This document shows positions 1 to 64,000 of a stretch of 64,000 bases of DNA, piece after piece. The stretch's first letter is position 1; each line of letters begins with the position of its first letter. The notes under the pieces were generated by a model. That model saw nothing but the letters and a program-made list of their open reading frames with translations, was not told where the DNA came from and made no database searches. This stretch comes from Eledone cirrhosa (lineage: Eukaryota): contig OZ024743.1 of assembly GCA_964016885.1 (NCBI GenBank), forward strand, positions 32,736,001 to 32,800,000, read 5' to 3'. The position numbers were made by a program, and so were the translations under genes.

Positions 1-1079
1 TAAGTTTGAAAATAATCAAATATTTGGAGGAATTAAATAAAACAACTCATTCATTCATTAGTAAGCTGATATTTAGAATATTACTTAAATATTTTTTAAA
101 CAAAATCACAATGGAAGGATTTAATATAAGTATAAACAATTTAAAATGTGAATTTTTTTAATCATAAATTCAAATTGGTTTCAGGCAGTTTGGTATCAAA
201 AAGAATTAGAACATTATTGAAAATTAGTTCTATTTCTCTTGTAAAATTCGCTACTGTGTGCTAACATCAACTTCTCATACTGTTCTTGCTATGTTACCTT
301 ATTCTCTTTGCAACCCCATCAATTGGTCACTTAGAGTAAGACGACTTTAACAAGACATGTTTCTATGTTTTGATCAATGTAATAATTTATTATCCAAAAT
401 TATTGCATTAATATGTATATAATTTTCCATTGTTATCTGTAGTTGTCTTTATATATACTGCAAGAGTATTGATCTGGATTCTGCAGATACATAAAGTCTT
501 ATTCCTTTCTTAGTATCCCATTATGGCATGCTTTCAGTTCAAATTACCCATAACTTATAACAGTCCCTGGAAATCAGCAGAAGAAAAGAATTTTCGGTTG
601 TAAAATAACTTTAAGAGAAGAATTTGAAATATCTTTTGACTTCAGACAATCACCCATTGTTATTTGAAATGTTTCAAGTCATTCTCTGCCATACACCATA
701 CTTTGTTGATGATGGAATAATAGACAATAGTTCTGTCATGAGAAGGGTTTCATATAACATTCACAGTATATCAGAGGGACTGGAGATGATAATGAAGATT
801 CTTATGAAAGAGGATTCAAAAGAATGATTTATATTTACCCATTTTAACTATACAGATACTCATAACTTTATATACATTCCAATACACTATAGTGGGGAGG
901 GTGTCTTTCAAATATATTGGCATGCATCAATTATAAATTATTACCCTTTCTATTGTTATTGATACTGTTGAATTTCTTTACATACTTTGCAGCTTTGACA
1001 ACTAAGCATCTGTTACACTTTTGTTTTTATCTTTCCCAGGAGAGTAGCATGCCTGTGATATGCTCATTATAGCTGAACC

Positions 1080-1171
1080 ATGGGAAACAAGTTTTGTGGC
1101 CCTCTACTTAAGAAGAACTATAGACATGAAAGCTATCCGTGGAATATTAGGAAAGATTCCCATCTTTTAAG
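1080..1171 (+). CDS. sif: First coding exon of a Still life (SIF type 1)/Tiam1-like Rac GEF, N-terminal 30 aa; exon spans 1040-1171
   Basis: Acceptor ttttatctttcccag ends at 1039, ACCATGG Kozak context at 1080, donor AG|GTAAGA at 1171/1172 (phase 2). The peptide MGNKFCGPLLKKNYRHESYPWNIRKDSHLL(R) resembles my recollection of the Drosophila SIF type 1 start (MGNKLSCSCAPLMRKAYRYEDSPW...RRDGHLL..RLWAEVFH). Gly2 and Cys6 fit myristoylation/palmitoylation. Confidence 0.82.
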
Positions 1172-1360
1172 GTAAGATCAAATTTTATAACATAATTCCT
1201 ATGTATTTAATTATGTTATGATATGGACACATACATACAAACATACATACAAACATACACATATGTAAGTAACTCTTATTTTGTATGTTAAATTGTTTAT
1301 ATCTGAAGGCAAGAAGGATATGTGTGTTTATGAGGCCAAACTGAGGCTGAAACATGTTAA

Positions 1361-1708
1361 CCCTTTACCATTTACATTATTCTATATACTGAGTTCAAAT
1401 CCCATCGAGGTTAACTTTGCCTTTCATCCTTACGGGGTCGATAAAATAAAGTACCACTAATTCACTGGGATAATTGCTGGCCTTGTGCCAAAAGTAGAAA
1501 CAATTATTCTATATATACTATTGTATTTTTACAGTAAACACTTTATCTCTTATAATTATCTCTCATAATATCGAATCTAGGACATGTTGATATTATTTAT
1601 TTTGAGATCATTACCTTAACATCAGTATGAGCAGCTAGTTATGGTTGGGTTGAACAGAAAGAGGTGAGAAAACTCTGGCCGGATATGGCCAGTTTAAATG
1701 GTAAAGGG
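1361..1708. mobile_element. piggyBac-type MITE with a nested SINE
   Basis: TTAA on both sides (1357-1360, 1709-1712) and 14-bp TIRs ccctttaccattta / taaatggtaaaggg. Confidence 0.75.
1389..1508 (+). mobile_element. tRNA-derived SINE, family A (Nin/Deu-domain-like core), 5'-truncated
   Basis: B-box gagttcaaatccc, core gcctttcatccttacggggtcgataaaataaagtacc and tail gtagaaacaattatt; at least 10 copies in the window. Confidence 0.85.
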
Positions 1709-2993
1709 TTAATTCAATCGTGCTTTTTTTGCTAACTTCTTGAAATTAATTACCAGCAGGGTTCTATATACCTTCTCTATCAGTGAAAGAGGACATTTTC
1801 ATAACTTAACCATTTATCATTCAATACACTCCTGTCACCTTCAGTAAACTTCTTATCAAAAGACACACAAATGAACAGTGGTTGCTTGGCTGCCAAATAT
1901 GTTTAAAATTCTTTTTGGGTGGCTATTAAACTTAAACTACCTAATTTATAGATAGTTTTACGAAATTTTTACATGCATGCTGATTATCAAACATGTACTT
2001 ACAGCCTTTGTTTCACTCAGACACCCACACACACACTAGCTTGCAATAACTGGTTCATACACGCATGACAATATTTATGTATGAGATCAATCTTTAGCTT
2101 TGCAAAGTATAAGGCAATTTTCCTAGAGTTGCAGTCATGACATAATGAACTCAATACACTCTGTAACACATGTAGTGATAGAATGAAGACAATATAAGGT
2201 TTTAAGCATCTTCTGTTATGTTGAGGACTTAAAAAGATCTATAGCGCTTCTGCTATAATTGAAAGCACCTTGTACACTCTGGGAAGTAGGTAATGTTAAG
2301 AAGGGCATCCAACCATAAACACCTAGCAAATATCGAACATACAAGCATTCTGTGGTCTTCCGATTCATCTAAGAGGTCACTCACTTTGAATGGAACTGAC
2401 TCTGATGACTTTGATTATATATATGTGTGTGTGTGTGTAGATCATGATTTTACCAGTTTTAAACCAGTAAGACTGTACTCGATACTTGGGATAATATAGT
2501 GTAAATATATTAGAGAGTTGGGACCCAATGACTGTGTTCTTGCTGTTTTGACAGCAAATTCCAGACTCTCTTATATATATATAGATAGATATATATCATC
2601 ATCATCATTTTTCCACTTTCCACACTAGCATGGCTTAGATGGGTTGTCCATATATATTAATAGTCCAAGCCTCACAGAGGAATAGAAGAGTAATCTCCAA
2701 CATTACCTGAGGTTCTCAATGGATCTCTTGATAATAGATGGTACATTTAAAATATATTGGGATTAATAAATATCTACAAAATAACATTAACTCTGATTCT
2801 TGATGTTCTTCCCCTTCTCCATTCAACCTCACCTCTCCCATTCCTCATACAATTTTTTAACCTAAATATTTACATGTCTGCCTGGATTATGGCAGCTTTT
2901 GAGACAACTACTTTTCATATCTCACAATATATATATATATATATAATGGACATTAAACAATGATGCTGATGATGATGATATATATATATATGT

Positions 2994-3380
2994 ATATATT
3001 GGTAAACGGAAAAGAAAATGCTGACAAATTGTTCACAGTGGAAAATAGTTTAATTAGGAATAAGTGAGAATTAGTAATAGTATTGGTTAGTATTCAGTTT
3101 TTGGTTTTAAGTTTTACCGGTTGCGCATTTCTAATGCTTTTCAAAAATAATTTTGAGATAGAGCGTCCGTGATGTTTGCTCTAATCCGATTAGAGCAAAC
3201 ATCACGGACGCTCTATCTCAAAATTATTTTTGAAAAGCATTAGAAATGCGCAACCGGTAAAACTTAAAACCAAAAACTGAATACTAACCAATACTATTAC
3301 TAATTCTCACTTATTCCTAATTAAACTATTTTCCACTGTGAACAATTTGTCAGCATTTTCTTTTCCGTTTACCAATATAT
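2994..3380. repeat. Perfect 387-bp palindrome (193-bp arms, 1-nt loop at 3187) between (TA)n tracts
   Basis: The arms read as exact reverse complements, from atatattggtaaacgg... to ...ccgtttaccaatatat; the centre is ctaatc-c-gattag. Confidence 0.95.
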
Positions 3381-3410
3381 CATAACTTGTGTGTTACACC
3401 TCTATTCTTT

Positions 3411-3458
<48 letters not shown>

Positions 3459-3488
<30 letters not shown>

Positions 3489-3635
3489 GTTTAATGCCCA
3501 TTTTCCCATTAGAGGCAATTTGGGTCAGGTGACCATGTCTTGCTTTTATAGGACTGTTTCTGGCTAGATTTTACGGCTGGATGCCCTCCTAATACCTAAT
3601 ACCAACCACTTTACAGTGTGGGTTGGGTGCTTTAT
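3459..3635 (-). mobile_element. Non-autonomous retroelement with an RTE-type (ATG)n tail (related copies ~9830-10010, 20605-21050, 30191-30350, 55746-55985)
   Basis: On + it reads (CAT)n, then tttaatgcccattttcc and ttttacggctggatgccc...accaaccactttacagtgtgg. The tail matches that of the RTE fragments at 18883 and 37905. Confidence 0.65.
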
Positions 3636-3664
3636 GTCAGAACTTCTACACATATAGCAGCATA

Positions 3665-3695
<31 letters not shown>

Positions 3696-5416
3696 ATATA
3701 TATATATATATGCTGCTATACTCCATCTCCAAGTGCAGAACTCAATGTCTCATCATGCAGGTAGATGTTGTAACCCTTTCACAATGTTGTAACCATTACA
3801 CAAGAGCATTTTGGTGTAAATGGTGAAATGCTTGCAAAACAGCACAAAATTAAATATGTCTGATGTTGTGACTCCAGGTGAAACACTTCCATCCTTCTCC
3901 ACACATCAAGTGTTATAGGACATAAACACAGGCACAGATATAAATGTAAGCACAGACACTCACAGACACATGCACACACATGCTCATGATAGGCTTCAAC
4001 AATTTCCCTCTACCAAATTCCACTCGGAAAGCAATTATCAACTTGAATCTCTAGCAGAAGATACTTGCCCAAGGTACTATGCAATGTGCCTGGAATCCAA
4101 GCTACATAGCTGTGAAGTGAACTCCTTAAACATACAGTACTTAGTTAAATAAATTAAACAAAATGATTTTCATCTCAGTATCAAAACTATACACTTTTCC
4201 CCCTGAAAACTTACTCTCATCCATAATTCATAACTAGTTAATAAGAATATCCTAATGTTCAATCACTAGGTCATCATAATTGCTAACCTCAAACTAGATT
4301 AAGTTTCTTAGCCAAAGATCCAAATTAATTACTAAAGCAAAATATATATATACTCAATCAATGTGTCAAAATCTAGCCCTTGGCCTAGAATTTCTTCTAT
4401 GAATGTAGCAGATTTGCAACATCTCAATAAATCTTTTCCAACAATGGATTTCTCAGTGAAATGAGTTATTGGAAAGGCGAGTCACATTACTTACTGACTG
4501 AGAAATTCTTTCCTTTACTACTTGCAAGATTTCAGATTTAATCATAAGATCTAAAACAAACAACAAAATAAACATGTCCTCTGGTTATTACTTAAATGAA
4601 ATAAGAATAAACTGTTCTGTGTGCCATTGGAACATATTTGCATTTTGTCCTGTTTACCTGCAGCATTTCAATTTGAAGATTAGTGTTGTTATTGTTAAAT
4701 TTTGCTTGTTTTTATTATTCATCTAGAAATAGAAAAAAAGTGTTAATCCTCCAAATAGCTGTATGCTGATTCTATTTAGATTTTCCTATTTACCGACCCA
4801 GGATATCTTACTGTATTATGCTATTTGACTGCTTCCTGTTAAGTCATCACAATATTAATATATTTTATTTGTATTTTGTATTAACAGTTCTTTTATATAT
4901 CAAATATTTCAATTTCAGCAACAACAATAATTTATTTTATTTGCCAGATAAAGGTGATATTACAGGGACAAGTTATGACATTAAGGTGAAGGTTTACATA
5001 GAAATGAAATTTCTATTATCATTCATAACAGGTCCATGATGTTGGTGGCAATACAAGGATGAAAATCAACACAAAATAAGGTTTAAATTGAATAAAGGGA
5101 AAGAGAAATTTACTAAGGGAACAGTCATCATCAACAGGGTTGGAGACATAACAATAATTATATTTAATATTAATAATACAAAAAATATAATAAAAGCCAA
5201 TGATAAAAGCTCCCCATTAAGAATGGATGACCCTTCTAGGGAGAACGCCACACAAAACACTGGATTACTCTATTGCATTACGGACATTGACAGTCCTTGC
5301 TCCCAGTTTCTTTCCCCTTGCTTAGAAAAGCATTGGCAGAATAGGACCCTTCAGCCTCATCAATCTAGATGTTCTCACCTATCTTTTATGAAACACACTA
5401 AAAGACATCTTTCAAT

Positions 5417-6345
5417 AATAATTGTTTCTACTTTTGGCACAAGGCCATCAATTACCCAGTACATTACTGGTACTTTATTTTATCGACCCCGTAAGGATGA
5501 AAGGCAAAGTTAAACTCGGCGGGATTTGAACTCAGACCGTAAAGGGACGTTACTATGCTGGAAAGCATGGCGTCCGACCCTCTACCGATAAATGGTTTCT
5601 GATTTAGGCACAAGGCCAGCAATTTGAAGGGGAGGGGAAAGTCGATTAAATCGACCCCAGTGCATTACTGGTGCTTTATTTATCGACCCTGTAAGGATGA
5701 AAGTCAAAGCTAACCTTGGCAGGATGTAAAGTGATATAACTCTATGCAGTGAAGCATAGTTAGATTCAACATAAATTACCACACACCAATACCACATATT
5801 GCAAAAATAATAGTAAAGCACTAAGAAATATTTTAAGAAATAAATTATAACATAAACTGAAATAAAAACAGAAAACTGACAAGAATCTATATTCAAAACT
5901 AAATTACAAAACAAACTGTAAATCCTTATTTCAAACAATTAGCAACATCTACAGTGATTTCAATTTTACATTAACAACTTAAAATAAGATAGCAACATAT
6001 CAATAATTGTTTCTACTTTTGGCACAAGGCCAGCAATTACCTCAGTGCATTACTGGTATTTTGTTTTATCTACCCCGTAAGGATGAAAGGCAAAGTTGAC
6101 CTCGGTGGGATTTGAACTCAGACCGTAAAGGGCCATAACTCTATGCTACAAAGCATATCAATAATTGTTTCTAATTTTGACACAAGGCTAGCAATTATCC
6201 CAGTGTATTATTGGTACTTTATTTTATCGACCCTGTAAGGATGAAAGGCAAAGTTAACCTCGACGGGATTTGAACTCAGACCATAAAGAGCCGTAACTCT
6301 TTGCTGCAAAGCATGGCATCAGACCCTCTGCTGATACTGCCAATT
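5417..6345 (-). mobile_element. Cluster of four family A SINEs in two head-to-tail pairs (5417-5590 with 5591-5757; 6002-6155 with 6160-6345)
   Basis: Reverse-complement core tttatcgaccccgtaaggatgaaaggcaaagtt and B-box gggatttgaactc. Confidence 0.85.
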
Positions 6346-6360
6346 CTAATGAGCACAAAC

Positions 6361-6531
6361 CAGTGCCAGATTTAAGACAAATTAGGCCATGTGCTAGTTA
6401 AGTTATGAGGCCCTTGACATGAGCCCTGAAGGAGGTAGGCCAAGTAAAAGAAAATTTTAGGCAGGAAGATGGGTTCCCTCCTGGCCAATGGGGCTTAAGC
6501 ACACCTAAGCGCAATGGTAAATCTGGCACTG
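6361..6531. mobile_element. hAT-type MITE
   Basis: 14-bp TIRs cagtgccagattta / taaatctggcactg; imperfect 8-bp TSD gcacaaac/gcacacat; second copy at 47811-47988. Confidence 0.8.
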
Positions 6532-9500
6532 GCACACATCCTTATCAAATACTGTTCTACAATCAGCCATCAAAACCTCCATAAAGACCTGAGTGATACA
6601 ATTTAACTACTTTTATTCAAAAATATATTAGAGAAGAGTTTTTTTTTGTTTTTCTGCATCATATTATAAATAAGCCTATACTTTTATTTTTGTATGAATA
6701 TATTACTGAAAATATGGTGTACACAGTGGCCAACAGTAGATGAAAAGTTGCATGAACCAGTAGATGAAAAGTTGTCCCGCCTTGTTTATCTGCCTTACCT
6801 CTTGCAGAACCCCAGGTGTATGCTACCTTATGGTCACAACTGGCAGAATAGAGAAAGCATTACTCAAGAAGATAGTAAAGGAGTCATGCTGAAAGAGTCA
6901 TTCCAACATGTGGGGCTCACTCTTGCAGAACTAAAATATCATCATAAGACATGTAAATATATCCAAAATATTTTTAAAATTACAACAACCACAACTATCT
7001 TACTCTGATTAAGTCATCTCTGCCTACTTCTTAATAAGGCCACCACTAGAATATGTGTGGGTTTGCAGAAATATGTTCAGTATGTTAAAACTGCACCAAA
7101 TATGAATTCTCATTGTGAGAAATATGGTCTTTATGATTTAGTTGGGAAAACTAATCTGTAAGTTGCCCCATAATATTTCACCCATTACCTCTGTTGTATG
7201 AGACTTCTGCATCAGAATTGACGTGGATCTACAATAATAACAACAGTAAACAACTTTAAACTCTTCCTACTAAAATTGTAAAATTCAAATACTATAAAAG
7301 TAAATTTTAAGAATAGTCCAATGAAGCAACATACCACAGACCTATCCCTTTTCTATAAACTTTGTAACACATTCTAAAAGGATTTAATGCTATCATTGCC
7401 ATATTTCAAATATTGCTTATTATTTTCAAATAATTTTGAAAATAATCAGGGATTTAGAGGGGTTGAGCAATATAACTTCCTCATTATTAAGCTGGTGTTT
7501 TGAGCATAGCTTTACAAAGGTGGCTAGATAAAATTATGAGTGATGGTTTTTCGATAAATATAAACACTTCAAAATAAGCAGCTTCATATTATAGAATCAG
7601 GATTGACTTCAGGCACTTTTGCATCAAAAGGGTTAATCTAACTTTCACCATACTTTACCTATCTCCTTCCATCGCAACAAATTAACTTCTTACTTTTATA
7701 TTCACATATTCCACTGTTTCAAGCTTCTTCAGATTAGATGGCTTCATTAACAAAATATCTGTACCACTCTAAATGTCAGCAAAGTCAATATCATTCATGA
7801 AAATATAATATGTAATACTTACATAGAAATTAACACTAAACATTGCCTGACTTCAATTTTAAACAACAAATTCTTTATCTTCCAAATAAAAAGCCAAAAG
7901 TCTCCATGTGCAACATATGCCTGTACCAAATCAGTCGTCTCTCCTGCACACCACCTTAGATTCTTCTTAAACCTAGCTTCTCTCTCAGCTCATCCAAGCT
8001 CTACCTTTCTCTCACATTTACATTGCACATCCAACAAAGCATGGCTGCTTCATTTCTCTTCAGTCTTCATTTCTCTCCACGACTTCTACAGTCACAGCCC
8101 ATATTTCACTACAATGCCACATCACAATTCACACACATGCATCATGCAGTCATTATTTTGTACATAAGAGACAAACCTTTTGTTGTCAACAGTGAGAGAA
8201 GCTCTCTAAGTTTTTTTCCATCCTATCCTTATTCTAGCTATTATGCCTTCAGGGCACTATCCTCTGCTGTAGCAAAAGGTATCAACCATTTCTATGGACC
8301 TCTATATATGTATGTGTGTCAGTGTGTGTGTGTGTGTGTGGTCACAGTGAGAAAGGAAACAGAGAAAACTTACTGATATATCTGTATATGTAAATATAAC
8401 ATATCATATCTACTCCTCTATGTATTGGACATTATATACTCATGAAAACCAATTTGTTTTATTTATTGTATAATATACACAACATACACTTGCCTCTCAT
8501 GACCAGAAATGACAAACAACTGTGACCTTGGTCGTCTTCTAACACCTTCATAATTGCCCTTCAAAATTAATTAAAGTAACACCTTGAGAATTTCCAGAAG
8601 TGCAGCTACTATTGCTCCTCCACCCATTCTCAACCTATCACATTCTTCAATGTACTTTATACTTCACTGATTTCAATGATTTCTTCCAAATTTTTTATTT
8701 TCATTTTGCATTTCTCCACCATTCTTTCTTCCCTGCTTTTATTTGTTACATTTATGCATTTCTTCCTTTCATTTATTTTTCTTCATAAATCAATTATATG
8801 CATTGTTAGATACTTACAGGAGCTTGTTTTTCTTCATTAATTCTTCAGCTTGCTTCTCCTCTTTTCTTTATCATTTCACTGTCTTTCCTCCATTGCCTGT
8901 TTGAATATCTGTTGTTTTCTTGTTTTAGCTATTCTCCACTCTTCATATCTTGAGCAGGTTTTCGTTTTAAAGCTCGTTATAAGCTCATTTACATATTTAT
9001 TTATTTTCTCATCATAGTTTATTTAGCTTATTTACTTCTTTGTTTAGTAAATAGCATACTTATTTTGGGTCTTATAGTTTTTACCCAAAAGCCATGCCAG
9101 TTTATCAGTATGTTAAACACCTATCAGTTTAGTGGTTGTTTTCTTGCTTTCTTAAGATTTAGCTCCATGGAGGAAAGTGGTCCCATTCTTATATATAAAT
9201 TGGATACTTGTGTTCTATGATAGCTGCAAACATCTTTACACATAAATAAACCTCATTTATACCAAGGCCAAATACATCTTAGTTTGAGGAAAAAATAATA
9301 ATCAAAACAAGTGTATTCTTCACAATTTTATTCACATCAACTCTAAAGTAATCTGATTTCTATTTCTATAGCTATAGAGTGACTACAAATAATATCTTTT
9401 GAACTGAACACTACTCTCAATTTATCTGATCTCCATAACTACACAAATGTAAATTCTCTTTTAAGTTTAAATTCAAAATTGAACTCATGACATCTAACAG

Positions 9501-10031
9501 ATTGAAAGGTATATGCAATTGGAATATTTCAACACTGAATAAATACAAAATAGATTAACCAAGCCATTATTTGTTTGTTTACGAAATTTCTTCTTCAAAT
9601 TTCACAAAGAAAAGACACTGTTTGGAAAAATTATCAACAGTCTATAAAAGAAGTGAATAATGAACCCATGTGTATGTGGGTGTAGGAGTGTGTGTGTTTT
9701 TTGTGCACCCACTGCTACACACATCCTAATTCATTATTCGCTTCTTAGACTGATATATATATATATATATGCACACACATACATCTGGGTTTAATACAGT
9801 GTGTGAGTATATATTTATATATATATATATCATCATCATCATCATCATCATTTCATTTTACGTCCGCTTTTCCCTGCTTGCAAGGGTGGGACGGGAACTG
9901 ATTCTGGCTTGATTTCTACAGCTGGATGCCTTTCCTAACACCAACCTCATTTACAGTGAGTGCTGGGTGCTTTTTTTCCATGGCACCTCCATGACCACTC
10001 TACAGTGGAATGATATGGACCCCAGTCCTAT

Positions 10032-10181
10032 CATCTCATTTCTACAGCTGAGTAAACTGGAGCAATGTGAAATAAAGTACCTTGCTCAAGGAAACAACAC
10101 ATCACCCAGTCTGAGAATTGAACTCACAACCTTTCGATTGCAAGGCCAATGCTCTAACCACTAAGCCATGTGCCTCCACAT

Positions 10182-10255
<74 letters not shown>

Positions 10256-10390
10256 AATGGCCTAATGGTTAAGGAGATTGCTTCACAATCATTAGTCCCC
10301 AGGTTCGATTCATGAGCAGGCTGCACCATTGATCAAACAATTAAAACACTCATCATCAAAACCAATGTAGGTCTTTTTCTTTCTCTCTCA

Positions 10391-10447
<57 letters not shown>

Positions 10448-10725
10448 AATGGACATGAGATTTGCACCTAGAAAGTTTCCCTCCGAGGCACAAGTCCGAG
10501 CAAGTTTGTTTGTGGAAAACCAGCAGTTTCCTATGCATACCAGTCTCCCCTTTCCACACCATCAATGTTGTCTAAAGGAAAGGCAATGGCTGATACAGCT
10601 TGGCACCAGTAACATCACAACTCATTTCTACAGCTGAGTAAACTGGAGCAATGCGAAATAATGTCTTGCTTAAGGACACAATGCATCACCCAGTCCGAGA
10701 ATCAAACTGACAACCACTAAGCCAT
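10032..10725 (-). mobile_element. Two tRNA-derived SINEs, family B (10032-10180, 10451-10725; also 34640-34765 on - and 63685-64000 on +)
   Basis: Shared ctcatttctacagctgagtaaactggagcaatg..aaataa..cttgct.aagga.ac core followed by a reverse tRNA-like head (gaattgaactc...aaccactaagcc). Confidence 0.7.
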
Positions 10726-12455
10726 GCTTATATACACAGACAATAAAGTTTTCATCACTTCATGTTGCGCTTCTCTGTACACTCACCAGCAACAGAGAGG
10801 TTGAAAGAAGTGAAAATATCGACTGTACTGTCCTTTGAATTTGTTTGTGGTGAGCCTCTGGATAACATTTAATGGGATAGGCATAGTTTTATATATCACA
10901 GCCTAGGAAAGGCAATATCCTTTTACTTGTCGTGTGGTTGATTTGTGGCAGTTGTGCAGATGCGAGTTCTTATAAGGTCCAGATCAAATCCTGTTGAGAC
11001 TCTTAGTACATTAATGATTATGCCCCTCCCCCAATAACACTACCACCACAACAATACTCCATATATATAAAGTCTTCAAAATAATTTGTTGGGGTAATGA
11101 CAAATACATTTAATTTGAATAGAATGTTGCTTCTCTTTCCTTTGCTTGGTGGTTAATCCAGCCCTGCATGTTGTGGTGTCAGTGTTGTTGTCAAGACAAA
11201 AATAATTATTTTCTTCATACACAGTAAACTATAGCAATTACTTTGACATATTTCACAGCTGGCTGGCTGTTCATCAGAAGATACATACTCAAAAACTTCT
11301 GCCTTTCAAGAGAATAAATTGCTAACAGAAATGGCAAAACTAATTTGCACAATCTGCATTTGTTATCAACATGATTAATTAAATGATAGATAATTATGCA
11401 CAACATGACATATATTAGAAAATCTAAAATAAATTTATGAATGCATGGTAAAGAAATGATTGGTCAAGTCCCAGTATTTGCCTATCTTCCTCTCCTCTAT
11501 GTTACAGGCAGTAGTGCCTATATTTGTGGCCAAAGCAACAAGGCTTGAAGGCAGAGAACATGTAGCAACACATTACATCCCAGATTAGAATTTATCTCCT
11601 CTAAATAAGAAGAGTCTTGGTACTTACAGTCACAGAAGTTGAGGCTGGCAGGCTTCAGTTGTGATGGGAAACTAGCTGTGCCTAGTGATTAACCAACATG
11701 AGTCCTACTTTGTCAGATAATTTCTGCATTTTGATAACTATCCCTAATAATCTAGCTTCTTATCTTGCCTTCATATTCTTACTAATGGTGGGTGCTTTTT
11801 GTTGTGATACTTACACGACCACTTTACAGTGTGGGCTGGGCACTTTTTTTCATATCTACATGACCACTTTACAGCGTGGACTGGGTGCTTTTTGTTGTGA
11901 CACTATAGATAATGAAGGAAGAGTATGAGTGGAGGGAGACTGCCCTTGAAAAAGCCTGTCCAACCCATGCTAACATGGAAGTGGCTCAACCAGTGAATCT
12001 GCAGCATCACAAACAGAATCCAAACATGCACGGCAATCACTGACATCTGATGCAAAGATAAATCAGCCAGTCAGGATTCCATCAGTGGACACAATATAAC
12101 TGGAGATCAAATATTAACTCAATGTCTTCAGTTGTCCACCATGCTACTTACATCATCCAAGGAGAACCTTCAGTGTCATTGCATCATGAATGACCTTCTG
12201 TTGTGAGCAACAGTGTACATAACCAAATCTACAGAGGCAGCTTTTAAATAGGAGTTATGGGAAAGAATCCATTCCAAACAATAGAATATATATTTATCTC
12301 AGAAATTATTAAAGAAAAACTCTGTAAAACCATGGAATGCATTTAGAACTAATGCTGAGTATCTACATTGAAATCTTATTTAAAATTAAATACTATATAT
12401 GTGTGTGAGTGTGTATGTGTGTGCATATGTGTGTTTGTACATATGTGTGTGTGTG

Positions 12456-12499
<44 letters not shown>

Positions 12500-13480
12500 C
12501 TCACCCTTGCAAACAGGGAAAAGCGGACGTAAAATGATGATGATATTCATTCAGACACTACATATATATATCCTCCTCCTCCTCCATTATCATCATCATC
12601 ATCATATTTTATTTTATTAAAGCAACTTGTGTTATTTTCTCTCAAAATTTCCCTTCAAGCCAGTTTCCATTTTTGACCAAGTTAACTAATAGTTTACATT
12701 TATCAGTTTTTCACTCTTCATTCTGTTGTAATCTAGCTTTTGCTTGATACTACCACACAACATCCACCGCTCCTACCACCAACGCTAACACCTCACTTCA
12801 AACCAACCAACCAATCTTCCTCACACCTCAGCCATCATATAATAAATGATAAATTACTATCCAGCTATATTTAACAGAATTTTCAAGGTTAAGAAAAGTG
12901 ATAGAAAAAACAAACAAACAAACAAGAAGAATTAATCAATATGTAAATCACATACACACACACACACACACACACAAAAATAATGATTTCTTTCAAAAGA
13001 GTTAATGACTGGATGGCAGAGAACAGAAATGTCTGTAAAAGGGGTGAAGACCAAGAGTGATGACTACTTGCTCTGACAAATTTCAAATGAGTTCAAAATT
13101 AGTGTATCAATTCAATTAAACTTCCTTTAGTCTTCATTAACTTACTTTATAACAGTGGCAATTGTTGCTGCAGTTTCTTACACTTATTTTCTTTGCTTGT
13201 TTCCCTGTTTCGTCTCAGACATTTTCCTGTATCTCAATAACACTTTATGTGTGCAGGCTTAAATTAGCTGTAAAATTTGATTAAGTCCACCACTGGCTGT
13301 TACGAACACAGCACTTCTGGAAAAAGAATTCAGACAAAATCAATAATTGGTAATTGAAACATATAAAAGTGGTAAGGTATAACAACAATAGTGTTTGAGA
13401 TATCTGCTGAAGCCATTTAGTCTTGACAAGAAATACATTCTGATGATAAAATGTGTGAATGGTGCACTTATATAAATATA

Positions 13481-13487
13481 TCTAAAT

Positions 13488-13562
<75 letters not shown>

Positions 13563-14050
13563 GATATATATATATATATATATATTTAGATATATATATA
13601 TATATATATATTTAGATATATATATATATATATATATTTAGATATATATATATATATATATATTTAGATATATATATATATATATATTTAGATATATATA
13701 TATATATATATATATATTTAGATATATATATATATATATATATATTTAGATATATATATACATATATATATATTTAGATATATATATACATATATATATT
13801 TAGATATATATATACATATATATATTTAGATATATATATACATATATATATTTAGGTATATATATATATATATACCTAAATATATATATATATACCTAAA
13901 TATATACCTAAATATATATATATATACCTAAATATATACCTAAATATATATATATACCTAAATATATATATATATATATACCTAAATATATATATATATA
14001 TATACCTAAATATATATATATATATACCTAAATATATATATATATATACC

Positions 14051-14095
<45 letters not shown>

Positions 14096-14255
14096 AAATA
14101 TATATATATATATACCTAAATATATATATATATATATATATACCTAAATATATATATATATATATATATATACCTAAATATATATATATATATATACCTA
14201 AATATATATATATATATATATATACCTAAAAATATATATATATATATATACCTAA

Positions 14256-14281
<26 letters not shown>
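13481..14281. repeat. (TA)n-based minisatellite with an internal inversion (TTTAGA units switch to CCTAAA units)
   Basis: About 11 TTTAGA-punctuated units, one TTTAGG at 13851, then about 17 CCTAAA-punctuated units. Confidence 0.9.
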
Positions 14282-14295
<14 letters not shown>

Positions 14296-17200
14296 TAATG
14301 TGTGCTTGCATATTTATAGATATACACAAGCACACACATATATATGAATATTGTATAATATAGAGACAGAACTATTTACATACATGTACACATAGAAGGA
14401 CATTATATATATATATGAACTAAATGTATGTGTTTGTATGTATATTTGCATGTTAGTATATATGTCTGTAACTACATTTATATGTAAATATATGCAAATA
14501 CATTTGTGCATATGTATCTATATATTTGTAATGTTTTTATCTCTCTCCCTGTTTATCTTCCTTTATCTTTTATATATACATACATACATATATATAGAGA
14601 GAGAGGGGGAGAGGGGGTTAAGAGCTTATCACAGAAACAGCTTTTTATATACACATCTTCATTCAATATACAACCATAGTGCTGTATAAGCTGTTTAATG
14701 CTGTCTTTCAGATGAAGGAATAATTGCAATTTAGTGGAGTTTGGGGACATAAAGAAAGATTCCTAAATATCTATTTTATGTGATGTTTAGTGTTATGTTG
14801 AGAGCTTAGTGGAAGAAAGATCATAGGTCAATAGTAAATGGTGTAGTGCTAAGCCTAGGAGAAAATGGAAGGAAGCATTTAATGTAAAAGTATCTGTGGA
14901 CAGAGCAACATAAAAGAAGTCATCATACTGTCTCATCTAAACAAAACCAGCAGGAAAATAAAAATCATAAGTAAAGTTAAGCTGTCATCAAATTATGTGT
15001 TGTTTTTGAATGGTAATATCAGTAAAATTTGGCACCAACAATGTACAACCACTGTCCTACCATAGTGTCTTTTTATCACAAAGGGTCTCTATCATTTCTT
15101 TCTGAACTACAATGGTCTCTCTCCTCATATGAACTGCACTATATTGATATCCACTCATGTACACACCTTTTCCCCTCCTATATTATCCCCAAAAGCACAC
15201 AAAACTTTTATCTCAATCCTTCTTACAATGAATTTTATCTGAAAATGCCTTTTAGGTAAGTTGAAATATGTGACAACTCTCACTTGCAATGTCATTTCGG
15301 TATTCTGACAGAAAAAAATTCTATTCTTACCCAATAATACTTGACTGCAGTTAAAAGAATTCAAAACAACAAACACCCATTTAAAACCTTTTTCTCCACA
15401 AAATCAGGGACTGCTTTTTTGTGGCAATGTTTTACAGTTGGGTGCCCTACTTGGTATCAACATTTTTAGTCATCTCTTACAATATGCATGGATATAGCAA
15501 ATGTAGTGTTTGTTGATGCAAGAGCACATATGATAAATTTTAAAACAACACTTGAATGCAATTGCTCTTCCCATTAGCACAGTTTTCAAACTTACACCAT
15601 TGATGTAAACATATTTTTAATGTTTTGTTGGTGCTATGAAATTGACAATATAAATAAATAGACAACTAAATTTCATATCCCGTGTCACATGTCTAGTTGT
15701 CAAATCTCAAATATACTTCACAGTCAAATACTTGTAACAAGTAATCAGATTTGATTCAATGTTGCAACACACCCAGAGATTATCAGTGGCACACTAAAGT
15801 CTTGTGTCACACAGTTTGAAAATCTTTGCACTGGAATAACAAATGAATAATACTTATAAACTCTGCTGGACCTAACCAATAAAATGAAAACTGTTTTAAA
15901 CAATAACAATATTAATCTGAACTAATGCTATGCTTTTAGTTTGTTAAGGCACTTAAATAACTCTGAAAATCACATGATTTTCTAGAGTTGCTCAATAGTA
16001 ATAGATAAGAGAAAATTAATTTGTCTATTTAGTTTTTCATTTCTGGGACATATTTGTTATGGGCTTGTCTCTTTTATTAACAAGGTGCACCAATAGTATA
16101 GTAGTTATAGGTAGTTGGTTGGTAAATAAACTTTGTAGTCAACAATAAATATATAGCACATATTCATTAAAAAGGATTTTTTTTCACCTTCTAAAATGAA
16201 AACAAAAAAAATATGTAAAATTTCCAAAGTTTTAGTTGATAGTGCACACATCTTCCTAGAATGTTTTATGGCTTACAGATTAATGTTTCTGACAAGGTTT
16301 TTTCTTTAATGCATTCACAGAAGCCTCGGTATGTTGGCCAGGATTAGTAAATTTGCTTTTAAAATATTTAGTTTGAAAGCATTTTTATGAAGCAAACATT
16401 TTATTTCTTTGTTTTTGTATTATTTGTTTCATCTTTTGTTTAAATATTTTATTATCCTGTGTTATTATTCCTTAATTTTCACTTATAGAAGAAGATAGTA
16501 GTGAGAAAATGGTGAACAGAAAACAAATTAATACTGATAAAAATATTGTGATTTTAATGACATTACAGGTTTTTATTTTTGCTCCAGTAGTTTATCTGAA
16601 ACATACATGACATCTGGAAATAATACCTCTTTTTTGACTTGTGAAAACTTCAGATACTGTGCATCTTTAGTTCAAGTGTTTTCTAAAATCAATCATAGTG
16701 TAACTGAAAGTTTTGACATAAGAAATTAAGCATTTTGTGTTGAAATATTTAGTTCAAAGAGTCATTTCAGTGCTAAAGTTGATAAAGGAAGAAAACTAGA
16801 GATGTATTTGTAGTGTGGTTTTAAATGTCAACACTTTCATCTTATTATAGGAAATAATAATTCAGTTAGTCAAACCTTCAAATCAATAAAAGGAAAATAT
16901 CTTACCTATGCCAAATATTAGTATTACCACCAAATGTTATTGGTGGCAGCACAATGTATTTTTATCTCTACAGGAGGGTCATTTTGCTCAATAGTTGAAA
17001 GTAGAACTTCAGGGTGTGGGGAAATAGATTATGATTGAACATTACAAATAAAAATAATCAAGGTACTTTTTGCTTTTTTGTTTTTACTTTGGTAGCAATG
17101 TATTGTAATTTATGTTTGGCTTAGACAAACTCTGATGTTAATACGACAATAGTAAAGTTAGGAAAAAAACAGACAGTTCCCAATTCTGTAGAATTTACCA

Positions 17201-18882
17201 AAATAATGGTTTCCAAAGTTGGCACACAGCCACACATTTTATAAAATGAGTTTAGTTTATTTAATCGAGCTCAATACATGATTCTATTTATTTTTTCAAC
17301 CCCAGAAAGATATTTTTCATCCTTTAGTCAGGGAGGAAAGAGCAGCATTCATAATCTCCTTTTAGTGTGCTTGCAATAGATTGAACTCTGATCAAAGTAC
17401 CCAGGGACCTGTTAATAGCATTCAAACAAATGACAGATTAAGTCTAACACCTTATAAGTCAGAATGCAAAGTAATGAAATATATATCTCTTCTCACAATC
17501 TATCAATTCCACTAATCCACCACACTGAAGAGTACCTTAATTTATTGACCCCTACATAATGAAAAACAAAGTTGACCTTGGTATGATTCAAACTCAGTTT
17601 ACAGAGAGCAGTAACAAATGCTACAAAGTATTTTGCTGCCTTTTATACTAATTCACTGTGTTATATGATGAAAGACAAAATCAACCATAGAAGTGTTAGT
17701 ATTGAATTCAGTAGATAGCGGGATGAAACTAAATGCAGCAAACTATTTGATGATCAGCCATCTCTGTCATTCTACTGCCTAAAGCTCTTACAAAATAATC
17801 ACATCTTTCTAAGCATTATATTGTTCAATTTTTAAAATGTTTCTAAATTACTTCCATTCTGGAAATACATTTATACATAAAAGAAATTTCAGGAATTGTA
17901 TGAGAGACACTTAGAAACCATATCATACTAAACTAGACAGTGAACTAAATCAAAATAAATGACTGATAATTATTGCTGGAGGACACATTAGATTTTACTT
18001 AGATTGTCATGAAGAGACAACTAGTATGAAACCATTAAAGGTTAATTAAATGGGTGGAAGTATTTTAATGCTTAAAGCATTAAAGAAAAGAAGCTCAAAT
18101 AAGATAAAATACGAAGTTAGAAATAAAACTAATACTAGTGCGTTTACTAATAATAGCAAACATGGGAGATAACTGTAGATGTTTAAATGTTATTTTGAAT
18201 CATAGTGGAAATATGATCTTGTTATACTTGCCAGTATTAGAAATTAAATATTCCCATAAGTATACAAAATTGTAAATTTGTCTGAGTTGAGTTTAAAAAT
18301 TAAATAATTCTCAGTCATTATCAAGATGATGAAATTATTTCTATTTGAATCAAGAATGCTTGGTTTGAAAGCATGAACAAGTTGAGAGAAAAACATCATA
18401 AGCAGAATCAGATCTTGTGTGAAGAAGAGAATATTGTTTTTGCTTTCACTCTATGTTTTTAAAGTGTTCTGAGACTATGCCTTTCTCCTCTTCAAGAGAA
18501 GACAAACAGAAGATATGTGGACTCGAGAAGCTGCAGCAAAGGCAATCCAACTAGGAAAGCAGCATCTCTGAAAAAAAACCCAGAAAAACAACACAGGATT
18601 AAGTAAACTCTTTTATTCTGGCAGATAACCTCTTTAATGTGAGTGGTACAATACAATATATCTAGTTCATGCTATAAAGTGGTTAAAGTAACAGAAAAGG
18701 CATCTATTCATAAACATGATGCAAAGAAACATATAATACACAAAAAAATGTGGAGGACCATAAGCGGTGGTGGAACAAACCCATCTAACCCATACCAGTA
18801 TAGAAAATTGAACACAAAATATTGATGATGATGATGATGACAAAGTTTATTCAAAAGTAGGTTTGAAAATGCTTTTAACATT

Positions 18883-19165
18883 TTGAATAGTGTGCCGGAG
18901 AGAAGTCTGCATAGGTATGGACATGTGAAGCGCATGGAGGATGACCACTGGGTAAAGAAGTGCCAAGAAATCCCAGTAGAAGGAAGACACAGTAGAGGAA
19001 GACCACGAAAAACATGGGCAGAGGTGGTGAGAGTTGACCTCAGATCGCTGAAGCTCATGGAGGAGATGACAAAAGACCATGACGAATGGAGAGATGCTGT
19101 GCTAAATAGGACCCATCCCACCCTTGCGAGCAGGGAAAAGTGGAGATAAAATGATGATTATGATA
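18883..19165 (+). mobile_element. RTE-clade LINE 3' fragment
   Basis: Translation ERSLHRYGHVKRMEDDHWVKKC...GRHSRGRPRKTW is a typical RTE C-terminus, followed by an (ATG)n tail. Confidence 0.85.
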
Positions 19166-19249
19166 TAAAACTACATGAAATAAAGGATATATGATTAAAG
19201 ATGCTACTCTGATAAAAATCTACATATAAAGGAAAACATTTTTGTTTGA

Positions 19250-19350
19250 TTACAACAAGAGGCCGCACTGGTGATGTTCTTTTAAAGGTTTATTGTTGCA
19301 AAAATACTATTTATATTTCAATGTCCTGGTGACATCATCAGGTGTAAATT
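19250..19350 (-). mobile_element. Penelope-like element terminal remnant with a degenerate hammerhead motif
   Basis: The minus strand reads CTGATGA-tgtc-accag-gaca-tt-GAAA-tata, then AATAAA. Stems I and III are eroded. Confidence 0.45.
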
Positions 19351-21549
19351 GCATAATTAGTTAATCAATAAAGGAATTATGGCATACACAAACAAAGAAA
19401 GTACAGAAAAAATAGTTGATTTGGCAATGGCCAGCAATCTAGGTATTATTGTTGTTTCAGACCACCCCCGAATGGCAGGCTAGTGAATGCAAAGCATTGT
19501 GTGTTTGGTAGGTGTTGGGCTAGTATATTGGAGACATACATCCTGTTTTTAGCGATACTACTATACTGATGATAACTACTCTGGCCATAGCGACTGGCCA
19601 TAGCCACTGACCAAAACCAGCAAAGTATGAAGGTGAAGAATTTCAGGTTACTGTAGATGTGGAGGTCAGGTTATAAAATTCTAGAACGTCCAAAAAGGGA
19701 AAAAACAGTTTTGAATTAATTAATCATCTTTTATTAATGAGGTTGAATGGGATTACTTTGACTATGTTTTTCTAAGACAGGAGGAAAAGAAACTGAGAGG
19801 GGGGAACTTTCAATGTCTTTTGATGATACTGAGTAATCTTGGACTTTGTTTAGTGTTTGCTTGTGTCAATATTTGTATTGGAAGTGTGGTGGCCTCAAGT
19901 GGTGCATGATAGGTGGAAATTCTTCAGATTTATTAAAGTTTACAACACAAAAGAAAGTTTCAACTGAGATAGGGAATTCTGGGTAGTTATTTCCATGAAG
20001 AGATGCAAAACAAAGAATTCCAGATAGTCTTCCACATGAAGAAAAATATCCATCATGCCATTGTAATCACTTCTCAAGAACTAGCAAACATGACAGATGA
20101 CAACAGCTTAATGAAATTTCTCGTCAATGGTACCAGTGAGACCACAAGTGCTGGAGATTTTAGTTTGTAACATTATCAAATGACAGAATAGTAACAACCT
20201 CAATAATCCCAGAAGATATACCATAGAAAATAACAAGTATATTTATTACATATCACCTGTTTACACTAACATGATTATTTTACAGAGCAAAATAATTAGT
20301 TGTTGAACTAAGTAATTTCTACAATTAACTGTAATTAAATCATGATTTGAAGTTTTACTGCATCCAGTTTACTGAAATTTCAGTAAACTGGAAAATAAAG
20401 GAAATATGAATAACTAAGTTTGTATAATTAATAACAAGGCATTGTTCAACTAGTTTACTTTTAATTATTGACTTAGAAACTCTGTTGATACTGTGTAATG
20501 AGAAGTTTAGCTAGATAAGATTTTATTGGTGTTGTTTTAGTTAATTTTAAAAGAAAATAAATTTTCCCAGGCTACATAATTGATTATTGGCATTTCAGAA
20601 GTTATCATCATCATTAATGTCATCGTTTTAATGCCACTTTCCTTGCTAGCAAGGGTTGGACAGGTCTACATAGACCAATCTATACTGGAGCTGGCCTAAT
20701 GATCTCCCAGACAAGCCAAGGATCTGTCGTCTCCTTTTGTATAGTTTCACATTCTATTGAGTGTGCAGGAGAGGTTGTTATGTCTTTGACAAAACTGAGG
20801 GTTCTCTCAACTCTTTGTTTGTCAAGCTTTCTACAGCTGGATGCCATTCCTATCACACTTTACAGCATGTACTGGGTGTTTTTATCATGTAGGTCACCAA
20901 ACACTAGGGAGGCTGCCATGTCCTTGACACAACTGAAGGGTCCACCTAACACTTTGTTTGGCAAGTTCTCTACAGCTGAATGCCCTTACTATCACCAGCC
21001 ACTTTACAGCATGTACTGGGTGAGTTCATCATGTAAATCCCCAAACACTTACAACCTTATATGTGTGTGTTTGTGTGTGTGTAAGATGATAGTTCTGGTA
21101 CCATAACAAAAAGCATCCAGTGCATTCTGTCACATGGTTGTTAGGAAGAGCATCCTGTCATAGAAACTCAGCCAAAAATAGATATGTATGAGCTAGACAT
21201 GATTATCTGACCTGGTCTGGTTAGTCTCATAACATGACAATCCATCTAACATATGAAAGCATGGAAGATAGTCATTAAACGACGATGATGATGATGATGA
21301 AGGATAGATTGATAGATAGATAGATAGATTTCTTTATTAGCCACAAGGGCGCACAAGAAAAGGGGAAAATACAAAGACATGCCGGGGATTTTACATACAG
21401 TCGTGTAAAAGTATAAAAACAAACAATTACAACAATCGAAATCCCCAATAGGGGGAGGCACACAAATGGGTTGTTTAATACCCCGTCGATAGAACAACCC
21501 TCAACTCCAGAAGCGTGTTGTGCAAGTGCTCCTTTCTTCCTTTTGCTCT

Positions 21550-24500
21550 CTTCTTCACCTACAGGCTTATAAACAGAGAAGGCCCAATCACTCAGGCCAT
21601 TTTCGTTTCATTCACCCACCTTTCAGTAAATTTACTGGGGTGCAGTGTCTCTCTCTCCACCCTGATTCTCCTTCTAAAGTGATACTTAAAGAAGGGAATC
21701 AATTGTTGTCCGGAGAGAAAGGCATCTGTCCTCAGTCCTCTCAACCTCGTCCACCATATAACTTCTTTCACCATAGCCACCGTACAGAGGAAAACCGCCT
21801 CTCTTTCGTTTTTGAAAGAGGCTGGCGGTTTGATCCTTACTATGGACTCAGCAGTCAACTGGATTTGTCCCATACGCGACAGCAGTTGTTCTGCATAGTT
21901 CCACAGGTCGGTTACGCCCGGGCAGTGTACAATTGCGTGCAGGACTGTTTCAATGTCCTGCACGCATCTTAGACACGTCCTCTTGGAAGGATCCCTGCCG
22001 GGGCGTCCGTGCCTGTAGATCTTGTCGCGAACCAGTAGAGCTCCTCGGTAGCACTGCCAGGCCAGGGAGCTCTGGAGGTTGTCCATATGTCCCGAGCGGA
22101 AAGTCCAACCAAAGAGACTGGTGAGCTCATCGTCTTCGACGCCCAGAGTCTCTCCGAGCACATCGTTGCCCTTGTAACGTACAATCCCTCTATAGAATGT
22201 CGAAGTGGAGTCTCCACTGATTGCTGCGCCCGCTTGCCAGAGGACTGTGAGTGCCTGAGCACATTCAATGTGCCAGGCGCCCATCGTTTTCGGTCTTTTC
22301 TTGACCCAGGACTGCAGCTCCGTCAGCGAGACGAGCTGTGGGAAAGCCTGTCTCACAAACGGTGCCCGGTGAGGAATACCTGGAGATGCCGCAGCCTCAG
22401 CGCATGTTTCCGCATCATCAGCCACGGCATTCCCAGCCCTCCATTGGAAGGGTGCTGACAGCAGACGGATCTCCGCACCAGCGGAGCCTGCTTCTTCCAC
22501 AGAAACTGGAAGAGCATGCGTTCCATCTTGGCGAGGTGTTCACGGGGACAAGGCACGACAGTCAAGCAGTAGTAGATGACGGATGCTATGAAAGTGTTTG
22601 CCACCTCCGCTCGACCTTTCAAGGACAGTTTGCACTCTGCCCACTTCTGGGTGAGTGCAAACACCTTGGCCGTGACCTCGTTCCAATTTTTCTCCACCTG
22701 GAGGTCTGGACTGAACCAGACCCCGAGCAATTTCACCGGTCCGTCCGTCCAGCATCCAACGACGCTCTCGGACGTCATCGGTTTGCCTCTCCACGTACCG
22801 AGTTGCAAACCGACAGACTTGTGCAGGTTTAGTTTTGCTCCCGACAGCGTTTCGTATTCTTTCAGTAAGTTGCCGATCACCCTGATTTCCGAGGTGCTCG
22901 ACACCATTACCGTCACGTCGTCGGCATAAGCCGACGCCGCTTTGCGCAGTCCCGGTTCTAGAGGGATGCCCTGCAACAGCTCCAATTTCCACAGTAGTGG
23001 CTCTAGAGTCAATACATACAGAATGGAGGAGAGAGGGCACCCCTGTCGAATGGAACGCGTGATTGCGAACGGCTCCGACAGGTAGCCATTCACCTTGACC
23101 CTCGAGCAGATGCTGGTGTGCATCGCCTCGATCCATCTGAACACGGGACCGAAACCGCTTCCAAGTATCGATGGTCGACCCTATCGAATGCCTTATACTG
23201 ATCCAAGTTGATCAGAGCCCCACCGAAGCCGGGTTTACTACCCACCCTCTCTATGATGCATCGCAGGAGGTGGAGGTTGTCGTGTATGGACCTGGTCGGG
23301 ATTGCACACGTTTGCGCTTTCCCTACCAGGTTCTCGACGACAAGCGCCAACCTCGTCACTAGCACCTTGGCCAAAATCTTTAACTCTGTATTGAGCAGAG
23401 TTATGGGCCTGAAGTCGTTAATTTCGTCCCGCTTGTTCTCGTCTTTCCTGATCAGCGTTACTACGCCCTTTCCTGCAGAACTGGGAATTCTCCCGTTCTG
23501 CTGCCAATTGCAGTAGACGGCTTCGAGGACGCCAGAGAACAAGTCCGGCATGCCTATGTAAAACTCGTAGGGTAGACCATCTAGACCGGGTGACGTGCGT
23601 TTCCCGCAGCAGCCCAGAGCATCCCGTATCTCAGTGTCCATGATCGGTCTTTCGCAGAACTCGACGTCCGTGTTCGAGAGACACGGCAGGCCATGAACTA
23701 AAGTCCATTGCCCCGTTCGGCTCACCGTCGTTCTGCTCAAACAGTCGCGCAAAGTGCCGCTGAAAGGCCGCACACATTTGCTTGGGGTCAAGTAGCACGC
23801 GTCCGTTTTGGTCTTTCAAAGACCGAATCGTGGACTTGTTGCCACTTTTTGCCTCCGCCACTCGGGCCCAGCTGACAGCTTTTGCTCCTTCGTTTCCTAG
23901 AGCACGTGTTTTGCTTCTGACCAGGCAGCCTTCGTGTTTCGCATCGAAGAACTGGTCCAGTGCTGTTCTCGACGCTAACACTCTAGCCACGTTGCCACTT
24001 CTAGCTTGGCTACTAGTTCTCTTTCTATTCTGTTTTTCTCTAAGGCTAACTCTCTGCTATACCCTATCGATTCTATTCTAATTGCTTTCTTGAGAGAGTA
24101 CCACCATCTATTGTTGACGATGGCTCCCGTTAACTGTTGCTTGACTAGTCTACTTATCCGTTCACTGTAAGCTTTACGTGCCAGCAATGACACGTTCAGC
24201 TTCCAGTATCCGGGTCCCTGTCTATGTATTCTATCACGGTTGACTAAGCAGACGACTAACTTGTGATCTGAATAGGCAACCATGTGCATTCGTGGACAGC
24301 TTAACATCTTGTCCCTTTCTCTAATGAAGAACCTATCTAAATACGATCTAAATGTCCCACTGCGGTTTGCCCACGTCCACTGTGGTGCAGTCGGGAAATC
24401 CAGTCGACACCTATCGGCCACTTGGAATTGGCCGATTAAAGTTTTGAGCCTGTTGCACCCCGCTCTACTGGAACATGCTCCCACATAGTCCCATCGTGTA

Positions 24501-24871
24501 TCTAGGATACCATTCCAGTCCCCCACTAAAAGTAAGGAGCGAGACGTTCCCAGAAAAGACTCTAGACACTTAAAGAAGTCTGGCCATGATTGCGATTGCC
24601 CGGTCGGGTTCAAGTGTACTTGCTGTACTTCGACGTCCAGGTTCTTCCGAAACATGACAGCCACTCCACCTCCACCTCCTGGCTGACAGAGAGATGCGTA
24701 GATCTCAAAGTCGTCAAAGATGGGGGTTAATTCCTGCCTGTTGTGGATTCTGGACTCGGTGATGGCTATCACATCCATACTGTGTGACCTAAGGTCGTTT
24801 AAACGTTGGCCCTGTTTCCAGGGCATCCCTAGGCCACGCACATTCACGGTTCCAACTCGTAAACTAGCCAT
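21550..24871 (-). pseudogene. Tx1 ORF2 (APE endonuclease, reverse transcriptase, CCHC), broken into at least 5 frames
   Basis: ORF-track pieces 23975-24871, 23631-23990, 23090-23791, 22353-23144 and 21592-22500 are collinear parts of one L1/Tx1 ORF2. Confidence 0.92.
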
Positions 24872-24931
24872 GTTGGTGAAGAAAAGGACGAAAGGTGCAC
24901 TTACCTTTTCGTTTCCTGGAGATCGGGTTGT

Positions 24932-26728
24932 TCAATCTCCATTTTGGTGCTGGGTGGGGAAACATTTTAACAGGACGCGGTTGATGGGTTTGTGGCAGGG
25001 GTTGCCCACGTCCTGTGAAAATTTATTTTTTAGGTCATTATAGGTTTCCATAGAAACCCTTATAAGTTTAAGGTGTGGAGACGATTCTGCCTTGACGAAA
25101 GTTTTGCCCTCCGTCTCCACCTTGGGGTTTGGGGAGATGACCTCCATCAAACTATTGTTGTTTGTGTTGATGTATGCGTATTGTTGTTTGTGTATTTGTT
25201 GTGTTGTTTTAGTTTGTTGTTCGTCCGGGAGTTTTCTTTTTATGATGGGTGCTTTTGTTTGGGATGGTGTTGGTGCTGGTTTTGCTGATAGGGGGATGTT
25301 TGACTGTGGTGTTGTTTGTGTTGTTGTTGGTGATTGGAGTTTTGGAGGTTTTGTGGTGTCTCTTTTTTTTTTTTTTAGATTTCCGCGGCTCTCCCTCTTC
25401 TTCACTTAAAGAAGGTGAAGGAGCTTCATCCGTCGATGAATAATCATCGTCAGGTGTGTGGGGTAGGGGTATGTTGTGTGGTGGTGGTGTTTCGGTGTGT
25501 GTGTTTGTGGTAGTGTTTGATGGAGTGGGATGGAGTGGGGCTGTGTTCTTCAGGGGTGTTGTCTCTGTTTTTTCTGTTGTTGTTGTTGGTTGAGTATCTG
25601 TTTGTTTTTGTGTGGTTGCTCGTTTCCTCTGTCGTACTTGTGGTGGTGGTGGTTGTTTTGGTATTGGTGTTGGTAATAGTGTTTTTTTAATGATGTTGTT
25701 GTTGTGTGTTTGTGGACAAGAAGCTTTTAGGTGTACTGTCCTTCTACCGAAATGTTTATTTTGTTGTTATTATCGATGACGACTCTTTAGGGTATTTTGG
25801 AGATTCTCTCCGGTTTCATTTGCAACAGAATCTCCATATCAGTACCCGCCCACCTTTGTCGAATAGATTTTCGTATCGAAAGAATCATATCAGTTTCTGG
25901 CTCTACGAAGCCAGCCAAGATCCACCAGATGTTAATGTTTGGGGTATGTTTTTTATTTTTATTTTTTGTGCCCTTTTCCCCATGTATGTAGGGGGAAAGG
26001 TGTATGCTTTTGACACCATTGGTGTCAGAATGTTTTGAGGCGAGTGCCTCGCTTTTAAACAGTACGGAAGCACTTCCGTACTGTTTTCCTCGCTGGAGAA
26101 AATCGATATTTGCTAGAATTTCCTTGAAAGTAGCTTCTATATCTGCTTGGCTAACAAATGTCGGCTTTCTTGTGGAATTTGATACAGTCCTAAAGGTGAC
26201 TGATCTGCGAATTGTGTCTTCCTTTATTTCAAGGGGTGAGTTAATTCCAAACCCACCTTTTTCTTCGAAAGTTACAAATTTTCTCCCTTGCTGGAGCATA
26301 TCTCTTGCGTTGGAGATATCAAGATTTATAAAATCTTGTTTTTTGTTCAGTTTCATCGAAAGACATTTTCTTTTTTTGTGTGGTGTTGCTGTTGTTGTTG
26401 TTGTTATCGTTGTTAGCCTCGGTGTTGAAAATCTCAGTTCCTTGTCGAGGTGAAACATTATGTGTAGATGTATCTGTAGAGTTGTTGATGTCTTTTTCAT
26501 GTGTATGTTAATAGGTTTAATTTCTGTGTTTTCATGTGAGTTATTGTTACTTTTCTCCGCTTCGACGGTAGAAATTTTAAAATCTTCAAGTGGTAATATT
26601 TTTTCCTCTTTGTTGACAGTCGTATCTATGGCGACGTCCATAGTAGCAGAAGCAGATATAACGTTAATATCTGCCTCTTTCTCTCTCTTTTCTCTATTGA
26701 CGTTCTCCAGCGTTCTTGTGTTGCTCAA
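24932..26728 (-). pseudogene. Tx1 ORF1 (disrupted), with a T/Q/K-rich low-complexity segment
   Basis: Lies upstream of ORF2 on the same strand; pieces 25787-26728 and 24932-25405. No clear CCHC knuckle is visible. Confidence 0.7.
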
Positions 26729-26954
26729 GTTATTTAGTTTGTAAAATCTGATATTTTAAAACAATTTTTAAAATAAAATGTTCACCCCTATAGGGGCGAA
26801 AAGTGGGATTACCACCCAGCTGACAATTCAGCTTGGGGGTTAATCTACAAAATGTTATGTTTTTTCAAACAATTAGTTCGGTTTTTTGCATAGAAATTAA
26901 GAAAAAAGCTTACCAGCGTTGTTTCACGCGTTAGGCAGAAAGAGAGATAGATAT

Positions 26955-29059
26955 GTTTCTTTATTAGCCACAGGGGCACACAAGAAGGGGATAAATACAA
27001 AGGGGGAAGTTTACATACAATAAAAACGTGTAAAATATTATCACAAATGTAATTTAAAACTTAGTCGATTTTCCCCAATAGGGGGATACATTTCATATGG
27101 GTAACACATACCCCCGAAAAAAAATGTGCAACCCTCATCTCCAGGAGTACGAAGAGTTTGTACTCCTTTCCTCTCCTCCTCTTTTTCCTCAACCTACAGG
27201 CTGATATAGAGAGAAGGCCCATTCACTCGGGCCATTCTCGCCACTTTCACCCACCTTTCATAAAACTTGCTGGGGTACAGCACCTCTCTCTCCATCCTGA
27301 TTCTTCTTCCAAAGTGGTATTTGAAAAAAAGAATCAGTTGTTGGCCGGAGAGAAAGGTGTGTGACCTCAGCCCTTTCAACCTTGTCCACCATACAACCTC
27401 TTTCGCCATAGCTATCACACAAAGGAAAACCGCCTCTCCTTCGTTTTTGAAGGAGGGTGGCGGTTTGATCATGACAATGGACTCGGTGGTCAACCGGATT
27501 GGTCCCACCCGCGACAATAGTCGTTCTACATAGCCCCACAGGTCGGTAACGCCCGGGCAGTGTATGAATGCGTGCGCGACGGTTTCTTCGTCTCGCACGC
27601 ATCTCGGACAGATCTTTTTTGCAGGGTCCCTACCCGGGCGCCCATGTCTGTAGAGCTTGTCTCAAACTGCTAGAGCTCCTCGGTAGCACTGCCAGGCCAG
27701 GGACTTTTGGAAGTTGTCCATCGGTCCCAGACGGAAGGTCCTACCGAACAGATTGGCCAGTTCGTCTTCTTCTGCGCCCAGTGTTTCACCGAGCACGTCG
27801 TCGCGCTTGCTGCGGATCAACCCTCTATAGAATGACGAAGTGGAGTCTCCACTGATCGCCGGGTCCGCCTGCCAGAGGGCTGTGAGCGCCTGAGCACATT
27901 CGATGTGCCAGTCGCCCATTTTCCTCGGTCATTGCTTGACCCAGGACTGCAGCTCGGTCAGCGGGACGAGTCGTGGGAAGGCTCGACTCACGAACGGGTT
28001 GTCCGGTGAGGAATACGTAGAGATGCCGCAGCCCGAGCGCGTGTTTGCGCATCGTCAGCCACGGCATCCCCAGCCCTCCGTTGGAAGAGCGTTGGCAGCA
28101 GATGGATCTTCTCACCAAAGGAGCCCGCCTCTTCCAAAGGAATTGGAAGAGCGCGCGCTCCATTTTGGCGTTTGGCTGGACAAGGCACGACGGTCAAGCG
28201 GTAGTAGATGGCGGACGCTATAAAAGTGTTCGCCACCTCCGCTCGACCTTTCAAGGATAGTTTGCACTCGGCTCACTTCTGGGAGAGTGCAAATACCTTG
28301 GCCGACACCTCGTTCCAGTTCTTCTCCACCTGGAGGTCCGGACCAAACCAGACCCCGAGCAGCTTTACTGGACCTTCCGTCCAGCGTCCGACGACGCCAT
28401 CGGAAGGCATCGGTTTGCCTCTCTACGTTCCGAGTTGCAAACCGATGGACTTGTCCCGGTTCAGCTTCGCTCCTGTGAACCTTTCGTATTCCTTCAGTAA
28501 GGTGCCGACTTCCTCGATTTGCCAGGAGCTCGACACCATTACTGTCACGTCGTCGGCGTAGGCCGACGCCGCTTTCCGCAGTCCCGGTTCAGAGGAATGC
28601 CCTGTAATAGCTCCAACTTCCACAGTAGTGGCTCGAGAGTCAATACGTACAGAAGGGAGGAGAGAGGGCATCCCTGTCGAATGGATCGCGTGATATGGAA
28701 CGGCTCCGAGAGGTAGCCGCTCACCTTAACCCTTGAGCAGATGTTGCTGTTATGCATTGCAGCAATCCAGCCCCTGAACACGGGTCCGAAGCCTGCCGCC
28801 TCGAGCACCGCATCCAGGTAACGATGGTCAACTCTATCGAAAGCCTTAGACTGATGCAAGTTGATCAGGGCCCCACCGAAGCCGGGTTTACACCCTACCC
28901 TCTCTATGATGTATCGAACGAGGTGGAGGTTGTCGTGTATGGACCTGGTCGGTATTGCGCATGTCTGCGCTTCTCCCACCAGGTTCTCGACGACAAGCAC
29001 CAGCCTCTTTGTCAACACCTTGGCCAAAATCTGTAACTCTGTGTTTAGCAGAGTTATGG
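26955..29059 (-). mobile_element. Second, 5'-truncated Tx1/L1-clade LINE of a diverged subfamily, head-to-tail with the first
   Basis: Collinear with 21330-23406 but visibly diverged (AFDRVDH, RQGCPLS, YADD, C-terminal CCHC). It has the same 3' end tttctttattagccac and is truncated in the RT at a (GATA)n tract. Confidence 0.93.
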
Positions 29060-29077
29060 ATAGATAGATAGATAGAT

Positions 29078-29271
29078 ATAGGAAAAAGTATGACCCCGAC
29101 GGCAGAGCTCAAGCCGTTTCGACGGCTATTTCTGAATCCAGAAATAGCCGTCGAAACGGCTTGAGCTCTGCCGTCGGGGTCATACTTTTTCCTATTACCC
29201 ACTCTACTACCCTAAGTATTGAGTACTCTGGTGCGTTATGGTCCATCTGGTTCCTTACCACAACTCCTTCG

Positions 29272-29273
<2 letters not shown>
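29078..29273 (+). mobile_element. Fold-back hairpin element (57-bp arms plus ~78-nt tail) containing the 3' half of a type I hammerhead ribozyme
   Basis: Inverted repeat 29078-29134 / 29139-29195. The right arm reads stem II agccgtc-GAA-acggc..gccgt-C-ggggtc. Flanked by (GATA)n and (TA)n; homologous to 59699-59892. Confidence 0.85.
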
Positions 29274-29334
<61 letters not shown>

Positions 29335-31378
29335 ATGCTAGCGTGGACGATAGATGTTAAACGATGATGATGATGAGATATATATATATATATATATAGG
29401 TAGCTATTTGGCAGTGGTTAGAAAGATATATAGAATGCCTTGTGGTATTCATTATGGTTCACTCCATTCTGAGCTGAAATCTCACTCTGGTCAACTTAAT
29501 CTTTCACATTTTCAGGTTCGATAAATAAAGTACTAGTTTTGCACCAGTTGACTCTTCCTCCACTCTCTCTCTCTCTCTCTCTCTTCAAGGAATTAACGTT
29601 ATCATACCTTACCTGAAGAGAGTTAGGTTCCACTAGGTTTAAAGATCCAAAAAGGACACACCATATTTCATAATTGCGCCCCTACAATATCCAGAGTTGA
29701 GGGCTTTAAGCAAGATATGATTTTGAATATACTTCCCGATTTTGCCATTGAAATGTTTTAAGCTTACATATATATATATATATTAAGCACAGGTGAATTA
29801 GAATACAGGGGCAATTGAAAATTTTGAAAATAGAATTAGAAGCTTTCACCATGAATTTGACTAGAGAAAATTGTTTAATATTAGGGCATATGAGACCCCA
29901 TAGTAGAAAAAAAATACCTTAGACACACAATATCTTAGAAAGCATTTTGAAGGTCAACCAAGGTTGTCAAGATGCAGATTGCAACAGGGTCTCAATTTAT
30001 CCACGTTCCTTAATGCTTTTCGTTATAGGCACCAATTCAACATATATAGACTAAAATATACTGTGGTTCTAGAAAGTGTTATACAACCTAAAAACCTTCA
30101 AGGGGTAGCTAGAAGGTTATGGTGATACAAATTTGTATAAAGAAATAAAACTCAAAACAAGCCAATACAATAAAAAACATATGCTTAATAATCATCATCC
30201 TTTTACATCTGATTTCCATGATGGCATGGGCTGGACTAGTTTTTCACGGTTAATGGCAAGAGGTCTGATAACCACATATTGCTCATATGTTTCATATTTA
30301 GGGATGACCTCTATGGCTAGGTTCTTTTCTTAATGCCAATCACTTTACAGAGTTAAATGTAAAAGAAAAGATTTGTTTTTACAAATAAATGTCTAAAGTA
30401 GTAGTGGTAGTGGTGGTGGTAGTAGTGGTGGTGGTGGTAGTGGTGGTGGTAGTAGTAGTGGTGGTAGTAGTGGTAGTAGTCATGATGTTGTAAACTATTT
30501 TATGAAATAAACATGTGATTTTGAGTGGTGACAGCTTGAGATATCACCATTTGTTTGTTTTCAATGCAGTGCAGTGAAAAAGTGATATGATAGTAGATAA
30601 TTGTAGTATAAGTAAGAGCTATGCTGTGTCATATATGTAAAGTCTGTATGTTTGTTTCAAATAAATGTTAGCTTATATCTCAGGGACACAAATTATTTCA
30701 GTATCCTCATATCAACTGTTGGGTTTCCTTCTCTCATAAGTGTTTATTAGTGTTTTATCCATCCATTTGGCATTAAATATAGGTAGGAACATTGCCTAAG
30801 TATTATTATTGTTTTTAGTGTTAAGGTCTGCAATGACCACAAACTAGGGTCATTGTAGTTTAACCACAACTAAGCTATATTGCAGTTATGTAATTTGTGT
30901 TTAGGAATGAAAGACATTCTTTGAAAATACATAAAGGAAACCATTGAAAAAATATGAATACCTATATTTTCTTGCAATCTTTTGGTTAACTAAGTATATT
31001 ATTAATTGTCTTTATAGAATATATAATATATATTTTGAAATATAAAATATACTTTATTATTTCCTATTTGAAAGAAGAAATATGTATATTGGAAAAATTA
31101 CACAAAAGCTGCAAAGATTCAATTGAAAGTATTTACTATGGTTTCATAGACTATTGGAAAATATAACATTTTAGTAATGTTCCTATGAATGGTTTCTTTA
31201 TAAGTATATTTTTTCCTCTTATTTTTTTTATAAATGCATAGTTTTAGTTATAAATTGAAATATATAATAGAGTATGTGTTATATCATCCAATGAGTGTAT
31301 ACCTAACAGGAGGAACCAATTCTTTTTCCAATCTAATGCTTATGACCAAACTGGAAATATGTAATGAAATTGTGGTAC

Positions 31379-31571
31379 CAAGACTGTATTAACCATTAAG
31401 CAAAAGACGCTCATGCTTAGGGCATCAAAGGTAAAGAGGTACTATTTTATTAAAACTAAATGTATTTGTCATTCCCCTCAAATATTTTTTTCTCTTCTTC
31501 TGAGACTTTATAAATGGAGGTGGGGACCTTTTAAGCGCTTAGGGCATTGAAAAGGACTTAATCCAGCCCTG
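31379..31571. mobile_element. Degenerate hAT-type MITE (related short copy at 45075-45190)
   Basis: Termini caagactgtattaa / ttaatccagccctg; imperfect 8-bp TSD tgtggtac/tgtgacac. Confidence 0.55.
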
Positions 31572-32381
31572 TGTGACACCCTATGTATACCCCTGCTAAT
31601 CCTCCACAGGTATGGTGCTGCATTAACCTCAGAAGTATTAAAAAAAACTACACAGATATTACTTCAACTAAAGACAATGAATGACAAACCCAATAGTATC
31701 ATTGAATTGATTTCTCCCCATATCAAAGTGTCACTGTGTGTCAAAGGTTACTACAAGTGTCACTGTGTGTGGACTAACTCCTGTTCAACCTCTCCTATCA
31801 ACTACGCTATTATTCAAAGCTCAGAGCTACAAAGAACGAAATCGACACTGCCGTGATTTGAATTTAAAATCATGAATGACCAACCCAATACTGTCATTGA
31901 AATATGTACTCCATAGCATCAGTCTTTTACAAGTTGATAGAAACCATGGAGCACCAGATTAAACGCTTGTTTTTGATCCTTAGCTTCCTATGTGCATGTA
32001 TTTAGTTGTAGTGATTAGTTTAGCTGTTATTATCAAATATCAACCAAGATATACAAAAACTTCGATATGCGATAAACATAACATGTACATAAATTGTAGC
32101 GCATATACAAATAGATGTGTGTTTTGGTAGTTTGGGGAGAAATTATAATTATTGGGGGGGTGGGTGGGTATGGTCCCGCTGCCCTTGGTCACTAAAGGTA
32201 AAAAACCCGATAACGAACAATCTCTCATTTTCTCATCTCCTAGTATCTACGGTCTTTAACGTTAACTTATGAAAATTCCGTTCGCGATTCTTGGGAGCTT
32301 AGAAAAGACATTACTGCTTAGTACCCATCGCAACATTTTCTGATAATTTCAAGCATGCATCTCTGCGGATTGAGGACATTA

Positions 32382-32708
32382 CCCGCCGAGATTAACTTTG
32401 TTTTTCATCCTTACGGGGTCGATAAAATAAAGTACCAGTCACGTACTGGATCGATTTAATCGACTTTCCCCTCCCCTAAAATTGCTGGCCTTGTGCCTAT
32501 ATAAGAAACCATTATTTTAGTAAATTGGAAGTATCGGTAGAGGGTTGGACGCCATGCTTTCTAGCATAGTTACGTCCCTTTACAGTCTGAGTTCAAATCC
32601 CGCCGAGGTTAACTTTGCCTTTCATCATTACGGGGTCGATAAAATAAAGTACCAGTAATGTACTGAGTAACTGCTGGCCTTGTGCCTAAAGTAGAAACAA
32701 TTATTTTA
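32382..32708 (+). mobile_element. Head-to-tail pair of family A SINEs
   Basis: Two copies of the core. The second copy is flanked by TSD attattttag, which derives from the tail of the first. Confidence 0.85.
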
Positions 32709-33276
32709 GCGCAAGTGTCAGAGAAGCGCCACCTTCTGACAGACGACCATAACACTGAAGCAGACAATAATTACTTCGATCAATTTCTAGGCGATGGCTG
32801 CTTAACTTTAACTGGGATATACTTTGACAGATTAGTGATTATGTTAAATGTATCAGTCACTTGGCAACTAAAACACAATGGGTAAGCTACTTCTAAAAAT
32901 TTAAACTAAATTTGCTTTAGCTTATTATATCATTGTTTTTATCATTGCTTCTTAAGTTCCAATATTTCGATTCAAAAACGCGGTTATGTATCCTAAGATA
33001 TTCAATTTCTGATACAAGTCAATATGGTTAAAGTAATTTATTCTTTCGGAAATTATGAAGTTTAAGAAATATCTGAATAGAAAAAAAGAACTCGATTTTT
33101 CAAAATTATATTTATAATCCTAACTTTACTGGCAAGGAAACAAAGAAACTGTTCAAAATAACTATTTTGAATATTTGAATTTTTTTTGTAAGCTTCTGGG
33201 AGAGAAATTCATATGAGATGAAGTAAAACTTACACAATTCTTAGTATTCTGCACATTTCATTACATACACATATTG

Positions 33277-33323
33277 TGTATATATATATATATATATACA
33301 CATACACATATATATATATATAG

Positions 33324-33354
<31 letters not shown>

Positions 33355-33509
33355 GACACACACACACATATATATATATAGACACACACACACATATATA
33401 TATATATACACACACATATATATATATATATACACACACATATATATATATATACACACACATATATATATATATATATACACACACATATATATATATA
33501 TACACACAC

Positions 33510-33542
<33 letters not shown>

Positions 33543-33762
33543 CACACACATGTATATAGAAGAACGGACGTAAAACGGTGATGATGATGATGATGATGAC
33601 ACATATATATATACACACATATATATATACACACATATATATATATATACACACATATATATATATATATACACACATATATATATATATACACACACAT
33701 ATATATATATATACACACATATATATATATATACACACACATATATATATATATATACACAC

Positions 33763-33793
<31 letters not shown>

Positions 33794-33802
33794 TATATAT
33801 AT

Positions 33803-33847
<45 letters not shown>

Positions 33848-34076
33848 TATATTTATATATATATAGACACACATATATATATAGACACACACATATATAT
33901 ATAGACACACATATATATAGACACACACATATATATATAGACACACACACATATATATATATATATAGACACACACATATATATATATAGACACACACAT
34001 ATATATATATATTTAGACACACACATATATATATAGACACATATATACATACATACATACATACATACATACATAA
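33277..34076. repeat. Compound (TA)n(CA)n minisatellite with an embedded RTE-type (GAT)n tail
   Basis: Read directly; gaacggacgtaaaacggtgatgatg sits at ~33561-33598. Confidence 0.92.
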
Positions 34077-34462
34077 ACGTATGTACATGCACAAAGTGCG
34101 TGTATGTTTCTATCTATACGCATACACGCACGCGTGTATATAGAATGTGTGGCCCGATAAGTTTCATTCTTAGCAACGTAAATTCAGATTGAAAATTGTT
34201 GCTCGACCTTCTACATATAGCAACCAAATTGCCCTCATGTGACATCCTACCGTATTAAAAAAGGAATACATTTGATAGTTAATAGTGCCTGAAAAGAATG
34301 AAAGTAGTTAATCGGAGGTAAAGTGTCTGAAAAGAAAGAAAAAGAAAACGAAATAGTCACAGCTTGATCAATTGTCATATAATACAGTTTAGCTTTAAAA
34401 TAAACACACCCAAACTTCAATGTTTATAAAATATTTTGACTATTAAAATTGTTTTAACATTT

Positions 34463-34553
34463 CCCCCGAGGAAACACCTTCTCCATTCTGTCCGCCGGGG
34501 CTGTGGGGAGGCCATCAATATGATTGACTGACTTGTCATTTTATCAGTCAACC
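34463..34553 (+). mobile_element. 90-bp 3' end of a CRE-like LINE
   Basis: Near-identical to 36300-36388 (RGNAFSILSAGAVGR codons plus 3' UTR). Confidence 0.7.
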
Positions 34554-34897
34554 TGTATATTGTGTTCAAGGAAAAACCAGGCTTTATACTTACTATTTTG
34601 TCTATATACTTGTTGGCCCTTTGAATTACTGATACAATTCATTTTTTCCAAGTGACTGAAGCAATAGGGATTTAAATAACTTGTTCAAGGACACAAAGCG
34701 GCACCTGGAATCGAACTCACGACCATGCAATTGTTAGCTGAATACCTTAACCACTAAGCCACATGGTGATACAAGTAAAAACAAAGATAAGCAAATTTGT
34801 AATGTTATTTATACAAATGAATAAAATTATATTATAATTTAACACTATTTGAATGACCGTTTCAATAAAGTCATTTTTTGTTTGTGTGTATGTATGC

Positions 34898-35010
<113 letters not shown>

Positions 35011-35879
35011 GCGAAGGTTAAAGTACCAAGTTAAGATCTGGTGCGGGATAGCCTCTCTTAATGAGGGTGGGTGGAGTCTCTCTGGGTTATGGTTAACAGC
35101 CCACTTGGTGATGGTGTCACGATAAAATCACTGGTTTTTGTGTTACCTTACAAACGTTCTCTTCCAACATGCCTTGAGCCAGCATAGAAGAGTAGGCTCA
35201 TAAAATTAATATGAAAAGGTCACCTCAAAGATTCGTCGTACAGGGGTTCTTTAAATTTTGCTGGTGGTGATCGAATTTTGTGGAGAAAAATATCTCATGT
35301 TGATGTGCAGTCTACAACTGGCGGAGTTTAGCGTCAAAGTAGTAGTGTGTGTATGTGTGTGTGATATGAACTTTCCCTTCTTCGAAGAAGAATATACCTC
35401 CTGGATTCTTTCACGTAGTTAATGTCCGTAGTTAATGTCCATATACATATACACCAGGTCCTAACACAAATGAACCAAACTCTCACTTGTCTTTCCCGCT
35501 CTCCCCCATCTCTCACTATTATGAGCAATTGGGGGCCCACGTGCTGGCTGCCCCGCGATCTCGGCGGACAGAATAGAGAAGTTCCAGCTTAGAAACAAAA
35601 ACTGGGAACATTTTGTTGTTTACCTAATGTTTCGCAAATATGACTCTTACCTGCATTCTTTCTTCCATCCATACTTGCTCCCTTCTGTCAGACAACACCG
35701 TTTCCTTTCCAATATAAACTCCAAAAGGGAGATGGATGGACCCCTGTTACAGTGAAGGGAACTGGGTTTATCAGTTCCTGGTGCAAAGCAAGAGAGATGG
35801 AAGCAGAAAGTTTGGGACAACTTACGTTCGAGAGACATTCTTAAAGGGCTGCTTACTTTCTGCGAGTGCCAAATTCTCG

Positions 35880-36390
35880 GGGAACCAGATTGATGCTTTA
35901 CCTGTGGCCAACATCGGTGGTTACTCAGTCTGGATAAAACATGAGTCCCCATTGCGCTCAGAGTTGAAGCTGATGTCTGAGAGGGTATGTTTAAATGTCT
36001 TTGTGATACGCCCCTTTGACTCCGTGGATCTTCATGGATTTTCGTGCCCTCCGAATGCAAATCGCATCGCATGCCATAGCGAGCTGAACCTAATTATTGA
36101 GCAAGCCCTGGCTTGAATCAGCATTCCCTCAATGCTGTGACCAGACGGATTTTCCAGGGTTGATGGGCAGAAGCCTGATGGTCTTATCTTTTACCCCTGG
36201 GTACGAGGTAGATATCTCATTTCCTTCCCATATCCTGAATGCTGCGGCAAAGGTGAGGGTTGCAGCACCCATAACTCCAGCGCATCTCTCTTGCCGTCCT
36301 CCGGGGAAACGCCTTCTCCATTCTGTCCGCCGGGGCTGTGGGGAGGCCACCAATATGATTGACCGACTTGTCATTTTATCAGTCAACCAA
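35880..36390 (+). mobile_element. CRE-like (restriction-like endonuclease) LINE 3' remnant, internally deleted
   Basis: Translation pieces HGFSC...H.ELN.II..AL, PDGFSRVDGQKPDG...PW and QRISLAVLRGNAFSIL; homologous to 49440-49900 on the other strand. Confidence 0.75.
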
Positions 36391-36614
36391 TTACTTATAT
36401 ATCGTATCTGTGAATCACACCTAGCTGTTCAATTGACTGCGTACAGAGTTGACCTGTTGCTCACTCTTGGTCATTCAGCTGATTGTTCACAACATTGTCA
36501 AGAAGTAGCTACTTTTTCAATTGCTGTCATCTTTGCAGTATTCCTTGTCACAGTTTTCTAAAATATTCACTTGTTCTTCAGAATATTTCCTGGTACTGAA
36601 TAGAATAAACATCG

Positions 36615-36800
36615 AAAATGCCCTGAAGTATCGGCGAACATTTTTTTTCGAGATGTGTGGGAGAGCTGGGTCGCTGATAATGAGGTTTTTGTCACAGTTA
36701 GCGGCTCGCCTTGCCGACCTATCAGGTGACGTATGCGAGGGGTTTACTTATTCCAGCGTCTTAGCCTCGCTATCACCTGCGGCAATGTCTTAAGAATTAT
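36615..36800 (+). mobile_element. C-terminal remnant of another CRE-like family
   Basis: FEMCGRAGSLIMRFLSQLAARLADLSGDVCE, then in a shifted frame FQRLSLAITCGN. Confidence 0.6.
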
Positions 36801-36963
36801 TAAAAGAAAACTCCAGCACCACCTCGTAGCGTGTGATCGTGTGTGCATGTCTTCTCTCACTTCTCTATTTTAAAAAAATGTATATAATTTGTATTTATTT
36901 GTATGCTTCCTAGTTAAATTATAACATGTATATAATATATATATATACACACACACAGATAGA

Positions 36964-37038
36964 CAGGGTGTCCCCAAAATATGTATACACACTTAGAATG
37001 ATGTTGAATTGTACATACATTTTGAGGGGGACACCCTG
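36964..37038. mobile_element. 75-bp Tc1/mariner-type mini-MITE
   Basis: TIRs cagggtgtcccc / ggggacaccctg with longer imperfect pairing inside; TA on the right flank only. Confidence 0.6.
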
Positions 37039-37193
37039 TATACAAACACGCACACGCATATATACAGAGAGAGAGAGAGTATCGACACTTTCACTGTTAA
37101 GTTTTACTTGACTTAACTTTATTTACTTCTGACTATGCTATTGTATACATATGTTGTGTGTATGTGTCTGTGCGTACATGTCTGTGTGTATGT

Positions 37194-37387
37194 CTGTGTA
37201 TAAGCACATGTATGTAAGTGTAAGTGTATAAGCACATGTATGTGTGTGTAAGTGTATAAGCGCATGTCTGTGTGTGTGTAAGTGTATAAGCACATGTATG
37301 TGTGTGTAAGTGTATAAGCACATGTATGTGTGTGTAAGTGTATAAGCACATGTATGTGTGTGTAAGTGTATAAACACATGTATGTGT
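37194..37387. repeat. Minisatellite, ~28-bp unit taagtgtataagcacatgtatgtgtgtg, ~7 copies
   Basis: Read directly. Confidence 0.9.
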
Positions 37388-37670
37388 ATTCGTGAAAAGA
37401 ACGTACAACAATTATCTATCGAACGAACATTATGACTACAAATGTCCAAATTTCTAATCGATGTTTTGAAATATTGATTACTTAGAAACAAGGTCAATTG
37501 TTAAAAGTGAGCCAAGAATATATATTGTTAGTGTGCTATGAAAAGAGAATTCTAGGGATACAAATCGATTCTGGAAAAATGAAAGTCAATCCTGGTGAGA
37601 TTTGAATTCAAAACCACGCAGAATGTTTTTATTTATTGCTTTCGCTATTATTTTACCATGTTTATCAGAA

Positions 37671-37742
<72 letters not shown>

Positions 37743-37904
37743 CCCTTTTCTGCCTGTCTGTCTCATTTTGTTTTTAAAATAAGGTGTATTTAAGTCTATG
37801 TTGTTTCCCACGTACAAGTGTGTATGCTATACTGATAAACACAAACACACAAACTGACATACACACACATAAACACATATACCTGATGCATGCCTGCACT
37901 TATA

Positions 37905-38580
37905 CATCATCATCATCATCATTTTATGTCCGCTCTTCCCTGCTTGCAAGGGTGGGACGGGTCTTATTCAGAAAAGTATCTCTCCACTCGTCACGATCCT
38001 GCGTCATCTCCACCGTGAACTTCAGCGATCTGAGGTCTGTTCTCACCACCTCCGCCCATGTTTTTCGTAGTCTATCTCTACCACGTCTTCCTTCAACTGG
38101 CATTTCCTGGCACTTCTTCACCCAACGGTCATCCTCCATGCGCATCATATGTCCATACCACCTCAGTCTCCTCTCCCGTACACTAGATTCTATCCCTCTC
38201 AGACACAGTTTCTCTCTCAACACATTCATGCTGGGTCATTCACGCACATTGACACTGCACATCCAACGGAGCATGCTTGCCTCATTTCTCTCCAGCCATC
38301 GCATATCCTCTGCTACCCATGTCTCACTACCATGCAGCATCACGCTCCTCACACAGGCATCATATAACCGGCCTTTCGTACGCAGGGAGAAACCCTTCTT
38401 CGTCAGCAGAGGAAGCAGCTCCCTAAACTTCTTCCAACCCGTCCTTATTCTAGATACTATGGCCTCGGAACACCCCCCCTCCCATGCTAATCTGATCACC
38501 TAGGTACAGGAAGCTATCCACCACCTCTATAGCACCCGCCTGCATTTGAAAAATGTGTCTATCAATGCGACTTCTACTGT
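37905..38580 (-). mobile_element. RTE-clade LINE 3' portion
   Basis: RIRTGWKKFRELLPLL...KGRLYDACVRSVMLHGSETW and RERRLRWYGHMMRM...GRRGR; (ATG)n tail. Confidence 0.9.
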
Positions 38581-39675
38581 CTAATTTCCCTGTACATCTA
38601 CTGCATACGTATTTCTCCCTACCTGTTAGTTACATACACTCAAAACCAGATAACACACACCTGCAATAGAGGGATGTACTCATATGATGCACCTCAACTG
38701 CACAGACATACCATTGCAGACTGATAAATCTAGATGCTCTACTACCACTAGTGCATACACCTCATACAGGAAACCATACACTCCTACATTCCTGTTTACT
38801 CTTCCTGATGCCCCCCTTCACACACACACACCTTTTCTTTTTCTTCTTTTCCAACTTCTCTTGCCTAACTTCACTCTGGTTTCTTATTTAATGAAGGACC
38901 AACATCTTATATGCTGAAAACACTTCATTTTCCATTTCATACAAGTGTTAACCTAATAATATCTACATATATACCACAATCAGGACTAAGTAAAACACAA
39001 AAGAAGTGTTTCTATTACAGACGTTTTCAATAAAAGATGGCTTGTGCTTTCAATGGATATGTTGGTCAACACCAGGATGGCTACTTTTGAGTGCATGGGG
39101 GCTATGGATATGACTTAAAAAATAAAGCGAGATCAAGGCTTTTAGAATTCTGTGATGCTAATTTCAGGAAAGCAGCTATCGACTTGATCTCCTTCTAATC
39201 AGGCAAACACAAGCAAGAATGGCTTCATACTTCTTAGAAAATGGGATAGATAGATGGTTATTAATGCAAAGTTTTTTGCCAGTGAAGATTGCACCATTGC
39301 ACCACCAAACTTAAGTTAGTTACTTGTGACATCAGAATAAAAACCAGGTGGACTCATAAATGCAGGAATATCTAGAGAATGGGGTGGCATAGAAGCTGAA
39401 GAACCGTTGTTAAATATAGGTTCCAAAAAGCTCTGTGTGACACATAACATAGAGGACAGTTGGAAGTTTCTATGGAACAAACTACTGTAGGTTAATGATG
39501 AGACTGGTGGCTGGAGCAAGGTAGCAGTCAGGTGAAGGGTGACTTGATGATGGAACAGCACTGTTGACAGGATTTTTAAAGCTAAGAGATAGGCATGGAA
39601 AAACTAGAAAAATTAGGTTTTTAATCCATGTCTTTTATAGTTTAGTCCATGTCTTCTATAGTTAATGTACTTTTT

Positions 39676-39842
39676 GTGGGGTTGTTGGTTGGATATTGAT
39701 AGCTTTCTATATAAGTGTGGGGTTGTTGGTTGGATATTGATAGCTTTCTATATAAGTGTGGGGTTGTTGGTTGGATATTGATAGCTTTCTATGTAAGTGT
39801 GGGGTTGTTGGTTGGATATTGATAGCTTTCTATGTAAGTGTG
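39676..39842. repeat. Tandem repeat, 41-bp unit x4
   Basis: gtggggttgttggttggatattgatagctttctat(a/g)taagt repeated without spacers. Confidence 0.95.
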
Positions 39843-42216
39843 ATGCTTTCAAAAAGATAATAGCTACTGAAACAGTATACAAATTAGTCCACTTAGAGAT
39901 GTCATGGTAATAGTAACTCTAAGTTTTGTGAAGCTATTAATATTAGCTTTTTCTGTGAAATTAGATAAAGTAACTATATTCTAAATTATAATGATTTTGA
40001 CAATGATGTTGCCGTATTTTCAAGTTGATTTGTATTCTGTAAAGTTCATTTTATTTCTTGAAATGTGCTCTCTTCAAAGGAGTTGATGAATGGGGACAAT
40101 GTAAAGTAGACAGGACTCTTTGGTCTTGTCAAAGACTTGAAAGCTTTTCTATTGTTGATGCCATGATAAAAGCTACCTAGTACACTCTTTAAAGTAGTAG
40201 TGCTGAAGCCTCAATGAAATATGCCCTGACACATTGTAAAGAGGTTGGTGTTAGGAAGGGCTTCTAGCTATAGAAACCATGCTAAAATAGAGAATGTATT
40301 AGTAAGATATGGTTATCCAACTGTCTTGTCTTGAACCAAGATGACCATCCAACTTATGGCAGCATGGAGAACAGATATAAAATTATTTATTTCCATCAAT
40401 ATCAGGAATCTCTTCCTATCTGTTTAGACATGTTCTGGTTTAGTATTATACCAAATGAACTTTAATTAAGTGATCATACTCTAGAGATTCTACAGAAGAA
40501 ATGGTTATTATTATTAGATGCTTGTTAGTTTGGTAAATTACTGTATTTATGCTTAATAGTCTGGTGTTGTTAATGGTTTCAAATTAAAAACAATAAACTG
40601 TTATAAAATGCAGTATCAATGCTTTGTAATTGAACACTGCTGCAGTTTTGTTTCTGTATTACATATGCACATCTCTATTATCTGTACATCTCTGTCCAGT
40701 CATTCCCACGCCTCTCACTTCTGTTCTCATTCTCAATCATCTTTGCCTCGAAACAAGGCAACTTCTTTAGTGTTGATAATCTCTGTGTTGTTGACATTTA
40801 GCCTGTAACAGCATAGGGCAGAGAGGACTCTTCAGTTGTATCAAGGACAAGACAACCTTCCTTGACCTGATGCTACAATACAATGCACCAAGTGCATTTT
40901 GTATAGTGTTTGGAATTAGTAAAACTCTCCTAGCTGTAGAAATTGAGCCAAATTGGAATGTATGTGGGAGTGACCTCCAGTCAGTCTAGGAGGGCAGTAG
41001 TTCTGATAAAGTACTGGCTTGTTTTGTAACAACCCAACCAACCTATATTAGCATGGTAAAATGGACGTCAAAAGATGATTATGACTCCTAGGCCACTATG
41101 TTTACATTTAATACCTGAAGAATTTATCCAGCTTATATCTTATAGATATTTTTCTAAATAATTGCTATTAAAAAATGATATATAAGCTGTTAGTGTTTTA
41201 TACATTATACATATTTCCAGCAATAAAATTAGTAATTTCTGATGAGCAAAATATCTCTTTATGCATCTGAATTTATTTTATTTCAGTGTCTTTCTCTTAA
41301 ATATTTTGATGAAATACATTTTTATTTTACATAAGATCTTTCAGGGAAATATGAGATTCTGGCATTTTGGCAAGAATTCTCTTCATTTACACTTACCCAG
41401 TTAGCAATCTCATTTTGTTCATAAAGAGGTCTTTAAAATATTTAGCATCAAAGAGTTTTCTGCAAAGTTTTCAACTTTACAAATCATTTGATTTTATTTA
41501 GTACTTATTCCTGCATCTGCAGTGATAAGAAATACAGCTGAAATAAAAGTACGTCATACAGAATTGGTTGTTAAAAATATTGGAAGAATATGAATATTTC
41601 TAGAAATCAAATCTCTTCATTTCATTTTTCTTTTACATGAGTTTTTCTACTTATAATATGAAAGTATTGCATGATAAATAAAATTTTAATCTAGCAAAAA
41701 GAGGAGGAAAAAATTAGCTTTGTTAGTAAAATGAAGTCTAGAAGTTAATGGGCATTCGAATGGTATATACTATGAAGTAAAGAATAAAGAAAATATATTG
41801 CTGCATTTTAAAGAAAGTATTGAGTTATTTTATTTGTTTTGCTTGGAGAAAGAGAATAAGCCTATTACTTGACTGGTTAAGACATATAGTATGTCTTAAT
41901 ATTCAGTAACACAAAGCTTTGTGATGTTTTATATTTTAAGTTAAAGGGTTGGCTATTGTTGTAGTGTAGATCTATTTTATTGTAATTATTATTAGAGCTG
42001 TTGAATGGACACAAATGGTAGTGTACCAAACAATACAACTTAAGCATTCATTTTCTATTTTCTTAGTCCCCATCTTGTTTTGGTTGGCGCTACTTTTCAT
42101 TCCTTGTCTTATTCATCTCCACACGCTTTTCTAAAACCTCTCTAGATTTTAATATTGATGATGTATTTAATTGCTCTAAGTTGCTAAATAAAGGAAATTA
42201 AAATTATTATTGGCAG

Positions 42217-42403
42217 TGGATTGGCAGTATCAGTAGAGGGTTAGACACCATGCTTTGCAGCATAGAGTTAAGGCCCTTTATGGTCTCAGTTCAAATCCCA
42301 CTGCGGTTAACTTTGCCTTTCATCCTTACGGGGTCGATAAAGTAAAGTACCAGTAATACACTGGGGAAATTGCTGGCCTTGTGCCAAAAGTTGAAACAAT
42401 TAT
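42217..42403 (+). mobile_element. Full-length family A SINE (further copies 43782-43887 +, 47142-47318 +, 47611-47718 -, 51384-51565 +)
   Basis: tRNA-like head, core and tail; TSD attattggcag on both sides. Confidence 0.85.
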
Positions 42404-45004
42404 TGGCAGAACCATTGGAGTGTCAGACAAATGCTTATAAGTATTTGATCCAGCCCTTTACATTCTGAGTTCAAATTTTATAGTGCATTAGAAAACACAA
42501 AGAAATAATATTGGAACCAATAGTTTGAATGGAAAAACAGTATAGACAATAAGGCTAATAATAACATTCTATCATTTGCAAACATCGTGGGTTAACTGGA
42601 ACGAATTGACTTGAAACAAATGAAAGAAAATGAGGAGTGGACAAAATATATCACCAGATGGATTTATCAAGGAAAGGATGAGAAGGGTGTGATGAACAGA
42701 GAGGTGACCTGCAGCAACATGTGGTTGGGTGGGGATCTGAAAATTAAAATGATTCCTCAAGACATCAAGTCAATCCTAGAGCTATATCTCATTGAGAGAA
42801 TGAAGGAGAGGTGACAACTCAATTACTACATATGTTGTAGTAAAGGACACTTTTTGACCATGTACCCAAAAAAGGCTGAATAGAAAAGAGAAAAAGTGGC
42901 AGCAGCAATAACTGCAAATCCCAGATTTTGAAAATAATGTTTGCTGTTACTGCTGTTTCCAGAGTACCAGCAGACACAGCCTTTGGAATAGACAGAGTAG
43001 AAGCAAATAAAATTACCTCTTCTTCAGGACCACAGCACTGGGGGTTGAAGACAACTGTAAATCCAAGAGGTCCCTTTCTTGCACAGTACTAGCCAGGGAT
43101 TGTGAGCAGAGTGCCACATGGCAGTGATAGGAAGGAGATAGAGATTGGAGAATGGTGAGAAACTTTATTTTTATGCCTGAACTTTATTGTGGCTGATCCA
43201 AAGGGAGAGCCTACTTAAGGCTCACCCTAAAAGAGGACAGATCTGCTGTGCTAATTGTAAAGGAAATAGGAGACTTTAGATGACAGATACCCAGTAAAAA
43301 ATAAACCATGTCCAGGGTCTATTGACAATTGAGAAACCATACTCCAGAGCATGCTGGACACTTCACAGCTTGACTAAGGTTGAAATTCCTCGGTGGCAAT
43401 TTTACTGAAGCCTATTTTGTAAGAGTTGTTTGTAGTGGAAGATGGCCAGAGTCATGAAGTACCTTGCTCCAACCTAGTTGAGAGTTTCTCACCATTAAAT
43501 ATTAAAAATAACAATAACAACATATTGAAATGTTACTACAAAAATATTAATTGGTACTAACGTTTTGTTATTATTTTTTATATTTAATATTCGATATGCA
43601 TTCTATAAAAAAACTCTTTTCTACACACTCCACAATGCTTCAAGCAAACTGCAACACTTCTATATAAAGAAAATAAAGTACTAAGCTGGTGGCTAATTTG
43701 TTGAATGAGAATCATGGTAATTCTGCATGAATTTATTTTTTCAAATACATTGTTTATGTGATAACATCATTATTTTTTACTTCGCCGAGGTTAACTTTGC
43801 CTTTCATCCTTACGGGGTCAATAAAATAAACTACCAGTAATGTACTGGGGTATTGCTGGCCTTGTGCCAAAAGTAGAAACAATTATTTTTTACTTCCTAG
43901 TTTTACTTGCTTTTCAATAACTGACTATAAAAAGAAATAATACACATAAGTTCACATCTCTCTCCCTATCCCTCTCTCTTTCTCTAGTAATTATACATAG
44001 ATATATTATTAATAGTTATGTTGTAAAGGCATTCTTTTTAATATTTACTTGTGCAGAAATATTGAGAAAGCAATACATTAAATGAGAATTGTTAAACATC
44101 TAAACCAAATGATGAAACTAAAATATTTGATCAAATATCCATCTAATACAACATAAAATAAGCTACAACTCCCAAACCTTTCCTGTTGTAATAATGTCTT
44201 CATTTTATTACTCCAATTTGGACTTCTAATACCCAAAACATCACCTGAAGTTCAGGTTTATTTATATACAAAAAAAATAAAATTATAAAAGCAATGCACA
44301 ATACAATGAGACTGGTTGAGTGAAAGATAAACAAGATATAATTTCTATACTGGGCCATTGATAATTTGACTGTAGTATGAATAAAAATATATTTGCTGAA
44401 AAGATGTTATGCTTCCCCTTTGTTTACTAGAACACACCAGCCTAATCAATAGTAAATTTGTAAAACATAATAGTGATTTATCAGAGATGTAGAGTTTATA
44501 TTCAAATACTGCATTTGAGGTTATAGCTCTCTTTTCTGTATCAGAATACTGGGCAGTTGACAGATGCAAAGTATAGACATTTGATTCTAACCTTTAATAG
44601 GAAATCTATGATCTTATATCTGCAAACAGGTTTTAATAATAGCTTATAGTTGTCCTTTGGTTTATAAATGAATATTTATTTGTATTAAAACTAGCATAGT
44701 ATGTGGCAAATATGATAGGGCGTATTGTAAAAAAAATATATTTAATAGCTCTTTGATTATGACATTCTATGCTTGAACCCTCAAATTTCCCTTGACCATC
44801 TCCCTCTTGTCATTCTGGCTATTTTACAATCATTTACATCCATCACAATATTGTTTTCCATATTTTCTTTAATCATTGTCAAACATATATCTACTAAATT
44901 ACGATGACTCTGTTCTATCTATCTATCCATCTATCTATATTCGTCTGTTATTGAGATTTCTGCTACAGTCCATCTAGTTGTCTGTGTTGCTGTAAACAAC
45001 AATC

Positions 45005-45041
<37 letters not shown>

Positions 45042-46000
45042 GTGTGTGTGTGTATCGTTTGCTCAAATGATATCCAGGGCTGGATTTATCAGGGGGAGGT
45101 AGGAGTGAATGACCTGGACCCCTCTCCATATAGAGAGCAGGGGCCCCACTTCAAACAGAGCTCCTGCTACCTTTTAAAAACTGAGCCCTGGTCATAAACA
45201 TAATTTCATCTTTTAAAGCATATGTTTTAAAAATGTAATTGATGTCGCTTTTGTGCCAATTTATCAACATTTCTTTACTTTAGTGATACTAGTTGGCAAA
45301 ATTAGGGCTAGCTACTGTATATGGTGTATATGTACAAAGGTATGTTTATGTGTATACATAGTTTATCAATGATGGTGTTTGATGTATATATATTTATGTG
45401 AGGTTATATGCTTGTGGTGTGTATGTGTTGTTATATGAAAAGCCCAACAAATGAACTGCCCCTACCAAAGATCTACATTTGGTCCTTCTTATACTGATGG
45501 GTATCAGTGTTTTGTCAACACTGTGGGTATATATCAAGCATATGCTCATATTACCACTTCTCAAACAATCACAAAATGGCTATCACATAATCATATGTTT
45601 TATCATAATAATAAATATACTGGATTTTTTTCGTCTGTCTATCACACAAATGTTTTAATCTCACAAAAACATCCTATTTTTGTTTTAATATTCATAGAAC
45701 ACAATTGAAAGTGAGACAAAAAAATTCTTCTAAAATGCTTTCAATCATCAATGCTTTCTGAATATTACTTCTTCCCTCTGTAGATGGATTATATACTAGT
45801 ATTTATACTAAACTCTTAAACTAAATCATATTCCAAATTTATTAATTTATGTTCTAAATAATTGTTCCATTGGAAATGATTAAAATAATTTCCAGATCAA
45901 TACAGAGTTATTAGGTTTGTCAATATCTCATTCAGTTTCTGTTTGCTGTCACATTAAACATATCTAATTCCTTGCAAATAAGCAAATACAATTCTAATAC

Positions 46001-46272
46001 AAAGTGATTGACTTTGTGTATGTAATCTTATGCCAGATTTCTAATTAACCAGACAGCTTAACTTGATGTGTTATTTTGTGAATAATATTTAAAATACAAC
46101 TGAATTAATAAGAATACAACTTGAAATTGTTAAAAAAGTGATTGACTTTGTGTATATGATCTTGTGCCAGATTTCTAATTAACCAGACAGCTTAACTTGA
46201 TGTGTTATTTTGTGATTAAGATTTAAAATACAACTGAATTAATAAGAACACAGCTTGGAATTGTTTAAAAAA
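46001..46272. repeat. Tandem duplication, 134-bp period, 2 copies
   Basis: aaagtgattgactttgtgtat... begins at 46001 and again at 46135, with scattered substitutions. Confidence 0.92.
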
Positions 46273-46965
46273 TGACAAAATTAATGATTATTTGACGGAA
46301 AGATTCTCCAAACTCCCAAACATGTTTGATCATCAATTTACATTTGAAATAACAAATATGACAACCATTACTTCTGGGATAAAAGTTGTTCTGTTGCTAT
46401 TAACACAAGAAATTTCTCCACTTTTATAAGAAATTTGCATTGTAAAATATTAATACGAAGGTCATTAAAAATTTATGACAGGATGAGTATGGCATATAAT
46501 TCAAAATGACATTATAATAGAATATAATCATTATAGATAATGATGGAAAACAATTTCTTCTATGCATAAAAAAGCTGTAAATACCTGTAATTTTCCTTTT
46601 ATGTCCTAAAATAAAAAGAAAACCATTTCAATAAATATGGTATTCCTTGACACATGGCTATCCCTATCATTCATATAAATTAAATGCATTTCAAATTACT
46701 TGGTTTTTATTGATACCTCTGGAAATCATTTTAGCCTTGCTGTTTATAAATACAAGTGTATCTTAAGTTGTCATTTACAAATTCGATTGTAATAAAGATT
46801 CTTCACATTTCAGCTTTTGTAATTTAATTTGAAAATTTAATAAATAAATTATACGTTTAAATGTTTGGTATAGAAAGTTAATATACTGATAAAAAACATT
46901 ACCCAAGTTGTTAACTACATCTTTTGAAATAGTTTAGCCACCATTTGTCATCAGAAGCCATATAC

Positions 46966-47005
<40 letters not shown>

Positions 47006-47810
47006 ATAAGCTTCAGTTGTGATTCAAATCATAAATACATGCTGGATTCCACTCTGCCAGATAAGTAGTAAATAAATTCTTATTCTATTTATACAAGAAT
47101 CTTATGCTATCTGATCATTGTTAATTAACATTATAAGTTGAATTGGCAGTATTGGTAGAGGGTCAGACATGCTTTCCAGCGTAGTTACGTCCCTTTACGA
47201 TCTGAGTTCAAATCCCGCCGAGGTTAACTTTGCCTTTCATCCTTACGGGGTCGATAAAATAAAGTACCAGTAATGTACTGGGTAATTGCTGGCCTTGTGC
47301 CAAAAGTAGAAACAATTATAAGTAATACTTTTAGATAGGTTATATATTTCATTATCTTAAACTTGAAAGATTCCATAAGTAACACTCCTACTGTTTTTTT
47401 CCAATTCCACAATACATATACATACTTTTCTTCCTCTACACCACAGTGAAAGTGTATAAATAAACTCTGGCTGTTTCAAACCAAAGTTACTGTTCTTCTA
47501 TTTCCAGCAAACATCATGTTCAAAAGTTGGTCTATCCTTGCAAAACTCTTCAGTCTTTCTCACTCCAGAAGGATCTACTCTGATCTTCAGAAACACACAA
47601 CAATGTCCCAAAGGCAAAGTTGACCTCGGCGGGATTTGAACTCAGAGTGGAAAGGGCCGTAACTCTATGCGTCAAAGCATGGCATCCGACCCTCTACCGA
47701 TACTTCCAATCCACCACCCATTGCACTTATAAATGCCAACTTATTTGAACTGCACCTTTCTGCATATCAGAAATATGTTTCAAATTTGAAGTTCTTCTAA
47801 TACTCATTAA

Positions 47811-47988
47811 GAGTGCCAGATTTAGGACAAATGATGCCCTGTGCTACTTAAGCTATGAGGCACCTTATTTGGGCCCTGAAGGAGGTAGGCCCAATAAAAG
47901 ATGTTTTGGGGGACAAGAAGATGGGCCCCTCTGGCCAACAGAGCCCTGTGCTTAAGCACACATAAGCGCAATGGTAAATCCTGTACCG
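47811..47988. mobile_element. hAT-type MITE, same family as 6361-6531
   Basis: Perfect 8-bp TSD ctcattaa (47803-47810, 47989-47996); homologous interior. Confidence 0.85.
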
Positions 47989-48799
47989 CTCATTAAGTTT
48001 ATTTTCTAATTGGTTATATGTATTGCCTTGACAACCTTCTCTGTTGATTGATCCCAGTTTGTATTAATTCTGTTGAAATTTTTGCTACCTTGTTGTAATG
48101 CTTCTGAAATGATTTATGATGATTGATATGTTTCTAAGATATATTAGTGAAGCTGATATTTCTTGTTTGCTTACAGACATATATAATATAATCTTAGCTC
48201 TTGTATGTGGAGCATTGTCAGGCCTATGGATATAACTCACCAAGCTAGGTAGATATTAGTTTTCTTTTCAATAGACACAGTTTAAAGAATGTTGAGCATA
48301 TCTGATGAAACTATCCCTATATATTACTGGTGTGTTTATTCTCCCTCAATGTTTGGAAATACAGAGTTGTTCAGGTTAAAATATATTTCATATTCTTGTT
48401 TCTCATAAATCTTTTTATTTCTCTCTCTCTCCATTGTAAACATTATAAAGACTACAAAAGTTATATTCTCTCTTGCTTATTTATGCATTACTTAACTTAT
48501 GTGTTCCTTATATGATGAGAAGCATGACTTCACATATCTATACTGTTATGGAAAGAGCAACTTTAAATGGGGAAGAAATGGAAATAGTGTTTGAATTTTT
48601 TAATCTTAAATCTTTACGTATTATCAATATTTACCAACCAATCAATAGTTTACCAATTAATCAATAGATATATATATATATTCTCATTGTATAAGGTAAG
48701 AATAAGGCCAAGAAAACAGTAAAGAAAAGAAATCAACTGTCCACATCAACACTCAAGCACAAGTTAAATTATCTTTGTGTATATTATTTTAGGTCTCAA

Positions 48800-51330
48800 G
48801 AATTTTTACTGACTGTTTGCCACATGGGATAAAAGCATATTCTCTTTATATATACTATTTACTGGGTTGTATATCTGATGACCAAGCCATCTTAATTGAC
48901 TTGACTACATTTGCTGAAACATTATTTTTTTCTGATATCATGATGTAGAATTACAGCATACCATTGCATATATGATCTGTAAACCAAATATTATTAATAG
49001 AGCATATATGTGATTTCATTTGAATCACTCAGGTTTCACAACCATACAGAAAAATAAGTAAGCAGATGGTCTTGTATAATATTAACTTTATCTAGTGGCT
49101 GATACTTGATTACTGGAGATATCATAAATTTGGCATTGCTCTAAGTACATGACTACTATAACTGTTTCCACCAAAATTTCCAAAAAGAATTAGTTTGATT
49201 AGTCATACACCTATTTGTTTAGCATTGGCTACACTGTACACTGTCTTCAAAATGTTTACATTGAGTTCAACTGTGTCTAGGGGGTGTATTAATGAGCATT
49301 TATTTTGGGGTTGTGACATTATTCATATATGTATTTCTCTGCTGCTGCTACTACTACTACTACTACGTTGAATATAATACCCTAAAAACCATTGATCTGG
49401 ATACCTAAATATGGAATGTTATGCGATGCCCCACCCACCCCCACCCCCACAGCCCCGGTGGACAGGATGGAGAATGTGTTCCTGCAGAGGACGGCAAGGG
49501 AGACACACTGGAAAAGTCACTCCAACTCACAGGGTTCACACCTGCAGCTGGCCAGCTCAGCGCCTATGGTGATGAGTAGGGAGGTAGCCCTGGGGCCGAG
49601 GACACCAGAAGTCTCCACTGCCAGGGGTACAACCGCAAATCTGTCGGAGAACGACCGGTATTTGAGGAGCTTGGCCTCCTCAGCCCGACCTGCAGCAGAA
49701 CCTGGGTTAGTGACAGACTGCACCAGGTTGCGGCTGCAGAAAGTGTCGGTGCAAGTAGCATCCCAGACGAGGGGTTTGCCACCGCGGAACGGGAAGATGG
49801 TCATGCCATCTGGCCTTTTGCCATCCCCTCGGTCCAGCCCCTCCGACTCGAGCTGGGAAGGGAAGCCTGCAGCGTCCAAGCCATGCTTTATGACCTCATT
49901 GAGGGCAGCATGGCATGGAAGCAGCCGGCACTATGGCAACAGGAAAGCGAGTAGAGGCCGAAAGAGTCCACGGTGGAACCGTAGCAACATTGGTGTGGCT
50001 TGCAGATCCGGAGGCCGAGCCTCAAGGAAACGCCAATGTGCAGGCTATTGTTGTCTAGCTGCATGCCAGTGGAGAAGGTGGGCAGGGCATGGAGCCAGGC
50101 ACCACTGTGGGGTTTGGAGGCCGCGCGAAAGCAGGCAAGGCGGTGCTGGTCGAGCTGGCGTGTGAGCCTGTCTGAGGCCAGGCTGCACTGGATGGCATCC
50201 CAAGTGCTTTGGAGGGACTTGACGTCAACAGGAGGAGAATGAGGAGGGACGTCTACTGGGCTAAATCCCAGCCAGTCCCACGTCTCACAGGCGGCCTCAG
50301 GTTCTCTGAACACAGAGGGTTCTATTGTCTTTTGAAGAACCCTGCTGACGAGGACGCGGCATGAGGTTACCAATGAAAGATACGCCGGCAAAACCAGCGA
50401 GATCGGGGACTGGAGGCCAAGGCCGCCATACCTGACAGTTAAAGTGGCCTGTTGCCATCCAATGTCGTCAAACTTCACGTTGCATATCTCCTCGGCTTCT
50501 GCTCGGATACAAGTATCGAGGTCAGCGAGGAGAGATGTGTGGTTGTAGCACGGAGTATAGAGGAGCTTCGGCATGGCAGGGGGTGTATATAACCTTGGAC
50601 TGCCTTGATGCTGCAGTCAATAGTAGCAATGTCATCCATGAAAGCAAACTCAAATATCATTACACTTTCTTTTAGGCAAATTCCCTCATTTGGATGCTCT
50701 GAAGATATAGTCAATATCAAAGAGATAGAGAGCAAAAGTGTTTGTTGCTTTGTAAGATTCCTGAAAGTTCAAAGACATATGCAGTTTGATTATTATACAA
50801 GCTTTTTTGCTGTTAGGATAAATATGTCTGGTAGTATTGTGGTACAGTTTAATATTCCAAAAACAAAATTGTGGTTAACGCAGTCTAATGCTTTTTTAAT
50901 GTCAATGAATGTAGCTATTAGTGAAACATGTCATTCTAAACAATTCTTTTGAAAGCATTTTAGGATGTTTAACATAGCTTCAGTTACAGTGAAAGCCACT
51001 TTGTGTTGGTAACAGGGCTAGTTCAATCCTTTGTCTAATTCTGCTTAATAGCAATCACTTGAATAATTTTGAGAAGTGTGTTATCAATGAAATTCCCTTG
51101 TAATTATTAATGTTGTGAAGATTTCCATTATAGGGGATTGCCACAATGACACTCATACATCATTCATCAGGTGATAGACCTGTCTTCAACAAATAGATAA
51201 ATAGTGTGAGTAAAGTGATGATATGGAGGGCTTTTTCTACCACACTTGATTGCCTCATTAACCAAAGATGTATTTGTTTGTGCCTGGAGATTTGTTACTG
51301 AGTAAATATCCCATCCAGCTGAATAGTTCA
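48800..51330 (-). mobile_element. Old degenerate LINE RT remnant interrupted by a CRE-like insertion
   Basis: Minus-strand pieces TFIDIKKALD and FAFMDDIA; the reading continues (LNVNILKT) across the insertion. Boundaries are approximate. Confidence 0.55.
49290..50577 (-). mobile_element. 5'-truncated CRE-like non-LTR retrotransposon with an 11-bp TSD
   Basis: QATLTVRYGGLG, SGAWLHALP, LRLGL..C....C, EGLDRGDGKRPDG...GKPLVWDATCTDT and AVETSGVLG motifs. agggggtgtat is duplicated at 49279-49289 and 50578-50588; AATAAA lies near the 3' end. Confidence 0.88.
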
Positions 51331-54049
51331 ATGCTTATTAGTGGGGTGTTTCAGTTCAGAGAAAGTCACATTCTATTATTAAGGGTGGTAGATTGGTATC
51401 ATTGCTAGAGCGTCAGACACCATGCTTTGCAGCATAGTTATGGCCCTTTATGTTCTATGTTGAAATCCTGCTGAGGTTAGCTTTGCCTTTCATTCTTACG
51501 TGGTCGATAAAATAAAGTACCAGTAATGTACTGGGCTTGATTTAATCGACTTTCCCCTCTCCCCTTAATAATGCTGAGAAAAATATTGACCACACTTACT
51601 GAAAATAGTCAAAAATCATAATATATACATTCTTTTATTCTTCTATTGAGTTCAAACATTAGATGGCCGCCATGCATGAGTGCTGCTGTCTTAAAGGGAT
51701 TTAATCAGTCATATTGTTCTCGGTACTTTTTTAAAAGTCTGGTACTTATTTTATTGATCTATTTTAGTAGAACTGCTAATTTACAGAACATAAATACACA
51801 CATACATATATTAATTGTATATTTTTTTTTAATAGAATGGTCTGCAGGAAAAAACTGTGCCCAAGATCTTCACAGTTCCACCGGAGAGATTAATTTAGCT
51901 ATTGTTCCTTTTAAACAAATGCAAAGCAACAAGTACAAGAAAAGTGGGTGAAGGTGGTGATTTATCAGAAAGAAGATGACTTAGGGAAGAAGGACTAGGT
52001 GCAATGGTTACTTCAGAGTCTGGGAAGATGTAGATATAACATTGGTGATGAGAGGTTGAGGAATTTATGGTCTGAAAGTGGGGAGACAAATCAGCCCTGT
52101 AATAACAGTAGAAAAGGCAGAGTGATGAGACAACATGTTTGTTGGCTAGAAGCTAGAGTATGTTGGGGAGTGACCATGCCAATCAGTTAAGTGACCTTTC
52201 TTTGGATGTGGTCTAATATGCCTGTTTGTGTAGCAACAGCACATTTTCAGATATGGGAGCAGCACCCTATTGTAGAAGATTACTAATTGTTGGAAGCTGA
52301 AATTTGTTCTGGCCCTGAAGAAGTAGGTCAATCGTTGTGTTATAGTCCTTGTTTTTTTATGAGAATATGCTTTTGCTAGGAGAGATCAAGACTAGTCTTT
52401 CTAGCAAATTTGAAGGTTTTAATTCCATGCTATTCATGTTTAGGGGGGGGGGGGGGGGCAGCACAATGATATTTTCTATTTATGTAATGAATGTCTTTGT
52501 AGTGTTGAAGGATGGCATGACCATTTGAAATCTTGCAGCATTTTTGTAAATTTTACTAAATTGTTATAGAACTTCACACACTTTAGTTATGTAGAATGAA
52601 AAGTAAAGAAAAATAATTTGCTACGATCTTTTGACTGCAGCATTAGATACCAATCCCTTAGCAACTAGATTTTACTGATAGTTCTAAGTTATCCAATCTA
52701 TTTGGACAGTATCATTTTTCAGTGATGATAACTGTTTCTGTTGTGTCAACGTGCCTCATATAGACATTGTATCACTGAAAGATAAATTATTTTAAGTTAT
52801 TTCGATCTAATGCAGAAATTATCTCCATCAACCAGCTACATTTGATGTTTCCATGTAAATTAACAAAAATGTGAGTAAATGATGAGTCTTTACCCATTAG
52901 AATTGTGTGTAAGATCCTTTGTTAAATTATGCTCCAAACACCAGATTAATAATGAGAAATTCTTGATTATTTTCCAAATTAATTGAAAATCATAGGCAGT
53001 GACTTTCATTTAAAATATAGTAATGAAAAGGTTAAGCCCATATAAAATGTTTCCAAAAAGATGTTATTTTTGAAGCAGTTCTATATAACTTCTAAGATGT
53101 TTTACTAAAATGGTTGTCTTTGTATATACTTTTTCCAAAATAGATATAAATAAACCTTTCAAACAATATTTGCTATTATTATCATACGTTTAATATATGA
53201 ACTCTTATAAAAATTTCAATCATATAGATTGCTGATAATAAGTGTAAAAATAAGAAGAAAATCATTTATTCAAAATAAGTTTTGACAGAAATATTATCTT
53301 GGTAGTTATAGGATTTTCTATTTTCATGTACATTGTTATATTTTTTTCTTTTACTAGTTTCAGTATTAAACTGCCACTAAGCTGGAGCACTATCTTAAAA
53401 AGATTTAGTGGATCATATTCACCTCAATACTTAATTTTTAATGTCTGGTACTTATTTTATAAACCCCTTGATGTTAAACTACTGAGTTACAAGACAAAAA
53501 CACAGACACAAACATAAACATAGACATGGACATACACATACACTCATATATATAACAGGCTTCTAAATTTCCTTCATAAAAATTCCCTCAAAAGACATTG
53601 GTCAACTTGAGGCTACAGTAGAAGACTCTTGCTGAAGGTGCCATACAGAGGAAGGGAACCTGAAACCAGGTGGTTGCAAAGCAATTGCCTTATCCAGACA
53701 TTCATGGCTGATATATTTACTGCTGTTTCATTTTAATATTTGATTCCAAGAAATATTCTATATAATTCACATACTATCACAATGAGAACTATATCTTTCA
53801 ATGAAAATGTGACAATTGTAGTAATCTTTGATATAAAATTGTAACGAAGTAAGTAATGTTGTACTGTACCCAATTGTTATGAACAAATTCCTTCCAGCAA
53901 AATATCCTTGAAAATTGATTTTCTTATTATAGCTAAACTCACATTAATAAGATTTTGCTGTCTCTTTTGCAACCCTTTGCTGTTATTAACACTCTAAATA
54001 TGCCCCGTTATAAGTCACTGTTCTCGTATTTTATATATCTTTTCCTCGG

Positions 54050-54720
54050 TATCAGTCATTGTTATCTTAGACTACTTTCAAAAGGAAATCTTTCAATTAT
54101 CTTCCCATAGCCATGCCATGTTCTCTATATTTTCTATCACTAACATAACAATGTTGATGATTCCTTCTGTAATAGGTTAAAGAGTAGTAAAGAGTGCTAT
54201 CATCTGTGTAGAAGTATGTACTGTTAGAAGTGATTGTGAAATTCTTAACACATCAAAGGATGAGTGTGGATGACATAAACAAACCTTGCGTTACATCAAA
54301 GTTGATAATGTCAAAAGAAAAAGCCCATTGCATTGGAATGGTCAGACAGGGAACTTCTAATTTTATAAATGAGAGATAGATCAGATCCATAGGCAGGCAT
54401 CTTAGCTAAGGGGGAGGCTTTACTGATATCAAGAATAACAACATAACCTTTACTAAAGTTCTTAAGAGCTAAATGAAAGTATAGGGGAGGGATAATAGAT
54501 CTGGATCTGTAATTACTAGGCAGAGAATTAAACTGTTGGATACATACAACTGCTGCTATCAAACTTGAGATGTTGATAGTGACTTTGGCATTCTTGCAAT
54601 AAACTAACCTTCTTGGAAAATGTTGGAAGTAAGGGGGATATTCTTGCAATATACCACCAATCTTTAGCGTTTCATTCTCAAACCTAACAGATTCATTCAC
54701 TACACTAAATATATTGAACT
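54050..54720 (-). mobile_element. Degenerate CR1/L2-group LINE RT remnant (similar decayed pieces ~51950-52560 and 62860-63215)
   Basis: NYR..S and LDISKA motifs here; QYCSHIW in the 62864-63139 ORF. Confidence 0.5.
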
Positions 54721-55553
54721 AAGAGGGACCTTATATGCTTTATATTTTATATATAACAAAGAAGTAAAAAATAAACTTTCTTAAGTGCTGATTATTTTGT
54801 CTAGACTATTTAATATTAATAATATAAAGGCGTTGCTGGTTAAGTAATTCATCTTAATAGGATGGTGAATAGATCACCTAACATTGCTTTGTATTTTCTG
54901 TTTATCTGAGCAAGCTAATCTATATTGAAATAACTGTGTGGCCTTTTGGTCTGTCAGTCACACACAAATGATATGATCGGTCAAAAACGTTCTAAAATGC
55001 ATAATTTAGAATTCATGGAGTACAAGTGTTAAACAAATTTTTGTGGGAGCAAATATTCGAAACCATCTTCTGCCAATGGGTTTGCCTATCTGCCTCACAT
55101 ATATAGGTCTCTGTTTGTATAGATATTTATGTGTGTGTATAGATTTATAAAGTAAACTTGTCACCATACTGCTATTATAAATGGATGCATATAGCAACCC
55201 CCTAAGTAAAATAGATGTACTGAATCAGTTATGTTACTGCCAGTACCTAAACCATCCCACCAATTCCTCAAACACTGATTGGTCAATTTCCACTGATATT
55301 ACTTAAATGATCACATCTATAAAACTTGTCTATCATCTACACAGATAATAATTATTATTTTTTCTCTGAAGAGATGCAGTAATAATACTTTCTGATGCAG
55401 TATGAAGTAATCCATTGTATAACACCAGTTCAAACTTCATAGACAAAAATATTGTTATATTGAAACTTGTGTTACACTTTTTAATAAATGAAATATTAAT
55501 TACCAACATCTTTGCTTCTGAGATTTTCCCACAACCTATGATCTATCTATCTA

Positions 55554-55613
<60 letters not shown>

Positions 55614-56027
55614 CTCCCGAATGAAACAGTTCTAGTTCTGTAGAACCCATTTCTATATTAAATATTTATACTCTGCTTCGTATTGAGTACCTTACTTACT
55701 GTAGTTACCCTCGATTGAACCTGGGATAAGCTTATATATATATAATCATCATCATCATCATCATTTAACGTCCATTTTCCATGCTAGCATGAGTCTGGAC
55801 GGGAATTGTCCCATTTGAGGCAAGATTGGTTGTCTTGCTCAGGACTGTCTGGCGGGTTTTCTACGGCTGGATGCCCTTCCTAACACCAACCGCGTTTACA
55901 GTGTGGACTGGGAGGTTTTTACCGTGTTACCTACATGGCCACATTACAGCGTGGACTGTGTGTTTTTTTGTTGTGACACCTACACAACCTCATTTATTTA
56001 GGACTGGATGTTGTGGTACCAACATAG

Positions 56028-56069
<42 letters not shown>

Positions 56070-56070
<1 letters not shown>

Positions 56071-56335
56071 CTTAATGTGTTGTACTCTTATCTTACTGTT
56101 GGGTCACGCAATACATAGGTGGATCCAAGTGGATGAAAAATGTTTCTTTGTTTTTTAAACTGAATGCGAATATCTCCCATCATTAATGAACCAAGAGTCT
56201 GATGAGCTTTTGATTACAGAATTGGGGCCGATCAATACAGATCGAACATTGAGCTGATGTATAGCAAAACACGCATCACACCTGAATAAACTTAATGAGG
56301 ATACTGTGACACACCGTTCCTACTTATTTTTAATT
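56070..56335 (+). mobile_element. (TA)n-flanked Penelope-like remnant with a CpG-decayed hammerhead
   Basis: CTGATGA-gct at 56199, then agc-AAAAC-acgc-ATC at ~56263-56277, then AATAAA. Confidence 0.5.
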
Positions 56336-56556
56336 ATATATATACAATCCATAAGCATACCTTTGTTACAATTTAATGAAAAACTGTATATTATCTATTC
56401 TATCCATAAATTAATGCAAGAATCCTATATTTAACACTCCAAATGAAGAATCAGTTTTTATGGTTTTGCATTTTTGTTAAATGATTTCTATTTCTAGTAC
56501 TTCCGATTAAATTTTCATATTAAAATTTATTGGTATTATATTTATAATAAATGCTT

Positions 56557-56870
56557 CATCATCATCATCATTTTATGTCAGTTGTTCCATGCTTGCATTG
56601 TTTGGAAGGGTACTTCTTAGTACAGCATCTTTCCACTAGTCACATTCTCTTGTTAAATTCTCTATGAGCTCTAATAATCTAAGATCCCCCCTCACCACAT
56701 CCATCCAGGTTTTCCTTGGGATTCATCTACTGCAGCTTACTTCCACTGAAATTATTTGGCACTTCTTCACCCAGTGATAATTATCCATGTGCATCACATG
56801 TCCATACCAATGCAGTCTTCTCTCCTGCTCACTATTTCTGATTCATCTTATACCCTGTTCTCCTTCAGTT
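56557..56870 (-). mobile_element. Older RTE 3' fragment
   Basis: Collinear with 37905-38210 (ttggcacttcttcacccag, tgtccatacca). Confidence 0.75.
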
Positions 56871-58202
56871 TAAAAATACATTACTTTCATAGCATAATCT
56901 GTTTTGAAGAAATTTGTATATATCACAAAAAATAAGTTTTTCACCATGCCACATGAAAAAGAGAATAGTATGGTATCAAAAAAGTTGCCTATATATTAAA
57001 ATTGATATTTATATTTTATAGGTTCCATATTTTTATGTATAAGGTAGAAAATATACACTTCAATGGTGATTTTATGTTAGTGTTTTTTCTTTTGATTGTT
57101 TTTCTATCTAGGCATTTTATATCCACTACTAGCTGAAGCCTCAACAAATATGTTTGTTCTAAACTTATCTTTCCATGCATTTGTTAATTCATAAATTCAG
57201 AATACAAATTTTCTGGTCAATAATTTCACTCATCTGTCTAATTTACTTTATAACAAACGTTCAACTACAATATCTGAATCAATCAATTTTTTTAGAATTT
57301 TAATTATCCTATGCTTAATTATTTATTTATTTATTTACTGTAATGTACAAAGTTGTTTCTGATTTATCTTATTTCCAGTTCATTTATTAGTTTTTAATCC
57401 AATTGCAATAACTTATTATCTGTAGTTTAGAAAATCCATCATAATGGAAAATTATTTTACCCTAAATCATTTATGCTTTCATTTTCATTGCAATATAAAC
57501 TAGGAAATTAATTGCCGGTGTCATGTTAATATGAAAGAAGAGACATATAAAAGATTACATCAATTAGTGCTACATCTCATTTTGCTACATGTTTCAATGC
57601 TTAAGTCTTAAGTAATGACCACTTCTTTCTCATTACCTGCATTATGTATATTTCAACAGGTCAACTGGCAGCCTCTTCATATTACCTGTTTATTGTCGTT
57701 TTTCCTGTTGTAAAATGCTATAAATAAATATATCAGTTAATATAAATTTATTGCATAATTGCTATCATCTTTACACCTACTTTCCCATGCTTGAACATAG
57801 CTTCTCCAGCACAGCTTCCTTTCACTTCTTGTGTTCATTTGTCATCTCTCTCCCCACTTCTCTCCAGGTTCCCCTTGCTCTTCTTATTTATTTATTTTCG
57901 ATACGTAAAAATATATTTGATTGAAATAATAATAAAATATTTGTTTTCTGGCAAAAGCAATCATAAAATATTACTGGTAATTTTCCTGCTTCTAGAAAAG
58001 TAAAACCAATCCTCTGGAATTTAAACTCAAAAATATAATTGTATATATCATAATGGATCTCATTTGGTCTCTACTTATTTTTGCAATAGCAATTCTTCAA
58101 TAGGAAAATTATATAACATAACCATGACCTTAGAAAAATTATTGTACATAAATATGTGGTAAATGTTCCCCCTCATCAAATAAGATTCCCATAATACATT
58201 AA

Positions 58203-58441
58203 CCCTTTCTTCACCATATTTCTAATGAGAGACACTCTCTATAATTTTCAAATAATTTAGGAAATATTAAAAAATCAGGGAAATTGTTTAACATAACTAA
58301 CTTTGTCATTATTAAGCTAATAACAAAGATTCTTACATGAATTGATGGTGGAAGGTTTTTTGATAATTATAAACAATTTAAAATAATTATATTTGTGTCA
58401 TGGAACCAGCAACAGCTTAGGTCAGTTCGGTATCAATAGGG
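58203..58441. mobile_element. piggyBac-type MITE (partial relatives at 1-208 and ~7420-7636)
   Basis: TTAA-ccct ... aggg-TTAA termini; interior similar to the other copies. Confidence 0.6.
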
Positions 58442-59475
58442 TTAAATGAACAGCTAATTTCTTATCTAATTAATATATTTTCATTAAAATAATTTTCTGA
58501 AATTTCCTTTTTTAATGACAATTATCTTCTGAGAAATTGATCTGTTTCTACATCTATTTACAAACCTCATTCTTATAAAATTTCCAGTGCAGTTTTTACT
58601 AAGTATATGTCATGTACAGAATTTATTGTTTTGTCAACATTCAAATTTATTTTTTAATAAGTACTGCTCATTTTTAAAGTATATGACTGTGTGCTGGTAA
58701 AAGCTTTCAGATAAAATTATATATCAATATATATTCTTCTATGGCTTTTGTTACCTCAACAACTGGCTAGTATTTTAGTTGTGACTATATTCATTTTTAG
58801 GCTTTTTAAATCTTTTAATTGCTTGAAACCACCTCTGAAACTATTTCTGTTAAAACCGTCCATCATCATTTTATCTAAGAATGTTTGCTATATTTTCTAA
58901 ACACCAACTTGATAATGAGAAAGTTAGTTATATTACTTCAAATCCCTTCAAATTCTGTAATTATTGTCAGAATTATTTTAAAATCATTGGAAATATAGTA
59001 TTGAAAGGGTTAATAAAAGAAAAGAATCCTTTTCCAACATTTTAGACATTTCTTGTAATCAGTTATTTAGTTGGAATAGAATGAAACGAAATTTCATTTC
59101 TCACTCTTAGTACGGCACTCACGGCATAAATCAGGCTGTCCGTTTGTTTACAAACGAACAAAGCGAATGTTATAATAAATATTCGCTAAACTGATACGTA
59201 CATATATATATATGTGTGCCTGTATGTATATATATATACATGCTACTGTACGTCTGTATACATATATGTATGTACGTATACATACATACTTACATTTAAG
59301 TAAGTGCCGTACTAAGAGTGAGAAATGAAATTTCGTTTCATTCTATTCAAACTTATCGTTTTCGGTGCGCCTGGCCGACTGAACTCACTCGATATGCAAA
59401 TTAGGCTGCTCAGCCGTTAATTTTCATAAGGAAAGTATATACTTTCGAACATTCAACCATCTGGCAGAAGGGTAT

Positions 59476-59518
59476 ACGGTGCTGACGATAGCTAACAAGC
59501 TTGAAACTAGTACATCGT
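59476..59518 (+). ncRNA. Minimal type I hammerhead ribozyme
   Basis: Stem I acggtg/catcgt; core CTGACGA; stem II agct-aaca-agct with a T-T mismatch at its base; GAAAC; palindromic stem III ACTAGT; GUA triplet, with predicted cleavage after 59512. Confidence 0.8.
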
Positions 59519-59667
59519 TCTTGTGTCAGTGTTGAACAAAAAGGTGACGTGGTTGCCTTAACACCGTACGGCATAAATCAGGCTGTCCGTTTGTTTACAA
59601 ACGAACAAAGCGAATGTTATAATAAATATTCGCTAAACTGATACGTACATATATATATGTGTGCCTG

Positions 59668-59698
<31 letters not shown>

Positions 59699-59699
<1 letters not shown>

Positions 59700-59892
59700 A
59701 CGAAGGAAATGTGGTAAGGAACCAGGTGGACCATAACGCACCAAAGTACTCAATACTTAGGGTAGTAGAGTGGGTAATAGGAACAAGTAAGACCCCGACG
59801 GCTGAGCTCAAGCCGTTTCGACGGCTAATTCAGTACAGAATTAGCCGCCGAAACGGCTTGAGCTCAGCCGTCGGGGTCTTACTTGTTCCTAT
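59699..59892 (-). mobile_element. Second copy of the fold-back hammerhead hairpin element, nested in a (TA)n tract
   Basis: Inverted repeat 59777-59892 (2 mismatches) plus tail; homologous to 29078-29273. Confidence 0.88.
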
Positions 59893-60149
59893 ATATATAT
59901 ATACATGCTACTGTACGTCTATATACATATATGTATGTACGTATACATACATACTTACAGTTATTTAGTTGATTCTGCAATATTAGATAGATTGTAAATG
60001 TACATATTTCCACGGGTATCCAGTTGTTTGGTATCTTTGTTGTTTGGTATCTTTGCCTGCTTTCAAGCTTTTCAGATATTCATCCACTCAATATAGTCCT
60101 TGTTATCTGTTGTCTTCTACTCCTATATGTTTTCACTATATGTTTATAC

Positions 60150-61010
60150 TATATGAGTGATATGCCCAAGACAACTTCGAGGAAAATTGGATATACAGAT
60201 GAACTTGCCTTGGCTACCCAATCTACTGACTTTGACAAACTCAACTTTATATTCACAGAAGACCTGAAGAAGATGAAGGACTACTACTCCTACTGATGCC
60301 TTCAGCTCAACCCAAACAAGACCACTGTGACAACTTTTCATCTGAGCACCAGACAAGCTAGGATGGAATTCAAGGTCCCCTAGACCTGTCAAGAATGAAC
60401 CACACTTCAAATATCTTGGTTTAACATTGTATCACAGCCTGACCTACCGAGAGCATAAAAAGAGGTTGCTGGAAAGCTCAAGACCAGGATTAATATAATC
60501 CACAAATTGGCAGGAAATGGCTGAGGGTCTGATGCACACACACTCCGATTTGTGGGCTTATCACTTGCATACTCAGTTGCAGAGTACTGTTCAGCAGTCT
60601 GGGAAGGGAACTGCCATGCCAAACAATTGACAAATATGCGTTTGAAATCATGCAAACCATTCTGGGAATCAATAAAGACCCTTCTGGACAATAAATTTGA
60701 TATGAAAGAAGAGTTGTTAATATCATGGAGTGAGTTAAAATTTGCCAACCAGGACGTCATCTAGGACCCTACATCTAAACCAGCTGGCTTTGCCCTTCCC
60801 AGAAAGCACTGGGTGTTCCTCAATCCGAGCCACACATCACATACCAGGATAGCCCATCATATCCATTGATGTGACTCTGGAGACTCTAGCCCAGTACTGC
60901 ATGTTGTTCGGGATTACCCCCTCAGACATTTTCCCGGGAGCCTGTAGGTTATCCATAATGCTGCAAATGATACTTTGGTCTAGCTTGCTGGTCTCAACCT
61001 GCCTCTCTAG
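60150..61010 (+). mobile_element. Degenerate I-group (Ingi/Vingi-like) LINE 3' portion
   Basis: YTDELALATQ, LQLNPNKT..FHL, KYLG, KLAG, LAYSVAEYCSAVW and GFALPRKHWVFLN motifs, with stops and frameshifts. Confidence 0.7.
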
Positions 61011-64000
61011 CTAATGTGCATATGTCATACAACAAGACGCCTATATGCCTATGTATATCTGATTGCCTTTCCTCTGAATTTGAAGCAAAATTCTTCCTAT
61101 TTATAAGTACGCAATCCCGTTTTAAATGTTTTCAAAAGAAAAATGGAAAGTGTGTTAACATGAGTATTGTGTCATAATGCAATATTCTACTTATTAAAGT
61201 GCTTAACGTAGTTAGTAAGTTTGGCAAAAGAGTGATTAGTTTATATGTAGATATTAACAAAATATGGAAGGAAAAGTATGGAGAAGAGAGTATGTGTGCC
61301 TGTAAGAAATGAATGGAGGAAGTGAACCAGGTTATAATTCTATTTCAGAGAAAATTTTCTATCATTTCAAAGTAAATCATTTAGTGCAGGTATGATCTGT
61401 TGCTAACATTTTGTGATATCTAAATAACAACTAATTTAAAGTAAGCTTCCTCTAAAATTGATAGTAAAACAATTTCCCCTTTGACTATAATTTACAGAAG
61501 ATGAAAGGTTATTATAATCTAAAATGTTAACAATTTGATATTTTTTCTTCCTTTTTACATCCTTTTATCCATGTTATCATCTGTAAAATGGCTCTTTAAA
61601 TTTAGATTTAGAATGAAATAGCTTGATTAAATACTTTAATGGTCCGTTGTCTTTTATAATGACAACTATTCAAATGTAATTAGTAAAAGTCATTTTTCAA
61701 TCAGGTAGGGGGAAAATTTGTAATGTGGCATGTGCAGTAATATTCCTTAAATCCTGATACACTAAATGACTTCTTTCTAATTAATAGTTAAAGCATTTTC
61801 TCTTGTCACTCAGTATAGTGAATATTTAAATAGAAAATATAAACCTAAATGAATACTTACTTCAGCAAAGAAACTATAATACTACAATACACAGGAGAGA
61901 ATGAAAGTTAATTTTATGATTTCTCAATATCCTCTGAGAAATGTTTCATTTATGCTTTTGAAAAAATCATGTGATAAATATATATTTAACAATAAATTTT
62001 AGATAAAATTAACACAGTAACAATTTTATTATCAATAATGGTAATATCAAATTATAGTCATAACCCTTTAAAAAAATATTCAATGAAATACTAAAGAATG
62101 TTCTGTTTCAATAATTTCTGAGGCTAATATATTTTTCATTTGTGATATTTTTTCTCCAAGAAACGACTAGAATATAGTCAAGGGAAATAACTGATGATTA
62201 CTTGATTTGTTGGTTTATTTGAAACTAATGCAGACAGCATTCTATTCTTCCTTCATTCACAACAATATATTGCAAAAAGTAGTAGACTGATTTTAAGTAA
62301 GTAGCTGCAAAATAATGCATGTTAATTTAAATTTCCATTCATTATTTTCAGAGTTAGCTGGTAATTATAATATTACTGACATTTCGTGCTGAAAATCAAT
62401 CTTAAAATATATTTGATTTAGTATTTTCACACACGCACACACACACACACACACACGCGCGCACACGCACTCACACGCACACGCACTCACACTCACACAC
62501 ATTTATGAATATATAGCATTAAATTGTTGATGTTTTGGGTGATGAGTTGTGATAAATTCAGCAGTTTTAAATAAGACACGTTACTACTTCCTTCAGTTAA
62601 TTTCAATAGGAATTAAGGATATTTGGATATGAACCATATGATTCAAAATTTTATATTTGAAATCTTTCTAGAGGGATTTTAAAAAATAATGAAAGGAAGA
62701 ACAGCTTTCATGACTTATGCAGTTATTCTCAGACTGATGAGAATGATGTAAGTTGTGTTCTTGAACTATAGTAGATTGATGTCTCTGGAAAAGATATAGG
62801 TACTGTGAAAATTCCAGAAGGTTGCAGCTCTTGAAAGGAATAAGGGACTTATCAGTGTGGGGTTTAAGTGTGGTGGGGAGACACAATAACGATAATGAGA
62901 TGAGGATAGAAAATATATTTGGTGAGCAGGAGATTATATGGGATGCAGTTTAGTACTTCAGAGGAACAGAGACCAGTGTTATAGTGATAGAATAAGAAAA
63001 GAAACAGTAAGATGGATTTTATGTGGATGTGGTTCAGGGTGTTTGTGCATGTAGCAGTAGAACCATTCCAGATGTGAGAACAGTACTGTATGTTTTTGTT
63101 GAGGATCAGCAACTGGTCAGAACTGAAACATTTTCTCACCCTGGATACAAAAATTTAGTCTTTAATGTGCAGTTTGACAATTCTATATATACTAAAGTTC
63201 TACCTGTTGTATGACAAGTAATAATGCTAAGTTTAACTGTAGGCAAATTAATAAAACTGTATAAATTTATAAATAATAATAAATAAATGAATTCACTATG
63301 TCTGCATTTATCGAAAATGATTCCTAATATTAATCACATACAAACACAATCATTAAAGAAGGCAGTATTTAAGAAAAATGAAAGAAATGAAATTAAGAAA
63401 AAGAATATATATTTTCATATATTTTCATATGTAAAAGCCATCATCAAAAAGATGAAGAATGGAAAAAAAGACAACTTTGTACAATTGCTAGCAGACAACA
63501 ATTGTGTGAATGCATGTGGTTCAGTATAATGTTCTTTGCCTCTCTATCGCTCTGTCTGTATGTATACTCTTCCTTCAACTCATATATTAATTTACTAATT
63601 CTCTCTCTTACTCTCTCTACCTTGTCTGTTGTCATATATGAACATTATATATTTGGTATTATTATATATATATATATATATATAAAGCGCATGGCTTTGT
63701 GATTAGAGAATTTGGTTCCCAATAATAAGGTTGTGAATTCGTTTCCCAAAGGCCTGCTATATCCTTGAACAAGACACTTTATTTCACATTGCTCTAGTTC
63801 ACTGAGCTGGCAAAAATGAGTTGAACCTGTAATTCGAAGGGCCAGCCTTATCACATTCTGTGTCACACCGAATCTCCCTGAGAAGTATGTTAAGGGTACA
63901 TGTGTTTGTGGAATGCTCAGCCACTTGCACAATAATTTCACAAGCAGGCTGTTCCATTGATCGGATCAACTGGAACACTGATCATCGTAACTGACAGAGT

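Follow-up and report, generated by a model that had tools for sequence, protein, structure and literature searches.

Very probably, the insertion at 59060-59971 of the window (the whole 64-kb stretch of DNA analyzed here) is a recent copy of a hammerhead-bearing family that was integrated in trans by a Penelope-like protein, carrying reverse transcriptase (RT) and GIY-YIG domains, which primed on both nicked target strands, each nick giving rise to a cDNA with a fixed RNA start site of its own. The short inverted arm at its left end, A', probably stems from a second cDNA that the other target strand had primed, and not from a 5' template switch, because its outer end is a fixed start site and inverted copies of the family nearly always pair one such site with the other. 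At the sequence level, the family is a high-copy, non-coding retrozyme of the non-LTR type, or non-autonomous Penelope-like family, whose mechanistic footprints are unusually clear, and the initial annotation, which had proposed a non-coding, hammerhead-bearing, Penelope-type retroelement, was right in kind. The family bears on the way in which Penelope-like elements come to insert as tandems and inversions, and on the enzyme that mobilizes animal retrozymes: by estimate, this one genome offers ~14,000 natural products of integration, which follow an end rule common to its coding Penelope-like elements, and candidate partner ORFs lie in the same assembly. The one-end tail, the two start sites and the link between retrozymes and Penelope-like elements were already known separately; what is new is their joining and counting, which ties a retrozyme to the Penelope machinery by its footprint and not by co-occurrence. 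The proposed mechanism also makes a biochemical prediction, namely that synthesis on the two strands begins at different sites in any single event.

Anatomy of the insertion and of its hammerhead

The insertion is flanked by an exact 14-nt direct repeat (59060..59073 and 59958..59971, + strand) that occurs only at these two places in the 64-kb window and has a chance expectation of ~5e-6 over 400 offset pairs. The continuation of the element template matches the last 5 nt of the left copy and the first 2 nt of the right copy, so that, while the repeat itself stands as first annotated, up to 7 nt of it are common to the element and the true target-site duplication measures 7-14 nt. The duplication is visible because the target is complex rather than (TA)n, the window copy being one of few in such a target, and ATT follows it on both strands. 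Inside the duplication, A' (59074..59119, - strand) consists of tail sequence and is the exact reverse complement of 59303-59348, with an outer end that corresponds to 3' start site 2, displaced by 3 nt onto the 5-nt match. It is joined head to head, with a 2-nt overlap at 59120..59122, to a long + strand arm made of one complete 447-nt unit (59121..59567), comprising the B segment, the tail, a pre-ribozyme part and the ribozyme, followed by a second B (59568..59959) that stops at 3' start site 1 (59957-59959). In the complete unit, site 1 is an AC-rich stretch (59294..59298, +) in the loop of a predicted ACUUAC/GUAAGU hairpin, and is read through into the 58-nt tail (59299..59356, +) that ends with site 2 at 59356.

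The flanking repeat, the 46-nt inverted A', the 447-bp period (first positions of B, 59121 and 59568) and the absence of an ORF had all been read correctly in the initial annotation. The longest stop-free stretch spans 108 aa and runs into a microsatellite, and GC content over 58001-60000 is 0.31. Outside TA tracts, the two B copies are one substitution apart, and the insertion is hence young. An empty allele of 59060-59971 was not found; contigs from one sample, possibly the assembly's own, end as a filled allele would, in a 305-nt record equal in length to 59930-60234, and three RAD-seq runs and one small run give no coverage of the flanks.

The earlier description of the insertion as a ~1.4-mer holds once a nested element, missed at that time, is removed from the second B, which it interrupts at 59700..59889 (+). 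This unrelated, non-autonomous 190-bp element lies in a (TA)n tract and features a 58+58-nt palindrome at 59777-59892. At all 30 loci of its family that were examined, the element is bounded identically on both sides within (TA)n, 15 of the best 40 matches, window included, are identical over 136 nt, and a 33-nt motif of the family has 33,687 matches genome-wide. Both palindrome arms change together among subfamilies, and there are no clear terminal inverted repeats. A second copy, of the same fixed length type and with a long terminal-side palindrome, lies at 29079-29273 (-) of the window. The nested element was considered as a second retrozyme on account of its half-hammerhead look, and rejected because it has no CUGANGA core and has fixed ends. 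Elsewhere in the window, a broken LINE with endonuclease and RT frames (21592-26755, -), which we take to be L1/Tx1-like, accounts for a GC-rich stretch; a decayed LINE RT-like fragment, unrelated by eye, lies to the right of the insertion (60180-60600); and a weak tRNA match (10107-10170, -; 29.9 bits) is probably the head of a tRNA-derived SINE.

The hammerhead reported for the unit is present as a type I motif at 59476-59518 (+), with an extended stem I covering 59451..59537. Stem I pairs 59476-59481 with 59513-59518 and is followed by the core CUGACGA; stem II has 4 bp and is closed by U-U, GAAA comes next, and stem III has 2 bp, within the palindrome ACUAGU. Motif and fold place the predicted cut after GUA, between 59512 and 59513. 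In the Rfam search, the window has no hammerhead match, either at gathering or at E<=10, and the matches by E-value are microRNA-like, fall on TA-rich hairpins and all score under gathering. Across 38 aligned copies, 98.4% of cells are paired and 7 of 37 pairs show two-sided change, among them a stem I pair that switches from G-U to U-G, against a covariation shuffle control that ignores relatedness and with stem III fixed by the anchor motif. The retention of the ribozyme core and stem I, with two-sided change, in subfamilies ~15% apart suggests selection on the ribozyme. Folded as a circle, the 447-nt period reaches -136.6 kcal/mol, versus -95.7 +/- 4.7 for 60 shuffles (z -8.8).

A high-copy family with two fixed 3' ends

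Searched exactly, a 33-nt ribozyme pattern matches the 3.0-Gb genome 24,268 times, and its reversed control 0 times. The first 100 matches fall into 59 clusters, 38 with a single core and 21 with two or more, from which the locus number given above was extrapolated. The genome-wide search for multimeric insertions called for in the initial annotation thus turned up lone copies as well as inverted pairs and arrays that exceed 20 units; most of them lie in (TA)n, and loci diverge by 14.8% on average. Every tandem unit carries the type I hammerhead motif, and unit length is 422-500+ nt, at or slightly over the 150-450-bp range of retrozyme monomers. Despite hypervariable TA tracts, units can be uniform within a locus, as in the young arrays L078, where a length of 466 nt recurs on both arms (seven units, with one more of 468 and one of 619), and L155, with 422-426 nt on both arms. 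Long arrays are heterogeneous (L076, 3.8%; L077, 5.3%); in L077 (C28:19,366,000-19,375,999) and L076 (C14), satellite-like unit arrays occupy an entire 10-kb stretch. Repbase or published repeat libraries may already hold the family. Among the titles and abstract openings searched, a scope that leaves most subscription papers outside, neither a cephalopod retrozyme nor a counted pairing of start sites is described, and the word "ribozyme" is absent from the main text of an octopus repeat annotation (PMC13282606).

Copies of the unit end at two fixed positions. In a position-ordered sample consisting of the first 55 clusters on C1, site 1 is the end of 41 of 144 unit copies and site 2 that of 38, with 7 ending elsewhere and 58 reading through; on inspection by eye, a few of these calls are internal indels. 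Genome-wide, 1,867 tails run into (TA)n and 2,012 read through, in counts based on patterns that differ slightly at their 5' side. Two fixed 3' ends ~58 nt apart constitute the Penelope "tail" signature. Targets are predominantly AT-rich, with (TA)4 close to an end in 136/146 clusters, and insertion ends often match the template over 2-5 nt. Where flanks are complex, duplications measure 9-14 nt, exceeding 4 bp as in non-LTR retrozymes; a complex duplication of >=8 nt is found in 12 clusters, versus 0-5 in 20 shuffled pairings, and the 9-nt duplication of L177 is single in its empty paralog, L176. Among the six loci listed, ATT follows the duplication in one.

The 5' ends show a less defined distribution. 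A small sample had given the impression of a strong pile-up at the ribozyme cut, but genome-wide the excess is at most about twofold, with 30 ends at the cut and 38 at +2, versus 19 at -10 (p 0.15 for 30 vs 19; p 0.02 pooled, with duplicates retained), and a cleaved linear monomer is hence not the main template. In five loci (L164, L176, L180, L183 and L162), 5' ends lie 30-36 nt ahead of the cut, where the ribozyme core begins, which may reflect stalling of the RT on the fold or an edge of the pattern selection.

Paired start sites and the nature of the template

Because the inversions are head to head, both of their outer ends are RNA 3' ends. In 138 loci we counted 97 head-to-head clusters, 55 of which have both ends at defined sites, the remaining 42 staying uncounted because one or both ends fall elsewhere, in the internal TA tract or at the locus edge. 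Among the 55 defined inversions, 53 pair site 1 with site 2, one pairs site 1 with site 1 (L078, where the script fused two insertions) and the last, L069, is clearly site 2/site 2. The C1 sample alone yields site 1/site 2 in 22/22 cases, or 20 after removal of segmental copies (p 2e-6), and the window copy obeys the same pairing, with site 2 at the outer end of A' and site 1 at that of the long arm. Ends were classed by alignment; a motif-only classifier, which gave three site 1/site 1 pairs, one site 2/site 2 pair and several unclassed pairs, was noisy and was dropped, as it miscalled read-through units as ends. L125 has site 1/site 2 ends and was rejected as a single inverted event, since it shows no inverted repeat over 300 nt.

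In 51 inverted pairs, drawn from a sample partly selected for an intact ribozyme, the arms have medians of 386 and 421 nt, lengths that nested insertions inflate; both arms copy overlapping unit positions in 43 pairs, and an arm crosses the cut in 47. Joins outside TA tracts mostly overlap by 0-4 nt, with a few longer palindromic joins (L149, L155, L168). The window copy hinted at a site-2 cDNA blocked at site 1, an idea that does not generalize, with site-2 arms of <=75 nt in only 4/51 pairs. Divergence between the arms of one insertion averages 1.7% (n=14), versus the 14.8% seen between loci, and the two arms resemble one another more than the nearest other sampled locus in 8 of the 14 pairs, equally in 2 and less in 4; part of this similarity could be due to conversion or to a subfamily effect.

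These observations fit a mechanism in which a Penelope-like protein acting in trans would nick both strands of AT-rich DNA ~7-14 nt apart, probably as a dimer with one subunit per start site. Each nick would anneal to the RNA over 2-5 nt and prime one cDNA at a different fixed site, the two cDNAs would run for a few hundred bases, sometimes over several units, and they would be joined head to head through 0-4-nt microhomology. Insertions with a single arm would arise when one of the cDNAs extended as far as the opposite flank. For the window copy, the lengths would be 1.4 units for the site-1 cDNA and ~50 nt for the site-2 cDNA, with the 190-bp element jumping into the (TA)n tract afterwards. 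A Penelope-like protein has been reported to cut and extend both strands, with a preference for ATT (Frangieh 2024, PMC11167929), and the same source predicts a dimer.

Since arms usually cross the cut and overlap in unit position, the template must be multimeric, circular or consist of two sister RNAs, and would in any case offer more than one unit, as an uncut multimer or a re-ligated circle. We give about an even chance to an uncut, linear read-through multimer, or to two sister RNAs of one locus bound by the dimer, with long arrays growing later by unequal exchange and the ribozyme being accessory. The lack of a strong pile of 5' ends at the cut, the heterogeneity of the long arrays and the degenerate ribozyme core of a young coding family described below all argue for this template; the conservation of the ribozyme core and stem I, with two-sided change across subfamilies, speaks against it, as it suggests selection on the ribozyme. 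A ribozyme-released and re-ligated circle of ~420-500 nt, on which RT would roll from both start sites, is a credible candidate to which we assign somewhat less than even confidence. It accommodates two-strand priming, the shared unit positions and cut crossings of the inverted pairs, the constant unit lengths on both arms of L078 and L155 and the circular fold of the monomer, far better than that of shuffles, and retrozymes of mussel, coral and axolotl yield circles (Cervera and de la Pena 2020, PMC7229834). Uncut read-through of a homogeneous parent array would, however, give the same products, circle and multimer or sister RNAs being inseparable from DNA alone, and the sample that displays them is the one partly selected for intact ribozymes. 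Furthermore, hammerheads with a palindromic stem III are active as dimers and cleave poorly as monomers, which bears on a stem III of just 2 bp (PMC4209133), cleavage is dispensable in vitro (PMC11167929), and one of nine Xenopus dimers was cleaved, leaving eight without cleavage (bioRxiv 10.64898/2026.07.22.740005). The more specific combination of a ribozyme-made circle with an asymmetric Penelope RT-endonuclease dimer, its subunits fixed at the two start sites and rolling from both nicks, is put forward tentatively, with a chance of about one in three; if true, a single reaction would explain the one-end tail, the head-to-head inversions and the retrozyme arrays.

The alternatives to two-strand priming fare much worse. 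The initial annotation had envisaged that a single cDNA, after 1.4 rounds, changed template at gtacggca and so created the 5' inversion. This 8-nt similarity does exist near the join, in A' and ahead of the second B, and A' does stop beside site 1, as a blocked or switched product might. The 8-mer is not the join itself, however: both of its copies are retained (..gtacggca-ctc-acggca..) and the overlap is 2 nt. A switch also gives no reason for the outer end of the inverted arm to fall on a fixed start site in 53/55 inversions, nor is a stop at site 1 the rule among site-2 arms, and we regard it as improbable. Comparably doubtful is self-priming on an antisense template, which has been proposed for rotifer Penelope elements (PMC3846280) and would suit the few palindromic joins observed here, but does not predict outer ends that are two different sense 3' start sites abutting the target with short matches. 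Least probable is the reading of all copies as merely the 3' ends, or pseudo-LTRs, of a long coding Penelope-like element, which is already refuted as a general account: coding families do share the layout of ribozyme, two ends and (TA)n target, and a rare parent could escape detection, but the tail joins the pre-ribozyme part directly in arrays of >20 units, and this scenario, which the initial annotation had named as one that would overturn its reading, is not realized in any locus sampled.

Coding Penelope-like elements and known systems

The genome contains 10,596 GIY-YIG candidates, including several young RT+GIY-YIG families with open frames of up to 844-1,096 codons, whose Cys-rich linker suggests the Neptune clade (PMC8557442). 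These coding families likewise insert into (TA)n, end at two 3' positions and carry ribozyme-like motifs of their own, and in all four of their confirmed inverted insertions (L122, L128, L136, L130) the site pairing is the same as in the retrozyme family. None of 50 GIY-YIG loci examined out of the 10,596 is a coding element with a homologous end, and 11 regions downstream of coding elements, compared with shuffles, gave only short AT-rich matches to the unit, at shuffle level. Among 171 family loci, 41 have an ORF match, which in 9 lies in sense orientation within 2.5 kb upstream; in 0/9 is the ORF linked to the unit, each element stopping before it in its own 3' end or in unrelated DNA. Family and coding elements are co-located because both target (TA)n, and each has a ribozyme-like motif or 3' end that belongs to it alone. 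Searching proteins with one GIY-YIG fragment gave no match.

Several further Penelope-like and hammerhead-like families were observed along the way. Copies of a young coding family (L117, L118, L122, L125, L128, L136) share 97% protein identity, and the L117-type family has a hammerhead-shaped motif ~1.1 kb past the stop codon in which the CUGANGA core reads UUGAAAA; judging from this motif, the family may spread without a working ribozyme. At least five further families with hammerhead-like motifs (L120, L126, L127, L130, L133, L047, L064, L176, L224) were seen; stem III is palindromic in several of them, and some go with coding Penelope-like elements and others are unassigned. Another Penelope-like family, observed at L033:1574-2056 and at 13 further loci, is abundant, differs in its GIY-YIG type and has a 3' region of 1 kb that is rich in GT. 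It often adjoins the retrozyme in common (TA)n tracts; its GIY-YIG domain was missed by Pfam, and a protein search with it returned no relatives.

In L1 twin priming, both target strands prime and give a head-to-head inversion joined by short microhomology; the second primer lands variably, and the pieces copied lie next to each other on a single RNA. The family resembles this process in its probable two-strand priming, head-to-head inversion and short microhomology join, but differs in that both start points are fixed and the arms usually overlap in unit position (43/51 pairs).

The closest parallels are found among Penelope-like elements. As judged from its sequence, the family works like a Penelope-type insertion without being an autonomous Penelope-like element, since it has no RT/GIY-YIG ORF. 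It shares partial tandems, an inverted copy and a one-end tail with Poseidon of Anolis (PMC11167929) and with rotifer Penelope elements, in which the tail lies on one inverted repeat (PMC3846280), the tail of Penelope-like elements being often at one end only (PMC8557442). With endonuclease-bearing Penelope-like elements it has in common two internal start sites, which define the tail (PMC11167929), AT-rich targets, a hammerhead with palindromic stem III and 9-14-nt duplications. Unlike them, it has a tail of 58 nt, as opposed to 30-40, and it shows no homology to the ends of the coding families sampled here. The strand-paired use of the two sites is likewise a feature of the family: the in vitro study reports that start sites do not differ between strands and show no homology to the cut DNA (PMC11167929), whereas the natural ends analyzed here show matches of 2-5 nt.

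Like the metazoan non-LTR retrozymes described by Cervera and de la Pena (2020, PMC7229834), the family consists of non-coding tandem units of a few hundred bases with one type I hammerhead each, low GC content, duplications of >4 bp and a strongly self-paired monomer. Unlike mussel retrozymes, whose repeats span 350-390 bp, its units measure 420-500 nt, contain an internal (TA)n tract and mostly occur as 1-2 units, many of them inverted. Relative to the account of those retrozymes, the twin fixed 3' ends and the (TA)n targeting are features of the family studied here, for which RNA circles and self-cleavage are putative. Retrozymes have also been interpreted as non-autonomous derivatives of Penelope-like elements in a survey of 35 genomes, none of them from a mollusc (bioRxiv 10.64898/2026.07.22.740005). 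Our conclusion on retrozyme origin and mobilization is the same, but the basis in that work is co-occurrence and pseudo-LTR homology, whereas here it is the integration footprint.
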